The position numbers and the translations under genes were made by a program. Shown one piece after another: positions 1-64,000 of a stretch of DNA of 64,000 bases (positions within the stretch are counted from its first letter, which is position 1; the number at the start of each line of letters is the position of its first letter). This stretch comes from Stellaceae bacterium (GTDB lineage: Bacteria; Pseudomonadota; Alphaproteobacteria; ATCC43930; CGMCC-115725): contig DASZOZ010000135.1 in assembly GCA_035550515.1 (NCBI GenBank), positions 9,355 to 73,354 on the forward strand, read 5' to 3'. The notes beneath the pieces were generated by a model. The model saw only the letters and a list, made by a program, of their open reading frames with translations. It was not told where the DNA came from and made no database searches.

Positions 1-289
1 AATCGTAGATGGGATGACTCAGTTCAATCCCAAGCTGTAGGGCGCGGCGTACGTAAGATCCGATCGGCACCGACGCCACGGGAGCCATGTGGAGTTCTTC
101 GATCCTGACGAGCGCCTCGGCGGTGCTGGCTTCGCCAAGCCGGACGTGACGCCAAAGCGCGTTAGCTGCTTCGGCCAACCAGAGTTCGGGGGCCATCAAC
201 TCCTCCGTGAGGAGCGTAATCGCGGCCTCGGAGCCCGGTTCGTCAAAAACCCATTTTAAGGCTACCGACGCGTCGATAACGATGCTCAC
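1..289 (-). CDS. vapC: PIN-domain toxin VapC; 3' end cut by the window edge
   Basis: My minus-strand translation from GTG at 289 gives VSIVIDASVALKWVFDEPGSEAAITLL...ELSHPIYD, typical of a PIN/VapC N-terminus. The GTG overlaps the upstream antitoxin stop in GTGA (286..289). Confidence 0.75.
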   Translation of the reverse strand, partial: MSIVIDASVALKWVFDEPGSEAAITLLTEELMAPELWLAEAANALWRHVRLGEASTAEALVRIEELHMAPVASVPIGSYVRRALQLGIELSHPIYD

Positions 290-519
290 CGCTCGTCGCG
301 ATCCTGGCGAATAAGGGCGGTCGAGTCCGTCAGAATGCGGCCTCGGGTTTCTTCTCTCAGCTTGGCCGCACGCTCCCGGAACCCAGCGCGTCCAGGGCGC
401 AGGAATTCTTCCAGAATATGGCGAAGCTCGGCTTCAGCGCTGCGGCCGTGTTCGGTTGCGCGGCGTTTCAATTCCTGCACCACATCGAGAGGAACATTGC
501 GGACGAGCAGCTGCGGCAT
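286..519 (-). CDS. Ribbon-helix-helix antitoxin (FitA/VapB-like plasmid stability protein)
   Basis: The ORF track gives MPQLLVRNVPLDVVQELKRRATEHGRSAEAELRHILEE, an Arc/RHH antitoxin pattern. ATG at 519 is preceded by AAGGA. The longer ORF to 543 has no SD. Confidence 0.7.
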   Translation of the reverse strand: MPQLLVRNVPLDVVQELKRRATEHGRSAEAELRHILEEFLRPGRAGFRERAAKLREETRGRILTDSTALIRQDRDER

Positions 520-665
520 TCCAGGTCCTTTGTGCGATAGCATATGATAGCACTATCAACCTTGCCTTCAAGACTGAGGTGGCGCGGGCTGTTCCGAGGG
601 ACTAAGCTGCCCCCGCCCTCTCCCTTTGTGGAGAGGGATTTTGCTGCGATCGGACCCGCTCTCGA

Positions 666-1601
666 ATGGCCGCCACCAAAGCCCCCGCCCTGCCCGCTTC
701 GGTCGACGCGACGCTTGCGATGCTCGGCGGCGCCGATTACGTCGCCGACCGCAGCCTGGCGACCGCGGTGCATCTGGCACTGCACCTCAAGCGGCCGCTG
801 TTCCTCGAAGGCGAAGCCGGGGTCGGCAAGACCGAGATCGCGAAGGTCCTGTCGGCGGCGCTGAAGCGCAAGCTGATCCGGCTGCAATGCTATGAGGGGC
901 TCGATGTCGCCTCGGCGGTCTACGAGTGGGATTACGCGCGGCAGATGATCGAAATCCGCCTCGCCGAGGCGGGCAACGAGGACCGCGAGGAGATCGAGAG
1001 CACGATCTTTTCCGACCGTTTCCTGATCAAACGCCCGCTGCTCCAGGCGCTGGAGCCGGAGATCGAAGGGCCGCCGGTGCTGCTGATCGACGAGCTCGAC
1101 CGCACCGACGAACCGTTCGAGGCCTACCTCCTCGAATTGCTGTCGGATTTCCAGGTGACGATCCCCGAGATCGGCACGATCAAGGCGGCGCATCCGCCGA
1201 TCGTCGTGATCACCTCGAACCGGACGCGCGAAATCCACGACGCCTTGAAGCGGCGCTGCTTCTATTACTGGGTCGACTACCCCAATGCCGAGCGCGAGCT
1301 GGAGATCCTGGCGAAGAAAGCGCCCGGTGCGGCGCCGGAATTGTCGCAAGCCGTGGTCGGTTTTGTGCAGAAATTGCGCAAGATGGACCTGTTCAAGCTG
1401 CCCGGCATCGCCGAGACCATCGACTGGACCGAGGCGTTGATGCAGCTCGACGTGCTCGAACTGACGCCGAACGCGATCAACGACACGCTCGGCGTGCTGC
1501 TCAAATACCAGGACGACATCGCCCGCATCCAGGGCAGCGAAGCGGCGCGGCTGCTCGACCAGGTCAAGGCCGAGCTGGCGGCGGCGCCGCGCGGAAGCTG
1601 A
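666..1601 (+). CDS. MoxR-family AAA+ ATPase (CoxD-like)
   Basis: Walker A LFLEGEAGVGKTEIAK, Walker B LLIDELDR, 311 aa. It is followed by a vWA partner, as in MoxR/CoxD-CoxE pairs. Confidence 0.85.
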   Translation: MAATKAPALPASVDATLAMLGGADYVADRSLATAVHLALHLKRPLFLEGEAGVGKTEIAKVLSAALKRKLIRLQCYEGLDVASAVYEWDYARQMIEIRLAEAGNEDREEIESTIFSDRFLIKRPLLQALEPEIEGPPVLLIDELDRTDEPFEAYLLELLSDFQVTIPEIGTIKAAHPPIVVITSNRTREIHDALKRRCFYYWVDYPNAERELEILAKKAPGAAPELSQAVVGFVQKLRKMDLFKLPGIAETIDWTEALMQLDVLELTPNAINDTLGVLLKYQDDIARIQGSEAARLLDQVKAELAAAPRGS

Positions 1602-1663
1602 GGCCGGTGCGTCGGCAATCCTCCCCCGCCACCGCGGAACAAGGCCGGCTGGTCGCCAACCTG

Positions 1664-2839
1664 ATGCATTTCGCGCGGACGCTGCGCGCGGCGGGAATGC
1701 CGGTCGGGCCGGGCAAGGTGATCGACGCGGTCGCCGCGGTGCGGACGGTCGGCATCACCAATCGCAGCGATTTCTACTGGACGCTGCACGCGGTGTTCGT
1801 CAACCGGCCGGACCAGCGGCCGCTGTTCGACCAGGCCTTTCACGTCTTCTGGCGCAACCCCGAGCTGCTGAAGAAGATGATGGCGCTGGTGCTGCCGGAG
1901 ATGAGCCTCGACCTGCCGGAGGACGAGAAGCAGGAGATGCTGCGCCGCCTCGCCGAGGCGCTGCACCCCAACCCGGAATCGCGCGAGACCGGCGAGACCG
2001 AGCTGGAATTCGACGCGGCGATGACGTTTTCCGACCGCGAACAGCTTCAGGGCATGGATTTCGAGAAGATGTCGCTCGACGAGCTGGCGCAGGCCAAGGC
2101 GGCGATCGCCCGGCTCCGGCTGCCGGTGCTCGACCGGCCGACGCGGCGCTTTGCGCCCGACCCGCGCGGCGCCCGCGCCGATATGCGCGCCACCCTGCGC
2201 GCCGCGCTGCGCTCGGGCGGCATCGTCGAGCTGAAGCGCAAGAGCCGCCGCCTGCGGCCGCCGCCGCTGGTCGTGCTGTGCGACATCTCCGGCTCGATGA
2301 GCCGCTACAGCCGGATGTTCCTGCATTTCATGCACGCGATCACCAACGACCGCGACCGCGTCTACACTTTCGTGTTCGGCACGCGGCTGACCAACATCAC
2401 GCGCTATCTGCGCTTCAAGGATGTCGACCTGGCGCTCGACAAGGTGACCGAGGCGGTCGCCGACTGGTCGGGCGGCACCCGGATCGGCCACTGCCTGGTC
2501 GACTTCAACCTTTACTGGTCGCGCCGGGTGCTCGGCCAGGGTGCGGTGGTGCTGCTGATCACCGATGGCCTCGATCGCGATGTCGGGGTCGGGCTGGCGC
2601 ATGAGATGGACCGGCTGCACCGTTCCTGCCGCCGGCTGATTTGGCTCAATCCGCTGTTGCGTTACGAGGGGTTCGAACCAAAATCTCTAGGCATGAGGGC
2701 GATGTTGCCGCATGTCGACGAGTTCCGTCCGGTGCACAACCTCGACAGCCTCGAAAACCTGGTGACGGTGCTGAGCGCACCGGCGCCGCGCCGGTTGACC
2801 GCAGCAGCGATGCTGCACAATGGAGTGCGAGCGGCATGA
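1664..2839 (+). CDS. vWA-domain CoxE-like protein
   Basis: Sequence MHFARTLRAAGMPVGPGKVIDA... with MIDAS-like DISGSM (VVLCDISGSMSRY) and C-terminal WLNPLL, typical of the CoxE/VWA_CoxE family. The start is uncertain; an in-frame GTG at 1607 is also possible. Confidence 0.8.
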   Translation: MHFARTLRAAGMPVGPGKVIDAVAAVRTVGITNRSDFYWTLHAVFVNRPDQRPLFDQAFHVFWRNPELLKKMMALVLPEMSLDLPEDEKQEMLRRLAEALHPNPESRETGETELEFDAAMTFSDREQLQGMDFEKMSLDELAQAKAAIARLRLPVLDRPTRRFAPDPRGARADMRATLRAALRSGGIVELKRKSRRLRPPPLVVLCDISGSMSRYSRMFLHFMHAITNDRDRVYTFVFGTRLTNITRYLRFKDVDLALDKVTEAVADWSGGTRIGHCLVDFNLYWSRRVLGQGAVVLLITDGLDRDVGVGLAHEMDRLHRSCRRLIWLNPLLRYEGFEPKSLGMRAMLPHVDEFRPVHNLDSLENLVTVLSAPAPRRLTAAAMLHNGVRAA

Positions 2840-3156
2840 GCGATCACGCGGAAATACTGCAGCAGGCCGCCGATTGGCGCCACGCCGGCAAGGGCGTGGC
2901 GCTGGCCACCGTGGTCAAGACCTGGGGCTCGTCGCCCCGGCCGACCGGCGCAAAGCTCGCCGTCGCCGACAGCGGCGAGTTTGTCGGCTCGGTGTCGGGC
3001 GGCTGCGTCGAGGGCGCGGTCATCGAGGAAGCGCAGGCGGCGATCCGCGACGGCAAGCCGCGCCTGCTCGATTTCGGGGTCAGCGACGAGCAGGCCTGGG
3101 AGGTCGGGCTCGCCTGCGGCGGCAAGATCGAAATCTTTGTGGAGCCGGTCGAATGA
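2836..3156 (+). CDS. XdhC/CoxI family protein, N-terminal-domain-only half
   Basis: MSDHAEILQQAADWRHAGKGVALATVVKTWGSSPRPTGAKLAV...GSVSGGCVEGAV is the XdhC_CoxI signature. ATGA overlap with the upstream gene. Confidence 0.8.
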   Translation: MSDHAEILQQAADWRHAGKGVALATVVKTWGSSPRPTGAKLAVADSGEFVGSVSGGCVEGAVIEEAQAAIRDGKPRLLDFGVSDEQAWEVGLACGGKIEIFVEPVE

Positions 3157-3851
3157 GAAGCCGCTTTCTCGACGCGGTGCTTGCCGCCAACGCGGAAGGC
3201 CGCACCGTCGCGCTGGCGACCGACCTCAAATCCGGCGCGCAGCTCTTTTTCGCCGACGGTGAGATCGAGGGCGAGCTCGAACTCGACGAGGCTGCCCTGG
3301 GCCAGGTCCGGGATGCTTTGCGGGTCGACCGCAATATATCGCTGGATACGCCGCACGGCCGGGTCTTTGTGCAGGTGTTCAGCCCGCCGCGCCGCTGTTT
3401 CGTGATCGGCGCGGTGCATATCGCACAGCCGCTGGTGCCGATGCTGATCGCCTGCGACTACAAGCCGATCGTGATCGACCCGCGCGGCGCCTGGGCGACC
3501 GAGGCTCGCTTTCCTGGCGTCGAGCTGTCGAGCGAATGGCCCGACGAGGCGCTGGAACGCATGAAGCCGGACCGCGCCTCGGCCGTGGTGGCGCTGACCC
3601 ACGATCCGAAGATCGACGACCCCGGCCTCACCGTCGCGTTGCGCTCGGAGGCGTTCTACATCGGCGCGCTGGGCTCGCGGCGCACCCACGCCAAGCGGCT
3701 GGAACGGCTGGCGGCGGCGGGCTTTGGCGAAAACGAGCTGTCGCGCATCCACGGCCCCATCGGGCTCAATATCGGCGCCGTGTCGCAGGCCGAGGTCGCG
3801 GTGTCGATCATCGCCGAGATGACGCAGGTGCTGCGTCGCGGCGAGGTCTAG
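3153..3851 (+). CDS. XdhC family protein, C-terminal Rossmann-like half
   Basis: CFVIGAVHIAQPLVPM...ALTHDPKIDDPGL...YIGALGSRRTHAKR...GPIGLNIGA matches the XdhC C-terminal domain. ATGA overlap with the N-terminal half. Confidence 0.8.
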   Translation: MRSRFLDAVLAANAEGRTVALATDLKSGAQLFFADGEIEGELELDEAALGQVRDALRVDRNISLDTPHGRVFVQVFSPPRRCFVIGAVHIAQPLVPMLIACDYKPIVIDPRGAWATEARFPGVELSSEWPDEALERMKPDRASAVVALTHDPKIDDPGLTVALRSEAFYIGALGSRRTHAKRLERLAAAGFGENELSRIHGPIGLNIGAVSQAEVAVSIIAEMTQVLRRGEV

Positions 3852-3860
3852 GACGGCGGG

Positions 3861-5510
<1,650 letters not shown>

Positions 5511-5533
5511 CCCGCACCGCTTATCCCTCGCCT

Positions 5534-5634
5534 CCCCCGGGCTTGACCCGGGGGTCCACGTCTTTACCGGCGACGACAAACCGAAAGACGTGGATGGCCG
5601 GGTCAAGCTCGGCCATGACGAAAGTGCGATAGCC
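5534..5634. repeat. Palindromic intergenic repeat, family A (core ggccgggtcaagc.cggccatgacg plus ccacgtctt/aagacgtgg arms)
   Basis: Read directly: cccccgggcttgacccggggg tccacgtcttt ... aaagacgtgga tggccgggtcaagctcggccatgacg. Related copies occur at 40947, 41998, 44377, 44526, 52575, 54789 and 56542. Confidence 0.8.
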
Positions 5635-5639
5635 TCGGC

Positions 5640-6044
5640 CTAGCGTTTCGCGTTGGCGATCAGGTAGGCGGCGAAATCGGCCGGTTTGAGCTTGACCGCC
5701 TTGAGGTCGCTTTCGCCGGCGAGCGCGCGGCTGACGACGATATGGTTCTCGACCTTGACCGGGTTCACGCGGAAGACGCCGCGCGCGCCCTTGAGCTTGG
5801 GATAGAGGTTGGGGTCGATCATCCGCTCCTTGGCGCCGAGCCGGTCGATCGCCTCGTCCTCGTCCAGCCCGTCGACCGGCTCGGCCTTGACGATCGACCA
5901 GTCGGTCTCGCCGGCCCAGCCCGCGGCGGCCGCCGCCTTGGGATCGCCGTCGGTGACGCCAAGCTTGAAGACGTGCTTGCCGAGCCCGACATCCGAGGCC
6001 CATTTGCCGGTCTTGACGCTGCGCGCGACATAGATGCTGGGCAT
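5640..6044 (-). CDS. Hypothetical protein (134 aa)
   Basis: Clean ORF with GC-rich third positions and no family I can name confidently. A weak GIY-YIG/T5orf172-like start (IYVARS...FKLGVT) is speculation only. Confidence 0.45.
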   Translation of the reverse strand: MPSIYVARSVKTGKWASDVGLGKHVFKLGVTDGDPKAAAAAGWAGETDWSIVKAEPVDGLDEDEAIDRLGAKERMIDPNLYPKLKGARGVFRVNPVKVENHIVVSRALAGESDLKAVKLKPADFAAYLIANAKR

Positions 6045-6053
6045 GTGGTCCCC

Positions 6054-6506
6054 CTAGCCCCAGAACCGGCCGCTGGCGCCGATCGCGGCGGTGACCAGGC
6101 CGAGGACCAGGTTGATCATCACCAGGATGCGGATCTGATCGAGCTGGACCGCGGCGGCGGCGCTGTCGCCGCGGTCGAGCGCGCGCCGGAACCGCTTCCA
6201 CGGCGCAAAATAAACATGAAAGAAAATCAGCATCATGATGATGCCGATCGCCATCATCACATGAACATGCAGCCCCCCGGCATAGCCGCCGAGAAACAGC
6301 GTGAACCCGCTGATCAGCAGCAGCGCGACAGCCGCGAAGACCCAGGCGAAGAACCCGCCGAGGACCCGCCGCCACAGCGCCAGCCGCGCCGCCGGGTCGA
6401 GCGGCCCGGTCGCCGGGCGCAACACGAGCAGCGCGAAGAACATCCCGCCGACCCAGACGATCGCGCTCAACTCGTGGAGAACAAGGGCCAGCGACGGGAG
6501 AAACAT
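6054..6506 (-). CDS. Small 4-TM integral membrane protein (CopD-like family)
   Basis: 150 aa with four hydrophobic segments. The LHELSAIVWVGGMFF start resembles CopD-family/DUF2269-like proteins. Confidence 0.45.
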   Translation of the reverse strand: MFLPSLALVLHELSAIVWVGGMFFALLVLRPATGPLDPAARLALWRRVLGGFFAWVFAAVALLLISGFTLFLGGYAGGLHVHVMMAIGIIMMLIFFHVYFAPWKRFRRALDRGDSAAAAVQLDQIRILVMINLVLGLVTAAIGASGRFWG

Positions 6507-6509
6507 CGG

Positions 6510-7205
6510 CTAGCCGCCGTATCCGGGAGAGCGGCGCCCGAGCCCGCCGTGCAGGTCGAGCATCCGGCCGCGCCAGGCAAAGACCGGATCGTCGGCGGCA
6601 ACCAGTGCGAAGTCGCTGATCGCGCGCGCCCACTGGAAAGCGCCGAACACGATGTAGTCGGCGTAGGCCGGCGCGTCGCCGCAGACAAAAGGCTGGCGCT
6701 CGACCGTACGGCGCAGCGGATCGAGGCTGGCGCGGAACGCCGGCAACCGCGCCTCGCGGTCCTTCGCGAAGTCCTCCATCGTCGTGCCGAACCGGCTCTC
6801 GCGCGATTGGCGGAAATACTCCTGATCCTTCGGCCCGATATGCGCGTAGATGTCGAGCAGCACGAGCCGGATCAGCCCGACCTGCAGCACCGTCTCGGTC
6901 CAGTTCTGCACGAATTTCGACAGGCCGCGCGCCGCCGCGCCGGGGAACAGGCTCGGCCGGTCGGGGTATTGTCGTTCGAGATAATCGGCGATCGCCGACG
7001 AATCGTGCACCACCTTGCCGCTGTCGACGATGACCGGCACCCGCCCGTCATTCGGGGTCGGCAGCTTGTCCTTCTCGGTAAAGCGCCACGGCACGGTCTC
7101 GACTTCGAGCCCTTTATGCGCCAGCGCCATTCGCGTCCGCCAGCAGAACGGGCTGAACCGGCGGTCCGCCTCGACCCCGGCCAGATCGTACATCGTAATC
7201 GCCAT
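6510..7205 (-). CDS. Glutathione S-transferase family protein
   Basis: MAITMYDLAGVEADRRFSPFCWRTRMALAHKGLEVETVPWRF...VPVIVDSGKVVHDSSAIADYLE is a thioredoxin-fold GST N-domain. GGAGG SD upstream of ATG 7205. Confidence 0.8.
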   Translation of the reverse strand: MAITMYDLAGVEADRRFSPFCWRTRMALAHKGLEVETVPWRFTEKDKLPTPNDGRVPVIVDSGKVVHDSSAIADYLERQYPDRPSLFPGAAARGLSKFVQNWTETVLQVGLIRLVLLDIYAHIGPKDQEYFRQSRESRFGTTMEDFAKDREARLPAFRASLDPLRRTVERQPFVCGDAPAYADYIVFGAFQWARAISDFALVAADDPVFAWRGRMLDLHGGLGRRSPGYGG

Positions 7206-7266
7206 GCCCTGACCTCCGCCTGACTGCATCCCACTATGGCTTGTTGCGGCGGTGCCGCCAACCGGC

Positions 7267-7282
7267 TGGCACGGTCTTTGCT
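7267..7282 (+). promoter_or_regulatory. Putative sigma54 (-24/-12) promoter for the nirA operon
   Basis: TGGCAC-ggtct-TTGCT matches the TGGCAC-N5-TTGCW consensus exactly and lies about 40 nt upstream of the nirA ATG. Confidence 0.5.
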
Positions 7283-7321
7283 GCACTGCACACAAGGCGT
7301 TGACGGGTGTGCGGTGGATAA

Positions 7322-9112
7322 ATGGCGTCAGAACAAGGCTTTACCGACGAACAGAAACAGTATCTCGAAGGTTTCATTACTGCGATTGCTAACAAACGAG
7401 GCACCGATCTGCCCGGTACCGCGGCAGTCGGCGGCCCGGCTAGCGGCGGGAATCCCCGCCCCGGCGACCCGATGGCGATCCATGACGAAGCGCAGGACCG
7501 CGTCGTTGCTTCCGGCCGCAAGCTGACCCCCGAGGAGATCGCCAAGCGCGACAAGCACCCGTTCGACATCTGGGACGAGATGGCGGCCAACGCCGCGGCC
7601 GGCCGTTTCCCGAAGGGGCTCGATGTCTTCCGTCACAAATTCCACGGCCTGTTCTATGTCGCGCCGACCCAGGATTCCTTCATGCTGCGCCTGCGCCTGC
7701 CGGGCGGCATCGTCACGGCGCCGCAGGCGCGCGGTCTCGCCGATATCGCCGAAGGCTTGGGCGGCGGCTGTCTCGACATCACCACCCGCGCCAACCTGCA
7801 GATCCGCGAGATCGGCGCGCGCTATCCGATCGAGGTGCTCGAGGCGATTGACGAGCTGGGGCTCAGCTCGCGCGGGTCAGGCGCCGACAACATCCGCAAC
7901 CTGACCGGCAGCCCGGCGGCGGGCATCGACCCGCAGGAGGTCTACGACACCCGGCCGCTGACCCGCGCGCTCTATCACCACATCCTCAACCACCGCGAGC
8001 TGTACGGGCTGCCGCGCAAGTTCAACATCGCCTTTGACGGCGGCGGCCGGCTAGCGGTGCTCGACGATACCAACGATATCGGCTTTACCGCGGTGCGCGT
8101 CGGGCCGGGCAAGGCGGTGCCGCAGGGCCTTTATTTCCGCATGGCGCTCGGCGGGATTACCGGGCACGGCGCGTTCGCCCGCGACGCCGGCGTGCTGCTG
8201 GCCCCGGACGAGGTGGTCGCGGCGGCGGCGGCGATCGTCAAGGCGTTCATCGCGCATGGCGACCGCACGGATCGGCGCAAGGCGCGGATGAAATACCTGA
8301 TCGACCAGTGGGGCATCCCCAAGCTGGTCGAGGCGGCGGCGCGGTATCTGCCCTTTGCGTGGCGCTACGCCGGCCCCGAGGTCAACGAACCGCGCGGGCC
8401 GGTCGATCGCGCCGGCCATATCGGCGTGCACGACCAGGCGCAGCCGGGCCTCTGCTATGTCGGCGTGGTTGTGCCGGCCGGGCGGCTGACGGCGGCGCAG
8501 ATGCGCGGGCTCGCCGACATCGCGGCGCGCTACAGCTCCTCCACGCTGCGGCTGACGGTGTGGCAAAATCTGCTGATTTCGGATGTGCGGCGCGCGGATG
8601 TCACAGCAGTCGTCGCGGCGGTCGAGACGCTCGGACTCGCCACCACGGCGAGCGCGGTGCGCGCCGGGCTGGTCGCCTGCACCGGCAATGCCGGCTGCAA
8701 GTTCGCGCTCGCCGACACCAAGCGCCACGCGCTGGCCCTGGCAGATCATCTCGACGCGCGCCTCGCACTCGACACGCCGCTCAATATCCATATCACCGGC
8801 TGCCCCAATTCCTGCGCGCAGCACGCCGTCGGCGATATCGGCCTCCTCGCTACCAAGGTCGACGCGGCCGACGCGGAGATCGAGGGCTACCATCTGCATG
8901 TCGGCGGCGGCAGCGGCGCCGAGCAGCGGCTCGGCCGCGAAATCATGCCGTCGGTGCCCGCCGACGAGGTCCCGGCGCGGGTCGAGGCGCTGCTGCGCCG
9001 CTATCTCGCGCATCGCCGGGTCGACGAAAGCTTCTTCGCCTTCGCCGGACGCCACAGCGACGCCGAGCTCACGACGATGCTCGCCGCGCCGGTCGCGGAG
9101 GCCGCGCAATGA
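7322..9112 (+). CDS. nirA: NirA-family siroheme/4Fe-4S nitrite (or sulfite) reductase hemoprotein
   Basis: 596 aa. Cys cluster CTGNAGCKFA ... TGCPNSCAQH is typical of nitrite/sulfite reductase hemoproteins. Duplicated NIR_SIR ferredoxin-like halves. Confidence 0.85.
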   Translation: MASEQGFTDEQKQYLEGFITAIANKRGTDLPGTAAVGGPASGGNPRPGDPMAIHDEAQDRVVASGRKLTPEEIAKRDKHPFDIWDEMAANAAAGRFPKGLDVFRHKFHGLFYVAPTQDSFMLRLRLPGGIVTAPQARGLADIAEGLGGGCLDITTRANLQIREIGARYPIEVLEAIDELGLSSRGSGADNIRNLTGSPAAGIDPQEVYDTRPLTRALYHHILNHRELYGLPRKFNIAFDGGGRLAVLDDTNDIGFTAVRVGPGKAVPQGLYFRMALGGITGHGAFARDAGVLLAPDEVVAAAAAIVKAFIAHGDRTDRRKARMKYLIDQWGIPKLVEAAARYLPFAWRYAGPEVNEPRGPVDRAGHIGVHDQAQPGLCYVGVVVPAGRLTAAQMRGLADIAARYSSSTLRLTVWQNLLISDVRRADVTAVVAAVETLGLATTASAVRAGLVACTGNAGCKFALADTKRHALALADHLDARLALDTPLNIHITGCPNSCAQHAVGDIGLLATKVDAADAEIEGYHLHVGGGSGAEQRLGREIMPSVPADEVPARVEALLRRYLAHRRVDESFFAFAGRHSDAELTTMLAAPVAEAAQ

Positions 9113-10683
9113 GCCCCACCCCGCGCCTTCCCGCCAACGCGCCCTTTTCGTCGGCGCAGCGCGCCTGGCTCGACGGCTATATCGCCTGCCTCTTTGCCGA
9201 CGATACGGAACCGTTCGCGCGCATCCCGGCGCCGCTGCCCGAGCCGCCGGCAGAGGCCGAGGACCTGCCCTGGCACGATCCGCTGCTGCCGCTCGACGAG
9301 CGGCTGGCGCTGGCCGAGGGATGCGCGCCGCAACACCGGCTGATGGCGGCGATGGCCCAGCTCGACTGCGGGCAATGCGGCTATTTCTGCGACACCTACG
9401 CCGCGGCGATCTACAGTGGCACCGAGACGTCGCTAAGCCGCTGCGTGCCGGGCGGCAAGGCGACGTCGCGCGTCCTCAAGGCGATATGCGCCGACCTGGC
9501 CGCGCCGGCGGCGGCCAGGCTTGCGGTGCCCGCCGCACCCCTGTCGCCATCGGCAGCGCGGGAGACCAGACCCGCCGAGCACCGGCGGGCGCGGCTGCGG
9601 CACGCGGCGCCGCTGCACGCCGCTGGTGCAGAGAAGGACACGCGCCACGTCGTGCTCGAAGCCGCCGACGGCGTGCTCGACTACCAAGCCGGCGACAGTC
9701 TCGGCATCGTCGCCCGCAACGATCCGGGCCTTGTCGCGGCGGTCATCGAGCGGCTCGGCGCGGCGCCGGATACCGCCGTTCGATCGCCGGACGGCGTCGA
9801 ACGGCCGCTCGCCGAAGCGCTGAGCGATTCGTGCGAGATCCGCCGGGTCTCCGACCAGGCGATCGAGGTGCTGGCGTCGCGCGCGCATGACCGCGACGAG
9901 TCGCGCGTGCTGCAGGCGATGGCGGAAGGCTACCCCGGCGTCGGGCCGGACAATGCCGACCTGCTCGACCTGCTCGACGCCTTCCCCTCGGCGCGGCCGC
10001 CGCTGTCCGAGCTGATCTCCGCCCTCGACCCGCTGCTGCCGCGGCTTTATTCGATCGCCTCGTCGCCGAAGGCCAACCCCGGAGAAGTGCATCTCGCGGT
10101 CGGCGTGGTGCGCTACCGGCTGCGCGCCCGCGAGCGCGGCGGCGTCGCCTCCACCTTTCTCAGCGACCGGCTGGCCGCGGGCGACACGGTGTCCGTCTAC
10201 GTCAACCCGTCCGAAGGGTTCCGTCTGCCGACGCCGGACAAGCCGGTGATCATGATCGGGCCGGGCACCGGCATCGCGCCGTTCCGCGCGTTTCTCGAAG
10301 AGCGCCGCGCGGTCGGCGCCAAGGGCCGCAACTGGCTGTTCTTCGGCAACCCGAAGCGGGCCTGCGACTTCCTGTTCGAAGACGAGCTGGCGGGCTGGCG
10401 CCGCGACGGGCTGTTGACCCGGCTCGATACCGCCTTCTCGCGCGACCAGGCGCACAAGATCTACGTCCAGCACCGGATGCTGGAAAGCGCGGCCGAGCTA
10501 TGGGCGTGGCTCGAAGACGGCGCGCATCTCTATGTCTGCGGCGACGCGGCGCGGATGGCGCGCGATGTCGATCGCGGCCTGGCCTACATCGTCGCCAAGC
10601 AGGGCCGTCTCGATGCGGCCGGCGCCAAGGCCTATCTCGCCCGCCTCACCCGCGACGGCCGCTATCAGCGCGACGTCTACTGA
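9109..10683 (+). CDS. Sulfite-reductase-alpha-like flavoprotein (FAD/NAD(P)H ferredoxin-reductase module, no FMN domain)
   Basis: The C-terminal part RLYSIASSP...[12 protein letters not shown]...YVCGDA...RYQRDVY is the CysJ/CPR FNR-like module. The N-terminal 130 aa is a non-flavodoxin region with [12 protein letters not shown] overlap with nirA. Confidence 0.8.
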
Positions 10684-10728
10684 CCCGATTCGCAACTATC
10701 CACCCGGCCGCAGCCAACGGAGTACAGC

Positions 10729-11529
10729 ATGTTTCTCGACACCGTCGACCAGTTCGCCAAGACCGCCGTCGCCAAAAGCGCCTATCTCAAGCGGTCGCCG
10801 GGCGGCTTCTTTATCAGCTCGATGCTGGCCGGCGCCTATGTCGGGCTCGGCATCATCCTCATTTTCAGCGTCGGTTCGAACCTCGATCCGGGGATCCGTC
10901 CGCTGGCGATGGGCGCCTCGTTCGCGATCGCGCTGACGCTGGTGATCTTCGCCGGCTCCGACCTGTTCACCGGCCACACCATGTTCATGACGCTGGGCTG
11001 GCTGCAAGGGCGGGTCGGGCTCAAGGAGCTCGGCGCCTCCTGGGCCATGACCTGGGCCGGCAACCTCGTCGGCTGCCTGATCCTGGCGGTGCTGTTCGTC
11101 ACCGGTGGCGGGGTGATCCTATCGGCGCAAAGCCACCTGCTGACCAATGTCGCGGCGGCGAAGATGAACGCCCCGGCGCTCGAACTGTTCGCTCGCGGCA
11201 TCCTGTGCAACTGGCTGGTCTGCCTGGCGATCTGGACCTCGATGCGGATGAGCGGCGACGCCGCCAAGTGCATCGCCATCTTCTGGTGCCTTTTCGCCTT
11301 CATCGCCAGCGGGTTCGAACACTCGATCGCCAATATGACGCTGTTGTCGATCGCACTGCTGGCGCCGCATCCCGATACCGTCACCTGGGCCGGGATGGGG
11401 TGGAACCTGCTGTGGGTGTCGCTCGGCAACATCGTCAGCGGCGCCGGCATCGTCGGCGTCGGCTACTGGGCGGCGTCGCGCGAGCCCGCCCCGGCCGCCG
11501 CCCCGGTGACCCTCGCCGCGGCCGAATAG
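10729..11529 (+). CDS. nirC: Formate/nitrite transporter family channel (NirC-like)
   Basis: 266 aa with six TM segments. Conserved FAGSDLFTG and GFEHSIANM motifs of the FNT family. Context next to nirA. Confidence 0.85.
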
Positions 11530-11636
11530 CCCCGGCGGCGGCGCGGGCCTCCCCCCGCGCCGCCGCAGCGCCACCCGGCCGCCTTGCCGTCGTCGACGCG
11601 CGTGCTATAAGGCGCAGACAAGCTGCGGAGGCGCGC

Positions 11637-12095
11637 TTGCCGATCGTCTTTATTTTGAATGGGCCGAACTTGAACCTGCTCGGCGTGCGCGAGCCGGCGA
11701 CCTACGGCTACGACACGCTGGCCGATGTCGAGCAGCGCTGCCTGGCGCGGGCCAACGCGCACGACCTGCAGATCGATTTCCGCCAGACCAATCACGAAGG
11801 CCAGCTCGTCGACTGGATCCAGGAGGCGCGGGAATCGGCGGACGGCATCATCCTCAACGCCGGGGCGCTGACCCATACCTCGGTCGCGGTGCATGACGCG
11901 CTGAAGGCGGCCGACGTCCCGATCATCGAGGTGCATCTCTCCAACATCTTCCGGCGCGAGAGCTTTCGCCATCACTCCTATGTCAGCCTGGCGGCGAATG
12001 GCGGCATCTTCGGCCTTGGGCCGCAAGGCTACGAGCTGGCGCTCGAAGCGATCGCCGCGCTGATCGAAGCCAAGACGGGCGAGGGACCGCGGTGA
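11637..12095 (+). CDS. aroQ: Type II 3-dehydroquinate dehydratase
   Basis: [24 protein letters not shown]...[15 protein letters not shown] is the AroQ signature. TTG start after GCGGAGG. Confidence 0.9.
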
Positions 12096-12616
12096 GATTC
12101 GCCGGCCGCCGCGCGACGCTGGCGCCCGATCCCGACCTGATCCGCTCGCTGGCCAAGCTGCTCGACGAAACCGGGCTCACCGAGATCGAGTGCTCGGCCG
12201 GCGATCAGCGTATCCGGGTGTCGCGCCAGGCCGCGGCGGCGTCCATACCGCAGCCGGGCATACCGCAGCCGGGCATATCGCAGCCGGGCGCGCCGCCAGC
12301 CGTCGACCAGCCGGCGGCAACGCCCGCGCTGTCGCCGGCGGCCAACGGCGCCGGTCATCCGGGCGCCAACGGACACGACCACCCGGGCGTGCTGAAGGCG
12401 CCGCTGGTCGGCATCGCCTATCTCGCCGGCGAACCCGGTGCGCCTCCCTATGTCAAGATCGGCGACACCGTGGCCGAGGGGCAGACCTTGATGATCATCG
12501 AGGCGATGAAGGTGATGAACCAGATCCGCGCTCCGCGTGCCGGCCGCGTGTCGCGCGTCTATGTCGGCGACGCCGAGCCGGTCGAATACGGCACCGCGCT
12601 GATGCTGATCGAATGA
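12092..12616 (+). CDS. accB: Acetyl-CoA carboxylase biotin carboxyl carrier protein
   Basis: Biotinyl motif [11 protein letters not shown], Pro/Ala linker. GTGA overlap with aroQ, followed by accC. Confidence 0.9.
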
Positions 12617-12675
12617 TGCACCGGCACGATCCGTCTTCAGCGCCGCGCCGGCGAGGGGCCGGGAGCGAACAGTTT

Positions 12676-12770
12676 CACCCCCACCCTGACCTCCCCCATC
12701 GAGGGGGAGGGGTTGCGCGCGAAGAGGCAAATCCCCTCCCCCTCGATGGGGGAGGGTCAGGGTGGGGGTG
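12676..12770. repeat. Nested near-perfect palindrome (family C) between accB and accC
   Basis: The left arm cacccccaccctgacctcccccatcgagggggagggg (12676..12712) is the reverse complement of the right arm (12733..12770) except for one extra g. Each arm also contains its own hairpin, cctccccc-atcg-agggggagg. Confidence 0.85.
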
Positions 12771-12785
12771 CTTTCGGCGGCGGCC

Positions 12786-14138
12786 ATGTTCGAGAAGGTG
12801 CTGATCGCCAACCGCGGTGAGATCGCGCTGCGCATCCACCGCGCCTGCCGCGACATGGGCATCAAGACCGTCGCGGTGCATTCGACCGCCGACGCCAACG
12901 CGATGCATGTGCGGCTCGCCGACGAGACGGTGTGCATCGGCCCGCCGCCGGCGCGCGGCAGCTATCTGAACATCGCGTCGATCCTCTCGGCCGCGACGAT
13001 CACCGGGGCCGACGCCATCCACCCCGGCATCGGTTTCCTGTCGGAGAACGCCGACTTCGCCGAGGTCGTGCTGGAGCACGGCTTTGCCTTTATCGGACCC
13101 AAGCCCGAGCATATCCGGGTGATGGGCGACAAGGTGCGCGCCAAGGCCGCCGCCAAGGCGCTCGGCATCCCGACGGTGCCCGGCTCGGCGGGTGCATTGC
13201 GCGACGCGGACGAGGCGGTCGGCGAGGCGCGGGCGATCGGCTATCCGGTGCTGCTCAAAGCCTCGTCGGGCGGCGGCGGGCGCGGCATGAAGCTGGCGCA
13301 TGACGATGCCGAGCTGCGCACCCTGCTGCCGCTGGCGCAGGCCGAGGCGCAGGCGGCGTTCGGCGATTCCGCGGTCTATATGGAGCGTTTTCTCGACCGC
13401 CCGCGGCATATCGAAATCCAGCTGCTGGGCGACGGGCAGGGCGCGGTCGTGCATCTCGGCGAGCGCGATTGCTCGTTGCAGCGCCATCATCAGAAAATCC
13501 TCGAGGAAACCCCCTCGCCGGCAATCGACGCGGCGGCGCGTGACCACATCACCGGCGTCGCGGTCAGCGCGCTCGAAAAGTTCGGCTACCAGAGCGCCGG
13601 GACGATCGAGTTCCTTTACCAGGACGGCGCGTTCTACTTCATCGAGATGAACACGCGGCTCCAGGTCGAGCACCCGATCAGCGAGATGATTACCGGCATC
13701 GACCTGGTGCGCGAACAGATCCGCATCGCCGCCGGCGCGCCGCTCGGCTACCGGCAAGCCGATATCCGCCCGCGCGGCCACGCCGTCGAATGCCGCATCA
13801 ACGCCGAGAACCCCGACGATTTCCGCCCGTCGCCGGGCCGGGTCAGTGAGTACCACGCGCCGGGCGGACCCGGCATTCGCATCGACAGCGCGCTTTACCA
13901 GGGCTACACGGTGCCGCCCTATTACGACAGCCTGGTCGCCAAGCTGATCGCTTTTGGCGACGACCGCGCCGAATGCCTGATGCGGCTGCGCCGGGCGCTG
14001 GAGGAATACGTGATCGGCGGCATCGAGACGACGATTCCGCTCCATCAGCGCCTGCTCGACGCCCCCGATTTCCGGCGCGGCGCCTACGATATCGGCTGGC
14101 TCGAACGCTGGCTCGGCCCCCTCGCAGCGGGCCGCTGA
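12786..14138 (+). CDS. accC: Acetyl-CoA carboxylase biotin carboxylase subunit
   Basis: [36 protein letters not shown]... is a canonical ATP-grasp AccC along its full length. Confidence 0.95.
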
Positions 14139-14848
14139 TGCCGTCCCGCTTCCGCCTGACGCCTCAAATCCTGCTCAAGGCCTATATGGCCGGCATCTTT
14201 CCGATGGCCGAGTCCGCGGACGACCCCGAATTGTTCTGGGTCGACCCCGAGCGGCGTGGCATCCTGCCGTTGGACGGGTTTCACCTGCCGCGGCGGCTGC
14301 GCCGCGTGGTGCGGCAAGCCAGGTTCGACCTCCATGTCGACCGCGATTTCGCCGCCACGATCGCCGGGTGTGCCGAAGCCACCGAGAAGCGCCCCAATAC
14401 CTGGATCAACCGCGAAATCGTGCGGCTCTACACCGCGCTGCATGCGCAGGGCTTCGCGCACAGCGTCGAATGCCGGCAGAGCGGCGCGCTGGTCGGCGGG
14501 CTGTACGGCGTCGCGATCGGCGGCGCGTTCTTTGGCGAGAGCATGTTCAGCCGCGCCACCGACGCCAGCAAGGTGGCGCTGGTGCATCTCGTCGCGCTGC
14601 TGCGCGAAGGCGGCTACCGGCTGCTCGACATGCAGTTCGTCACGCCGCATCTGCTGCAATTCGGCGCGGTCGAGGTGCCGCGCGCGCAATACCGCCGGCT
14701 GCTCGCCGACGCGCTGCGCTATCGCTGCGTCTTTCCGCGCGGGCTTGGCGGCCCCGGCGGTGGTGAGGGCGGCGGTGGTGAGGGCGGCGCCGGGGCTGGC
14801 GGGGACGGCGTGCCGGCCGCCTTGCAGGCCAGCAAGGTCACGTCGTAG
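14138..14848 (+). CDS. aat: Leucyl/phenylalanyl-tRNA--protein transferase
   Basis: [15 protein letters not shown]...[23 protein letters not shown]...[14 protein letters not shown]...GESMFS matches the Aat family. The Gly-rich C-terminal tail overlaps the convergent gene. Confidence 0.85.
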
Positions 14849-15177
14849 ACCGGGTGCTGGAGCTGCGAGATCGCCGGGCTCGACGAAAACATCCAGCCGC
14901 TGAACAGCCGCTTGGTGTCCTCGCCCGGCGGGGTCTCGTAAATCTGGATAAAGGCGGCGTTTTCCGGCGTGTCTTCCGGCGCGCTCTGCTCGCAGTCGCG
15001 CACGGTGATCAGCAGGGTGCCGAAATGGATCGAGGCGCCGACCGGCGCCTCGATCGTCGAGATCCGCGCCGAAATCTTGTCGAGCCCTTGCAGGACCGCA
15101 ATCGGCTGCGGCGTCATCTTGGCCGACGCGGCGCCGGACACCATGAGCGCCAGCGCCACGGTGACAGGCAGCCTCAT
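14719..15177 (-). CDS. DUF2155-domain secreted protein
   Basis: Signal peptide [19 protein letters not shown], then [20 protein letters not shown]...[11 protein letters not shown]. It sits in the alphaproteobacterial aat / DUF2155 / NDUFA12-like neighbourhood as I recall it. The Pro-rich tail overlaps aat. Confidence 0.7.
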
Positions 15178-15398
15178 CGACGGTAGGGGTTCACGAGACC
15201 GGCGATGATGCCGCCGAGGACGGCGCGCAGCTGCGCCTCGTCGCAGCCCATCAGCACGCCGTCCTCCAGCGCGTCCTGCGCCAGTTCGCGCAGCTCGGCC
15301 AGGTTCTCGTTCAGCACCTTGATCTTTTCGACGCAGGACACCGGTTCGCCCTCCGGCGTCAGCCAGACGGGAAACGCGTCGGTCTTTGTCGCGGCCAT
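15174..15398 (-). CDS. Small conserved hypothetical protein (74 aa)
   Basis: ORF with an ATGA overlap onto the DUF2155 gene start, so it looks translationally coupled. No family recognised. Confidence 0.5.
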   Translation of the reverse strand: MAATKTDAFPVWLTPEGEPVSCVEKIKVLNENLAELRELAQDALEDGVLMGCDEAQLRAVLGGIIAGLVNPYRR

Positions 15399-15416
15399 GC
15401 TCCGCCCTGCCTTACC

Positions 15417-15938
15417 CTACTGTTTCGGCGCGGCGGCCGGCGCGGCGCCCGTGGGCGATGGATTTGGGGTGCCGCCCTCGCCTTCGCCAGGTTTCTTCGC
15501 CGGCGGCGAGAACATCATCTGCCCGATCAGATGCTCCAGGCTGACCGAGGATTGGGTGTATTTGATCTTGCCGCCCGGCGGCAGGTCCTTGTCGGACCCG
15601 CCCGGCACCAGCGACATGTATTTGTCGCCGAGCAGCCCCGACGAGACGATCTCCGCCACGGTATCGTCCGGAAGCTTGACCGAGCGCTCGACGCTCATCC
15701 GCACCGTCGCGAGAAAGCTCTTCGAGTCGAGCGACGTGGCGACCACCGAGCCCACCTTGATGCCGCTGATGCGCACGTCGCTGCCGTCGCGGATCCCGTC
15801 GATATGCTCGAAATCGGCGGTGAGCTGATAACCCGGCACCGAGCGCAGCTGGCTGGTGCTGTAGGCGAAAAACAGAAACAGCGCGGCGACGACGAGCACG
15901 ACCGCGCCCATCACGGTTTCGATGACGTTGCCCCTCAT
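15417..15938 (-). CDS. mlaD: MlaD-like outer-membrane lipid asymmetry protein (MCE domain)
   Basis: N-terminal TM anchor MRGNVIETVMGAVVLVVAALFLFF, then an MCE-type domain (YQLTADFEHIDGIRDGSDVRISGIKVGSV). Confidence 0.75.
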   Translation of the reverse strand: MRGNVIETVMGAVVLVVAALFLFFAYSTSQLRSVPGYQLTADFEHIDGIRDGSDVRISGIKVGSVVATSLDSKSFLATVRMSVERSVKLPDDTVAEIVSSGLLGDKYMSLVPGGSDKDLPPGGKIKYTQSSVSLEHLIGQMMFSPPAKKPGEGEGGTPNPSPTGAAPAAAPKQ

Positions 15939-15953
15939 GGCGCCTCTCGCCGG

Positions 15954-16328
15954 CTATTCCGGGGTCCACGGCTCGTAATCGCCGGTCGCCGGCGCGCGGT
16001 GGCTGCCGCGCAGCACCGAGCCGCGCGGATGGTAGGCGTAGGGCGTGCCGGTCATGTTCGGCTGATGGTCCTTTTCCCAGGCATACCGCCGCCGCTCGCC
16101 GGGCACCTCGTTCACCGTGTGATGCAGCCAGGCATGCCACTCCGGCGGCACCTTCGAGCCCTCCGGCTCGCCGTTATAGATCACCCAGCGCCGCTCCCGG
16201 CTGAACCGCCCGCCGCCGCGGCCCGACGGATGGTCGCGCTTGAGGCGGTAATACCTGTTGCCGTAGCGGTCGGTGCCTACCAACTCGCCGCGCAGCCAGG
16301 TCAAGAGTCGCGTGCCGATCGTCGTCAT
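15954..16328 (-). CDS. NADH:ubiquinone oxidoreductase subunit NDUFA12-like protein
   Basis: GTDRYGNRYYR...RRWVIYNGE...VPPEWHAWLHHT is the NDUFA12 family signature. Confidence 0.8.
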   Translation of the reverse strand: MTTIGTRLLTWLRGELVGTDRYGNRYYRLKRDHPSGRGGGRFSRERRWVIYNGEPEGSKVPPEWHAWLHHTVNEVPGERRRYAWEKDHQPNMTGTPYAYHPRGSVLRGSHRAPATGDYEPWTPE

Positions 16329-16468
16329 TCTTCGGTTCCGTTAGCGCGCGCGGACTATCGCACCGGCGCCACGCCGCGGTAAAGGGCCGCCGATATCGTC
16401 CCTGGGTCGCCCCCCGCCATCGCAAGGGTTGCGCGGTCGGAACGCGAGTCGCCAGCGCCGTCAAGCGC

Positions 16469-16510
16469 TTTCTATATATTGTGTCTCGGACGTTACAATA
16501 CATAGATGTT
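16469..16510 (+). promoter_or_regulatory. Putative NrdR operator boxes upstream of nrdJ
   Basis: TTTCTATATATTGTGT (16469..16484) matches 13 of 16 positions of the NrdR-box consensus acaCwAtATaTwGtgt. A weaker second box, ACAATACATAGATGTT, lies at 16495..16510. This is the only AT-rich stretch in the leader. Confidence 0.4.
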
Positions 16511-16613
16511 GATCGACCGCCGGGCCGGGCACATAATCCTGTGGCTGAACGAATGAGGGATACCGGATCTAGGCGGACAACGCCGACCGGGCACCCACAA
16601 AACGGGGGATGTT

Positions 16614-19600
16614 ATGCATATCGCGCGTCGCTTTACCACTGCCGGCCGGGACCCGTACGAAAGCATCGCCTTCCGTACCGCGACGAGCGAGATTCGCAAC
16701 CCCGACGGCTCGGTGGTTTTCGCCGCCGAGGGAGTCGAGGTGCCGGCGGCGTGGAGCCAGGTGGCGTGCGACATCCTCGCGCAGAAATACCTGCGCAAGG
16801 CCGGCGTCCCGACCATCCTCGCGCCGGTCGAGGAGGAGGGCATACCGCGCTGGCTGTGGCGGCGCACCGCCGACGCCGACAAGCTCGCGCTCGTCCCCAA
16901 GGACGAGCGCACCAGCGGCGAGACCAGCGCCAAGCAGTGCTTTGACCGCCTCGCCGGGACCTGGACCTATTGGGGCTGGAAGGGCGGCTATTTCGATGCC
17001 GAGGAGGACGCGCGCAGTTATTTCGACGAGCTGCGCTACATGCTGGCGACGCAGATGGGGGCGCCGAACTCGCCGCAATGGTTCAACACCGGGCTGCATT
17101 GGGCCTACGGCATCGACGGCCCGGCGCAGGGCCATTTCTACGCCGACTGGAAGACCGGCAAGATCAAGGCGTCGGAAAGCGCCTACGAGCACCCGCAGCC
17201 GCATGCCTGCTTTATCCAATCGGTCGCCGACGATCTCGTCAACGAGGGCGGGATCATGGATTTGTGGGTGCGCGAGGCGCGGCTGTTCAAATACGGCTCC
17301 GGCACCGGCTCCAATTTCTCGCGGCTGCGCGGCGACGGCGAGCGGCTGTCCGGCGGCGGCCGCTCCTCCGGGCTGATGAGCTTCCTCAAGATCGGCGACC
17401 GCGCCGCCGGCGCGATCAAGTCCGGCGGCACGACGCGGCGCGCCGCCAAGATGGTCATCGTCGACACCGACCACCCCGACATCGAAGACTTTATCGACTG
17501 GAAGGTCATCGAGGAGCAGAAGGTCGCGGCGCTGGTCGCCGGCTCCAAGCTCTGCGCCAAGCACCTCAACCTGATCATGGCAGCGTGCCGCGCACCCGGC
17601 GTCGAGGACCCGTTCGATCCGGCCAGGAACCCGGGGCTGAAGCGCGAAATCCGCGCCGCGCGGGCCGTGCTGATCCCGGAAAACTATGTGCAGCGGACCA
17701 TCCAGTTCGCCCGCCAGGGCTACGCGACGATCGATTTCCGGACCTACGACACCGACTGGGATTCCGAGGCCTATCTGACCGTCGCGGGGCAGAACTCGAA
17801 CAACACCGTCCGCATCACCAACGACTTCCTCGCCGCGGTCGAGAACGGCGCCGACTGGCACCTGACCCGGCGCACCGACGGCAAGGTGGCGAAAACCGTG
17901 CCGGCCCGCGCGCTGTGGGACCGCATCGCCTATGCCGCCTGGGCCTCGGCCGATCCCGGCGTGCAGTTCGACACCACGATCAACGACTGGCACACCTGCC
18001 CCGAGAGCGGCCGGATCAACGCCTCGAACCCGTGCTCCGAGTACATGTTCCTCGACGACACGGCGTGCAACCTCGCCTCGCTCAACCTGATGGCCTATCG
18101 CGGCGAGGACGGGTTCAAGGTCGGCGATTTCCGCCACGCGACGCGGTTGTGGACCATCGTGCTCGAAATCAGCGTGATGATGGCGCAGTTTCCGTCGCGC
18201 GAGATCGCCCGGCTCAGCTACGCCTATCGCACGCTCGGCCTCGGCTACGCCAATCTCGGCGGCCTGCTGATGTCGATGGGCATTCCGTACGACAGCGACG
18301 CCGGGCGGAGCCTGGCGGCGGCCATCACCGCGCTGCTGACCGGCACGACTTACGCGACCTCGGCCGAAATGGCGGCCGAATTGGGTCCCTTCTCCGGCTA
18401 CGCCAAGAACCGCGAGCCGATGCTGCGGGTGATCCGCAACCATCGTCGCGCCGCGCATGGCGACCGCACCGGCTACGAGGCCCTGGCGGTAGCTCCGGTG
18501 CCGCTCGACGCGGCAAGCTGCCCGGACAAGGCGCTGGCCGAGGCCGCCACCGCCTCCTGGGACGCCGCGCTGGCGCTCGGCGACAAGCACGGTTTCCGCA
18601 ACGCGCAGACCACCGTGATCGCGCCGACCGGCACGATCGGCCTGGTGATGGATTGCGACACCACAGGCATCGAACCCGATTTCGCCCTGGTCAAGTTCAA
18701 GAAGCTGGCCGGCGGCGGCTATTTCAAGATCATCAACCGCATGGCGCCCGACGCGCTGCGCACGCTCGGCTATGACGATCAGGCGATCGCCGATATCGAG
18801 CGCTACGCCCTCGGTCACGGTACGCTGAAAGGCGCGCCGGCGATCAACCACCGGACCCTTGTCGAAAAGGGGTTTGACGAGGCTTCCCTGAGCGCGATCG
18901 AGGGCGCCTTGGCCTCGGCCTTCGATATCAAGTTCGCGTTCAACAAATGGACGCTGGGCGAAACCTTCTGCACCGAGACGCTCGGCATCGCCCCCGCCGC
19001 CCTCGCCGACCCGAGCTTCGACCTGCTGGCGGCGATCGGATTCACCCGCAGCGATATCGATAACGCCAACACGTATTGTTGCGGTGCAATGACTTTGGAG
19101 GGCGCTCCTCATCTAAAGCCTGAGCACCTGCCGGTGTTCGACTGCGCCAACCCGTGCGGCCGGCTCGGCAAGCGCTGCTTGTCGGTCGATAGCCATATCC
19201 GCATGATGGCGGCGGCGCAGCCCTTTATCACCGGCGCGATCTCGAAGACGATCAACATGCCGAACGTCGCGACGGTCGGAGACTGCAAAGCTGCCTACAA
19301 GCTGTCCTGGGAACTCGGCCTCAAGGCCACGGCGCTCTATCGCGACGGCTCGAAACTGTCGCAGCCGCTCGCCTCCAACCTGTTCGGTGACGATGACGCG
19401 GAGGACAAGGCGGCCGAGCTGTTGGCGCAATCGCCGGCCGACCGGGTGCCGGTGGTCGCCGAACGTATCGTCGAGCGGGTCATCGAGCGTTTCGTGTCGC
19501 GCGCCGAGCGCCGCCGTCTGTCCAACCGGCGCAAGGGCTATACGCAAAAAGCCGTCGTCGGCGGCCACAAGGTCTATCTGCGTACCGGCGAATACGAGGA

Positions 19601-20309
19601 CGGCAAGCTGGCGGAGGTCTTTATCGACATGCACAAGGAAGGCTCGGCCTTCCGCTCGCTGATGAACAACTTCGCCATCGCGATCTCGCTCGGGCTGCAA
19701 TACGGCGTGCCGCTCGAGGAGTTTGTCGAGGCCTTCACCTTCACCCGGTTCGAGCCGTCGGGGATCGTCGAGGGCAACGACACGATCAAGATGGCAACCT
19801 CGATCCTCGACTATATCTTCCGCGAGCTGGCGATCTCCTATCTCGACCGCAACGACCTCGCGCATGTCGAGCCGGCCGACCTGATGCCCGACACGATCGG
19901 CAAGGGCGTCATCGCCGAATCCTCCAACCTGCGCGAGATCGACGACCCGGCGGCGGCCGCGGTCGGCGCCGAGATGGCAGCGATCGTCCAGAAAGTCGCC
20001 TCGCAAGGCTATGTCCGCAACAAGCTGACCGTGTTGCACGGCGGCAAGCGCAACGCCGCGGCAACCGCGCGCGCCGGCGCCGCGGATGCCGAGATGCCGC
20101 TCTTCGCGTCGGGCGCGCTCGCGGTGGCGACCACCGAGACGATCGAGATCGCGGCGCTCGCCGCCGACCCCCGCCTCGAACAGATCCGCGAGGCGCGCAT
20201 GAAAGGCTACGAGGGCGACAGCTGCGGCGAATGCGGCAATTTCACCCTGGTGCGCAACGGCACCTGCCTCAAATGCGAGACCTGCGGCTCGACCAGCGGA
20301 TGCAGCTGA
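16614..20309 (+). CDS. nrdJ: Vitamin B12-dependent (class II) ribonucleotide reductase
   Basis: 1231 aa. The N-terminus [21 protein letters not shown]...AQKYLRKAG and the catalytic-region motif [22 protein letters not shown] are present. C-terminal Cys-rich tail [22 protein letters not shown]. Confidence 0.95.
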
Positions 20310-20379
20310 CCTATAGGCCCCTTGTTCTTGGGTGTTCATGGCGATATCAATATCCCTATCGCTATGAAGGGGTGCTGCC

Positions 20380-20649
20380 ATGGCGACGCAGCAGCTTCTG
20401 TTGCATCTGCCGGCCGAGCTGGTCCGCCGCTTGAAGCGCGCGGTGCCGGCGCGGAGCCGCAGCAAGTTCATCCAGGATTTGTTGGAGCAGGCGCTGCCGC
20501 CGGACGGTGTCGCCGAGGCCGACCCGCTCTACCTCGCGGCGCTCGCTGTCGAACAGGATGCGGCCTTGGCCGCCGAGATGGCGAGCTGGGAGCCGGCGAC
20601 GCTGGGCGACGGCGTCGCAGCCCCGCGCGACGACGCGGAGACGGAATGA
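20380..20649 (+). CDS. RHH/CopG-like antitoxin (MazE-type partner)
   Basis: LLLHLPAELVRRLKRAVPARSRSKFIQDLLEQAL is an RHH pattern. ATGA overlap with the downstream PemK/MazF toxin. Confidence 0.6.
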   Translation: MATQQLLLHLPAELVRRLKRAVPARSRSKFIQDLLEQALPPDGVAEADPLYLAALAVEQDAALAAEMASWEPATLGDGVAAPRDDAETE

Positions 20650-20996
20650 TGGCCGCCACCCCGAGCGGCGAGCCCGTGCGCCGCGGCGACATCTGGTGGG
20701 TCGATTTCGACGTCGTCGCCAGCGCCGAGATGCGGGCGATGCGGCCGGCGGTCGTCGTCACCGCGGATGCGCTGAACCGGGCGCGCCGCACGGTCATGGT
20801 GGTGCCGCTGGCGACCGGACCGCAGCCGCGCCCGCCGATCGTCGTCGCGACGCCGTCGGCGGGAGACGGCCGTGTCGCGGTGTGCGACCAGGCGCGCGCG
20901 GTCGACAAGGCGCGCCTCACCCGCACCGCGGGCCAGCTCTCCTCCGACGACCTGAAGGCGGTCGAAGACGGCTTGCGGCGGGTGCTGGAGCTGTAG
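20646..20996 (+). CDS. mazF: PemK/MazF-family endoribonuclease toxin
   Basis: RRGDIWWVDFD....MRPAVVVTADALN...VMVVPLAT...VAVCDQARAVDKARL is the typical MazF/PemK pattern. Confidence 0.75.
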   Translation: MMAATPSGEPVRRGDIWWVDFDVVASAEMRAMRPAVVVTADALNRARRTVMVVPLATGPQPRPPIVVATPSAGDGRVAVCDQARAVDKARLTRTAGQLSSDDLKAVEDGLRRVLEL

Positions 20997-21075
20997 GTCG
21001 GGCAAAGGACGCACTAGCCGTCATCCGGTGTAGGCACTAGGTTAGGGGCCAATGACGGTTTGCGCGGAGGGTGCG

Positions 21076-22026
21076 ATGCAATACGGTTTTGGCGCGCCGG
21101 TCAGCGGTCCGCTGTCGGGGGCGAAAGACCTGGCCCGCATCGCCCAACAGGGCGAGGCGATCGGTTATGATTACTGCACGCTGTCCGACCATGTCGTGAT
21201 CCCGCGCGAGCTGGAGAACAAATACCCCTATTCCGATACCGGCGAGTTCCCCGGCCGGGCCGGCGGCGACCGCCACGAGCAGCTCACGGCGGTCGCCTTT
21301 GTCGCCGCCAAGACCGACAAATTGCGGCTGGTCACCTCGGTCATGGTGGTGCCGCACCGCCCGGCGGTGCTGACCGCGAAGATCCTCGCGACGATCGACA
21401 ATCTGTCCGAGGGACGGCTGACCTTGGGCGTCGGCGCCGGCTGGTGCCGCGAGGAATTCGCGGCGATCGGCACCGACCCGTTCGACGAGCGCGGCGCCGT
21501 CACCGACGAATATTTGCTCGCCTGCCGCGAGTTGTGGACCAACGAAAACCCCCGCTTCGACGGCAAGTTCGTCAAGTTCTCGAACATCTTCTTCCAGCCG
21601 CGCCCGGTCCAGCAGCGCGTGCCGATCTGGGTCGGCGGGGAAAGCGGCCCGGCGCTGCGCCGCACCGCCAAGCTGGGCGACGGCTGGTATCCCATCGGCA
21701 CCAACCCGGCGTTCCGGCTCGACACGCTGGAGCGGTTCAAGGGCGGCATCGAGCGGCTGCACCGCGCCTGCCAGCGGGCCGGGCGCGATCCCAAGGAGAT
21801 CGCCCTCGCCTACCGCGTCGCCGGGCGCGGCGCGGCGATCCCGGACAAAGCCGATAACGGTGACCGCCGCCTGTTCGCGGGCAGCAACGAGGCGATGGTC
21901 GGCGATCTGCGAGCCCTCAGGGACCTCGGCGTCGTCGCGGTCGATTTCAGCTTCGACGGCGCCACCGCCGACGACGTCATCGCCAGTATGCGGCGTTTCC
22001 GCGAAGACGTGCTCGCCAAGGTCTGA
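21076..22026 (+). CDS. LLM-class (luciferase-like) oxidoreductase, probably F420-dependent
   Basis: MQYGFGAPVSG...GYDYCTLSDHVV...RLTLGVGAGW...RVPIWVGGES is LLM-fold. It sits directly upstream of fgd and cof genes. An alternative start is at 21052. Confidence 0.7.
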   Translation: MQYGFGAPVSGPLSGAKDLARIAQQGEAIGYDYCTLSDHVVIPRELENKYPYSDTGEFPGRAGGDRHEQLTAVAFVAAKTDKLRLVTSVMVVPHRPAVLTAKILATIDNLSEGRLTLGVGAGWCREEFAAIGTDPFDERGAVTDEYLLACRELWTNENPRFDGKFVKFSNIFFQPRPVQQRVPIWVGGESGPALRRTAKLGDGWYPIGTNPAFRLDTLERFKGGIERLHRACQRAGRDPKEIALAYRVAGRGAAIPDKADNGDRRLFAGSNEAMVGDLRALRDLGVVAVDFSFDGATADDVIASMRRFREDVLAKV

Positions 22027-22047
22027 CGCGAACGATAGGAGCCAACC

Positions 22048-23049
22048 GTGCTGAAGATCGGATACAAGGCGTCGGCCGAGCAGTTCGGGCCGCGTCGGTT
22101 GCTGGAGTTCTCGGTGCTGGCGGAGGAGGCCGGGTTCGACTCGGTGTTTGTCAGCGACCATTTCCAGCCGTGGAAACATACCGACGGCCACGCCCCCAAT
22201 TCGCTTGCCTGGCTCGGCGCGCTCGGCGCCAGCACCAAGCGGGTGGTCATCGGCACCAGCGTCGCGACGCCGACCTTCCGCTATCACCCGTCGATCGTCG
22301 CCCAGGCTTTCGGCACGATGGGCTGCATGTTTCCGGGGCGCGTCGTGCTCGGCGTCGGCACCGGCGAGTCGCTGAACGAGGTGCCGTCCGCCGGGATCGA
22401 ATGGCCGGGCGCGAAGGAGCGGCGCGACCGGCTGCGCGAGGCGATCCGCCTGATCAACGCGTTGTGGACCAAGGACCGGGTCACCTTCGAGGGGCAGTTC
22501 TACCGGACCAAGGACGCGACGATCTACGACAAGCCGCAGCACAAGGTGCCGATCTGGGTCGCCGCCTCGGGACCGCTCGCGGCGCAGATGGCCGGGCAGG
22601 TCGCCGAGGGGTTTATCGTCACCAGCGGCAAGAACCCGCAGCTTTACACCGACCTGTCGGCCAAGGTGCGCGAGGGCGCCGGCAAGGCCAACCGCGATGA
22701 GGCGGCGATCGAAAAGATGATCGAGGTCAAGGTGTCGTTCGACACCGACGCGCAACAGGCCAAGGAGCTGACCCGGCATTGGGCTGCGCTGGCGCTCTCG
22801 CCGGAGGAAAAGGTCGGCGTCGAGGACCCGGTGGAAATGGAGCGGTTGGCCGATGCGCTGCCGCTCGACCGCGCGGCCAGCCGCTGGATCGTCTCCAGCG
22901 ACCCTGACGAGCAGGTCGAGCGCATCCGCCCCTATGTCGAGCTCGGCTTCAGGCACCTGGTGTTCCACGCGCCGGGCCCCGACCAGGCGCGATTCCTTAA
23001 GCTTTACGCCGAGCAGGTCGTGCCGCGGCTGCGCAAGGCATTCGGCTAG
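22048..23049 (+). CDS. fgd: F420-dependent glucose-6-phosphate dehydrogenase-like LLM enzyme
   Basis: LKIGYKASAEQFGPRRLLEFSVLAEEAGFDSVFVSDHFQPW...LGVGTGESLNEVP resembles the FGD family. GTG start. Confidence 0.7.
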   Translation: MLKIGYKASAEQFGPRRLLEFSVLAEEAGFDSVFVSDHFQPWKHTDGHAPNSLAWLGALGASTKRVVIGTSVATPTFRYHPSIVAQAFGTMGCMFPGRVVLGVGTGESLNEVPSAGIEWPGAKERRDRLREAIRLINALWTKDRVTFEGQFYRTKDATIYDKPQHKVPIWVAASGPLAAQMAGQVAEGFIVTSGKNPQLYTDLSAKVREGAGKANRDEAAIEKMIEVKVSFDTDAQQAKELTRHWAALALSPEEKVGVEDPVEMERLADALPLDRAASRWIVSSDPDEQVERIRPYVELGFRHLVFHAPGPDQARFLKLYAEQVVPRLRKAFG

Positions 23050-23061
23050 CGACGGCGTCCG

Positions 23062-23829
23062 ATGCCGTCCCGCGTGGAGATCATCGGGCTGCCGGGGGTG
23101 CCGATGGTGCAGCCCGGCGACGACCTCGCGGCGTTCGCGGTGTCGGCGCTGGTCGACGCGGCGATTGCCCCCGAGGCCGGCGATGTCCTGGTCATCGCGC
23201 AGAAGATCGTCTCGAAGGCGGAAAACCGCTTTGTCGATGTCAGCCGGGTGACGCCGTCGGAGCGGGCCAAAAAGCTCGCCGAGCAGACCGGCAAGGATCC
23301 GCGGTTTTGCGAGGTCGTGCTGTCCGAGTCGAAGCGCATCGTGCGGCATCGCGAAAACCTGATCATCGCCGAGCACCGCCGCGGCTGGGTCATGGCCAAT
23401 GCCGGGATCGACCATTCGAATGTCGCCGACGGCGAGGGGCATGAGCGGGTGCTGCTGTTGCCGGTCGATCCCGACGCCTCGGCGCGGGCGATCCGCGACG
23501 AGTTGGTGGCTTCCTATGGCGTGCCGATCGCGGTGATCGTCAGCGACAGCTTTGGCCGGCCGTTTCGCCGCGGCACGGTCGGCATCGCGCTGGGCGCCGC
23601 CGGTCTGCCCGCGGTGATCGATTGGCGCGGCCATCCCGACCTGTTCGGCCGGGCGCTCGAAGTCACCGAGACGGGGTTCGCCGACGAGATCGCCGCCGCC
23701 GCGTCGCTGGTCATGGGCCAGGCGGACGAGGCGCTGCCGATGGTGCTGGTGCGCGGGCTGCGCTGGACTGCCCCCGATGCCGACGCCGCGGCGCTGGTGC
23801 GCCCGCCGGAGCACGATTTGTTCCGATGA
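23062..23829 (+). CDS. cofE: Coenzyme F420-0:L-glutamate ligase, stand-alone CofE (no C-terminal nitroreductase-fold domain)
   Basis: 255 aa. VIAQKIVSKAENRFV...ANAGIDHSNV...VIVSDSFGRPFRRGTVGIALG is the CofE signature. Confidence 0.85.
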   Translation: MPSRVEIIGLPGVPMVQPGDDLAAFAVSALVDAAIAPEAGDVLVIAQKIVSKAENRFVDVSRVTPSERAKKLAEQTGKDPRFCEVVLSESKRIVRHRENLIIAEHRRGWVMANAGIDHSNVADGEGHERVLLLPVDPDASARAIRDELVASYGVPIAVIVSDSFGRPFRRGTVGIALGAAGLPAVIDWRGHPDLFGRALEVTETGFADEIAAAASLVMGQADEALPMVLVRGLRWTAPDADAAALVRPPEHDLFR

Positions 23830-24773
23830 ACTTCAACGGTCCGGTGGTCGCGCTGTCGGGCGGCGTCGGCGGCGCCAAGCTCGCGCTCGGCCTCTACCGC
23901 GTGCTGCCGGCGGACACGCTGAGCGTGATCGTCAATCCCGGTGACGATTTCGAGCATCTCGGCTTCACCGTGTGTCCCGATCTCGACACCCTGCTGTACA
24001 CGCTGTCGGGCGAGGCGAACCCGGAACTCGGCTGGGGCCGCCGCGACGAGACCTGGACCTTTATGGCGGCGCTCGAAAAGCTCGGCGGCGAGGGCTGGTT
24101 CCGCCTCGGCGACGGCGACCTCGCGACGCATGTCGAGCGCACCCGCCGCCTGATTGCGGGCGAGCCGCTGTCGGCGGTCATGGACGATTTCCGCCGCCGG
24201 CTCGGCATCACGGCGCGGCTGCTGCCGGCGAGCGACGACAAGGTCCGTACGCGGCTGGACACGGATCGCGGCCGGCTCGACTTCCAGGATTATTTTGTCC
24301 GGCTGCGCTGCGAGCCGGCGGTCCGCCGGCTGGAATTCGCCGGCGCCGAGACGGCACGCGCCAATGGCGATGCCCTCGCGGCGCTCGCCGATCCGCGGCT
24401 GCAGGCCGTGGTGATCTGCCCGTCGAACCCGTTCATCAGCATCGACCCGATCCTCGCGGTCCCCGGCCTGCGAGACGCGCTGCGCCGATCCCGCGCGCCG
24501 GTCGTCGCGGTGTCGCCGATCATCGGCGGCAAGGCGGTCAAGGGGCCGACCGCGAAGATGATGGCGGAACTCGGCCTGCCGGTCGACGCCGCGGCGGTGG
24601 CGCGGCACTATCGCGACTTCGTCGATGTCTACGTCGCCGACGAGGGCGACCGCGATGCCGTCGCCGGTCTCGATCTCCCCGTCGTGCTGGCGCCGACGCT
24701 GATGGTCACGCTGGAGGACCGCGAGGCCCTGGCGCGGGTGGTGCTCCGGGCCGCCGCGGCGCATCGCCGATGA
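23826..24773 (+). CDS. cofD: 2-phospho-L-lactate transferase (FbiA/CofD)
   Basis: VVALSGGVGGAKLALGL...NPGDDFEHLGFTVCPDLDTLLYTLSG...GWFRLGDGDLATH is the CofD signature. ATGA overlap with cofE. Confidence 0.9.
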   Translation: MNFNGPVVALSGGVGGAKLALGLYRVLPADTLSVIVNPGDDFEHLGFTVCPDLDTLLYTLSGEANPELGWGRRDETWTFMAALEKLGGEGWFRLGDGDLATHVERTRRLIAGEPLSAVMDDFRRRLGITARLLPASDDKVRTRLDTDRGRLDFQDYFVRLRCEPAVRRLEFAGAETARANGDALAALADPRLQAVVICPSNPFISIDPILAVPGLRDALRRSRAPVVAVSPIIGGKAVKGPTAKMMAELGLPVDAAAVARHYRDFVDVYVADEGDRDAVAGLDLPVVLAPTLMVTLEDREALARVVLRAAAAHRR

Positions 24774-25432
24774 ACCCGGCCGAGGTGTGGGCGGTCATCC
24801 CGGTCAAGGAGACGGGGGGCGCGAAACAGCGGCTGGCGCCGGTGCTGTCGGCCGCGCTGCGGCAGGATCTGGCCCTGGCGATGCTGGAGGATGTGATCGA
24901 AGCCGTCGCCGGTGTGAGCGGGCTTGGCGGCGCGATCCTGGTCACGGTCGATCCGCAGGCCGCAGCGCTGGCCCGCCGCTATGGCATGGCGACGCTCGCC
25001 GACGGCGCCCGTGACGGCCATACCGGCGCGGTCACTGCCGGCGCGCGCCGTCTTGTCGCGAACCGGCATGCCGCGATGCTCACCCTGCCCGGCGACCTGC
25101 CGCTCATCACCAGCACCGAGATCGCGGCGCTGATCGCCGCACACGGTCCCGCGCCGGCCTTCACGATCGCTCCCGCGCATGACGAGCTCGGCTCGAACGG
25201 CATCGTCATGTCGCCGCCATTGGCGGTGCCGCTGCGCTTTGGCGAGGACAGTTTCTTTCCGCATCTCGCGGCGGCCCGCGCCGCGGGCATCGCGCCATGC
25301 GTCGTGCGCCTGCCCGGTTTCGCGTTCGATATCGACAATCCGCGGGACCTCCAGCATTTTGCGGGACTGCCGGCGCAAACGCGCGCCGCCAGGTTGATTG
25401 CCGAACACGCGAACGAGATGAGGGTGGGGTGA
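24770..25432 (+). CDS. cofC: F420 biosynthesis guanylyltransferase (CofC/FbiD)
   Basis: WAVIPVKETGGAKQRLAPVLS...LTLPGDLPLI...GSNGIV matches the CofC family. ATGA overlap with cofD. Confidence 0.8.
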   Translation: MNPAEVWAVIPVKETGGAKQRLAPVLSAALRQDLALAMLEDVIEAVAGVSGLGGAILVTVDPQAAALARRYGMATLADGARDGHTGAVTAGARRLVANRHAAMLTLPGDLPLITSTEIAALIAAHGPAPAFTIAPAHDELGSNGIVMSPPLAVPLRFGEDSFFPHLAAARAAGIAPCVVRLPGFAFDIDNPRDLQHFAGLPAQTRAARLIAEHANEMRVG

Positions 25433-27852
25433 CGGATTTCTTCGCGACGATCCTCGACCGTGCCGCCGCAGGCGACCGGCTCACCGATGCCGACGCGCTG
25501 GCGCTCGCCGAGTGCGAGGGCCTGTCGGCGCTGATGCGCGTCGCCGCGGCGCTGCGCGACACCGGGCATGGCGGTCTCGTGTCCTATTCGCGCAAAGTCT
25601 TCATCCCGCTGACCCAGCTCTGCCGCGACGTGTGCCATTACTGCACCTTTGCGCATCCGCCGCGGCGCGGCGAGCGTGCCTTCCTGACCCGCGACGAGGT
25701 GCTGGCGATCGCCCGCGCCGGCGCCAAGGCCGGCTGCCATGAGGCGCTGTTCACGCTGGGCGACAAGCCGGAGCTGCGCTACCGCGCGGCGCGCGACGAG
25801 CTGGCGGCGCTCGGCCATGAGAGCACCCTCGCCTATCTCGCCGAGATGGCGGCGGCGGTGCTCAAGGAGACCGGGCTGCTGCCGCATCTCAACCCGGGGC
25901 TGATGAGCCGCGGCGACCTGGAGGCGCTGCGCAAGGTCTCGGTGTCGCAGGGCATCATGCTGGAGACCGCCAGCGAGCGGCTGTCGCAGCGCGGCGGCCC
26001 GCATTTCGGCTCGCCCGACAAGCACCCGGCGCGGCGGCTGGCGACCATCGCCGCCGCCGGCGAAACGGCGGTGCCGTTCACCTCGGGCATCCTGATCGGC
26101 ATCGGCGAGACCCGGCGCGAGCGGATCGAAGCGCTGCTGGCGCTGCGCGCGCTGCACGAGCGCCACGGTCATATCCAGGAAATCATCATCCAGAACTTCC
26201 GCGCCAAGCCCGGCACCAGGATGGCCGATGCGCCCGACCCGGACGAGGCCGAGCATCTGTGGACGATCGCCGTCGCCCGGCTGGTGTTCGGCGCGGCGAT
26301 GAACATCCAGGCGCCGCCCAACCTGATGCCCGAGGCGCTGGAAGCGATGATCGCCGCCGGGATCAACGATTGGGGCGGCGTCTCGCCGGTCACCCCCGAT
26401 CACGTGAACCCCGAGGCGCCGTGGCCGGAACTCGACGTGCTGGCCGAACGTACCGCCGGGGCAGGCAAGCTGCTCGTCGAGCGGCTGGCGATCTATCCCG
26501 AATATGTGCAGCAGCCGGGAAGGTGGCTCGACCCGGCGCTGCGCACCCCCACCCTGCGCTTTGTCGACGGGCAGGGCCTCGCGCGCACCGACCGCTGGAC
26601 GCCCGGCGCGGGCGTCGAGCCGCCGGCCCGCGGCAAGCGCTTTGCGAACCCTGCGCTCACCGCGGCGGTCGAGCCGATCATCGCCCGCGCCGTCGCCGGC
26701 GAGACGCTCGCCGAGCGCGACATCGTCACGCTGTTCGAGGCGCGCGGCGATGCGTTCGACCGCGTCTGCGCGGCGGCCGACGCGCTGCGCCGCGAAGTCA
26801 ACGGCGACACCGTCAGCTATGTCGTCACCCGCAACATCAACTACACCAACATCTGCTATTTCCGCTGCCAGTTCTGCGCCTTCTCCAAGGGCAAGCTCAG
26901 CGAGAATTTGCGCGGACGGCCCTACGACCTCGACTGGAGCGAGATCGTGCGGCGCTGCGAGGAGGCCTGGGAGCGCGGCGCCACCGAGGTCTGCCTGCAA
27001 GGCGGCATCCACCCCGAATACACCGGCGCGACCTATCTCGGCATCTGCCGCACGATCAAGCAGGCGGTGCCGGGGATGCATGTCCATGCGTTCTCGCCGC
27101 TCGAGATCTGGCAGGGCGCGAAGACGCTCGGCCGCACCCTCCCCGACTTCCTTGGCGAGCTGAAGGCGACCGGGCTGAGTTCCCTGCCCGGAACCGCGGC
27201 GGAAATCCTCGACGACGAGGTCCGCGCGATCATCTGCCCGGACAAGATCAAGACCGCCGAGTGGCTCCAGGTCATGGAGGCGGCGCACCATGCCGGGCTG
27301 CGCGCCACGGCGACGATCATGTTCGGCCATGTCGACCGCTACGAGCACTGGGCGCGGCATCTGCTGCGGGTGCGCGCGCTGCAGGCGCGGACCGGCGGCT
27401 TCACCGAGTTCGTGCCGCTGCCCTTTGTGCCGATGGAGGCGCCGATGTACCTCAAGGGCACCGCGCGGCTCGGCCCGACCTATCGCGAGGCGGTGCTGGT
27501 GCATGCCGTGGCGCGGCTGGCGCTGCACCCGCTGATCCCGAACATCCAGACGTCGTGGGTCAAGCTCGGCGCGGCCGGCGCCGCCGCCTGCCTCAACGCC
27601 GGCTGCAACGACCTCGGCGGCACGCTGATGAACGAGAGCATCTCGCGCGCCGCCGGCGCCAGCTTTGGCCAGGAGATGCCGCCCGAGGCGATGGAGGCGC
27701 TGATCCGCTCGGTCGGGCGCGTCCCGCGGCAGCGCACCACGCTCTACGCCGACGCCTCGGCCGAGCGGCACGCGGCATCGTTCGACGCGCCGCCGCTGCT
27801 CGACCCGATCAACACACCGGCGCACAAATACGAGCGCTCGGCCGCGGAGTAG
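25429..27852 (+). CDS. fbiC: Bifunctional FO synthase (fused CofG/CofH, two radical SAM domains)
   Basis: Two rSAM clusters: CRDVCHYCTF (first half) and CYFRCQFCAF (second half). About 807 aa from the GTG at 25429, which overlaps the cofC stop in GTGA. Confidence 0.9.
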   Translation: MTDFFATILDRAAAGDRLTDADALALAECEGLSALMRVAAALRDTGHGGLVSYSRKVFIPLTQLCRDVCHYCTFAHPPRRGERAFLTRDEVLAIARAGAKAGCHEALFTLGDKPELRYRAARDELAALGHESTLAYLAEMAAAVLKETGLLPHLNPGLMSRGDLEALRKVSVSQGIMLETASERLSQRGGPHFGSPDKHPARRLATIAAAGETAVPFTSGILIGIGETRRERIEALLALRALHERHGHIQEIIIQNFRAKPGTRMADAPDPDEAEHLWTIAVARLVFGAAMNIQAPPNLMPEALEAMIAAGINDWGGVSPVTPDHVNPEAPWPELDVLAERTAGAGKLLVERLAIYPEYVQQPGRWLDPALRTPTLRFVDGQGLARTDRWTPGAGVEPPARGKRFANPALTAAVEPIIARAVAGETLAERDIVTLFEARGDAFDRVCAAADALRREVNGDTVSYVVTRNINYTNICYFRCQFCAFSKGKLSENLRGRPYDLDWSEIVRRCEEAWERGATEVCLQGGIHPEYTGATYLGICRTIKQAVPGMHVHAFSPLEIWQGAKTLGRTLPDFLGELKATGLSSLPGTAAEILDDEVRAIICPDKIKTAEWLQVMEAAHHAGLRATATIMFGHVDRYEHWARHLLRVRALQARTGGFTEFVPLPFVPMEAPMYLKGTARLGPTYREAVLVHAVARLALHPLIPNIQTSWVKLGAAGAAACLNAGCNDLGGTLMNESISRAAGASFGQEMPPEAMEALIRSVGRVPRQRTTLYADASAERHAASFDAPPLLDPINTPAHKYERSAAE

Positions 27853-28173
27853 CTACGCCGCCCCCGCCGCGAGCAGCGCGCGGGCGATCTCTTCCCACTC
27901 GTTGTCGAGCGGCGCGGTCGACGGGCTTTTCCCGGCGCGCTTGTACCAGCCGCCGGCATTGTGCAGATCGCCCTCGACGCGGTGCAGATAGGCATGCGCC
28001 CAGGCGCCCTTCTCGTTGGCGTCGGCCTGGGCGCAGCGATGCGCCTGGTGCCAGTCGCCCTTGGCCTGCCACCACAGCGCCTGGAGCGCGCCGCTCGTCC
28101 CGGCCGGCGGCGAGGCGCCTGTCAGCGACGACTTGAAGCCCTCGAATTCCATCCTGCCCTCCCGCATGTGCAT
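27853..28173 (-). CDS. Hypothetical small protein
   Basis: Clean ORF (MEFEGFKSSL...LQALWWQAKGDWHQAH...HAYLHRVEGD). No family recognised and the start is uncertain (28173 or 28152). Confidence 0.4.
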   Translation of the reverse strand: MHMREGRMEFEGFKSSLTGASPPAGTSGALQALWWQAKGDWHQAHRCAQADANEKGAWAHAYLHRVEGDLHNAGGWYKRAGKSPSTAPLDNEWEEIARALLAAGAA

Positions 28174-28202
28174 CCCGCGAATGATACCGCTTTCGCCGTC
28201 GT

Positions 28203-29519
28203 TCAGGCGAGCATCCGATCGAGCCGGTCGCGCAGCCGGTAATACGCGCCGACGACCGGCAGGAACCAGGGATTGCCGTTGTAGAGCGCATGCCCGGGAA
28301 ACGCCGGGCTGTCGAAGGCGCAGGCATAGTTCGCGGCGCGGGCGATCTTGCGGGCGGTCTGAAAGCCGAGATAGGTCATCATCGCGATGCCGCTGCCGTT
28401 GCAGCCCAGCGCGTAATGCAGGCCGTCATCCTCGCCCATATGCGGCAGCGCATCGAGCGTGAACGCGGTGTTGCCGGTCCAGCCATGGGTGATCCGCACC
28501 CCCTTCAACTGCGGGAAGCGGTCGGTCATATAGCGGTAGAGCACCCGTGCGCAGAGCAGCGGATCGGCCTGGGTAAAGCGCGCCCGCCCGCCAAAGACCA
28601 TCCGCTTGCCGTCCGGCGACATCCGGTAATAGCAGAGCACGCGCTTGGTGTCCGACAGGGTGCGTCCCTTCGGGACCAGCGACGCGGCAAGGTCGGCCGG
28701 CAACTCTTCGGTAGCGATGATGTGGCTGGCGATCGGCACGATCCGGCGCCGCAAGGACGGCGTCAGCGCGCCGGTATAGCCGTTGGTGGCAATGACGACA
28801 TCGCCGGCGTCGAGCGCACCCCGGCTGGTGGTGACCCGCCAGCCGGCGCCGCCGGCGGCGATGCCGCCGACCGCCGCATCGGCACAGACGGCGACGCCGC
28901 GACGCCGGCAGGCGTCGAGCAGGCCCTTGTAGTAGAGCGCCGGATGCAGGCTGGCCGACCGCTCGACCACCATCCCGCCGTAATAATAGTCGCTGGCGAG
29001 TTCTTCGCGCTGCCGCTCGCGCGGCACCATATAGGCGCCCGACTGCGCATTGTCGTTGAGGCGCCCCAGCCTCGATTGCTGGTAGGCGAAATGCTTCGGG
29101 GTCCAAGCCCCCTGAAACCGGCCGCGCTTCTGCCAGAAGCAGCCGATGCCTTCTTCCTCGATCAGCCGCTCGACCAGCCCGAACGCGTCATGCGCATCCG
29201 ACAGCATGCGCGCGGCGCGTGCCGGATCGACCGCCGCCGCCTTGCCGCTGAAGCTCTTACCGACATTGACGCCGCCGCTGACGGCGCCGCCGTTGCGGGT
29301 GCTCGCGCCCTCGCCGAGCGCGCCCTTTTCCAGCACCACCGCATCGATGCCGTGCCTCGCCAGTTCGAGCGCCGTGGACAACCCGGCATAGCCGCCGCCG
29401 ATGATCGCCACCCGCGCCTGGCGCGGCACGGCGACCGGCTCGCCGATGGACGGCCGATAGGCCTCCCACCAGTACGGCGCGATCTTGAAGTCAGGATGAA
29501 GGAGAGTGTCGGTCGTCAC
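28203..29519 (-). CDS. FAD-dependent oxidoreductase (DAO family)
   Basis: Dinucleotide-binding motif VAIIGGGYAGLSTALELARHG, about 438 aa from the GTG at 29519. DAO-like along its length. Confidence 0.8.
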   Translation of the reverse strand: MTTDTLLHPDFKIAPYWWEAYRPSIGEPVAVPRQARVAIIGGGYAGLSTALELARHGIDAVVLEKGALGEGASTRNGGAVSGGVNVGKSFSGKAAAVDPARAARMLSDAHDAFGLVERLIEEEGIGCFWQKRGRFQGAWTPKHFAYQQSRLGRLNDNAQSGAYMVPRERQREELASDYYYGGMVVERSASLHPALYYKGLLDACRRRGVAVCADAAVGGIAAGGAGWRVTTSRGALDAGDVVIATNGYTGALTPSLRRRIVPIASHIIATEELPADLAASLVPKGRTLSDTKRVLCYYRMSPDGKRMVFGGRARFTQADPLLCARVLYRYMTDRFPQLKGVRITHGWTGNTAFTLDALPHMGEDDGLHYALGCNGSGIAMMTYLGFQTARKIARAANYACAFDSPAFPGHALYNGNPWFLPVVGAYYRLRDRLDRMLA

Positions 29520-29578
29520 GCGGCAACGACCGTACCGCCAGAGAGCGGACGCGTAAACGTCCGCTCTCTTTATTGTCG

Positions 29579-29671
29579 TTAATGGCCGTGGCCACCGGGA
29601 ATTTGCCAGACCCCCCAGAAGCCCGCGAGCACCAGACACACCAAGGCGGCATCGACATACCAAGGAAACAT
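29579..29671 (-). CDS. Candidate 30-aa hydrophobic small ORF (below the ORF-track cutoff)
   Basis: My translation gives GGAGAGG-tgtg-ATG: MFPWYVDAALVCLVLAGFWGVWQIPGGHGH, then TAA. It lies 59 nt upstream of the oxidoreductase start. Coding status is unproven. Confidence 0.3.
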   Translation of the reverse strand: MFPWYVDAALVCLVLAGFWGVWQIPGGHGH

Positions 29672-29873
29672 CACACCTCTCCCCTCCGCGGGGTTAACCA
29701 TGTCTTGTTCCGCGAAGTATTATCGAGGCCGGTTATATCGATCTTTTCCACCAGAAGGTAATTCAAATTGTTTCATTATTCTTTATTCCACAGTAATCGC
29801 CAGAAACTCATTTTATAGTTAATGATATTTGTTTAAATAAGATCGATATTTACACGAATAACAGCGCAGTCAC

Positions 29874-29911
29874 AAAAACTCGCCGAAGCCGGTTGAGCCA
29901 GCTTCGGCGAG
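29874..29911 (-). terminator. Rho-independent terminator downstream of the LLM gene
   Basis: Stem ctcgccgaagc (29879..29889) pairs with gcttcggcgag (29901..29911). On the minus strand it is followed by a T-run (aaaaa at 29874..29878 on the plus strand). Confidence 0.55.
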
Positions 29912-29939
29912 TTGAAAACCGGGTGGGCGTGAAGAAGCG

Positions 29940-30995
29940 CTAGTGGAATTTGGGCATCACTTTTTCGCACAGCAACTGCAGCGACTTCATCACGTGCTGG
30001 TGCGGGATCTTGGTACCGCAATTCATCTCCGCAAGGATGCCGTCGAGCCCCAGCGTTTCCTTGAGCCCCATCAGCCGATCCGCCACCCGCTCCGGCGAGC
30101 CGACGATCAGCTTCTCGCGCAGCGCGTCCTCATAGGAGATTTCCTGCAACCGCCGGCCGCGCGCCGCGCGGTCTTCCACCTGGCGCACCCCGGCACGCGT
30201 CGCCGAGTCCTCCAGGCGTTCACCGAGATAGCGGTAGAAGTACATGATGCTCTCTTCGGGCTCTTCGATCGCCGCCTTGTCGGTTTCCGCGACATAGACC
30301 GGCGCCCGCAGGAACACCTGGCCCTCGCCGGGATGACCGGCTTCCTTCCACGCCTTGCGGTAGGCGTCGATATTCGGCCCGAGTTCCTCGATCGTCCCGA
30401 GCCGGACGGCGACAAACACCGCATGGCCCAATTTGGCGATCTGCGGGAAGGTGTCGGCGCTGTTCGCCGCGATGCGGATTTCCGGCCACGGCTTCTGATA
30501 CGGCTTCGGCGTCAGCGCCACATTGTCGAAGCTGTAGTACTTGCCCTGGTACGAGAAACGCGGCTCGGTCCAGGCGCGCTTCAGGATCTCCAGCGTCTCG
30601 GCAAAGCGCTCGCGGCTTTCCCCGTAGGGGACGCCGTACGCCTCGTAGGTGCGCGGGAAACCGCTGCGCCCGACACCGAAAATCAGCCGGCCGTGGCTGA
30701 TCTGGTCGACCGTCGCGGCCTCTTCCGCCAGGCGCAGCGGGTGGCAGAGCGGCAGCACCTGCACGCCGGTGCCGATCTTCATCCGCTTGGTGCGCGCCGC
30801 GATCGCGCTCGCCAGGGTCAACGGCGCTGAGCACACGGAACGCTCGGGCGCGACATGAATTTCGGCCAGCCACATCGCGTCGAGGCCCCAACGCTCGGCG
30901 GCGTCGATCTGTTCGAAGGAGGTTGCGAAGGCGTCTTCCTCGCTGATCCCGGCGGGACGTTGAAACTCATGGAACATGCCAAACTCGAATGCCAT
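29940..30995 (-). CDS. LLM-class flavin/deazaflavin-dependent oxidoreductase
   Basis: MAFEFGMFHEFQRP...LDAMWLAEIH...RLIFGVGRSGF is a luciferase-like monooxygenase fold. GGAGGAG SD before ATG 30995. Confidence 0.8.
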   Translation of the reverse strand: MAFEFGMFHEFQRPAGISEEDAFATSFEQIDAAERWGLDAMWLAEIHVAPERSVCSAPLTLASAIAARTKRMKIGTGVQVLPLCHPLRLAEEAATVDQISHGRLIFGVGRSGFPRTYEAYGVPYGESRERFAETLEILKRAWTEPRFSYQGKYYSFDNVALTPKPYQKPWPEIRIAANSADTFPQIAKLGHAVFVAVRLGTIEELGPNIDAYRKAWKEAGHPGEGQVFLRAPVYVAETDKAAIEEPEESIMYFYRYLGERLEDSATRAGVRQVEDRAARGRRLQEISYEDALREKLIVGSPERVADRLMGLKETLGLDGILAEMNCGTKIPHQHVMKSLQLLCEKVMPKFH

Positions 30996-31129
30996 CCCGC
31001 TCCTCCGCTGTCTCTGGGGCGCCACCCCGGTCGATCCGTCGACTTTAGGAGCGAAATTCAACCAGGGCCAGCCAAGAAACATCAATCGCCGGTGAGCGGC
31101 TTGCCGGCGCCCGGTCTTACGACCGATGC

Positions 31130-33205
31130 GTGCACGAACGGGTTGGTGCGAAGCAGTTTCTCATTGAGCCAGCACACAACACCAGTTTATCGTGTTCGAT
31201 AAAATGCAACCTACCGGGGTGGAGCACGCCAGGGTTGAGTCTCGATCACAATTACCCCCAATTGGCGATCGATCATCATGTCTTTTCCCGCGCCCTCGAC
31301 GGCGGTGCGCTGGATACATGTCTCGATTATTTGCGTCGCCAGGAAATTGCCGGAACCGATACGGCGCATCTCGCCTGCCGGCTCGGCGAGAAGCTGTATC
31401 ACGACGGGCGTGCGGACGACGCGGTCGAGTGCGGCCGCGCCGCCTTCGCCGCGGCGGCCAACGACAACGACGTCGCCCATTTCTGCGCCTGGCTGTTCAG
31501 CAATTGCGGCCGCCATGCCGAGGCGGCCCGCGCCTACGAGCAACTGCTCGCACAGCGCCCCGATTGGATCGAGGGCTACCGCCACGCAAGCGGCGTCCTG
31601 AGCGCGATCGGCGCGGCGGACAAGGCGCTCGACTTCGCGATCAAGGCGAGCGAGTTGTCACCCGATCGGTTCGACTTCGCCTATCACGCCGGCTGCCTGC
31701 TGCTCGACGCCGCGCGCTTCGAGGACGCGGTGCTTCATCTCCGGCGCGCCGCGGCGATCGAACCCTCCAGCCCTTATGCCTTGCGCGCGTTGTCCGCCGC
31801 GCTGCATGCCCTCGGCCAGCGCGGAGAGGCGTTGACGCTTGCTGTGCAAGCCGGCGAATTCGCCTTGCAAGCCGCCGACCTGGCGCCGCTCGACACCAAT
31901 TTGGTGATCCACGCCGGGGAGCTGCTGCTGCGCGCCGGGCGGGCCGACGAGGCCGCGGCGATGATCGGCAAGGCGCTGACATACGATGCGGCCGAGCCGC
32001 TGCTGTGGCGCCTGGCCGCGGAGGCGCACGGCCTGCGCGATGCCCCTGACGACGCCCTGGCGGCGATCGAGCAGGCGTTGCGGCTGGCGCCGGACGACGC
32101 CGACTACCACTTGCATCGCGGGCATCTGCTGTTCCGGCGCGGCGATTTCACCGCCGCGGCCGAGGCGGTCAACCGCGCCGCGGCGCTCGACCCGGCGAGC
32201 CAGGCGGCGCAGCGCGCCCGGCTCGACCTGCTGCTGGCAAACGGCAAGCTGCTGGAGGCGACCACTGCCGGCGGCGAGCTGCTGCGCGCTTTCCCGGCCG
32301 ATCAGGCTTCGGCCGAGGCCGTTCTCCGCGTGCTCAACCGCCGGCTCGATACGATCGACGGCGACTATGTCGTCCTCGCCGACCGGCATCACCGCGTGCC
32401 GCGGCCGCCGCGCCGTCCGCCGAGCCTGGCCGAGCGCTGCCGAGCCCAGGCGCGCGTCGTCCATGCCCTGATCATCCGCGAGACGCGCACCCGGTTCGGC
32501 GACTCCCGGCTGGGCTATGGCTGGGCGCTGCTCGAACCGATCCTGCACATCACCCTGCTATGGGCGATGTTCGCGCTGCTGATGCACGGGACCCCGCCGA
32601 TCGGAACGCATTTCTTCCTGTTCTATTTCACCGGCCTGGTGCCGTTCCACGTCTTCGTCCACGCCAGTACCGGCATGATGCATGCGGTCACCGGCAACGG
32701 CTCGCTGCTGCAACTGCCGCCGGTCAAGCCGTTCGACGTGATCCTCGCCCGCGGCCTGCTCGAATTCGCCACCGATCTCGTCGTCGCGAGCTTGCTGCTG
32801 GCGGGCTTCGCCGCCGCCGGCATTCCCGCGCTGCCGGACGATGTGTGGAGTGCGGCGATGGCGCTGAGCGTTGTCGCACTGCTCGGTTGCGGCGTCGGCT
32901 ACCTCAATGCGGTGCTGCAAACGCTGTTCCGCTCGTGGGACAAGCTGTGGAACAACGCGACGCGGCTGCTCTATTTCTTTTCCGGCATCTTCTACATCCC
33001 CGGCATGATGCCCGACTGGGCGCGCGACATCGTCGTGTGGAACCCGCTGCTACAGGCGATCGACTGGTTCCGCGCCAGTTTTTTCGCGAGCTACCAGCCG
33101 CACTGGCTCGACCGCCGCTTTCTCGTCACCGCCGCGGTGTTGAGCATCCTCGCCGGGCTTGCGCTGGAGCGCGGGCTGCGACGGCATTTGGCAGAACCGG
33201 CATGA
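31130..33205 (+). CDS. kpsM: TPR-repeat domain fused in frame to a KpsM-type ABC-2 polysaccharide-export permease
   Basis: Residues ~60-400 are Ala/Leu-rich TPR-like repeats. From ~aa 430, ALIIRETRTRFGDSRLGYGWALLEPILHI plus six TM segments form a KpsM/CtrC-like permease. There is no stop between the two parts. The 5' start is uncertain. Confidence 0.7.
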   Translation: MHERVGAKQFLIEPAHNTSLSCSIKCNLPGWSTPGLSLDHNYPQLAIDHHVFSRALDGGALDTCLDYLRRQEIAGTDTAHLACRLGEKLYHDGRADDAVECGRAAFAAAANDNDVAHFCAWLFSNCGRHAEAARAYEQLLAQRPDWIEGYRHASGVLSAIGAADKALDFAIKASELSPDRFDFAYHAGCLLLDAARFEDAVLHLRRAAAIEPSSPYALRALSAALHALGQRGEALTLAVQAGEFALQAADLAPLDTNLVIHAGELLLRAGRADEAAAMIGKALTYDAAEPLLWRLAAEAHGLRDAPDDALAAIEQALRLAPDDADYHLHRGHLLFRRGDFTAAAEAVNRAAALDPASQAAQRARLDLLLANGKLLEATTAGGELLRAFPADQASAEAVLRVLNRRLDTIDGDYVVLADRHHRVPRPPRRPPSLAERCRAQARVVHALIIRETRTRFGDSRLGYGWALLEPILHITLLWAMFALLMHGTPPIGTHFFLFYFTGLVPFHVFVHASTGMMHAVTGNGSLLQLPPVKPFDVILARGLLEFATDLVVASLLLAGFAAAGIPALPDDVWSAAMALSVVALLGCGVGYLNAVLQTLFRSWDKLWNNATRLLYFFSGIFYIPGMMPDWARDIVVWNPLLQAIDWFRASFFASYQPHWLDRRFLVTAAVLSILAGLALERGLRRHLAEPA

Positions 33206-33879
33206 TCGCGCTCGACGCCGTTTCCAAGGCTTACCGCACCGGCGGCGGTGCGCGCCAGGTCGTGCTCGACCGGGTCAGCGCGGCGTTCGCCGACGGGCAT
33301 AATTTAGGCATTCTCGGCGCCAACGGCGCCGGCAAGTCGACCCTCGTCCGGCTCCTCGCCGGCTCGGAGATGCCCGATCGCGGTCGCATTCGCCGTGACG
33401 CGCGCGTGTCGTTTCCGCTGGGCTATGGCGGGACGTTTCACGGCGCCCTGTCGGGCCGGGAAAATGTCGCGTTCATCGCGCGGGTCTATGGCGCGAACCG
33501 CAAAGAGACCGTGGCTTACGTCGCCGATTTCGCCGAGCTCGGCGCGTATTTCGAGATGCCGGTCAACACCTATTCGGCCGGGATGCGCGCCCGGCTGGCC
33601 TTCGGCGCCTGCCTGGCGCTCGATTTCGACACCTATCTGATCGATGAAGTCACCGAGGTCGGCGACGAACGATTTCGCCGCAAATGCGCTTTTGCCTTTG
33701 CCGAGCGGATGCGCCGATCGGACATCATCCTGGTCACCCATAACAGCCGCACCATCCGGCAATATTGCGACCGCGGGGCGGTGCTGGCGGGTGGCGAGCT
33801 GCGGCTGTACGACGACATCGCCGAGGCGCTCGACCAGTATCGCCGCCTGAGCCCGCTCCATTCCGGAGCGCCGCAATGA
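33202..33879 (+). CDS. kpsT: KpsT-type capsule-export ABC ATPase
   Basis: Walker A GANGAGKST, signature YSAGMRARL, Walker B YLIDE. ATGA overlap with the permease. Confidence 0.85.
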   Translation: MIALDAVSKAYRTGGGARQVVLDRVSAAFADGHNLGILGANGAGKSTLVRLLAGSEMPDRGRIRRDARVSFPLGYGGTFHGALSGRENVAFIARVYGANRKETVAYVADFAELGAYFEMPVNTYSAGMRARLAFGACLALDFDTYLIDEVTEVGDERFRRKCAFAFAERMRRSDIILVTHNSRTIRQYCDRGAVLAGGELRLYDDIAEALDQYRRLSPLHSGAPQ

Positions 33880-35141
33880 TCTCCCGCGCGATCTCCCGCG
33901 CGCGCCCGGCGCATGAGGCTCCGGCGGCGGCCGCTGCGGCAGTCGAGTCCCAACTGCCGCAGACGGCACGGGGCGCAACGGTCACGCGCTTGTTCCCGCC
34001 GGCGCCGAGCGGCGGCGCGGCGCCGGGTCTGCCGGCGCGGCTGCTGACCGCCCGGTGCTTATCGTTCGTCATCCTGGTGGTGGTGCCCGTCGCCGTCGCG
34101 GCGATCTATTACCTGGGCATCGCCGCCGACCAATATGTCGCCGAGTTCCGCCTGAGTTTGCGGACCGTCGACCCGCCCCGCCCCGAAGCGCTGGCGCTGT
34201 TCGGTGGCGGCGAGGCCGGTCATACCGGCGCCAGCGCCGAATCCCAGATCGTCGCGCAGTACATTGCCAGCCGCGCCATCGTCGACGAGCTCGACAAGAA
34301 ACTCGACCTGCACCGGATGTTTTCCGCACCGCAGGGCGATTGGTGGGCGCGGCTGCCGTCTTCGGCGTCGATCGAGCGCCTGGTCAACTACTGGCGCCGT
34401 CAGGTCGACCCGTTCTACGACCAGGCGACCGGCACGATCGTGGTGCAGGCGCGCGCCTTCACCCCGGAAGCGTCGCTGACGCTGGCGCAGGCGATCGTCG
34501 CGGCCTCCGAAAAACTGATCAACGACCTGTCGGCGCGGGCGCGACAGGATTCGGTGGCGCAGGCCGCGGCCGAAGTCGCGGCGGCGGAAACCCGGCTCAA
34601 GGCCGCCCTCGCCGCCATCGGCGATTTCCGCGACCGCACCGGGTCGATCGACCCGGGCAAGACGGCCGATGCCGATGCCGCATTGGCGGCCAAAATCCGC
34701 GGTGACTTGCTCAAGACGAATGCCCAGCTCGCCACCGTGCAGGCATTGGTGCGCGAGGAAACGCCGGCGATCCGCGTGCTCAAGGCGCGCATCCGCGCGC
34801 TCGATACCCAGCAGCACGAACTGGACCGCGAAATGACCGCGAGCCCCGCCGCACCGCCCGGCGCGCCCACCGTGTCGCGGCAGATGGGTGCGTATGAGGC
34901 CCTCGAGGCCGAACGGAAGTTCGCCGAAGCGGCGTATGAGCATGCCCTCGAAGGGCTCGACCGGGCGCGCGAGACCGCCGACCGCCAGCATATCTATATC
35001 GAAGGCTTCGTCCCGCCTGCCTTGCCGCAGGAATCGCTGTACCCCCGGCGCTGGCGTTCGCTGGCGACCGTCGCCCTGATCGCCTTTGCGGTCTGGGCGA
35101 TCGGCTGCCTCGCCGTGCAGTCGATCCGCGATCACCTCTAG
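33876..35141 (+). CDS. kpsE: KpsE-like polysaccharide co-polymerase / capsule export inner-membrane protein
   Basis: N-terminal TM (FVILVVVPVAVAAIYYLGIAADQYVAEF), a long coiled-coil periplasmic region and a C-terminal TM (ATVALIAFAVWAIGCLAV). ATGA overlap with kpsT. Confidence 0.7.
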   Translation: MISRAISRARPAHEAPAAAAAAVESQLPQTARGATVTRLFPPAPSGGAAPGLPARLLTARCLSFVILVVVPVAVAAIYYLGIAADQYVAEFRLSLRTVDPPRPEALALFGGGEAGHTGASAESQIVAQYIASRAIVDELDKKLDLHRMFSAPQGDWWARLPSSASIERLVNYWRRQVDPFYDQATGTIVVQARAFTPEASLTLAQAIVAASEKLINDLSARARQDSVAQAAAEVAAAETRLKAALAAIGDFRDRTGSIDPGKTADADAALAAKIRGDLLKTNAQLATVQALVREETPAIRVLKARIRALDTQQHELDREMTASPAAPPGAPTVSRQMGAYEALEAERKFAEAAYEHALEGLDRARETADRQHIYIEGFVPPALPQESLYPRRWRSLATVALIAFAVWAIGCLAVQSIRDHL

Positions 35142-35154
35142 CCGGAAGCGCACC

Positions 35155-36600
35155 ATGAGCCTCCGCGAATTTCGTGACGATGACCGTGCCTCCTCCGAAC
35201 CCACCGGCCGCCTCGCCGTGCTGGCGCCGCGGCGCGAACGGCTGGCGATCGTCTCGACACGCAACAAGCTGTGCGGCATCGCCGCCTATACCCACGCGCT
35301 CGAACGCCAATTGGCCGACCTCTTCGAGATCACCGTCTTCGACCTCGACCAGTATCTGCTGCGCAGCAAGCACCCGCGCATCCGCAAGCTCGGCGACCGC
35401 CATATCAAGGAGATTTGCCGCGATATTGCCGCGTTCGACGCCGTCAGCATCCAATTGGAATTCGGCACGCTCGGATGCGACGCCGCGGATATCGTGCGCC
35501 GCTTTCGCTGGCTGTCGCGGGCGGCACGGCGCTTGTCGGTGACCTTTCACACGCTGGTCCGCCCACCCGCCTTTCCTTTCATGGACTTCGCCAAGGCGAT
35601 GGCGCAGCGCAAATGGCGCGCCGCCTACGGCATCGCCGCGACATTTTCCTACAACAATCAAGTCTCGGTCGGGACCGCCCGGACGTTGCGCCATCACCAG
35701 CGATGCAAGCCGGTGAGCGTCATCGTGCATAATCGCCGCGACCTCTTCGACGCCCGGCACCTGCACCGGTTCAAACGGGTCTACGACCACCCTCTTAGCT
35801 TTCTCTCGCGGAGCGAGGCGGACGCGTTGCTGGCCCATTCCGCACGCCGCCAATTCGCGCAGCTCGATAGCTTGGCCTTGGACGCAAAGCTGATCGGCGT
35901 TTTCGGCTTTCTCAGTAACTACAAAGGGTTCGAAACAGTCATCCGGGCACTGCATCATCTCCCGGAAGACTATCATCTATTGATATTCGGCGGCGTGCAT
36001 CCGAATCAGATCGAACGCCATGCCGTCATTCATCCCTATGTCGCGTCGCTTCTGAGCGATGCGCATGTCGACGCGACGCTCTACGACCACATGCACGGGG
36101 CGCCGACGATCGGGCTCAATCTCGACATCGAACGGCATCTGCACGACCTGTTCGGCAAGCACCCGCGCGACTTGTCGAGCCGGGTTCACTTTATGGGCGC
36201 GCTCGACGACAGCGATTTCCTGGCGGGCATGACAATCTGCGATGTCGTCGTGCTGCCTTATCTCGAAGTCGGCCAGTCATCTTCGGGGCCGATTTCGCAG
36301 GCGGTCGAGCTGGGCTGCCGGATCATCGCCTCGCGCACCCACACTTTTCTCGAATTTGCGCGCTATCACCCCGATACCGTCGAATTCTTCGACATCGGCA
36401 ACCACCTCGAGCTCGCCGAACGCATCGCCGCGCGGCGCCGCTATGCCGTCCGGCGCGACCGCCTCGCCTACACCGTCGAGACCAACAAGGCCGTCTATCT
36501 TGCCGCGAACAGCGCCCGGTCGCCGGCCTCGCCCATTTCGCCCGGTGCCGTCTCGCCCAGCGAGGCGCGACGCCAGCCGCGCAGGCGCGCCGCGCCGTGA
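35155..36600 (+). CDS. Putative glycosyltransferase (GT-B/GT4-like)
   Basis: The C-terminal half has a GT1/GT4-like pattern (FGFLSNYKGFETVIRAL...VVVLPYLEVGQSSSGPISQAVELGCRIIAS). Follows the kps export genes. Confidence 0.55.
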   Translation: MSLREFRDDDRASSEPTGRLAVLAPRRERLAIVSTRNKLCGIAAYTHALERQLADLFEITVFDLDQYLLRSKHPRIRKLGDRHIKEICRDIAAFDAVSIQLEFGTLGCDAADIVRRFRWLSRAARRLSVTFHTLVRPPAFPFMDFAKAMAQRKWRAAYGIAATFSYNNQVSVGTARTLRHHQRCKPVSVIVHNRRDLFDARHLHRFKRVYDHPLSFLSRSEADALLAHSARRQFAQLDSLALDAKLIGVFGFLSNYKGFETVIRALHHLPEDYHLLIFGGVHPNQIERHAVIHPYVASLLSDAHVDATLYDHMHGAPTIGLNLDIERHLHDLFGKHPRDLSSRVHFMGALDDSDFLAGMTICDVVVLPYLEVGQSSSGPISQAVELGCRIIASRTHTFLEFARYHPDTVEFFDIGNHLELAERIAARRRYAVRRDRLAYTVETNKAVYLAANSARSPASPISPGAVSPSEARRQPRRRAAP

Positions 36601-38280
36601 TCAGCGCGGCGGCGACCACGCTTCGGGCGCGCGCGGCTCCAGTTCGGTCACGACATCGATAACGACCGGCTCGCTGCCGGCGAGCGCCTGGGCCAGCGCG
36701 GGCGCGATGTCGCTCGGCTGCTCGACCCGGATGCCGCGGACGCCAAAGCTGGCGGCAACCTTGGTGAAATCGGTCGGCCCGAACCGGATCAATTCCTCGC
36801 CCCGGCCAGGGCGGTTTCCAGAGATGCGGTGCACCCCGGTCAGGTTCTGGCCGAAGCCGGAGTTGTTGTTGATCACCGTCACCGACGGGATCCGGTAGCG
36901 GCGTGCGGTTTCCAGCTCGGCGAGGTGATAATAAAATCCGCCGTCGCCGGTAAAGCACACCACGCGGCGCGGCCCGGCGGCGCATTGCGCGCCGAGCGCC
37001 GCCGGAAAAGCCCAACCCAGCGAGCCCGCGGCGCGCAGATAGGTCTGCCCGGCGCCGTTGAGCTCGAGCATCGTGCCGGTCCAGATGCCGGAATACCCGG
37101 TATCGGCGACCAGCACGCCGTCCGCCGGCAGCGCCTTGGTGATCTCGGCGCACAGCCGCTCGACGGTGATCGGCGCGGTGTTGCGCTCGGCCAAGGCGGC
37201 GACGCTCGCCCGCCAGTCGGCGACGATCCGCGCCGCCTCCTCGGCAAAACCGCTGTCGCGCACCGGCTTGCCGATCACCTGGTTGAGCCGGGCCACCGTC
37301 GCCTTCGGGTCGCCGACGACGCCTGTGGTCTGCGGATAGCTGCGGCCGATTTCGACCGGATCGGCGTCGATCTGCACAATCGGCGTCGCCAGCGACGGGA
37401 TGGTCCAGTTCAACGTCACCTGGTCGCCGGTGTCGCAGCCGATGAACAGCACCATATCGGCGCCGTGCACAATGCGGTTGGCCGGCGGCGCGGAATAGCT
37501 GCCGGCCACCCCGACCGCCAGGCGGTGCCGCGTCGGGATGATGCCGCGCGCCCCCAATGTGGTGGCGACGGGCGCCGCCAGCGCCTCCGCCAGCGCGAGG
37601 ATTTCCGGCCCGGCGTCCGATGCGGCGGCGCCGTCGCCGGCGACGATCGCCAGGCGGCGCGCGCCGAGCAACAGCTTGGCCGCGCGCTCGATATCGCTAT
37701 CACCGGCCACGGGGCGATGCACCGGGATACGCCGCTTGTCGTGATCGATCGCGACATCGGCGTCGGTTTGGCCCAGCTCGATCACATCGCCCTGCAGCCC
37801 GTTGAAGTCGAGATGGGTGGGGCGGACCGGGTCGGCCAGCGCCGCGCGCCAGGCGTGCCGCAGGAGTCGCGGCAACTCGCCGGTCGAATCGACCGGCGCC
37901 GAGAATTTGGTGACCGCCGCGAAGAGCGGCGCGTGCGCCACTTCCTGATAGGAGTTGCGATGCTGGAACGACGGCTCCTTGCGACCGCTCAGCGCGATGA
38001 CCGGGCTGCGGCCCAGATACGGATCCTGCAACCCGGAGGCGAGGTTGGCGGCGCCGACCGATTGCGCCATGCAAATCCCCGGGCGCATCGCCACCCTGGC
38101 AAAGCCGTCGGCCATATAGGCGGCAGCCTTTTCCGAATGCGCCAGGATCGGCTTGACCCCGAGATCGCTCAGCGCCAGCAAGGTGCGCCGCATGGTCGAT
38201 TCGACAAAAAACACATGGCTCATGCCGGTGCCGGCGAGCGCCCGCGCCAGCCATTCGGCGCCGTTCAACGTTTCGGCCAT
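36601..38280 (-). CDS. Thiamine-diphosphate-dependent enzyme (acetolactate-synthase-like family)
   Basis: 559 aa. The N-terminal TPP-pyrimidine domain has GAEWLARALAGTGMSHVFFV...HSEKAAAYMADGFAR. C-terminal TPP motif CFTGDGGFYY...NNNSGFGQ. Confidence 0.8.
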   Translation of the reverse strand: MAETLNGAEWLARALAGTGMSHVFFVESTMRRTLLALSDLGVKPILAHSEKAAAYMADGFARVAMRPGICMAQSVGAANLASGLQDPYLGRSPVIALSGRKEPSFQHRNSYQEVAHAPLFAAVTKFSAPVDSTGELPRLLRHAWRAALADPVRPTHLDFNGLQGDVIELGQTDADVAIDHDKRRIPVHRPVAGDSDIERAAKLLLGARRLAIVAGDGAAASDAGPEILALAEALAAPVATTLGARGIIPTRHRLAVGVAGSYSAPPANRIVHGADMVLFIGCDTGDQVTLNWTIPSLATPIVQIDADPVEIGRSYPQTTGVVGDPKATVARLNQVIGKPVRDSGFAEEAARIVADWRASVAALAERNTAPITVERLCAEITKALPADGVLVADTGYSGIWTGTMLELNGAGQTYLRAAGSLGWAFPAALGAQCAAGPRRVVCFTGDGGFYYHLAELETARRYRIPSVTVINNNSGFGQNLTGVHRISGNRPGRGEELIRFGPTDFTKVAASFGVRGIRVEQPSDIAPALAQALAGSEPVVIDVVTELEPRAPEAWSPPR

Positions 38281-38299
38281 CTTTTCCTCCCAGGATTTC

Positions 38300-39061
38300 T
38301 CAGAGCGTCAGCCCGCCGTCGACGATGACGGTCTGGCCGGTGATCATCGAATTGCCGGCGCACAGGAAAAACACCGCATCGGCGATGTCCTGCGGCGTGC
38401 AGGCGCGCTTGAGCGGCGTGCGCTCGACCGACGCGACCTTGCGGTCGGCCGGCCAATCCTTGTTCCACGGGCTGTCGACAAAGCCCGGCGCCACGGCATT
38501 GACGCGAATATCCGGTGCCAGCGCCCGGGCCAGGCTGCGCGTCAGGTTGATGACGCCGGCCTTGCTCGCCGCGTAGGGGATCGAACTGCCGCTGCCCTGC
38601 ACGCCGGCGATCGAGGCGGTGCTGCAGATCGCACCCTTCGCCGCGCGCAGCGCCGGCACCGCGGCATGCGCACAGCGAAACGGGCCGATCAGGTTGGTGT
38701 TGAGGATGGTCTGCCAGAAGCCTTCGGTCAGGCGGTCCAGCTCGGGAAACGGGATCGGCGCCGGCGTGGCGGGCGTACCGGCGTTGTTGAACAGGTAGTC
38801 GAGCCGCCCGAGCGCGTCGATCGCCCGCCCCACCATCGTTTCGGCCTCGACAGGCACCGCGACATTGCCGGGCGCGGCGATAATCTTGTGGCCCTCCGCT
38901 TTCAGACGGCCGATCTGCTGGGCGCCGCGCGGGTCATCGGCGAGATGGTTGAGCGCCACGGTGGCTCCGGCCCGCGCGAACATCTCGACCGTCGCGAGCC
39001 CGATCCCGGAGGCGGCGCCGGTGATGAGGGCGGTCTTGCCGCTCAGGTCGATCGTGATCAT
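38300..39061 (-). CDS. SDR-family oxidoreductase
   Basis: TALITGAASGIGLA cofactor motif, NNAG, catalytic YAASKAG. 253 aa. Confidence 0.85.
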   Translation of the reverse strand: MITIDLSGKTALITGAASGIGLATVEMFARAGATVALNHLADDPRGAQQIGRLKAEGHKIIAAPGNVAVPVEAETMVGRAIDALGRLDYLFNNAGTPATPAPIPFPELDRLTEGFWQTILNTNLIGPFRCAHAAVPALRAAKGAICSTASIAGVQGSGSSIPYAASKAGVINLTRSLARALAPDIRVNAVAPGFVDSPWNKDWPADRKVASVERTPLKRACTPQDIADAVFFLCAGNSMITGQTVIVDGGLTL

Positions 39062-39121
39062 CGGGTGGGCGCTCCTCGGGTGAGTACGGGAGCGGTTAGC
39101 ATGACGGCGGTCGGCCCCGAG

Positions 39122-39487
39122 TCAAGGCGGCGACCGACCCTGGCCCGCCTCGATCGCCGCCAGCGCGGCAGCGAGACCATGGCAGATCGGCGCCAAGGTC
39201 TCGATGCCGGTGCTGGTCAGCACCAGCTCGACATTCCGGCCGGGCGACATCAGGACGAGCTTCGCGTTGCGCAGGGCGACCGCCTTGGCGCTCATCACGA
39301 TCGAGCGGATACCCATCGACGACAGAAAGCTCACCTCGGTCATGTCGATGATCAGCGACCGACCGCTGCCCGCGAGCGCGTTCAGCCGCAAGTCGATCGC
39401 CCCGGCTCCGACGATATCCCACCGGCCGATCGGCGCCGCCTTGGTCACCGTCGCGCTGAGCTGCTCGATCCGCAGCTCCATCGCCAC
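39122..39487 (-). CDS. STAS-domain protein (anti-sigma-factor antagonist-like)
   Basis: 121 aa. LIIDMTEVSFLSSMGIRSIV...AKLVLMSP is a SpoIIAA/STAS pattern with a candidate phosphorylatable Ser in FLSSMG. Confidence 0.65.
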   Translation of the reverse strand: MAMELRIEQLSATVTKAAPIGRWDIVGAGAIDLRLNALAGSGRSLIIDMTEVSFLSSMGIRSIVMSAKAVALRNAKLVLMSPGRNVELVLTSTGIETLAPICHGLAAALAAIEAGQGRSPP

Positions 39488-39490
39488 CGC

Positions 39491-40090
39491 TCAGTGCCTG
39501 CTCAGCATGTCCCAGGGCGTCTTGCCCTCCGGCAGCGGCGGGATTTCGAGCAGGCTGGACATCGGCTCGCCGGCCTCATAGCGCCGGCACAGCTCTTCCG
39601 GATCGTAGGTCACGCCGACCGGGTTGTCGCGGAACGCCGGGCTCTGGAAATAGCCGTCGAGCTCCAGGGGCGTCGGGAAGTTGTCGATCTGCAGCTCGAC
39701 CCGGTTGTTGTCGGGGTCGCGATAGTAGATCGAGGTGGTGACGCCGTGGTTGATCGGCCAGTTCGGCATGATCCCGGCGGCCTTGAGCCGGCGATAGGTC
39801 GACAGCAGCTCGCCGAGATCGCGGTAGCTGTAGGCGACATGGTCGGTGCCGGTGGCTTCCGGGTCGCGCACGCCGGCGCCCGGCATGCTGATCAGCGCCA
39901 GGCGATGGTGCTCGTCGTCATAGGACAGGAAACACAGCCGCGCGTCGCGAAACACGATGCGCGCGTTGAGCACCGTCCGGTACCACTCGGCCATCTTGTC
40001 GATCTGCCCGGTGCGCAGCACGAAATGCGCGAACTTGGCCGGGCTGATCGCGTCGGTCGACAGTTTGCGGGCGGGGGAAACGTCGTTCAT
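39491..40090 (-). CDS. VOC-family (glyoxalase/extradiol dioxygenase-like) protein
   Basis: FAHFVLRTGQIDKMAEWYRTVLNARIVF...HHRLALI...DHVAYSY...NHGVTTSIYYRDPDNNRVEL is the VOC fold pattern. AGGGAGG SD upstream. Confidence 0.7.
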   Translation of the reverse strand: MNDVSPARKLSTDAISPAKFAHFVLRTGQIDKMAEWYRTVLNARIVFRDARLCFLSYDDEHHRLALISMPGAGVRDPEATGTDHVAYSYRDLGELLSTYRRLKAAGIMPNWPINHGVTTSIYYRDPDNNRVELQIDNFPTPLELDGYFQSPAFRDNPVGVTYDPEELCRRYEAGEPMSSLLEIPPLPEGKTPWDMLSRH

Positions 40091-40113
40091 CGGAGCCTCC
40101 CTTTGTCGGTTGG

Positions 40114-40896
40114 TTAATCCGCATAATCGGGTTCCTTGCGGTCGAGCAGGCGCTTCAGCGCGGCGAAATGATGATCGCACGGCTTCTTGTTGCCGTATTC
40201 CGGCCAGACTTCCTGGTATTGCGCCAGCGTGTGCCGGACGACGCTTGGCTTGACCTCGCGCAGCTTGCGCCCGGTCCACATCGCGAAGAGCTGCACCTGG
40301 CAGGCACGCTCCAGGTAATAGAGCATGTCATAGGCCTCGGCGACGCTGGTCCCGCACACGCAGACGCCGTGATTGGCCATGAACAGAACCTTCCTGTCCG
40401 GCCCGAGAATGCCGGCCAGCCGCTCGCCCTCGGCCGGGTCGAGCGCGACGCCGGTGTAGTCGTGGTCATAGGCGACCTTGTCGAGAAAGCCGATCTCGGT
40501 CTGGCCGATCGGCAGCAGCTCGGGCTCTTCGAGACGCGCCAGCGCGCTCGCATAGGGCATGTGGGTGTGCAGCACGGCCGCGTGCTGCGGCACCAGCCGG
40601 TGGATCGGCGCATGGATGCAGTAGGCCGAACGCTCGACCTCGCCCTCGCCCGCCAGCACCGTCCCGTCCCAGCCGACCTCGAGGAAGCAGCTCGCGGTGA
40701 CCTCCGACCAGTGCAGGCCGAACGGGATCTGGTAATAGCGGTCGGTCTTGCCCGGTACGGCGAGCGTCAGGTGGTTGAAGATGCCCTCGCTGAACCCGTG
40801 CCACACCGCAAGCCGATGCGCCGCCGCGAGGTCGACGCGCGTTTGCCATTCGGCGGCGGTGATCGTGGGGCTGTCCTTCAGGTAAACCAGGGCCAT
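40114..40896 (-). CDS. Class II aldolase/adducin-family protein
   Basis: GIFNHLTLAVPG...CIHAPIHRLVPQHAAVLHTHMPYASAL...MANHGVCVCG is the class II aldolase signature. AGGAGA SD upstream of ATG 40896. Confidence 0.8.
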   Translation of the reverse strand: MALVYLKDSPTITAAEWQTRVDLAAAHRLAVWHGFSEGIFNHLTLAVPGKTDRYYQIPFGLHWSEVTASCFLEVGWDGTVLAGEGEVERSAYCIHAPIHRLVPQHAAVLHTHMPYASALARLEEPELLPIGQTEIGFLDKVAYDHDYTGVALDPAEGERLAGILGPDRKVLFMANHGVCVCGTSVAEAYDMLYYLERACQVQLFAMWTGRKLREVKPSVVRHTLAQYQEVWPEYGNKKPCDHHFAALKRLLDRKEPDYAD

Positions 40897-40946
40897 CACT
40901 TCTCCTTTGCGCCGGTGCGCGGCGCGAATGGTGCCGACTCGGGTAT

Positions 40947-40995
40947 CGTCATGCCCGGACTTGATCCGGGCATCCAGCCCGGCCATGACGATGAA
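40947..40995. repeat. Family A palindromic repeat copy
   Basis: cgtcatgcccggacttgatccgggcatccagcccggccatgacgatgaa. It also creates the false N-terminal extension (VMAGLDARIKSGHDD) of ORF 40114..41169. Confidence 0.75.
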
Positions 40996-40997
40996 TT

Positions 40998-41987
40998 CTA
41001 GCGGTGAACATCGATCACCGTGCGGCCGCGGATCTGCCCGCCGAGGATGCGCGGCGCCAGCCCGGCGACCTGGGACAGCGGGATTTCCTCGATCATCCGG
41101 TCGAGCCGGTCGAGCGGCAGGTCTTGCGCGAGCCGCCGCCACGCCTCGACCCGCGGCTCGCGCGGGCACATCACCGAATCGATGCCCAGCAGGTTCACCC
41201 CGCGCAGCAGAAACGGGAGCACCGTCGTCGGCAGGTCATTGCCGCCGGCAAGCCCGCAGGCGGCAACGCTGGCGCGGTATTTGAGCTGGGTGAGGATGGT
41301 CGCCAGCGTCGCGCTGCCGACCGCATCGATCGCGCCGTCCCAGCGCTCGCGGTCGAGCGGCCGGGTCGGCGGGCTGGCGAAGGCCGCGCGGTCGACCACC
41401 TCCGCCGCGCCCAGCCCTTCGAGATAGGATTTGAGCGCGGTGCGGCCGGTGGAAGCGGCGACCTTGTGGCCGAGGCTCGACAGCAACGCGATCGCCGTGC
41501 TGCCGACGCCGCCGGTCGCGCCGGTCACCAGCACCTCGCTGCCCAGCCCCAACCCGTGCTTTTCGAGCGCGATGACCGCCAACATCGCGGTAAAGCCGGC
41601 GGTGCCGATCGCCATCGCCTGACGGGTGGTCAGCCCCGGCGGCAGCGGCACGAGCTGGTCGGCCTTGACCCGCGCCTTCTCGGCATAGCCGCCCCACTGC
41701 ACCTCGCCGACCCGCCAGCCGGTCAGCACGACCTTGTCGCCCGGCCGGAACGCCGTCGATCGCGACGTCTCGACCGTGCCGGCGAAGTCGATGCCGGGCA
41801 CGTGCGGATAGGCGCGCACCAGCCGCCCCTGCCCTTGCAGGATCATCCCGTCCTTGTAGTTGAGCGTCGAGTACTCGACCGCGACCGTGACCTCGCCTTC
41901 GGGCAGGCGGTCCTCGGCCACGCTCTCGATGCGGGAGCTCACCTTGCCGCCCGCCTCGTGCAGCATCAATGCGCGGAACGGCATCAA
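40998..41987 (-). CDS. acuI: YhdH/AcuI-type MDR oxidoreductase (acrylyl-CoA reductase family)
   Basis: VAVEYSTLNYKDGMIL...VPGIDFAGTV...VLVTGATGGVGSTAIALL matches the YhdH/AcuI subfamily. Confidence 0.75.
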   Translation of the reverse strand: MMPFRALMLHEAGGKVSSRIESVAEDRLPEGEVTVAVEYSTLNYKDGMILQGQGRLVRAYPHVPGIDFAGTVETSRSTAFRPGDKVVLTGWRVGEVQWGGYAEKARVKADQLVPLPPGLTTRQAMAIGTAGFTAMLAVIALEKHGLGLGSEVLVTGATGGVGSTAIALLSSLGHKVAASTGRTALKSYLEGLGAAEVVDRAAFASPPTRPLDRERWDGAIDAVGSATLATILTQLKYRASVAACGLAGGNDLPTTVLPFLLRGVNLLGIDSVMCPREPRVEAWRRLAQDLPLDRLDRMIEEIPLSQVAGLAPRILGGQIRGRTVIDVHR

Positions 41988-41997
41988 ACGTCTCCTT

Positions 41998-42080
41998 CGT
42001 CATGGCCGTCCCCGGACTTGATCCGGGGATCGACCCGGCAATCCGCGGCGCGGGTTCGGGATGCCCGGCATCCCGATGGC
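41998..42080. repeat. Family A palindromic repeat copy
   Basis: cgtcatggccgtccccggacttgatccggggatcgacccggc...gggatgcccggcatcccgatggc. Confidence 0.7.
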
Positions 42081-42084
42081 AGAA

Positions 42085-43254
42085 TCATGTCCGCAGCGGT
42101 TCGAGGATGCTGACGAAATTGGCGACCGCGGCGCCGCCCATGTTCATGACCCCGGCCAGCGCCGCGCCGGGGATCTGCATGCCGCCCGCCTGTCCGGTCA
42201 CCTGCATCGACGCCAGGACATGCATCGAGACGCCGGTCGCGCCGACCGGGTGGCCTTTCGCCTTGAGCCCGCCCGATGGGTTGATCGGCAGCTTGCCGTC
42301 CTTCTCGGTCCAGCCTTCGAGGATCGCCTGGGCGCCCTCGCCGGGCGCCGTCAGCCCCATCGCCTCGTACTCGATCAGTTCGGCGATCGTGAAGCAGTCA
42401 TGCGTTTCGACGAGGTCGAGGTCGAGCAGGCCGAGCCGTGCCGCCGCCAGCGCCTTTTTCCACGCGAGCGCCGGCCCCTCGAACGCCAGGATGTCGCGCC
42501 GCGACATCGGCAGGTAGTCGTTGACCTGCTCGGCGGCGCGGAACACCACGGCCTTCTTCATCGCCAGCGCGGTCGGCAGATCCGCCAGCACCACCGCCGC
42601 GGCGCCGTCCGACACCAGCGAGCAGTCGGTGCGCTTCAACGGCCCCGCCACCAGCGGGTTCTTGTCCGAGACGGTGCGACAGAACGCGTAGCCGAGGTCG
42701 CGCTGCATCTGCGCCAGCGGATTGGCGACGCCGTTCTTGTGGTTCTTCGCCGCGATGCGCGCCAGCGCGTCCGACTGGTCGCCGTATTTCTGGAAGTATT
42801 TTTGCGCGATCTGGCCGAAGATCCCGGCGAATCCGCCCTCGATCTGGTCCTCCTCCTTGCGGTAGCAGGCGCGCAGCAGCAGGTCGTTGATCTCGGCGCC
42901 GCTGCGCTCGGTCATCTTCTCGACACCGACCACGAGGATCAGCCGCCCCTTGCCGGCGGCGATCGTGTTCAGCCCCATATGGATCGCCGCCGACCCGGTG
43001 GCGCAGGCGTTCTCGACCCGCGTCGCCGGTTTGAAGCGCAGCCCCGGATCGGCCTGCAACGCCAGCGAGGCGGGAAATTCCTGCTTCACGAAGCCGCCGT
43101 TCATCGTGCCGACATAGACGGCGTCGATGTCCGCGCCGGAAACGCCGGCATCGGCGAGCGCGCCTTGCGCCACCTCGACGATCAGCGATTCGACGTCGCG
43201 GTCGTCATGCCGGCCGAACTTGCTGTGCGCCCAGCCGATGATGCACCCGGTCAT
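42085..43254 (-). CDS. Thiolase-family acetyl-CoA acetyltransferase (SCP-x-like)
   Basis: MTGCIIGWAHSKFGRH... with active-site-like NACATGSAA and C-terminal GLKAKGHPVGATG. GGAGGG SD before ATG 43254. Confidence 0.8.
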   Translation of the reverse strand: MTGCIIGWAHSKFGRHDDRDVESLIVEVAQGALADAGVSGADIDAVYVGTMNGGFVKQEFPASLALQADPGLRFKPATRVENACATGSAAIHMGLNTIAAGKGRLILVVGVEKMTERSGAEINDLLLRACYRKEEDQIEGGFAGIFGQIAQKYFQKYGDQSDALARIAAKNHKNGVANPLAQMQRDLGYAFCRTVSDKNPLVAGPLKRTDCSLVSDGAAAVVLADLPTALAMKKAVVFRAAEQVNDYLPMSRRDILAFEGPALAWKKALAAARLGLLDLDLVETHDCFTIAELIEYEAMGLTAPGEGAQAILEGWTEKDGKLPINPSGGLKAKGHPVGATGVSMHVLASMQVTGQAGGMQIPGAALAGVMNMGGAAVANFVSILEPLRT

Positions 43255-43316
43255 AGAGCCCTCCGTCTCATCCCGCGCGGATCGTAGCAAGAGCCGCCGC
43301 CGCGCTCTATCTTGAT

Positions 43317-44375
43317 ATGGCGATTGCCGAGGCCGAGCGCATGCCCGACACGATCACGATCCGCCGCCCCGACGATTGGCACGTGCACCTGCGCGACGGT
43401 CCGATGATGGCGGCGGTGCTGCCGTTGACCGCGCGCCAGTTCGCCCGCGCGATCGTCATGCCCAACCTGGTCCCGCCGGTGACGACCGTCGCCGCAGGCA
43501 CGGCGTATCGGCAACGGATCATCGACGCCTTGCCGCCCGACGCGCGCTTCACGCCGCTGATGACCGCCTATCTGACCGATGCGGCCGACCCCGAGGAAAT
43601 CCATCGCGGCCACCGCGCCGGCGTGTTCACCGCCGTCAAGCTCTACCCGGCGCACGCGACGACGAATTCGGCCCACGGCGTCACCGACATGATGCGGGTG
43701 ATGCCGGTGCTGGAGCGGATGGCGGAGATCGGCATGCCGCTATTGATTCACGGCGAGGCGACCGACCCGGCGATCGATGTCTTCGACCGCGAGGCGGTGT
43801 TCATCGAAAAAACCCTCGACCCGCTGCGCGGCCGGCTGCCGGAACTGCGGATCGTGCTCGAACACATCACCACCGCCGAGGCGGTGGATTATGTCGAGCA
43901 TGGCGGGCCGAACCTCGCCGCGACGATCACCGCGCATCATCTGATCATCAACCGCAACGCGATCTTTCAGGGCGGCATCCGGCCGCATCTCTATTGCCTG
44001 CCGATCGCCAAGCGCGAGAAGCATCGCCTGGCGTTGCGCCGCGCCGCGGTTTCGGGTTACCCGAACTTCTTCCTCGGCACCGACAGCGCGCCGCACGCCC
44101 GTCCGACAAAAGAGACGGCGTGCGGCTGCGCCGGCATCTTCACCGCGACGAACGCGCTCGAACTCTATGCCGAAGTCTTCGACGAAGAAGGCGCGCTCGA
44201 TCGCCTGGAGGGCTTTGCGTCGCTGCACGGACCGGCCTTTTACGACCTGCCGCCAAACGAGGAGCGCGTGACGCTGCGCCGCGCGGACTGGACCGGTCCC
44301 GAGCAGATCGGCACCGGCGAGCTCGCGGTCGTGCCGTTCCGCGCCGGCGAAAGACTGCGGTGGCGCCTGGGTTAG
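43317..44375 (+). CDS. pyrC: Dihydroorotase (homodimeric class II type)
   Basis: [16 protein letters not shown]...[11 protein letters not shown]...[11 protein letters not shown]...GTDSAPH is the PyrC signature. An alternative start is at 43341. Confidence 0.9.
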
Positions 44376-44376
44376 G

Positions 44377-44628
44377 GCGTTATCCGGACAAATCGAGTTG
44401 GCTTCAACGGATCGTCATGGCCAGGCTTGATCCGGCCATCTCTCCGGGCCGCCGAGATCGCCGGGTCAAGCCCGGCGATGACGAAACAAGGGGTCGAACT
44501 CGTTCGGATTCTGCTCACAGCGAGAGCGTTATCCGGACAAATCGAGTTGGCTTCAACGGATCGTCATGGCCGGGCTTGACCCGGCCATCTCCCCGGGCCG
44601 CCGAGATCGCCGGGTCAAGCCCGGCGAC
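44377..44628. repeat. Two direct copies (~100 bp each, 149-bp period) of a family A repeat
   Basis: gcgttatccggacaaatcgagttggcttcaacggatcgtcatggcc.ggcttga.ccggccatctc.ccgggccgccgagatcgccgggtcaagcccggcga occurs at 44377..44479 and again at 44526..44628 with three substitutions. Confidence 0.85.
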
Positions 44629-44632
44629 GCCG

Positions 44633-45763
44633 CTACGCGCTCCGCGCAATGATTTCGCAAAAGATTTGCTCCAGCCGCCGCGACTGGGCGAACGCGTCGA
44701 ATTTCTCACGCGCGGCCCGGCGCGCCGCCGCGCCCATCCCGCGCGCGGCGTCGGGGTCGTCGGCGAGCCGCCGAAGCGCCGCGGCGAGCGTGGCGACATC
44801 GCCGGGCGGTACGAGCAGCCCAGTGCGGCCGTCCTCGACCGCCTCCGCGATCCCGGCATGCTTGGAGCCGATGACCGGAGCGCCCGCGGCCATCGCCTCC
44901 AGCACGACATTGGGCAGCCCTTCGGCGTCGCCGCTGGCGGTCTCGTGGCTCGGGACGCAGACCGCGAGCGCGCGTGCCATGCGCCGGCGCAGCTCGGCAT
45001 TGGGCAGCCAGCCGGTGAACTCGATGCCGTGCAATCCTGCGGCCGCGTGCCGCAGGCTGCCCGCGATCGGCCCGTCCCCGACCAGCATCAACCGCTGGGG
45101 CCGTCCCTCCGCCGCAAGCCGGCGCATCGCCTCGATCAGCAGGTCGATCCCCTTTTTTTCGACAAAGCGCCCGGCGAACAGGAAATAGGGTGCATCGCCG
45201 GCGGCGGGCGCGTCCGCGCCGTCCGCCTCCATCTCGATGCCGTAGCGGTGAACCCGCAGCTTTTCGGGGGGGAAGCCGCGGGCCAGCAGCCGGTCGCGGA
45301 TAAAGTCGGACACGCAGATGAACAGCGCCGCCTCGCGCTGCAGCGCCGCCAGGCGGCGCCGGTAAATGGTCGGTACCAGGCGGCGGCGGTAATGCTTGTC
45401 CTTGGTGGCGTCGCCGCCGTGGAAATGCACGATCAGCGGCACCCGCAGCGCCCGGGCGAGCGGCAGCGCCAGCGCGCCGCCGCGGCCGAAATGCGCATGC
45501 ACCAGGCGCGGCGCCAGCGCGCACAGGTCGGGCTGTCCGGGGAGCGTCCCGAATTGCTTGAACAGGCCGCGGTCGAGCGCTCCGGCGATCCCCCGGCGCG
45601 CGAGGAACAGCGGCTCGACCTGAAGCTCCTCCAGACCGTCACCCCGATGGCGGCCCACCCATACGGGCCGCAATCGCTCGAAGCCGATATACAGCCGGCG
45701 CAGAAAATGCACCTCCGAACGCGGCACGATCCGGTCGCGGTAGACGAGGATCGTGTCGCTCAC
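44633..45763 (-). CDS. GT4-family glycosyltransferase
   Basis: C-terminal GT4 motifs (FAGRFVEKKGIDLLIEA...VPSHETASGDAEGLPNVVLEAMAAGAPVIGSKHAGIAEAV). GTGA overlap with the upstream glycosyltransferase. Confidence 0.75.
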   Translation of the reverse strand: MSDTILVYRDRIVPRSEVHFLRRLYIGFERLRPVWVGRHRGDGLEELQVEPLFLARRGIAGALDRGLFKQFGTLPGQPDLCALAPRLVHAHFGRGGALALPLARALRVPLIVHFHGGDATKDKHYRRRLVPTIYRRRLAALQREAALFICVSDFIRDRLLARGFPPEKLRVHRYGIEMEADGADAPAAGDAPYFLFAGRFVEKKGIDLLIEAMRRLAAEGRPQRLMLVGDGPIAGSLRHAAAGLHGIEFTGWLPNAELRRRMARALAVCVPSHETASGDAEGLPNVVLEAMAAGAPVIGSKHAGIAEAVEDGRTGLLVPPGDVATLAAALRRLADDPDAARGMGAAARRAAREKFDAFAQSRRLEQIFCEIIARSA

Positions 45764-46788
45764 GGGATCAGCGCCTCAAAACGTTGCGCCACCTCGTCCC
45801 AGCCGAGGCCGCGCTGCTTGGCCAGCGCGGCCTGATGCCAGCGCCGCCACAAACCGTCGTCGCGCAGCACGGCGATCGACGCCTCGACGAACGCGTCGTC
45901 GCTTGCCGCGACGCGGCCGGTCACGCGATCCAGAACCCGCTCCCCCACCGAGCCCAGCGGCGTGACGACCGCCGGCACACCGAATGCCTGCGCCTCGGCG
46001 AGCGCGAGACAGAACGTCTCGCCCGGGTCGCCGCGGTAAAGCATGGCCCTGGCGCCGGCCAGGACCTCGACCAGGTGATGGCGGCCCACCGGCTGATGCC
46101 GGTGGACCCCGGCTTCGCGCAGCCCCTCGGCACGCGCCAGGACGGCGTCGATCTGCGCGGCATGCTTGGCGGCGCCGCCATAGACCGCGGTGCCGCCGTA
46201 AATGTGCAGTTCCGCGTCCGGCACCGCCGGCCTGATCCTGGCGACCCATAAATCGAGCAGCCAATCGAGCCCGCGCAGCGGGTTCGAGGTGAACACGGCG
46301 CGCGGCGCCGGCGGGTCGCGCGGCGCCGCCTGGCGGAACGGGTCGAGCACGCCATACGGGATCACCGCATGACCGCCGTCGAGGAGCCAGTGCGGGATCG
46401 TCGACGCATGGTAGGCGCCGGTGGCGACGAGCAGCGGGCGATACCAGGCAATCCGCATCGACAGGCGCGGCTTGCGCAGATAACCCGCCGGGTTGTGCAG
46501 CCACAGCAGCCGCCGCCGCGGCTGCGGCACCAGGCCGATGAGCCGATGCCCGCGATTGCCGATATAAAGATCGCAGGACCGGGGGACACCGCCGGCGACA
46601 TCCGCCCAGCGCACGCCGCGGTGGCGCAGCGAAGCGGCGCCGCGGCTGAAGGCTTGCACCTCGTGGCCCTGCGCCGCCAACGCCTCGGCCAGCGCGACGA
46701 ACGCCGTCTCGGCGCCGCCGAGCGGCCCTCGCTCCGCGCTTGCCCCATCAAAAGCGATCCCGTCATCGGCCATGACGATGCTGGCCAT
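45760..46788 (-). CDS. GT4-family glycosyltransferase
   Basis: GGAETAFVALAEALAAQGHEV...ETFCLALAEAQAFGVPAVVTPLGSVGERV is the GT4 pattern. The start is 46788 or 46773. Confidence 0.7.
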   Translation of the reverse strand: MASIVMADDGIAFDGASAERGPLGGAETAFVALAEALAAQGHEVQAFSRGAASLRHRGVRWADVAGGVPRSCDLYIGNRGHRLIGLVPQPRRRLLWLHNPAGYLRKPRLSMRIAWYRPLLVATGAYHASTIPHWLLDGGHAVIPYGVLDPFRQAAPRDPPAPRAVFTSNPLRGLDWLLDLWVARIRPAVPDAELHIYGGTAVYGGAAKHAAQIDAVLARAEGLREAGVHRHQPVGRHHLVEVLAGARAMLYRGDPGETFCLALAEAQAFGVPAVVTPLGSVGERVLDRVTGRVAASDDAFVEASIAVLRDDGLWRRWHQAALAKQRGLGWDEVAQRFEALIP

Positions 46789-46931
46789 AACACTTTTCCC
46801 ATCGGCGGCCCGGGATAAAACTACCTTGCCGCGGCACCGGCGCGCGAGCGCGGCGGTGCGGATGGGTTGCCCGGCAAGGCGCCGCATCACAGTATCGCCG
46901 TCGTCAGGCAGAACGGGCCGCGCCACGCCGG

Positions 46932-47843
46932 ATGACGACCGACCAACCCCCGTCACGCGAGCTGATCATCATCAGCGGCGCCGACAGCGGCTATTTTCCG
47001 CTGCTGCGCGACACGGTTCTCTCGGTACGCGCGCTCGACGCCGCCGTCGCGATCGGCATCCTCGATCTCGGGCTGCGGCCCGAGGAGCGGCAATGGCTCG
47101 CCGCGGCGCGGACATCGATCGTCCAGCCCGAATGGGATGTCGCGTTCCCCCATCGCAGCCGAATGCCCAATTCCTTCAAGGCGCAGGTGGCGCGGCCGTT
47201 CCTGCCGCGGCATTTCCCCGGTTACGACACGTATCTGTGGATCGACGCCGACGCCTGGCTGCAGGATTGGCGGGCCGTGGAGCTGTATCGTATGGCGGCC
47301 GGCCGGGACCGGGTGGCGATCAGCATCGAGATCGACCGCGCCTACAAACGGCATTTCAAGCGGCCGAAGCTCCTGGGCAGGACGCTGCCGTGGAAATGCT
47401 ATCGCGAGGCCTTTGGCTGGCGCGTCGCCGATCGGCTCGGGCGCAACCCCTTTGTCAATGTCGGGGTGTTCGCCCTGCATCGCGACGCGCCGCATTGGGA
47501 CGCCTGGGCGCGGTTGATCACGCAGGTGCTGCAGCGCACCCAGTTTTTCTATGTCGAGCAGATCGCGCTCAACCATGCGATCTTCGGGGACGGGCTTCCG
47601 GCCAATTTCCTTCCGGCGTACTGCAACTGGATGGTGGGCGATGCCGCCCCCGCCTTCGACCGCGCGCGCGGCCTGCTGGTCGAGCCCTATGCGCCGCACG
47701 AGACGATCGGCGTCGTCCACCTCGCCGGCAGCGATGCGAAGGACAAGGTGTTCCGCCTCGACTGCCTCGCCGACGGCCGGCTCGGCGGCGGCGTGGTGGA
47801 GACACCACTGCGCTTCAGCGACATGCGCTCGCTGGTCGGATAG
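46932..47843 (+). CDS. Putative nucleotide-diphospho-sugar transferase (GT8-like, DxD)
   Basis: IIISGADSGYFPLL...YLWIDADAWL (DxD) ...VNVGVFAL. Divergent from the GT4 pair. Weak family assignment. Confidence 0.5.
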   Translation: MTTDQPPSRELIIISGADSGYFPLLRDTVLSVRALDAAVAIGILDLGLRPEERQWLAAARTSIVQPEWDVAFPHRSRMPNSFKAQVARPFLPRHFPGYDTYLWIDADAWLQDWRAVELYRMAAGRDRVAISIEIDRAYKRHFKRPKLLGRTLPWKCYREAFGWRVADRLGRNPFVNVGVFALHRDAPHWDAWARLITQVLQRTQFFYVEQIALNHAIFGDGLPANFLPAYCNWMVGDAAPAFDRARGLLVEPYAPHETIGVVHLAGSDAKDKVFRLDCLADGRLGGGVVETPLRFSDMRSLVG

Positions 47844-47853
47844 TTCGGCGCTT

Positions 47854-48618
47854 TCACTCCTTTTCCAGCCGCGCCTTCAGGTAGGACAGGATCGGGTACA
47901 GCCCGGCGCAAAGCGCGATCAGAAAACCGTAGGGTCCCTCGCGGTAGCCTTGCCGGGCGATGTAGCACTTCCAGAAACGCGTGAAGATGCGCCGCACGTT
48001 GCGCCGATAGCTGCCGATATTGCCGCTTTCGCGCAGGTCTTTGGCGCGCGCCGTGGTGTAGCGGTTGAGCCGCGCCAGCATGTCGGAGATGTCGCGATCG
48101 ACGTAATGGGTGAGCCGCCCGTTGAATGTCGGTCCCTGCGAGCCGGACAGCGTCACCTCGGGATGCACGCGCTCGTCGCCCCAGCGTTTGGCGCCGTGAC
48201 GGTAGAAGCCGGCAAAGGCCCCCTTGCCGAACGACGCACCCCAGCCGTAGCGGACCAGCCGGTCGCCGATATAGTTGTCGACCGGGATCAGATGCCACGA
48301 CACGGTCGAGTGCTCCGCCGTCCGCCGGATTTCCTCGGCCAGCGCCTGCGGTATCCGCTCGTCGGCGTCCACCTCGAGCACCCAGGCCCCGGTGCACGCA
48401 TCGATGCCCGCGTGCCGGCGCGGCCCCTCGCGCTCCCACGCCCCCTCGATGATCCGCGCTTGAAACAGCCGGGCGATGTCTTTCGATTTATCCGTGCAGC
48501 GATCGAGCACCACCACGACTTCGTCGCAAAAGCCGACGGTCTTCAGGCATTCGGCGAGTTGGGCCTCTTCGTTGTGCGCAACGACGACGGCGGAGATCAG
48601 CGGGCGCCCGCCGCTCAC
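47854..48618 (-). CDS. GT2-family glycosyltransferase
   Basis: ISAVVVAHNEEAQLAECLKTV.FCDEVVVVLDRCTDKS...VLEVDADE is the GT2 GT-A signature. Confidence 0.8.
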   Translation of the reverse strand: MSGGRPLISAVVVAHNEEAQLAECLKTVGFCDEVVVVLDRCTDKSKDIARLFQARIIEGAWEREGPRRHAGIDACTGAWVLEVDADERIPQALAEEIRRTAEHSTVSWHLIPVDNYIGDRLVRYGWGASFGKGAFAGFYRHGAKRWGDERVHPEVTLSGSQGPTFNGRLTHYVDRDISDMLARLNRYTTARAKDLRESGNIGSYRRNVRRIFTRFWKCYIARQGYREGPYGFLIALCAGLYPILSYLKARLEKE

Positions 48619-48795
48619 GCCGGCTCGCCCGCCTTCCGGGATTGCGCGATGCGGGCCGCGGCCGCATCGCAGGGCGGCCTATCCATCACCGACGGCGTTA
48701 TAACGCGGCCCCGCTCGCCTTGCCAAGCAAGCGCCGGGCCTCTACCTCTAACGGACCCAGCTAATGACCCAGGCGCTTTGGCCGAGACGGTGACG

Positions 48796-49674
48796 ATGAG
48801 CGATAGCGGTTTTGTCGTGCTCGAGGACCGCGCGGTGCTGGCGATCGGCGGCCCCGACCGAACGGACTTCCTGCAAGGCCTGGTCTCGAACGACGTGACG
48901 CGGGTCGGCAGCGAACGCGCCGTGTACGCCGCGCTGCTGACCGCGCAGGGAAAATACCTGCACGACTTCATCCTCGCCGCGCGCGACGGAACGATCTGGC
49001 TCGACGCCGAAGCGGCGCGCCTCGCCGATCTGAAGCGGCGCCTCGCCATGTACCGGTTGCGCGCCAAGGTGACGCTCGACGAGCGCCCCGACCTGGCGGT
49101 GGCCGCGGTCTTCGACGGCCGGATGCTCGGCCTGCCGCGCGAGCCCGGTGCCACCCGCCTGCTCGACGGCGGCATCGCCTTCACCGACCCGCGGCTCGCC
49201 GCGCTCGGTGCCCGGGTCGTCCTGCCGCGCGGCGATATCCGGCCGGTGCTCGCCGCGGCCGGTGCACGCGAGGCCGATATCGCCGAATACGACCGGCGGC
49301 GCCTGGCGCTCGGCATCCCCGACGGCAGTCGCGACCTGGTGCTCGACAAGACCATCCTGCTCGAAGCCGGGTTCGACGAACTGAACGGCGTCGACTGGAA
49401 CAAGGGCTGCTATATCGGCCAGGAACTCACCGCCCGCACCAAGTATCGCGGGCTCATCAAGCGGCGGCTGTTTCCGGTGCGGATCGACGGGCCGGCGCCG
49501 GAACCCGGCGCGCTGGTGCTGCAAGACGGGCATGAGGCCGGCGAGATGCGGTCGAGCCGCGACGGCCTGGGGCTGGCGGTGTTGCGGCTGGAGGCGATCG
49601 GCAAGGGCGGCCTGACCGCCGGAGATGCCGCGATCCAGCCGATGACGCCGGAGTGGATGCGCCTGCCGGCGTGA
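48796..49674 (+). CDS. ygfZ: YgfZ/CAF17 folate-binding Fe-S cluster repair protein
   Basis: VLAIGGPDRTDFLQGLVSNDV...LLTAQGKYLHDF...KGCYIGQELTARTKYRG is the YgfZ signature. Confidence 0.8.
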   Translation: MSDSGFVVLEDRAVLAIGGPDRTDFLQGLVSNDVTRVGSERAVYAALLTAQGKYLHDFILAARDGTIWLDAEAARLADLKRRLAMYRLRAKVTLDERPDLAVAAVFDGRMLGLPREPGATRLLDGGIAFTDPRLAALGARVVLPRGDIRPVLAAAGAREADIAEYDRRRLALGIPDGSRDLVLDKTILLEAGFDELNGVDWNKGCYIGQELTARTKYRGLIKRRLFPVRIDGPAPEPGALVLQDGHEAGEMRSSRDGLGLAVLRLEAIGKGGLTAGDAAIQPMTPEWMRLPA

Positions 49675-49703
49675 CCCGAAACCGGTGCGTCGCTCGAAAT
49701 TAC

Positions 49704-49834
49704 CCGTGTCATTCCAGGGCATCGCGCATGAACACGGCCCTCCAAAAGCCCGTTCCAACGCCGGCGACACCTTGGATGAGCCCGTGTTCATGGGTTCCGG
49801 GTTCGGCCCTGCGGACCGCCCCGGAATGACACGG
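49704..49834. repeat. Nested inverted repeat, family B (gtcattccgggg type), between the convergent ygfZ and ppdK
   Basis: The outer arm ccgtgtcattccaggg (49704..49719) pairs with ccccggaatgacacgg (49819..49834) with one mismatch. The inner arm catgaacacgg (49727..49737) pairs with ccgtgttcatg (49782..49792). Confidence 0.75.
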
Positions 49835-49872
49835 TACGCACGATGGTCACGCCGCCCGGCGGCGGGCTAGGG

Positions 49873-52554
<2,682 letters not shown>

Positions 52555-52574
52555 GTCGGGATCATCCTCTGGGG

Positions 52575-52605
52575 ATGGCCGGGTCAAGCCCGGCCATGAC
52601 GATGA
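52575..52605. repeat. Family A repeat core copy
   Basis: atggccgggtcaagcccggccatgacgatga. Confidence 0.7.
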
Positions 52606-52627
52606 AGCTGCTGTATGTGTCTGAGCA

Positions 52628-54757
52628 CTAGCCCTCGATCTGGGAGAAATCGGCGATCTGGTTCATCGTGTTGCGAATGCGCGTCAGCAGCCGCAGCCGG
52701 TTCACGCGCAGTTCCTTTTCTTCAGTATTAACAGTCACTTTCTCAAAAAATTCATCAACCGGCTTGCGCAGGCGGGCGAGCACGGCCAGCGAGACGTCGA
52801 ATTTCTCGTCGGCCAGCGCTGCGCCGACACCGTCGCCGACTTCCATAAGCCGGCCGGCGAGAGCCGCTTCCTCGGCATCCCGCAGCAGGTCGGGAGCAAA
52901 TTCCTGGCCGTAGTGGACATTATCGCGCCGCTCTTCGATCGACACGATATTGGCGGCGCGGCGATACGCCGTCAGCAGGTTCCCGCCGTCATCCGTCGCG
53001 AGAAAATTCTTCAGCGCGGCGACTTTGGACAAAAGACGGACAAGGTCGGACTCACGCCCCGTCGCGCCGACCTGCTCGAAGGCGGCGGCTATCAGGTCGT
53101 GACGAACCCCCTGCTCGCGCAGATGGACTTTCAGGCGGTCGGCGACAAACGCCAGCAGTTCGCCGCAAACGGCCTGGGCTGTTGGTCTTTCCAGCCCCAG
53201 ACCGATCGTCCCGAACACAAAGGCGTCCATCAGCGACAGCCGAAGACGGTTTTCCAGGATGACGCGGATCACCCCCTGAGCGGCGCGACGCAGCGCAAAG
53301 GGATCGCCGGAACCCGTCGGCTTCTCTCCGGCGGAGAAGAACGCGACGAGCGCATCGATCTTGTCCGCGAGGGTGACCGCCATGCTTTCGGGTGCGGACG
53401 GGCAGGTGTCGTTCGGGCCGAGCGGCTTGTAATGGTCGGCGATGGCATCGGCGACGCGGGCGTCTTCGCCGTCGTTGAGCGCGTCGTAGCGGCCCATCAC
53501 GCCTTGCAGCTCGGGGAACTCGCCGACCATGCCGGTCGAGAGATCGGCCTTCGCCAGCCGTGCGGCGCGGATACAGCGGTCGCGAAAATCGTCAACGGCC
53601 TGCGCCGGGGCAACGCGTTGGGGAGCGAGTTGCTCGGCAAGGTATCCGGCGAGCTTCTCCATCCGCTCGACCTTGTCGTACACGCTGCCGAGCTTCTCGT
53701 GATAGACGCGCTGCCTGAGCGCGTCGACCCGGTCTTCCAGGCGGATCTTGCGGTCCTGGTCCCAGAAGAAGCGGGCGTCCGAGAGGCGGGCGCGCAGCAC
53801 CCGCTCGTTGCCGGCGGCGATGGTCTTGCCGCCGTCCGGCGTCACATTGTTGGCGACGAACAGGAAACGCGGCGCCGGAGCCGTCTCCGCGTTAAGGCAG
53901 GAGAAGTATTTCTGGTGGGTGCGCATCGCGGTCGCCAGCACCTCGGGCGGCAAGCCGTCGGGCAGCGGGCGCACGAAATCGGCGTCGATCGAACCGATCA
54001 GCACGACCGGGTATTCGACCAGCCCGGTCACTTCCTCGAGCAAGCTTTCATCCGGCTTGACCGTCAGCCCCTCCGCCGCTGCGAGCCTGGCGAGGTCGCG
54101 CTCGATGACGGCGCGGCGCGCGGCCCGGTCGAGCACGACATGCGCCTTCGCTAGTCGGGCGCGGTAATCGCCGGCATCGGCGACCTCGATCGGCTCGGGC
54201 GCCAGGAAGCGGTGCCCGCGCGTCGTCCGGCTGACCGGCACCGCGCCGAGCGGCAGGGCCAGCACCGCGCCGTCGAACAGGCAGACGACCGAATTGAGCG
54301 GCCGCACCCAGCGCAGCCCGGATGCCGGGTAGCGCATCGATTTCGGCCAGGACAGCGCGGTCATCGCCGCGTGCAGTAGCTCCGGCAGCACCTCGGCAGT
54401 CGCGCGGCCGGCTCGTTTCAGGACCGCGAAATAGAACTCGCCGCGATCGGTGGCGCGCCGCTCGCCCTGGTCGATCGAGTGCAGCCCGGCGGCGCGCAGG
54501 AACCCGTCGAGCGCCTGTTGCGGCGCCCCGACGCGCGGGCCACGCCGCTCCTCCGCGCGATCGGGTTGGCGCGCCGGAATACCGTCGGCGATCACCACCA
54601 GCCGGCGGGGCGTCACATGCCCCTCGATCGTCGCCGCCGGGATATCCGCGGCCGCGAGCCGGTCGCGCACCAGGCCGACCAGCTCCTCGATCGCCCGCCG
54701 CTGCATCCGCGCCGGGATTTCCTCGGACAGCAGTTCGAGCAGGAGTTCGCTGGTCAC
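52628..54757 (-). CDS. glyS: Glycine--tRNA ligase beta subunit
   Basis: V-TSELLLELLSEEIPARMQ is the canonical GlyS N-terminus. GTG at 54757. The 29 upstream in-frame codons are the translation of a repeat. Confidence 0.9.
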   Translation of the reverse strand: MTSELLLELLSEEIPARMQRRAIEELVGLVRDRLAAADIPAATIEGHVTPRRLVVIADGIPARQPDRAEERRGPRVGAPQQALDGFLRAAGLHSIDQGERRATDRGEFYFAVLKRAGRATAEVLPELLHAAMTALSWPKSMRYPASGLRWVRPLNSVVCLFDGAVLALPLGAVPVSRTTRGHRFLAPEPIEVADAGDYRARLAKAHVVLDRAARRAVIERDLARLAAAEGLTVKPDESLLEEVTGLVEYPVVLIGSIDADFVRPLPDGLPPEVLATAMRTHQKYFSCLNAETAPAPRFLFVANNVTPDGGKTIAAGNERVLRARLSDARFFWDQDRKIRLEDRVDALRQRVYHEKLGSVYDKVERMEKLAGYLAEQLAPQRVAPAQAVDDFRDRCIRAARLAKADLSTGMVGEFPELQGVMGRYDALNDGEDARVADAIADHYKPLGPNDTCPSAPESMAVTLADKIDALVAFFSAGEKPTGSGDPFALRRAAQGVIRVILENRLRLSLMDAFVFGTIGLGLERPTAQAVCGELLAFVADRLKVHLREQGVRHDLIAAAFEQVGATGRESDLVRLLSKVAALKNFLATDDGGNLLTAYRRAANIVSIEERRDNVHYGQEFAPDLLRDAEEAALAGRLMEVGDGVGAALADEKFDVSLAVLARLRKPVDEFFEKVTVNTEEKELRVNRLRLLTRIRNTMNQIADFSQIEG

Positions 54758-54788
54758 GGTGCATGCCTCGGCGATTTTAATCGGCCCC

Positions 54789-54912
54789 TTGGCCGGGCTT
54801 GACCCGGCCATCCAAATCTCCTTGGCCGGGCTCGACCCGGCCATCCACGTCTTCCCGTCCGCATCCGGTCACCTGCCGACAAAGACGTGGATGCCCGGAT
54901 CAAGTCCGGGCA
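54789..54912. repeat. Composite family A repeat (two half-sites plus ccacgtctt/aagacgtgg arms) between glyQ and glyS
   Basis: ttggccgggcttgacccggccatcca...ttggccgggctcgacccggccatccacgtcttc...aaagacgtggatgcccggatcaagtccgggca. Confidence 0.75.
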
Positions 54913-54938
54913 AGGCGGCAGAGGCACCGCAGGGACCA

Positions 54939-55838
54939 TCACCCCGCCTCCGCCAGCCAGGCCTCGCAGCAGGCGCGGGCGAGCGCGCGGACGCGGCCGA
55001 TATAGGCGGCGCGCTCGGTAACGCTGATCACGCCGCGCGCGTCGAGCAGGTTGAAGATATGGCTCGATTTGAGGCACTGGTCATAGGCCGGCAGCGGCAG
55101 CGGCGGGCTGTTCTCGGCGCCCTTGCCGAGCAGCGCGTTGCATTCGTTCTCGGCGTCGACGAAGTGCCGGAACAGCATTTCGGTGTTGGCGCGTTCGAAA
55201 TTATAGGCGGAGAACTCGCGCTCGGCGCGCAGGAAGACGTCGCCGTAGCTGATCCGGCCGGCCCCCTCCAGCCCGTTGAAATTGAGGTCGTAGACGCGCT
55301 CGACGCCCTGCACGTACATCGCCAGGCGTTCGAGCCCGTAGGTCAGCTCGGTCGAGACCGGATCGCATTCGATGCCGCCGACCTGCTGGAAATAGGTGAA
55401 CTGGCTGACCTCCATGCCGTCGAGCCAGACCTCCCAGCCAAGCCCCCAGGCACCCAGGGTCGGGCTCTCCCAATCGTCCTCGACAAAGCGGATGTCGTGG
55501 CGCGACGCATCGATGCCGATCGCCGCGAGGCTGTCGAGATAAAGAAGCTGGCTGTCGGCGGGCGACGGCTTCAGGATCACCTGGAGCTGGTAGTAGTGCT
55601 GCAGCCGGTTGGGGTTGTCGCCATAGCGGCCGTCGGTCGGCCGGCGCGACGGCTGCACATAGGCCGCCTTCCACGGCCGCGGGCCGAGCGCGCGTAGCGC
55701 GGTCGCCGGGTGAAAGGTCCCCGCCCCCACCTCCATGTCGAGCGGCTGCAGGATCACGCAGCCCTGCGCCGCCCAGTAGCGCTGCAATTCGAGGATCAGC
55801 CCCTGAAAGCCCTTGGGATTGCCCGCCACCGCCATCAT
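54939..55838 (-). CDS. glyQ: Glycine--tRNA ligase alpha subunit
   Basis: [36 protein letters not shown]...[25 protein letters not shown] is canonical GlyQ. Confidence 0.95.
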
Positions 55839-55848
55839 CCGCTTCCGG

Positions 55849-56088
55849 TCAGCGCGGCTGCGGGCAGCCGGCGCGCCCGCAATGCCGCGCGCTGCTCGCG
55901 ATATAGGCGCCGCAGCTTTTGCAGGCCACCAGGTCCTCGGCCTCGATCAGCGGCCGCGGGCCCGCGCCCGCCGGCGGCGGACGGTGCGGCGGAGTGGGCG
56001 TCTGCAGCCGGTTGAACGCCTTCACGACATGCCACGCGGCGAAAACCACGATGAGGATGACAAACAGTTCGGGGATACCGGCGAACAT
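55849..56088 (-). CDS. Small membrane-anchored Cys-motif protein (79 aa)
   Basis: N-terminal TM segment ([15 protein letters not shown]), a Pro-rich linker, then CKSCGAYI...HCGRAGC. It lies 10 nt upstream of glyQ. No family recognised. Confidence 0.45.
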
Positions 56089-56189
56089 CGTCGTGGTTTA
56101 AGAGCCGCCGCGCGCAGGGTCAACAGAGCCGTCATCGGCTGGGACAAGTGCGGCACGCTTGATAGAGTACGCCTCGATAACTTCGACCG

Positions 56190-56537
56190 ATGGAGCCGGC
56201 TTTCTTGCTGAGACTCTTCCTCGCTTTTGCCGGCGTCACGTGCTGGCTCGGCGCGGCCCATGCGCAAACGGCGCAGAGCGGGGGTCCGATCATCCAAGGG
56301 AGCCCCGATGTCGTGGTCGGCGGCGCCACCGCGGCGCGCCGAGGCGACATGACGAAAAACGGCGCGCCCGTCATGCAAGGTTCACCCGACGTCTTCATCA
56401 ACGGCAAGCCGGCGGCAACCTCGGGCAACCAGACGGCTTGCGGCGGCGCGGTCATCGGCGGCTCGTCGAACGTGTTCGTCAACGGCAAGCCGCTCGCCCG
56501 CACCGGCGACGACACGCAAGGCTGCGCCCGCCCGTAG
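56190..56537 (+). CDS. Secreted PAAR-like repeat protein
   Basis: Signal peptide (LLRLFLAFAGVTCWLGAAHA-Q) followed by three PAAR-like units: QGSPDVVVGGATAARRGD, QGSPDVFINGKPAATSGN, GGSSNVFVNGKPLARTGD. Confidence 0.6.
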   Translation: MEPAFLLRLFLAFAGVTCWLGAAHAQTAQSGGPIIQGSPDVVVGGATAARRGDMTKNGAPVMQGSPDVFINGKPAATSGNQTACGGAVIGGSSNVFVNGKPLARTGDDTQGCARP

Positions 56538-56541
56538 TTTT

Positions 56542-56660
56542 GATAACTCGTCATGGCCGGGGATAACTCGTCATGGCCGGGCGTGACCCGGCCATCTCCC
56601 GGGCTGCCGGCGAGATCGCCGGGTCAAGCCCGGCGATGACGAAACAACTGGTCGAACTCC
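56542..56660. repeat. Family A repeat copy with a 20-nt local duplication
   Basis: gataactcgtcatggccgg occurs twice (56542..56560 and 56562..56580). It is followed by gcgtgacccggccatctcccgggctgccggcgagatcgccgggtcaagcccggcgatgacgaaacaa, which closely matches the 44377 copy. Confidence 0.8.
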
Positions 56661-56663
56661 GAG

Positions 56664-57506
56664 CTAAAGGCCGAACCGCGCCCAAAGCAGCCGCGCCTCC
56701 AGCCAGTCCGCCAAATCCGCGGCCAGGCCGAGGCCCGCTTCCGCGACCCCGCGTTGCGGCCGGGAGAACAGCCAGCGCCGGCGGCGCTCGCCGGCAATCG
56801 GCACCAGCCGTACGCGGTCGCCGAACCGCGCGCGCATCACCGAGCGCAGATCGCCGATCCCGTCGATCAGCCCTTTCGCCAGCGCCGCCCGGCCGGTCAT
56901 CACCGCGCCGCTGAACAGCGTCTCGTCGGCGGGATCGATCTTCCCGGCGCGGCGGCGCTTGACGTGGTCCTTGAACGCGGTGTGGATGTCCTGCTGCAAT
57001 TCCGTCAACCGCTCGACATCGCGCTCCTGCTCGGGCAGGAACGGGTCGAGCAGCGACTTGTTCTCGCCCGCCGTGTGCAGCCGGCGCTCGATGCCGAGGC
57101 GGTCGATCAGCCGGGTAAACCCGAAACTGCTGCTGATGACGCCGATCGAACCGAGGATCGAGGTTTCTTCGGCCCATACCTCGTCACCGGCCAGCGCCAG
57201 CCAGTACCCGCCCGAGGCGGCGACATCCTCGGCAAAGGCGAACACCGGCAGCCGCTTCTCCTCGGCCAAGGCGCGGATGCGGCGATAGAGCAGCGACGAC
57301 TGCACCGGCGAGCCGCCCGGGGAGTTGACGATGATCGCGACCGCCACCGCACGCTTCATCGAAAAGGCGCGCTCGAGCGCCGCGGCCTGGCCGGCCAGCG
57401 AGATCGCGCCGCGCCACTGCCGGGCCGCGATCACCCCGTCAAGGCGCAGCACCGGCACAGCCGGCCGTTGCTGGATAAAGCGGTCGACGACATCGGAGAA
57501 GCTCAT
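56664..57506 (-). CDS. S49-family serine peptidase (SppA/SohB-like)
   Basis: AIIVNSPGGSPVQS...AEDVAASGGYWLA...GSIGV is the S49 ClpP/crotonase-fold signature. ATG at 57506. Confidence 0.8.
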   Translation of the reverse strand: MSFSDVVDRFIQQRPAVPVLRLDGVIAARQWRGAISLAGQAAALERAFSMKRAVAVAIIVNSPGGSPVQSSLLYRRIRALAEEKRLPVFAFAEDVAASGGYWLALAGDEVWAEETSILGSIGVISSSFGFTRLIDRLGIERRLHTAGENKSLLDPFLPEQERDVERLTELQQDIHTAFKDHVKRRRAGKIDPADETLFSGAVMTGRAALAKGLIDGIGDLRSVMRARFGDRVRLVPIAGERRRRWLFSRPQRGVAEAGLGLAADLADWLEARLLWARFGL

Positions 57507-57531
57507 GCAACACCAGATGGTGATGCCGGGG

Positions 57532-58287
57532 CTAGAACGCCAGCGGCTGGCCGCCGCGCAGCACCGCCTCGGCGGCTTCCGAGAAGCGGCCGTCGGCTTC
57601 ATGCAGCACCATGCCGACCGCGAGCCGCGCCGGCGAGGCGATCTGTTTGCGGGCCCGCACGATGATGCGGCTCGCCGGCCTCCCCTGCCCCGGCCACAAC
57701 GGAAACACCACGACCTCGCCGGCGCGACCGGCGATCTGGCCGAGCAGCGCGTCGATGCGGTCGGCGCGGTGGATAAAGGTCACCGTGCCCTTGGGCTTCG
57801 CCATGGTCAGCGCAAAGCGGATCCAGTCGCCGAGCGCGGCATCGCTCTCGACCGTCGCCTCGGCGCGCGCCGGGTTCGGCGTCTCGTTGGCGCGGGCGCG
57901 TTCGAGATAGGGCGGGTTGGCGATGACATGGTCGAACGCGCCGGCGCTGATCCGCGGCGGCGGGTTGAGCAGGTCGCCGACCATCACCGAGGCGCGGTTG
58001 CCCATGCCGTTCAGGATGATGTTGTCGCCGGCGATGCGCACCAGCTCGCGCTGGCGTTCGAGCCCCGCCACCCGGCATTGCGGCTCGCGCGCCGCGACGC
58101 AGAGCATCGCGGCCCCCGTGCCGCAGCCGATGTCGAGCACCAGCTGCCCCGGCTCGGCCGCTACCGCGGCCGCCAGGAACACCGCGTCGATCGAGACGCG
58201 CGCGCCGTCGACCGGCTGGCGCAGGCGGACACGGCCGCCGAGCAGGGCGTCTTCGCTGACCGGCAAGCCGTCGTCGGGCATCGTCAT
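57532..58287 (-). CDS. N6-adenine-type SAM-dependent methyltransferase (TrmN6/YfiC-like)
   Basis: SAM motif VLDIGCGTGAA and catalytic NPPY (VIANPPYLE). ATGA overlap with the upstream DUF2007 gene. Confidence 0.75.
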   Translation of the reverse strand: MTMPDDGLPVSEDALLGGRVRLRQPVDGARVSIDAVFLAAAVAAEPGQLVLDIGCGTGAAMLCVAAREPQCRVAGLERQRELVRIAGDNIILNGMGNRASVMVGDLLNPPPRISAGAFDHVIANPPYLERARANETPNPARAEATVESDAALGDWIRFALTMAKPKGTVTFIHRADRIDALLGQIAGRAGEVVVFPLWPGQGRPASRIIVRARKQIASPARLAVGMVLHEADGRFSEAAEAVLRGGQPLAF

Positions 58288-58493
58288 GGCTGCGCCTCCG
58301 CTTCGGTGATCAGCCGATGCGCCCGCCCGTGATCGCCCTCGTCGACCATCAGGCGGCGCTGGATCGCGCCGATGCTGCCTTCGACGAGGCTGGTGTGCTG
58401 GTCGAGCACCAGGCAGTCGATCCCGGCATCGGCCAGCAGGGCCTGTATCCAGGACAGCCGGACGAGGTCGTTGGTGCGCAGCAACTCCTTCAT
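58284..58493 (-). CDS. DUF2007-like small protein
   Basis: 69 aa. MKELLRTNDLVRLSWIQALLADAGIDCLVLDQHTS resembles the DUF2007 family. Confidence 0.55.
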   Translation of the reverse strand: MKELLRTNDLVRLSWIQALLADAGIDCLVLDQHTSLVEGSIGAIQRRLMVDEGDHGRAHRLITEAEAQP

Positions 58494-58657
58494 CGGCGGT
58501 CCGTTGGTTGGACGGTGCTTTGCGGTAATGGCCCCGGCACTTGACCGGGCACCCCGTCACTCTATGCTCGCTCGCGTTCGGGCGCGTCAAGCTCGTCCGC
58601 CGCGGGCAATCCGGCCGTTCAGCGGCCAGGAGGCGGAAACCCGATCGAGGAGTAATC

Positions 58658-59683
58658 GTGGCCCCTGCGCAGCCGAATATCGATCGCACGAGCGAGCGCC
58701 CCGCGGCCTCGCTCGACCCGCTGTTCCGGTTGATGTCGGCCGATCTGCAGCGGGTCAACACGCTGATCGTCGAGCGCATGCACAGCCCGATCGCGCTGAT
58801 CCCCCAACTGGCGGGCCATATCGTATCGGCCGGCGGCAAGCGGCTGCGGCCGTTGCTGACCCTGGCCTGCGCGCGGCTCTGCGGCTATCGCGACGGCGAG
58901 CGCCATATCGCCATCGCCGCGGTGGTCGAGTTCATCCACACCGCCACGCTGCTGCATGACGATGTCGTGGACGCCAGCGACTTGCGCCGCGGCCGCGACA
59001 CGGCGAACGCCGTCTGGGGCAACAAGCCGGCGGTGCTGGTGGGAGATTTCCTGTTCGCCCGCGCCTTCCAGCTGATGGTCGCGGACGGCTCCCTGAAAGT
59101 CCTCGACATCCTGTCCCGCGCCGCCTCGGTGATCGCCGAGGGCGAGGTGCACCAGCTGGTGACCGCGAACGACACGGCGACCTCGGAGGAAGCCTATCTC
59201 GCGGTCATCGAGGCGAAGACCGCGGCGCTGTTCGCCGCGGCCAGCCGGGTCGGCGCCGTGCTCGCCGACCGCCCGCACGACGAGGAGATGGCGCTGGAGC
59301 GCTTTGGCCAGAACCTCGGGATCGCCTACCAGTTGATCGACGACATGCTCGATTTCTCGGCGCGCGAGGCCGAGCTCGGCAAGGCGGTCGGCGACGATTT
59401 CCGCGACGGCAAGATCACCCTGCCGATCGTCATCGCCGTGGCCCGCGGCGACGTCGAGGAGCGCGGCTTCTGGCGCCGCACGCTGGAGGCCGGCGAGCAA
59501 GGCCCCGGCGATCTCGAGCGCGCGCAGCGCATCCTCGAGCGACGCGGCGCGCTCGCCGAGACGCTGGCCCGCGCCCGCGCCTATGCCGGCGCCGCCATCG
59601 ATGCGCTGTCGTGCTTTCCCGACAGCCCGCTGCGCCGGGCGCTGATCGAAGCCGCGGCGTTTGCGACGGAGCGCGGTTTCTAA
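58658..59683 (+). CDS. ispB: Polyprenyl (octaprenyl) diphosphate synthase
   Basis: First DDxxD motif LLHDDVVD and second motif YQLIDDMLD. GTG start after GAGGAG. Confidence 0.85.
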   Translation: MAPAQPNIDRTSERPAASLDPLFRLMSADLQRVNTLIVERMHSPIALIPQLAGHIVSAGGKRLRPLLTLACARLCGYRDGERHIAIAAVVEFIHTATLLHDDVVDASDLRRGRDTANAVWGNKPAVLVGDFLFARAFQLMVADGSLKVLDILSRAASVIAEGEVHQLVTANDTATSEEAYLAVIEAKTAALFAAASRVGAVLADRPHDEEMALERFGQNLGIAYQLIDDMLDFSAREAELGKAVGDDFRDGKITLPIVIAVARGDVEERGFWRRTLEAGEQGPGDLERAQRILERRGALAETLARARAYAGAAIDALSCFPDSPLRRALIEAAAFATERGF

Positions 59684-59737
59684 AAAAACTGCTACAATCT
59701 CCCACATTATGCGCGGGATTGGATCGTTGGCGTTCCG

Positions 59738-61057
59738 GTGAAGCTTGCGACGGTCGTTGCGCTGATCGTGAGCCTGCTGACGGTCTCGGCCCTTGCCGAT
59801 GGCGGCGATACCGCGAAAACCGCCGGCGATCTCGTCAAGAAGGGCCAATACGGCCAGGCCCAGCTCCTGTACCAGCGACTGATCGATGCCGCCGGCCGGG
59901 ATGCGGACCGGGGGCCGGTTCTGATTGCACGGGCCGACGCCTATTTCGCCGCCGGCGAATACGGCAAAGCCCAAGCCGCCTTGGCCGCCGCTCGCGCGTT
60001 GCCGCTCGGCGCGGAATTGACAAAACGCGCCGACGTGCTTTCCGACAAGATCGCCGACAAGCTCTCCTGGCAGCGTTTCGAAGCCTCGGCGACGATGAGC
60101 CTGGTGCACGATACGCATGTCCGCCACCGCGTGCGGGTCGTCTCCAGCGCCAATGGCACCGAGATCATCGAGATTTGCGACGACGAACCGAGCTTTGACG
60201 ATTTCGACGACGGCCCGAGCGTCATCACCAGCGAAAATTGCTATTACGAGGAGGTCACCGGCGACAGCAAGGCGTCGACGCAAAATATCAACATCGCCGA
60301 CTGGCAATTCCAAACCGCGAGCAAGGTCGAGCATCAGTTTCCGCTCGACAGCCGCGGCAGCTACTGGCGAACCGTCGCGGAGCTGACGCAAAGCTGGCAG
60401 GTTATCGCCGCCGACCAGGACAACCGGGTGATCCGGGCACGGACCGGCCCCAGCTGGTTCGAGCCCGATTGGCAGGCCCGCTTCGACCTTAATCTCGGCT
60501 ACCTGACCGGCCGGCAAAACCACGTGACAAACCTGCAATACCTCGCGCCGATGGCTGCCTGGGAATGGCGGCCCATGCCGAACCTGAGGCTGAACTCGAA
60601 TTATCAATACGAGTCGCGCCGCGCGTTCCCGAGCCAGCAGAACGGCCACGCGAACCTAGTCGATACGCAATTGCGCTGGGACATGACACCCGTCGACACG
60701 GTCGTCGGCCGCACCCTGCTGCGCGAGCAGGTCGCGCAGTTCGCCTACAATTCCTATCGCAGTGAGGAACTGCGCGCGGGATATCGCCGCGGGTTCAAGT
60801 GGTGGTTTGGGCTCGGCGGCGGCTTCGCCGAGGCGGAATTGCGGGCGCGCTTCTCCCAGTTCTATGGCGCGGCGCCGAGCGATAGCGGCCTCACCCGCCG
60901 GGATGTCATCCCGACCGGGCTGCTCGTCCTCGGGCAGGAATTCGGCAAGGCCTGGACGGTAAAAATTTCGTGCTCCTACAATGAGGTCGATTCCTCGGTG
61001 GTCCGTTATAACCGCGACGATTTCCAGTACTACCTGGCCGTGACGCGCAAGTTTTGA
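59738..61057 (+). CDS. Outer-membrane beta-barrel protein with an N-terminal TPR-like region (Slam/DUF560-like)
   Basis: Signal peptide MKLATVVALIVSLLTVSALA, a helical Ala-rich ~100 aa, an acidic linker, then alternating beta-strand-like sequence ending in the aromatic terminus YYLAVTRKF. Family assignment is tentative. Confidence 0.5.
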   Translation: MKLATVVALIVSLLTVSALADGGDTAKTAGDLVKKGQYGQAQLLYQRLIDAAGRDADRGPVLIARADAYFAAGEYGKAQAALAAARALPLGAELTKRADVLSDKIADKLSWQRFEASATMSLVHDTHVRHRVRVVSSANGTEIIEICDDEPSFDDFDDGPSVITSENCYYEEVTGDSKASTQNINIADWQFQTASKVEHQFPLDSRGSYWRTVAELTQSWQVIAADQDNRVIRARTGPSWFEPDWQARFDLNLGYLTGRQNHVTNLQYLAPMAAWEWRPMPNLRLNSNYQYESRRAFPSQQNGHANLVDTQLRWDMTPVDTVVGRTLLREQVAQFAYNSYRSEELRAGYRRGFKWWFGLGGGFAEAELRARFSQFYGAAPSDSGLTRRDVIPTGLLVLGQEFGKAWTVKISCSYNEVDSSVVRYNRDDFQYYLAVTRKF

Positions 61058-61132
61058 GCGCCGGCGACGCTTGGCGGACCGATGCCATTGCACCGCGGCG
61101 CGGTTGGGCCTATATCAGCGGCCCGGTCGTGG

Positions 61133-61209
61133 CGGAGTGTAGCTCAGCCTGGTAGAGCACTGCTTTCGGGAGGCAGGGGCCGGAGGTTCAAATCCTCTCA
61201 CTCCGACCA
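61133..61209 (+). tRNA. tRNA-Pro (anticodon CGG), CCA encoded
   Basis: Folded by hand: acceptor CGGAGTG/CACTCCG, D arm GCTC-AGCCTGGTA-GAGC, anticodon arm CTGCT-TTCGGGA-GGCAG, T arm GGAGG-TTCAAAT-CCTCT, discriminator A plus CCA. 77 nt. Confidence 0.9.
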
Positions 61210-61230
61210 TTTCACCCATGGCCAAACGGC

Positions 61231-61264
61231 AAACGCCCCCGCGGTTCCGGGGGCGTTTGCGTTT
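61231..61264 (+). terminator. Rho-independent terminator after tRNA-Pro
   Basis: The stem aaacgccccc (61231..61240) pairs with gggggcgttt (61249..61258). It is followed by gcgttt. Confidence 0.6.
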
Positions 61265-61321
61265 CCAGGACGAGATAGTGCCCTCTCCCGCAATGCGGGA
61301 GAGGGCGCCTTGCGGACGGCG

Positions 61322-62137
61322 CTATTCCCAGAACGCCATCACGATCTTGTTGTCGGCATCGAGGATCAGGTTGATGCGGTTGGGGTTGTGCACCTGCCCC
61401 TTGACCCCGTGCGTCGGACCGATCGGCCGGAAATCGGGCGGGAGGTCGCCGCCGTAGATAATCCCGGGGCCGGCCTGGCCTTGGCCCTTATCGACAAATT
61501 TCTTGCCGACGCATTCCTTGCAGTCGTTGGTCTTGATCTGCGCCTGCGTGCTGCCGTTCATGCCTTTCAACTCGAGCGCGTTGCCGAAGGCGCGGATGCG
61601 CACCCCCTTGAACGGATGGCCCGCTTCGAGGGTGAAGTCCGCGGCGATCGGCTGGAAGCCCTCGGCCTTTTGCGATTGCTCCGGGCTGGTGGCGATGAAT
61701 TGCAGATCGAGGACGTCATCGGCCGGCTTGCCGTAGAAGAACGGGATGAGCTGCGGGTTGCTCCATCCCGCGGAGCTGACCAGCCCCGTGACGCGAACGA
61801 TGTCGACCTTCGGCTCGAGCGTCGCATGCAGGATCTCGATGCCGGTCACGTAGAGGACCGGCACGTCGAGCGGCCGGTTGCCCCCGGACGGGCCGGCGGC
61901 ATTGTCGTCCTGGCCCGCCTGTTGATAACCGAGCGATCCGCCGCCGCCCGCTGGCGCCGCCGACTGCTGCTGCGCGTAGGCAGTGCCGGTAAAGCTCATG
62001 CCCCCGGCGCCGCCGGCGCCGCCGGAGCCGAACAGGGAAGCGGGGCTGCCGCCGGCCTGTGCAAAGGCACCGCTCGACAAGCCCATCACCAGCGCCAGCA
62101 CACCCACCATGCGCAGTTTGGAATAATTCATGGTCAT
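61322..62137 (-). CDS. Secreted hypothetical protein with a Gly-rich N-terminal linker, last gene of the putative RiPP operon
   Basis: Signal peptide MTMNYSKLRMVGVLALVMGLSSGAFA-Q, a low-complexity Gly/Ala/Gln region, then a ~190-aa globular part. It lies 49 nt downstream of the rSAM gene on the same strand. A 12-bp-stem hairpin (61280..61306) follows the stop. Confidence 0.55.
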   Translation of the reverse strand: MTMNYSKLRMVGVLALVMGLSSGAFAQAGGSPASLFGSGGAGGAGGMSFTGTAYAQQQSAAPAGGGGSLGYQQAGQDDNAAGPSGGNRPLDVPVLYVTGIEILHATLEPKVDIVRVTGLVSSAGWSNPQLIPFFYGKPADDVLDLQFIATSPEQSQKAEGFQPIAADFTLEAGHPFKGVRIRAFGNALELKGMNGSTQAQIKTNDCKECVGKKFVDKGQGQAGPGIIYGGDLPPDFRPIGPTHGVKGQVHNPNRINLILDADNKIVMAFWE

Positions 62138-62186
62138 CCCCATTCTTGAAGTGAATGTCCGTTTCCCGCAGCCGACGCCGTCTCCG

Positions 62187-63344
62187 TCATATCGCCGCCA
62201 TCGTCCGGGCTTCGGCGGCATCGGCCGCCCGTTCCAAGCGGTCGAGCACGAGGTCGGTCGCGCGCATCTTGGTCATCCGGCAATAGGTCGTTTCGGCGGT
62301 CGCGAAGCTGCCGTTCTCGAACAGCTTGTTGACCGGCTCGCCGCCGCCGCAGACGCTGAAATACTCGCAGCTCTCCCGGCATTGCGCGACGCCGGCGTCG
62401 ATGTCGGCCTGCATGCGCTTGAGCAAGGGCCGCTCGGCGAGATCGACCAGCCTGTCGCGGTTGATGTTGCCGAGCACGAAATCGTCATAGACGGCGCTCT
62501 TCAGCCCCAGCAATTCGGGTGAGAACGTGGCGATATTGCCGGTCCAATCCATGCTGGTGATCGCGAACGGCGTCGTCAGTTGGTTGGCGAAGCCGGCTTC
62601 GCGCGGACGGAAAATATTGCGCTGTGCATCGTCGATCTCGCGAATAAACCGGATCCGCTCGGGATGCGCCGCCGACAGGCGCCAGAACTCGCTGAGAAAC
62701 CGGTAATAGGCCTCCTCGATCCCGGCTTGGGCGAAGCTTTCCGAGCGATGCTCGCCCTCGCTCTCCTCGACGTTGAAGCAGACGTGGTCGATGCCCTCGG
62801 CGAGGTAGAAATCGAGCATCTCGTGCGGCGCGGCCAGGCTTTCGGCGGTCAGCACCGAGATCACGTGAAACGGCACGCCGTGCGCCCTCAGCCGGCGGAT
62901 GCCGGCGACGGCCTTGTCGAACGTGCCCCGCCCCGAGCGGGTCACCCGGTTGCGGTCATGCAAATGCGCCGGGCCGTCGATGCTGACCCCGACCGCAACC
63001 CCGGCCTCGGCGATAAACGCGCACCAGGCGTCATCGACCAAGGTGCCGTTGGTCTGGAACGAATGCCTGACCGGAAGCCCGGCCGGGCGCAGTTCCTCGA
63101 TCATCGCGAAGACATCGCGGTAGAACGCGATCGGCAGCACCATCGGCTCGCCGGCGTGCCAGACGACGCTCAGCTCCTCCGCGCACCAGCCCGAGGCGAA
63201 CACCTGGCTGAACAGGTTGACGAGCGTCTCGCGCGCGACGACCGCCTTGTTGGTGCGGTCGGGCAGATAGCAGTAGCGGCAATCGATGTTGCAGAACGGC
63301 GTCGGCTGGACGATCAGCAACTGGATCCGGGGCATGTCTTGCAC
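62187..63344 (-). CDS. Radical SAM/SPASM peptide maturase (GrrM/OscB-like, related to anaerobic sulfatase maturases)
   Basis: The rSAM cluster CNIDCRYC (CX3CX2C) sits at residues ~18-25. The C-terminal auxiliary-cluster Cys motif is CRESCEYFSVCGGG...TTYC. It lies 35 nt downstream of a repeat-rich precursor ORF. The start is GTG 63344 or ATG 63335. Confidence 0.85.
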   Translation of the reverse strand: MQDMPRIQLLIVQPTPFCNIDCRYCYLPDRTNKAVVARETLVNLFSQVFASGWCAEELSVVWHAGEPMVLPIAFYRDVFAMIEELRPAGLPVRHSFQTNGTLVDDAWCAFIAEAGVAVGVSIDGPAHLHDRNRVTRSGRGTFDKAVAGIRRLRAHGVPFHVISVLTAESLAAPHEMLDFYLAEGIDHVCFNVEESEGEHRSESFAQAGIEEAYYRFLSEFWRLSAAHPERIRFIREIDDAQRNIFRPREAGFANQLTTPFAITSMDWTGNIATFSPELLGLKSAVYDDFVLGNINRDRLVDLAERPLLKRMQADIDAGVAQCRESCEYFSVCGGGEPVNKLFENGSFATAETTYCRMTKMRATDLVLDRLERAADAAEARTMAAI

Positions 63345-63379
63345 CGCAGAGCCGCCCGTCGTCCGCCGCCGTGGCCGCG

Positions 63380-63709
63380 TTACCAGTTACGCCACCAGTT
63401 GTTCCAGTTCCGCCAGTTGTGCCAGTTGTTCCAGTTGGGCCAGCCCCAGCCGTAGCCCCAATTGCCCCAGGCCAGCCGGCCGGCGGATTTGGCAGCCTCG
63501 GTCTTGAGCTGGTCGAGCGCGCTGACCGCGTCGCGGACCGCGGCGAGCCGCTCCGAAATCTTCGCCTTCTCGGCCGCCGAAGGCTGATCTCCGGCCGGCG
63601 GCTCGTTGGCCGCCGCGGGAGAAGCTGCGCCAAGCGCCAACGATACCCCCACGGCTCCGGCGGGGGCCAATTGGGTCAGGATGGTCTGGTATTTCAGCCG
63701 CAGCGACAA
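63380..63709 (-). CDS. RiPP precursor peptide: signal peptide + helical leader + Trp/Asn-periodic core (GrrA/OscA-like)
   Basis: It ends ...GRLAWGNWGYGWGWPNWNNWHNWRNWNNWWRNW-stop. The best start is TTG 63709, 5 nt after AAGGAGG, which gives MSLRLKYQTILTQLAPAGAVGVSLALGAASPAAA-NE (Sec-type signal). In-frame ATGs at 63724 and 63754 lack an SD. Confidence 0.75.
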   Translation of the reverse strand: MSLRLKYQTILTQLAPAGAVGVSLALGAASPAAANEPPAGDQPSAAEKAKISERLAAVRDAVSALDQLKTEAAKSAGRLAWGNWGYGWGWPNWNNWHNWRNWNNWWRNW

Positions 63710-63842
63710 TGTTTCCTCCTTCATCGGCGACCGGTGGATCGATTGCCCCGGCATGGCGCCGGGACGATATGGCTAAGGAGCGTGCCCGTCCGAACGCCGG
63801 GCGTTGGTGATACGTTGCGGAAGGACCAACGGTTTCACGCGC

Positions 63843-63871
63843 TCTATAGTCCGGGGAAAAACCTGCGTCAA
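63843..63871 (-). promoter_or_regulatory. Putative sigma70 promoter of the precursor-rSAM operon
   Basis: On the minus strand: TTGACG (63871..63866), 17 nt, TATAGA (63848..63843). This is about 125 nt upstream of the precursor start. Confidence 0.4.
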
Positions 63872-64000
63872 TTTGGCTGCTGCCGTCCGGCCGGCGCCGG
63901 CGGCTTCGCCCAGGGCGGCGCCAGCGCCGCGATCCGGGCGTAGACGGGGCAGGTCGGGTCGTGCGCGCCGTCGAGATAGCCGAGGCTCATCAAAAACTCG
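63868..64000 (-). CDS. 3' end of an unidentified gene entering from beyond the window
   Basis: My translation gives ...EFLMSLGYLDGAHDPTCPVYARIAALAPPWAKPPAPAGRQQPN-TGA (stop at 63868..63870). Only 43 codons are visible and the function is unknown. Confidence 0.3.
   Translation of the reverse strand, partial: EFLMSLGYLDGAHDPTCPVYARIAALAPPWAKPPAPAGRQQPN

Follow-up and report, generated by a model that had tools for sequence, protein, structure and literature searches.

Radical SAM maturases of the GrrM/OscB family form a C–C bond between C7 of a tryptophan (or C4 of a phenylalanine) and the Cβ of the residue two positions further on (i+2). Their products belong to the triceptides, a class defined by a three-residue cyclophane-forming radical SAM enzyme family in combination with ω1-X2-X3 core motifs (PMC11002830, PMC12912966), and both elements were found at the locus described here. 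For OscB itself, the reported cross-link runs from Trp-C7 to the Cβ of an Asn or Asp in this i+2 position (PMC11002830); the OscB/OscA and GrrM/GrrA systems are those of Nguyen et al. 2020 (Nat Chem) and Purushothaman et al. 2024 (ACS Chem Biol), taken here as they are presented in PMC11002830 and PMC11851443. All characterised triceptides are reportedly cleaved just before the first motif (PMC12912966).

The cassette lies on the minus strand of the window, i.e. the whole 64-kb stretch of DNA that was analysed, where three co-directional genes follow a promoter-like element, each feature being found where the original prediction had placed it. The element (63843..63871, minus strand) was read from the sequence as TTGACG (63866..63871), a 17-nt spacer and TATAGA (63843..63848), and the pattern TTGACGC-N16/17-CTATAG is kept in 18 aligned relatives, with variable flanks. 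TTGACG-17-TATAGA went unlisted in a strict consensus promoter scan because its −10 hexamer ends in A. Upstream lies tag (DNA-3-methyladenine glycosylase I), whose TGA stop codon shares bases with the −35 hexamer; the 3′ end of this housekeeping gene supplies the upstream boundary that the prediction had left blank. Gaps of 35 nt and 49 nt separate the precursor gene from the radical SAM gene and the latter from the third gene. Immediately 3′ of the third gene, a 12-bp GC-rich hairpin without a U-tract (61280..61306, minus strand) is the likely transcript end; the 101-nt region folds with −61.7 kcal/mol (z = −6.1), and the hairpin was not listed by the terminator scan. A second strong hairpin revealed by folding, between the cassette and tRNA-Pro (61225..61263), is probably a bidirectional terminator.

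Of 81 related loci, all from uncultured Stellaceae or Alphaproteobacteria, 75 keep the order precursor, radical SAM enzyme, partner, and 77 have the precursor and enzyme genes side by side. The neighbourhood comparison proposed with the prediction thus shows the W-x-N precursor and the third protein travelling with the enzyme. The cassette usually occupies one and the same chromosomal site, flanked by housekeeping genes, with tag, DUF1467 and a glyoxalase gene upstream in 64 of the 81 loci. In addition, Gly-rich WRNGG paralogues of the precursor, carrying the same leader, stand in tandem in approximately 42 sister loci.

The gene of the cyclophane-forming maturase (62187..63344, minus strand) encodes 385 residues from a GTG codon; an alternative ATG start is found at 63335. 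The protein matched the NCBIfam model TIGR04261 over its full length (411 bits against a curated cutoff of 310, E 4e-123, residues 12–372 on profile positions 1–363 of 363) as well as Pfam Radical_SAM. By its sequence the enzyme is a member of the GrrM/OscB family, the only family model to score above its cutoff, those for AmcB, DynA, DarE, XyeB and anSME all remaining below theirs. The GrrM/OscB likeness that had been drawn from the gene pairing was hence confirmed, and the accessions given with the prediction were correct (TIGR04261 for the GrrM/OscB maturase, TIGR04260 for the GrrA/OscA1 precursor family). The predicted CNIDCRYC motif (CX3CX2C) and C-terminal cysteine cluster (CRESCEYFSVCGGG...YC) are both present: Cys 18, 22, 25, 108, 189, 322, 326, 332 and 355 are conserved in 96–100% of 74 orthologues, and C18/C22/C25 together with C322-x3-C326-x5-C332...C355 in at least 97%. 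Pfam SPASM (PF13186) did not match the enzyme, nor nearly all GrrM homologues among the matches listed. Its relatives in the PDB are anSME and the triceptide synthase ChlB.

For the precursor, the longer open reading frame (63380..63754, minus strand) ends in ...RLAWGNWGYGWGWPNWNNWHNWRNWNNWWRNW. Alignment of 18 relatives revealed a Shine–Dalgarno sequence, AAGGAGGA (63714..63721, minus strand), with an invariant core, AGGAGGA, that is preceded by A in 14 of these relatives. It serves the TTG at 63709, which begins 5 nt past it and is aligned with TTG in 17 relatives and GTG in one. At the alternative ATG 63724 four relatives read ATA or ATC instead, and the ATG at 63754 is not conserved. On this alignment the true start is TTG 63709, giving a gene at 63380..63709 (minus strand) and a product of 109 residues; of the predicted precursor of ~110–124 residues with an aromatic C-terminus, the C-terminus stands and the start is corrected. 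Lack of conservation, which had been named as grounds for abandoning the prediction, was not found: a database search returned 347 homologues, and dN/dS values of 0.12–0.32 against seven gap-free orthologues indicate purifying selection. The precursor has no match of its own in Pfam or NCBIfam, and none to TIGR04260 at E ≤ 10. Conversely, Gly-rich tandem paralogues from the sister loci pass TIGR04260 (45 and 55 bits; curated cutoff 31 bits), and share the N-terminal segment and the SERLAAIRDAVS helix with the window precursor, which is GrrA-like but not Gly-rich.

Three parts were distinguished in the precursor. Residues 1–34 (63608..63709, minus strand) form a signal-peptide-like N-terminus, overlooked in the original prediction, in which (M)SLRLKY is followed by the uncharged TILTQLAPAGAVGVSLALGAA and a candidate SPAAA/NE cleavage junction, as assigned by inspection. 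The leader (residues 35–80; 63470..63607, minus strand) contains a conserved helix motif, ISERLAAVRDAVSAL, in which R, L and A are invariant across the family alignment; kindred motifs are found in the precursors from Phaeobacter (ARLETIRQSV), Nostoc (QRILNLRKAV) and Nodularia (TRVLQLYDLAV). The core (residues 81–109, 29 residues; 63383..63469, minus strand), WGNWGYGWGWPNWNNWHNWRNWNNWWRNW, holds seven W-x-N motifs and ends in an aromatic residue. The final 33 residues include 11 Trp, with W-x-N at positions 5, 14, 17, 20, 23, 26 and 30, a stretch that is unique across all six frames of the window. The seven motifs agree with the original count, but only five are strictly contiguous (WPN WNN WHN WRN WNN), not all seven as had been supposed. 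The same 33 residues contain 5 Gly and no GG spacers; the median is 8 Gly in contiguous-type cores compared with 15 in WRNGG-type cores. W-G-W and W-W also occur in the core. The novelty first attached to W-x-N was overstated, since an OscB cross-link from Trp to an i+2 Asn or Asp has already been reported (PMC11002830) and W-x-N is thus a known motif of the family.

The third gene (61322..62137, minus strand) was predicted to encode a signal-peptide protein, which is borne out: the 271-residue product starts with a signal peptide (62060..62137, minus strand) ending in a ...GAFA/Q cleavage junction. A Gly/Ala/Gln-rich linker (residues 27–87; 61877..62059), a β domain (61523..61876) and a C-terminal I78/CI-2-like domain of ~65 residues (61325..61522), all on the minus strand, follow. 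This two-domain layout was derived from 660 homologues, an AF2 model of the mature protein (pLDDT 94.3, pTM 0.88), Foldseek, Pfam and hhalign. Foldseek matched the C-terminal domain, in all top hits, to AFUEI, CI-2 or eglin, and the best (3w0d_A) reached probability 0.98, TM 0.56 and an rmsd of 2.7 Å, but an E-value of 0.14; the β domain had no match in the PDB. The window protein fell below every Pfam threshold, including that of I78 (PF11720, gathering score 23.6 bits), and PF11720 matched 10 of 32 diverse relatives at E ≤ 1 (best 2.3e-5).

In combination, these observations make it probable that the locus is a three-gene GrrM/OscB-type triceptide cassette on the chromosome of a Stellaceae-like alphaproteobacterium, in which a W-x-N core is stapled, exported in Sec fashion by the signal peptide of its own precursor, and accompanied by a secreted partner. 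The 109-residue precursor would be translated from TTG 63709, and in the cytoplasm the maturase would recognise the conserved leader helix SERLAA[IV]RDAVS. 5′-Deoxyadenosyl radical chemistry would then join each Trp ring, at C7 by analogy with OscB, to the Cβ of the Asn two residues on. We infer from the same analogy that up to seven three-residue cyclophanes could arise, each with a loss of 2 Da, and with five of them contiguous the 29 residues at the C-terminus would become a stiff aromatic rod. The N-terminal signal peptide would direct the precursor to the general secretion pathway, more probably by Sec than by Tat, and a cut by signal peptidase I after AAA34 would leave a peptide of ~75 residues retaining the leader helix. 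The third protein, co-transcribed and separately exported, may act on or with this peptide in the periplasm or envelope, through binding, protection or presentation.

The best-surviving alternative is a classical diffusible triceptide, acting as an antibiotic or signal, for which an unlinked protease would trim the peptide before the first W-x-N and the third protein would be an immunity or carrier factor. Such trimming would agree with every characterised triceptide (PMC12912966), the related DarE and DynA, weak matches here, make BamA-targeting antibiotics, and the core has an aromatic end; likewise, a partner with an inhibitor fold could regulate the processing protease or protect the producer. 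We nevertheless consider it unlikely. Within 10 kb, none of the 81 loci showed a protease, an exporter or a recognisable immunity gene, the absence already noted in the original prediction, and the precursor's own signal peptide would both account for the lack of protease and exporter genes and deliver the product into the producer's periplasm. Moreover, more than 100 species have inherited the cassette vertically at a single chromosomal site, which is unusual among warfare clusters. The single conserved site across the family and the lack of an immunity gene lead us to prefer a physiological role associated with the envelope to one as an antibiotic.

Alternatively, the N-terminal hydrophobic segment could belong to the recognition leader, or could anchor the precursor in the membrane without being cleaved, the modified peptide remaining in the cytoplasm or tethered to the membrane. 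The TIGR04260 match starts within the segment (profile position 11), which makes the segment part of the conserved family sequence, and the cyanobacterial GrrM precursors examined are devoid of it, so that export is not obligatory for the GrrM family. These points are outweighed by an n/h/c arrangement of the classical type, assigned by eye and conserved in 116 precursors, in which AxA places small residues at −3 and −1 and the next residue is acidic or polar. A twin arginine is found in only ~6 of the 116, and the N-terminus therefore reads as Sec-type rather than Tat. The Phaeobacter precursor has the same layout in another sequence, and the partner protein is itself secreted. Retention of the segment is thus distinctly improbable, and cleavage and export of the precursor appear the better reading.

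A third possibility concerns the chemistry, as the spacer-free core could instead acquire a daropeptide-type ether, Trp–Trp or C–N links, or undergo Asn oxidation. The enzyme is at best ~41–43% identical to the other annotated GrrMs compared, relatives in the superfamily yield ether, C–N and aminomalonate products, and the core also contains W-G-W and W-W. Against this, GrrM/OscB is the best and sole above-cutoff model, and the daropeptide W-x-W is not the conserved periodicity. What is conserved in the core is instead W together with the N two positions later, the middle residue being free (R, N, G, H or P), which is the ω-x-N signature: the tallies in 116 relatives are 314 WRN, 176 WNN, 145 WGN, 115 WHN and 87 WPN. 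Chemistry other than Trp–Asn cyclophane formation is accordingly given very little weight. Finally, an anaerobic sulfatase-maturating enzyme beside an incidental Trp-rich frame, the refutation originally envisaged, is effectively refuted itself, since despite anSME 4k37 being the closest solved structure by sequence (E 2e-21) the partial TIGR03942 score of 171 bits fell far short of the 349-bit cutoff, other anSME models scored lower still, no sulfatase was found nearby in the window or in the 81 loci, and the Trp-rich gene is the constant neighbour.

Stapling of the W-x-N core, if correct, would make a 29-residue core with up to seven cyclophanes, five of them spacer-free, a stringent test of GrrM/OscB stapling density, and would offer aromatic peptide scaffolds of great rigidity. 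The natural functions of triceptides are, to our knowledge, largely unknown, and a signal-peptide precursor with a secreted partner, kept at one site across a mostly uncultured family of soil Alphaproteobacteria, points to a physiological role. More tentatively, as a possibility that we would not yet back, the product may be an exported, cyclophane-stapled mini-protein of ~75 residues (leader helix plus rigid Trp/Asn rod) that joins its dedicated partner in a functional complex in the periplasm or envelope, the whole being a physiological module that Stellaceae inherit vertically and that is also present in Phaeobacter. Radical SAM cyclophane chemistry would in that case serve to build the structure of proteins secreted by the general pathway, and the unmatched β domain fused to an inhibitor-like fold would constitute a new partner-protein family.

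Among known systems, the daropeptide enzymes DarE and DynA are related radical SAM/SPASM proteins that act on Trp-rich cores to give products with an aromatic C-terminus. The cassette differs in its W-x-N rather than W-x-W periodicity and in having no transporter genes, and a daropeptide maturase was rejected on scores of 100 bits against a cutoff of 650 (DarE, NF038005) and 161 against 450 (DynA, NF041298). AmcB (NF041718), a cyclophane-forming radical SAM enzyme also yielding aminomalonate, belongs to the same three-residue cyclophane superfamily and was the second-best model, but with 310 bits below a cutoff of 425 the enzyme is not an AmcB equivalog. The C-terminal domain of the partner appears, in the high-confidence model, to adopt the I78/potato inhibitor I fold (AFUEI 3w0d, CI-2, eglin c); unlike the I78 inhibitors it is fused to the unmatched β domain, and it is not known to inhibit any protease. 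A further parallel is offered by the bufferins, Sec-exported RiPPs processed by signal peptidase (PMC11626156), which, like the cassette on the present reading, have a long precursor with a general-secretion signal peptide and no dedicated protease or exporter. They too form a widespread and conserved family and share with the cassette, as proposed here, a periplasmic product and a physiological role. They differ in using an MNIO enzyme instead of a radical SAM enzyme, in their thiooxazoles and in a Cys-rich core. A caution given with the bufferins, that SecY may handle macrocyclic peptides poorly (PMC11626156), counts against the export proposed here, as does the rarity of the twin arginine among the precursors.

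The same three parts recur in the plasmid-borne grrM locus of Phaeobacter piscinae and P. inhibens (NZ_CP010716.1 and three others), where the annotation gives grrM and two hypothetical proteins and for which no published characterisation was found in the literature. Its products are a two-domain secreted protein (aligned to the partner by hhalign with probability 98.1%, E 7e-14), a GrrM (43% identical) and a precursor with a putative signal peptide (...LSAANA/S cleavage junction), an RLxxIR leader and a spacer-free core, WLNSWSNWNNWSNWYKPWHNFSNYSWGNW. The order is partner–precursor–enzyme, and the sequences are very divergent. As these strains are cultured and genetically tractable, the plasmid cassette makes the physiological question directly testable.

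The closest resemblance is to the OscB/GrrM systems, with which the cassette shares the adjacent precursor, the helical leader, the repeated ω-x-N motifs and an enzyme that passes the family model; Trp-x-Asn is the reported cross-link site of OscB, and the WRNGG precursors of the sister loci, which are Gly-rich, do score above the GrrA cutoff. Unlike GrrA, the window precursor fails that model, is not Gly-rich and has five motifs free of spacers, whereas OscB-type enzymes were characterised on Gly-spaced motifs. Further differences are the conserved secreted partner gene, the lack of protease or tailoring genes, and the position of the cassette as a core-genome locus of an alphaproteobacterial family, in contrast to a cyanobacterial cluster. 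The chemistry is thus already known, while the exported precursor and the conserved secreted partner are features undescribed so far.

The three minus-strand reading frames of the cassette, i.e. a precursor peptide, a radical SAM enzyme (rSAM) and a third protein with a signal peptide, were found where the original prediction had placed them, and its interpretation as a cyclophane RiPP operon is supported, the sequence-based checks it proposed having turned out in its favour. The rSAM gene (62187..63344, 385 aa) starts 35 nt after the precursor gene and encodes CNIDCRYC as well as a C-terminal C-x3-C-x5-C...C cluster, with the cluster cysteines conserved in 74 orthologues. The enzyme matched NCBIfam TIGR04261, the GrrM/OscB maturase model, over its full length (411 bits versus a cutoff of 310), as had been anticipated, and the accessions given for this model and for the GrrA/OscA1 precursor model, TIGR04260, are correct. 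All other models tested scored below their own cutoffs (AmcB 310 bits, cutoff 425; anSME 171, cutoff 349; DynA 161, cutoff 450; DarE 100, cutoff 650; XyeB 78, cutoff 450). Among solved structures, anSME and the triceptide synthase ChlB are nearest in sequence; assignment as a sulfatase maturase, the alternative named in the original prediction, is excluded by the model scores and by the gene neighbourhood. Since the CX3CX2C motif begins at residue 18, an N-terminal RRE domain cannot be accommodated. An exact look-up of the rSAM sequence returned no record.

The precursor ORF ends in ...RLAWGNWGYGWGWPNWNNWHNWRNWNNWWRNW (minus strand), and its last 33 residues contain 11 Trp and seven W-x-N triplets. 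The original prediction was of up to seven contiguous macrocycles; only five of the seven triplets are contiguous in the strict sense. The gene is real, although the proposed length of ~110–124 aa required revision. A Shine-Dalgarno sequence, AAGGAGGA, is located 5 bases before a TTG codon at 63709, and among the aligned relatives its AGGAGGA core is invariant and the TTG is exchanged (for GTG) in one case, whereas the in-frame ATG 63724 is replaced by ATA/ATC in four relatives and ATG 63754 shows no conservation. This pattern argues for a start at 63709 and a 109-aa precursor (63380..63709), the length also of many database homologues. These homologues number 347, and with one genome scanned per species 117 precursor loci were located; comparison with seven gap-free orthologues gave dN/dS values of 0.12–0.32 (dS = 0.6–1.3). 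The precursor thus conserved has the hallmarks of a genuine gene. A six-frame scan revealed no second W-x-N-type precursor stretch elsewhere in the 64-kb window.

Residues 1–34 of the precursor, as judged by inspection, are organised like a secretion signal peptide, with a short basic n-region (MSLRLKY), then 21 uncharged residues, and SPAAA/NE at the putative cleavage site. They are followed by a leader (residues 35–80) with the strongly conserved helix motif SERLAA[IV]RDAVS, and by the W-x-N core (residues 81–109). Across relatives the W and the N at i+2 of the core do not change, and the residue between them is variable (R, N, G, H, P), the pattern that would be expected for an aromatic-x-Asn modification motif.

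The cassette was further compared with 81 loci, retrieved exclusively from uncultured Alphaproteobacteria or Stellaceae MAGs. The W-x-N precursor, the enzyme and the 61322..62137 protein occur together and in the same order in 75 of these; two are cut by contig ends and four are orphan second precursor copies (L010, L018, L019, L074). The orphans occupy a second genomic site, with no rSAM or partner gene within 8 kb, and two of them come from genomes in which a complete cassette is present as well (OY970069.1, CAVZCJ01). Approximately 42 of the 81 loci (within L020–L077) carry tandem precursor pairs ahead of the enzyme, e.g. L054:7507-7854 and L054:7959-8357, in which one precursor has contiguous W-x-N triplets as in the window and the other GGWRNGG repeats; the window, like its closest relatives, has the contiguous type only. 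The Gly-rich precursors pass TIGR04260 (45 and 55 bits versus a cutoff of 31), whereas the window precursor did not match this model; the window peptide is therefore a divergent, non-Gly-rich GrrA relative with a common leader.

The upstream boundary of the cassette, left as unknown in the original prediction, is the 3′ end of the housekeeping gene tag, which encodes a glycosylase. The cassette follows glyoxalase-DUF1467-tag at the same chromosomal place in 64/81 loci, with tRNA-Pro downstream in many of them, and is thus inherited vertically in the family. As noted in the original prediction, no protease, exporter or immunity gene was seen near the cassette, either in the window or in the 81 loci. 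The tRNA-Pro(CGG) gene just downstream (61133..61209, plus strand) is present in the window and 21 relatives, and five further relatives (L015, L026, L038, L054, L060) gave only 45–49-nt partial matches, which would fit integration of mobile DNA at tRNA-Pro. Between ispB and this tRNA gene lies a plus-strand ORF (59738..61057, 439 aa) with a signal peptide, weak N-terminal TPR matches and a C-terminus (...VTRKF) that looks outer-membrane-protein-like; as it is absent from all 81 loci, it appears to be a local insertion.

The predicted minus-strand promoter TTGACG-17-TATAGA (63843..63871) was missed by a strict consensus scan because its -10 hexamer ends in A. However, TTGACGC-N16/17-CTATAG is conserved in an alignment of 18 relatives amid variable intergenic sequence, and we accept it as the likely promoter of the cassette. 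The conserved -35 hexamer (63866..63871) overlaps the TGA stop codon of tag, so that the promoter would begin inside the end of the housekeeping gene. A regulatory RNA in the ~130-nt 5′ UTR was rejected; the only Rfam match was tRNA-Pro, and RNAalifold on the 5′ UTRs of 17 relatives gave -3.3 kcal/mol with almost no covariation. Directly upstream of the Shine-Dalgarno sequence, the block ACCGGTCGCCGAT (63722..63734) is near-invariant, its GTCG core being identical in 18/18 relatives. Base-pairing of this block with part of the Shine-Dalgarno sequence is predicted, with no covariation because nothing varies there. Two very stable hairpins (61280..61306 and 61225..61263, z = -6.1) follow the third gene as probable terminators.

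The third gene (61322..62137, 271 aa) begins 49 nt after the rSAM gene and encodes an N-terminal signal peptide. Its product has 660 close homologues, and its family forms 257 clusters at 50% identity among 1.84 billion proteins, all unnamed. A full-length model was discarded (pLDDT 57, rendering the fold search meaningless) in favour of one of the mature part, built from a diverse 75-sequence alignment (pLDDT 94.3, pTM 0.88). The best Foldseek matches in the PDB were all potato-inhibitor-I or I78 proteins, covering the C-terminal ~65 residues, with AFUEI first (3w0d_A; probability 0.98, TM 0.56, rmsd 2.7 Å) followed by CI-2 and eglin c, albeit with E-values of only about 0.1–0.3. As independent evidence, Pfam Inhibitor_I78 was touched by 10 of 32 diverse relatives (best E 2.3e-5). 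We describe the C-terminal domain as I78/CI-2-like at the level of fold only. The N-terminal beta domain found no PDB match with Foldseek and no Pfam match in multi-domain relatives. It recurs as four or five tandem copies in homologues of 565–708 aa (P0249, P0255, P0267, P0274, P0285), proteins without any Pfam match, and is therefore a module that can be reused beyond the cassette. At the junction of the two domains, a C-x-x-C pair (NDCKECVGKKF; residues 206 and 209) is present in 92% of orthologues and may form a disulfide in the periplasm, or else a redox or metal site.

The family of the enzyme, the conservation and co-occurrence of the genes and the anatomy of the precursor are shown by the data; the cross-link chemistry, the export and the peptide–partner partnership we infer as follows. 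The leader would guide installation of up to seven Trp-to-Asn-Cβ cyclophanes in the cytoplasm, the product would be exported via its own signal peptide and cleaved after Ala34, and the peptide would then act in the envelope, jointly with the co-secreted partner. The n-region R-Q-K-Y-L-K resembles the RRxFLK of Tat substrates, but only ~6 of 116 precursors contain a twin arginine, and that of Phaeobacter has none; Tat export was rejected in favour of a Sec-type route because of this rarity. A precedent exists in the bufferins, RiPPs with a signal peptide that leave the cytoplasm through Sec and are matured by signal peptidase; their authors describe this feature as rare and caution that SecY may handle macrocycles poorly (PMC11626156). 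The three-residue rings considered here are small, yet export by Sec is the least certain step.

Comparison with known systems places the chemistry on familiar ground. OscB (IPR026357 in InterPro, according to a review) cross-links Trp-C7 to Cβ of Asn/Asp at i+2, yielding triceptides (PMC11002830), and accepts diverse Gly-rich precursors, going by a title cited in PMC11851443. Cleavage immediately ahead of the first motif is said to be common to all characterised triceptides (PMC12912966). W-x-N is the motif established for OscB, and enzymes of this type are already named by public annotation pipelines; the original prediction therefore overrated the cassette. What is new is the spacer-free core failing the GrrA model, the inferred signal-peptide export route, the conserved, uncharacterised secreted partner, and the core-genome inheritance. 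Judging by the TIGR04260 profile coordinates, classical GrrA proteins may carry a signal peptide.

The GrrM family is large (3,161 proteins match the Nostoc enzyme at E ≤ 1e-30), and tblastn of plasmids located annotated grrM genes in Phaeobacter, Nostoc, Streptomyces and Bacillus; a Gly-rich precursor gave no match in such a search. A ~262–286-aa protein without Pfam match adjoins grrM in Nostoc, Nodularia and Streptomyces (L083:3593-4441, L086:7453-8313, L084:3062-3850), with the C-terminal motif LKIxPNEAYIAPxENIIHDGST common to the first two and a related QAYVAPTELLVHDGST in Streptomyces. It looks like another conserved GrrM-family accessory, one that the alphaproteobacterial cassette lacks. 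In Nostoc and Nodularia the precursors are short, not Gly-rich and devoid of a signal peptide, and the loci contain other tailoring genes but no homologue of the partner. Conversely, on plasmids of the cultured Phaeobacter piscinae and P. inhibens two genes precede a grrM 43% identical to the window enzyme: one encodes a 114-aa "hypothetical protein" with a signal peptide (...LSAANA/S), an ARLETIRQSV helix and the core WLNSWSNWNNWSNWYKPWHNFSNYSWGNW, the other a 220-aa secreted protein that aligns with both domains of the third-protein profile (hhalign probability 98.1%, E 7e-14). The three-part, export-type cassette, present in Phaeobacter and not in Nostoc or Nodularia, is therefore a distinct alphaproteobacterial variant of the GrrM family.

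Follow-up and report, generated by a model that had tools for sequence, protein, structure and literature searches.

Genes and features at the locus

We analyzed a window of 64,000 nucleotides from a Stellaceae bacterium. Toward its end, three genes lie one after another on the minus strand (Table 1): a short gene whose product ends in a Trp/Asn-rich tail, here called the precursor; a radical SAM maturase gene, which lies 35–45 nt downstream of the precursor on the same strand; and a gene for a secreted protein, referred to below as the third gene. A tRNA-Pro gene comes after the third gene in the window.

The longest open reading frame for the precursor extends up to position 63754 and would encode 124 aa (63380..63754, minus strand). 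An AGGAGG sequence was found at 63715..63720, 5 nt upstream of a TTG codon at 63707..63709, and the MSLR start position is common to most homologues and cluster representatives. This TTG is therefore likely the start codon of the precursor. No attenuator hairpin was found between the precursor and enzyme genes (z = −0.17), where the intergenic alignment had no clear element either, and a scan of 61000..64000 for promoters and terminators found none.

Table 1. Positions of the genes and sequence features discussed in the text, numbered along the window
Feature	Position	Strand	Remarks
Precursor gene, encoding 109 aa when begun at the TTG	63380..63709 (stop included)	-	ORF list and AGGAGG
Signal-peptide-like N-terminus, residues 1–34, MSLRLKYQT-ILTQLAPAGAVGVSLALGAA-SPAAA	63608..63709	-	Predicted cleavage before NEPP
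Leader with helix motif (K)VSERLAAVRDAVS, residues 35–79	63473..63607	-	From alignment; junction GRLA before the core
Core, seven W-x-N in 30 residues	63383..63472	-	Five abutting (WPN-WNN-WHN-WRN-WNN), then C-terminal W-WRN-W
DNA with 9-nt period; plus strand CCAGTTNNN, coding strand TGG-NNN-AAC	63395..63443	.	Tandem Repeats Finder
Radical SAM maturase gene, GrrM/OscB family, 382 aa	62187..63335	-	TIGR04261
Third cassette gene, secreted protein, 269 aa	61322..62131	-	Own clear signal peptide
tRNA-Pro gene	61133..61209		After the third gene

The precursor ends in a Trp/Asn array with a conserved register

Translation of the core segment on the minus strand gives AWGNWGYGWGWPNWNNWHNWRNWNNWWRNW, the C-terminal end of the open reading frame. 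It contains 11 Trp (positions 2, 5, 9, 11, 14, 17, 20, 23, 26, 27, and 30) and nine Asn (positions 4, 13, 15, 16, 19, 22, 24, 25, and 29), exactly the counts and positions given in the initial annotation. Translation likewise returned the seven W-x-N triplets that had been listed (WGN, WPN, WNN, WHN, WRN, WNN, and WRN), with a variable middle residue, and the plus-strand DNA reads as quoted there. Such a Trp/Asn-rich tail is far beyond chance. Trp makes up 0.9% of the residues in long open segments of the window, and over all six frames of the 64 kb the core is the only stop-free stretch of 30 aa with more than five Trp. When the composition of the 30 residues was held fixed, shuffled sequences had a mean of 3.19 W-x-N, compared with the seven observed (P = 0.003), and the run of six Trp at period 3 had a P value of 0.01 in same-composition shuffles.

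The pattern was kept in the 347 precursor homologues found at E ≤ 0.01, which are unnamed and come from metagenome-assembled genomes (MAGs) of Stellaceae or other Alphaproteobacteria and from soil metagenomes. Their cores read WGNWG-(Gly/aromatic linker)-WPNWNNWHNWxNWxNW[F/W]RNW. Counted from the C terminus in 121 aligned sequences, W at −1, −8, −11, −14, and −17 and N at −2, −6, −9, and −15 each occurred in at least 115, and position −12 was N in 106 and D in 10. The variable positions are −7 (G, N, or R), −10 (R, N, P, or H), and −3 (R or H); position −4 was F in 82 sequences and W in 38, which makes F-R-N the commoner terminal unit. Alignment of orthologues had been set beforehand as a check on the W/N register, and the register proved near-invariant in 120 close homologues, with the middle residue varying.

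In an abutting (W-x-N)n array, a W-x-N relation, an N-W adjacency, and a W-x-x-W spacing are indistinguishable. With an exhaustive profile search at E ≤ 1e-3 we obtained 353 cluster representatives (clusters at 50% identity), 97 of which also pass at 1e-10; their cores are either abutting or Gly-spaced. We centered on each core Trp and took 101 cluster representatives as the diverse set. The fraction with N/D at W+2 was 0.67 in close homologues, 0.81 in the diverse representatives, and 0.78 in Gly-spaced cores. Over the same three sets, N at W−1 went from 0.72 to 0.48 and 0.29, and W at W+3 from 0.63 to 0.45 and 0.28. Because N/D at W+2 persists while the N-W and W-x-x-W relations decay, the family-wide constraint is W(i)–N/D(i+2), and this is the relation that an Omega1-X2-X3 crosslink motif would predict.

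The 9-nt periodicity is a by-product of coding

At the DNA level, Tandem Repeats Finder reported a period of 9 with 5.4 copies and 80% matches, and the 9-nt units had been read in the initial annotation as a sign of expansion by slippage or duplication. TGG is the sole Trp codon, and TGG together with AAY fixes 6/9 bases of each unit. The middle codons of the units differ (CCC, AAC, CAC, CGG, and AAC), Asn is encoded by AAC in 35 of 43 cases in five neighboring genes, and at fixed Asn positions the orthologues switch synonymously between AAC (145) and AAT (52). The periodicity is thus a by-product of coding (W-x-N)n, and recent slippage was rejected as its origin; the synonymous variation at conserved Asn points to selection on the protein. 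The accompanying suggestion of copy-number variation held for the motif count, which ranges from four to eight W-x-N/D between orthologues (six in 76, five in 20, seven in 20, four in three, and eight in one), but most of the variation in core length (26, 29, and 32 residues were found) lies in the Gly/aromatic linker.

The adjacent enzyme is a GrrM/OscB-type radical SAM maturase

The enzyme matched NCBIfam model TIGR04261 (GrrM/OscB cyclophane-forming maturase) with 411 bits (cut-off 310, E 4e-123) over profile positions 1–363 of 363, and an NCBI protein with 100% identity to it, from a Stellaceae MAG, already bears the name GrrM/OscB. It scored below the cut-off of every other maturase model compared (score/cut-off: AmcB 310/425, AnSME 171/349, YhhB 130/445, FxsB 98/370, and XyeB 78/450), as well as below those of the daropeptide models (DarE 99.7/650, DarW 127.9/650, and DynA 160.9/450). 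The CX3CX2C cluster motif (C15/C19/C22) is invariant in 120/120 homologues. A C-terminal auxiliary Fe-S cluster domain (SPASM/twitch) with the Cys pattern of the family is indicated by C319, C323, C329, and C352, which are also invariant in the 120 homologues. The annotated GrrMs of Bacillus, Nostoc, Phaeobacter, and Streptomyces have these four Cys at matching alignment positions, where an AnSME has its Aux II ligands; Cys for Aux I are lacking in our enzyme and in the other GrrMs alike. Its nearest relatives with a solved structure are AnSME (PDB 4k36-39, E 2e-21) and, at E 1.6e-19, the triceptide synthase ChlB (9gm3). Among the 29 genome loci recovered with the enzyme, the precursor gene lies directly upstream wherever upstream sequence is present, and three of the 29 carry a second, Gly-spaced paralogue, such as WRNGGWRNGGWRNGG.

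When read from the TTG start, the precursor itself matched TIGR04260 (GrrA/OscA1) with 19.7 bits against a cut-off of 31 (E 9.4e-4, residues 25–107 to profile positions 16–98). Judged by this match, it is a divergent GrrA/OscA1 relative and not a member by the curated rule. The model was passed by the paralogues at L024:2964-3341 (44.9) and L025:3005-3448 (47.2) and by the precursor of locus L018 (31.6). Representatives P0368 (21.0) and P0370 (26.7) scored below the cut-off, and other non-cyanobacterial representatives fell short of it or missed the model. Because precursors fall below this curated cut-off, they bear the label "hypothetical protein."

GrrA/GrrM corresponds to the OscA/OscB triceptide system (NCBIfam TIGR04260/TIGR04261), said to have been treated by Nguyen et al. 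in Nat Chem in 2020 and by Purushothaman et al. in ACS Chem Biol in 2024. By enzyme, gene order, and motif, the sequence places our locus within this system. Compared through the family models and citing papers, the two share an enzyme above the family cut-off, a precursor directly upstream, and a repeated W-x-N/D core. Furthermore, the leader in the window carries the R-L-x-x-I-R-x-A-V-S helix motif that is aligned by the TIGR04260 profile, and sister loci hold Gly-spaced GGWRN paralogues above the GrrA cut-off. The locus differs in that its precursor lies below the TIGR04260 cut-off, its W-x-N units abut without Gly spacers, and its host is a soil alphaproteobacterium (Stellaceae) rather than a cyanobacterium; a co-conserved, unnamed secreted third protein and a housekeeping neighborhood also set it apart.

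OscB (IPR026357) links Trp-C7 to the Cβ of Asn/Asp and Phe-C4 to Asn-Cβ, between residues i and i+2 (review, PMC11002830). Three-residue cyclophanes are the defining feature of triceptides (PMC11002830), and the Omega1-X2-X3 motif has been defined accordingly (PMC11499958). From the sequence alone, the initial annotation had proposed that such a motif places its two linked residues at W and N. This reading gains support from the adjoining GrrM/OscB, the i/i+2 chemistry of OscB, the conserved register, and the occurrence of W(i)–N/D(i+2) in Gly-spaced relatives.

By analogy with the enzyme family, OscB-type ring chemistry with one ring per motif is most likely, although steric limits may leave some of the abutting W-x-N motifs unmodified. 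A different or partial chemistry by the same enzyme class is possible but seems rather unlikely: only a subset of the seven motifs might be cyclized (e.g., alternate ones, owing to ring clash), another indole carbon might be used, or the terminal W-F/W-R-N-W might be linked as W-x-R or F-x-N. Regiochemistry does vary among related enzymes, with Trp-C6 used by XncB, Trp-C7 by OscB, and Trp-C5 joined to Arg-Cγ by WprB (PMC11002830, PMC11851443). Our enzyme is just 41–43% identical to the annotated GrrMs of Nostoc and Phaeobacter, and the prevalence of F over W at core position −4 would also fit such a departure. On the other hand, all W and N of the array are about equally conserved, which is unexpected if alternate motifs alone mattered. 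Moreover, the 2024 OscB paper, as cited in PMC11851443, reportedly announces in its title that diverse precursors rich in Gly share one uniform cyclophane topology, which argues against a different chemistry.

Several other systems resemble the locus in part. The grrM locus on a Phaeobacter plasmid (NZ_CP010716, annotated only) is likewise alphaproteobacterial and encodes a 114-aa precursor with a signal-like N-terminus, an ARLETIRQSV helix, and the tail WLNSWSNWNNWSNWYKPWHNFSNYSWGNW, with a secreted protein of ~220 aa adjoining. It differs in being plasmid-borne, in its gene order (secreted protein, precursor, enzyme), and in its enzyme, which is 43% identical to ours. XyeB/XncB, ChlB, YhhB, AmcB, and FxsB resemble our enzyme in their AnSME-like radical SAM architecture and follow the same Omega1-X2-X3 logic, with ChlB (9gm3) detectable as a PDB relative, but they target other aromatic or X3 residues (PMC11002830). 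The daropeptide maturases DarE and DynA are related radical SAM enzymes that act on Trp-containing cores, and a common origin of daropeptide maturases and 3-CyFEs has been proposed (PMC12912966); daropeptides, however, need Omega1-X2-Omega3, whereas the i+2 residue in the window core is Asn and not an aromatic residue.

Leader helix, signal-like N-terminus, and third gene

Between the N-terminal segment and the core, the precursor alignment showed R53, L54, A55, L78, and A79 to be invariant, and an R-L-x-x-I/V-R-x-A-V-S motif was present in 124 of 150 cluster representatives. An AF2 model placed helices at residues 2–24 and 44–74, with a pLDDT of 55 overall and ~60 in the 44–74 helix, a low confidence that makes the model weakly informative. 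Because the radical SAM motif stands at the very start of the enzyme, with no RRE domain ahead of it, the helix motif in the leader is the best candidate for the element recognized by the enzyme.

Residues 1–34 have the layout of a signal peptide, with a basic start, a hydrophobic stretch, and a small-x-small (A-x-A) site, a layout kept in 121/121 close sequences; an uncharged/hydrophobic run of at least 14 residues occurred in 114 of 124 diverse representatives. From this layout, the precursor N-terminus is predicted to be a Sec-type signal peptide. Its KD(10) is 1.98, whereas two unambiguous signal peptides in the vicinity reach 2.69 and 2.88, and the family medians are 2.15 for the precursors and 2.55 for the third-gene proteins. 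Such moderate hydrophobicity would be compatible with post-translational export, leaving time for modification in the cytoplasm. Two cluster representatives (P0364 and P0372) have an extra C-terminal transmembrane segment followed by an Arg/Lys-rich tail after the W/N core; by topology, this would place their cores outside the cytoplasm and thus supports export. The N-terminal segment is also unusually conserved (P-x-G-x-x-G-x-S), with a P-x-G-x-x-G-like motif in 80 of the 124 representatives, and might serve, in addition to export or in its place, for recognition by the enzyme. Because the grrM-adjacent precursors of Nostoc (68 aa) and Bacillus (67 aa) have no signal-like N-terminus, export is not a property of the whole family.

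The third-gene protein combines a Gly/Ala/Gln-rich linker with a conserved domain of ~185 aa that carries C-x-x-C. The gene lies directly downstream of the enzyme gene in 27 of 28 related loci, with a mean identity of 66%, and is also present at L035-L037. Its 763 homologues are all unnamed, searches of Pfam and NCBIfam gave no match, and the AF2 model was poor (pLDDT 46). Pfam, even at E 10, lent no support to a conjectured likeness of its C terminus to peptidase inhibitor I78. The similarity to the 220-aa neighbor of the Phaeobacter grrM locus is weak (BLASTP E 8e-5, hhalign probability 36%). A 439-aa TPR/OMP-like ORF was rejected as a cassette member because it is absent from related loci.

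Beyond the window edge, the neighborhood was read from the loci of the close relatives P0260 and P0276. In relatives, the cassette is flanked by nuoLMN-birA-coaX-RNase J-glyoxalase-DUF1467-tag on one side and by ispB-methyltransferase-sppA-glyQS on the other, which is a housekeeping neighborhood; no transporter or protease was found in the conserved neighborhood of the relatives' cassettes.

These data bear on a second alternative, that of a classical leader-cleaved RiPP, in which the N-terminal segment would be part of a cytoplasmic leader, an unlinked protease would release one or more small triceptides, and an unlinked transporter would export them. In all characterized triceptides, cleavage is reported to fall immediately ahead of the first cyclophane motif (PMC12912966), and the high conservation of the N-terminal segment relative to ordinary signal peptides, its moderate hydrophobicity, and its absence from the Nostoc and Bacillus GrrM precursors all fit this scheme. 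We nevertheless regard it as improbable. The missing protease and transporter genes argue against it, as does the full signal-peptide layout, A-x-A site included, in every close homologue; the variants with a transmembrane segment and basic tail need an exported core; and the co-conserved third gene encodes a secreted protein. Sec-type signals are rare in RiPP precursors and have been shown experimentally only for bufferins (PMC12452194). Bufferins resemble the present system in the apparent Sec-type signal on the precursor in place of a purely classical cleaved leader, the small conserved cassette, and the lack of a dedicated transporter (PMC12452194), but they use an MNIO rather than a radical SAM enzyme, modify Cys rather than Trp/Asn, and have a known function in copper binding, so the analogy is one of logic only.

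Proposed pathway and meaning

That the tail is unmodified low-complexity sequence or a DNA-repeat artefact, with the radical SAM enzyme acting on another substrate, is very improbable: the 9-nt tandem periodicity and the lack of a curated family match above cut-off would agree with it, but 347 homologues preserve the ORF and their codons vary synonymously where W/N are fixed, the precursor gene adjoins the enzyme gene wherever a related locus includes the upstream stretch, the W(i)–N/D(i+2) relation persists among the 101 diverse representatives, and the TIGR04260 match is significant, though below cut-off.

We consider it quite probable that the three genes form a triceptide cassette of the GrrA/GrrM (OscA/OscB) type in Stellaceae, with stapling and Sec export as the proposed route. 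The 109-aa precursor would be made in the cytoplasm, where the adjacent radical SAM enzyme would recognize the leader, probably via the conserved ERLAAVRDAVS helix. By analogy with OscB, a 5′-deoxyadenosyl radical would take a Cβ-H from each Asn, and the Asn radical would couple to the indole (C7 in the case of OscB) of the Trp located two positions before it. Each W-x-N would thereby yield one three-residue cyclophane (−2 Da), up to seven in all (−14 Da), five of them abutting, and the result would be a rigid aromatic ladder at the extreme C terminus. The moderately hydrophobic Sec-type signal peptide would then carry the modified protein across the inner membrane, and cleavage after AAA (A34) would leave a product of 75 aa, on or with which the secreted third-gene product may act in the periplasm. 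Both Sec export and the role of the third gene are deduced here from sequence features.

The chemistry and the enzyme family are already known; what is new is an unannotated precursor clade of the triceptide class. The GrrA/GrrM class is hereby extended to a large clade whose 353 cluster representatives (50% identity) stem mainly from soil metagenomes and whose precursors, scoring under the cut-off of the curated model, are entered as hypothetical proteins. With 5–7 directly abutting W-x-N and no Gly spacers, these precursors are also an extreme substrate for exploring the limits of the enzyme. The signal-like N-terminus, the conserved neighborhood with housekeeping genes and no transporter or protease, and the co-conserved secreted partner together suggest that a small stapled protein is secreted here to play a physiological role, in contrast to the product of a classical antibiotic cluster. 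More tentatively, GrrM-type chemistry in Stellaceae and many soil bacteria might serve to make not a small leader-cleaved antibiotic but a rigid ladder of 5–7 abutting Trp-Asn cyclophanes at the C terminus of a Sec-exported envelope protein of ~75 aa. This protein would work with the third-gene product, and its moderately hydrophobic, conserved signal peptide would have a second task, either in recognition by the enzyme or in delaying export. If a Sec-exported ladder of this kind is indeed made, these peptides would be the first family of radical-SAM RiPPs to travel by Sec and would represent a housekeeping use of cyclophane stapling.

Precursor variants and the intergenic region

Two tandem precursor genes lie upstream of the enzyme gene in three related loci (L024, L025, and L027). 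One precursor of each pair carries abutting W-x-N units and the other carries Gly-spaced GGWRN/GGWHN units, and it is the Gly-spaced paralogue that better matches the cyanobacterial GrrA model. In two cluster representatives of the precursor family, P0364 and P0372, the W/N core is followed by an additional C-terminal transmembrane segment and then by an Arg/Lys-rich tail, both tails sharing the motif ...TL..DKG.VR.IRR...; these would be membrane-anchored precursor forms. Between precursor and enzyme, a partially conserved short stretch resembling GGCGGACGACGGG occurs in the window and at the same place in L001-L026, and no significant RNA structure was found in this intergenic region (z = -0.17).

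Features in the window and at comparison loci
Feature	Coordinates	Strand	Description
PAAR-motif protein ORF	56190..56537	+	115 aa; PF05488, 79 bits; hydrophobic N-terminus
439-aa ORF	59738..61057	+	signal peptide; weak TPR matches; OMP-like C-terminus (...YYLAVTRKF)
tRNA-Pro(CGG)	61133..61209
Third gene	61322..62131	-	signal peptide, then low-complexity Gly/Ala/Gln-rich linker
GrrM-family enzyme	62187..63335
Precursor-enzyme intergenic region	63336..63379
Tandem precursors	L024:2964-3341
Tandem precursors	L025:3005-3448
Tandem precursors	L027:3168-3497
Nostoc ~270-aa protein	L030:3593-4441
Streptomyces ~270-aa protein	L032:1562-2350

Other ORFs in the window

The 439-aa ORF, flanked by tRNA-Pro(CGG) and ispB, has a GC content of 0.60-0.65 versus 0.68-0.73 nearby. 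It is missing at the corresponding place in related genomes (L037), and therefore it is probably an insertion beside the tRNA gene. The PAAR-motif ORF is flanked by sppA-like and glyQ genes.

Accessory proteins and auxiliary clusters of GrrM-family enzymes

The conserved domain of the third-gene product contains a near-invariant C-x-x-C at residues 204-207 (within NDCKECVGKKF). The Nostoc and Streptomyces grrM loci differ from the Stellaceae cassette in their accessory sets: both encode an unnamed ~270-aa protein with the motif Y[IV]APTE..[IV]HDGSTL and no Pfam match, and the Nostoc locus additionally has a PhyH-type dioxygenase.

Cysteines were compared among the Stellaceae, Phaeobacter, Nostoc, Streptomyces, and Bacillus enzymes (the window and L030-L034; given as five phyla). 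Just four C-terminal Cys are kept, and these align to the Aux II ligands of an AnSME, whereas all four Aux I Cys are missing, Nostoc having two Cys close by. These enzymes, the name "SPASM" notwithstanding, may bind a single auxiliary cluster, like WprB, for which one has been proposed (PMC11851443).
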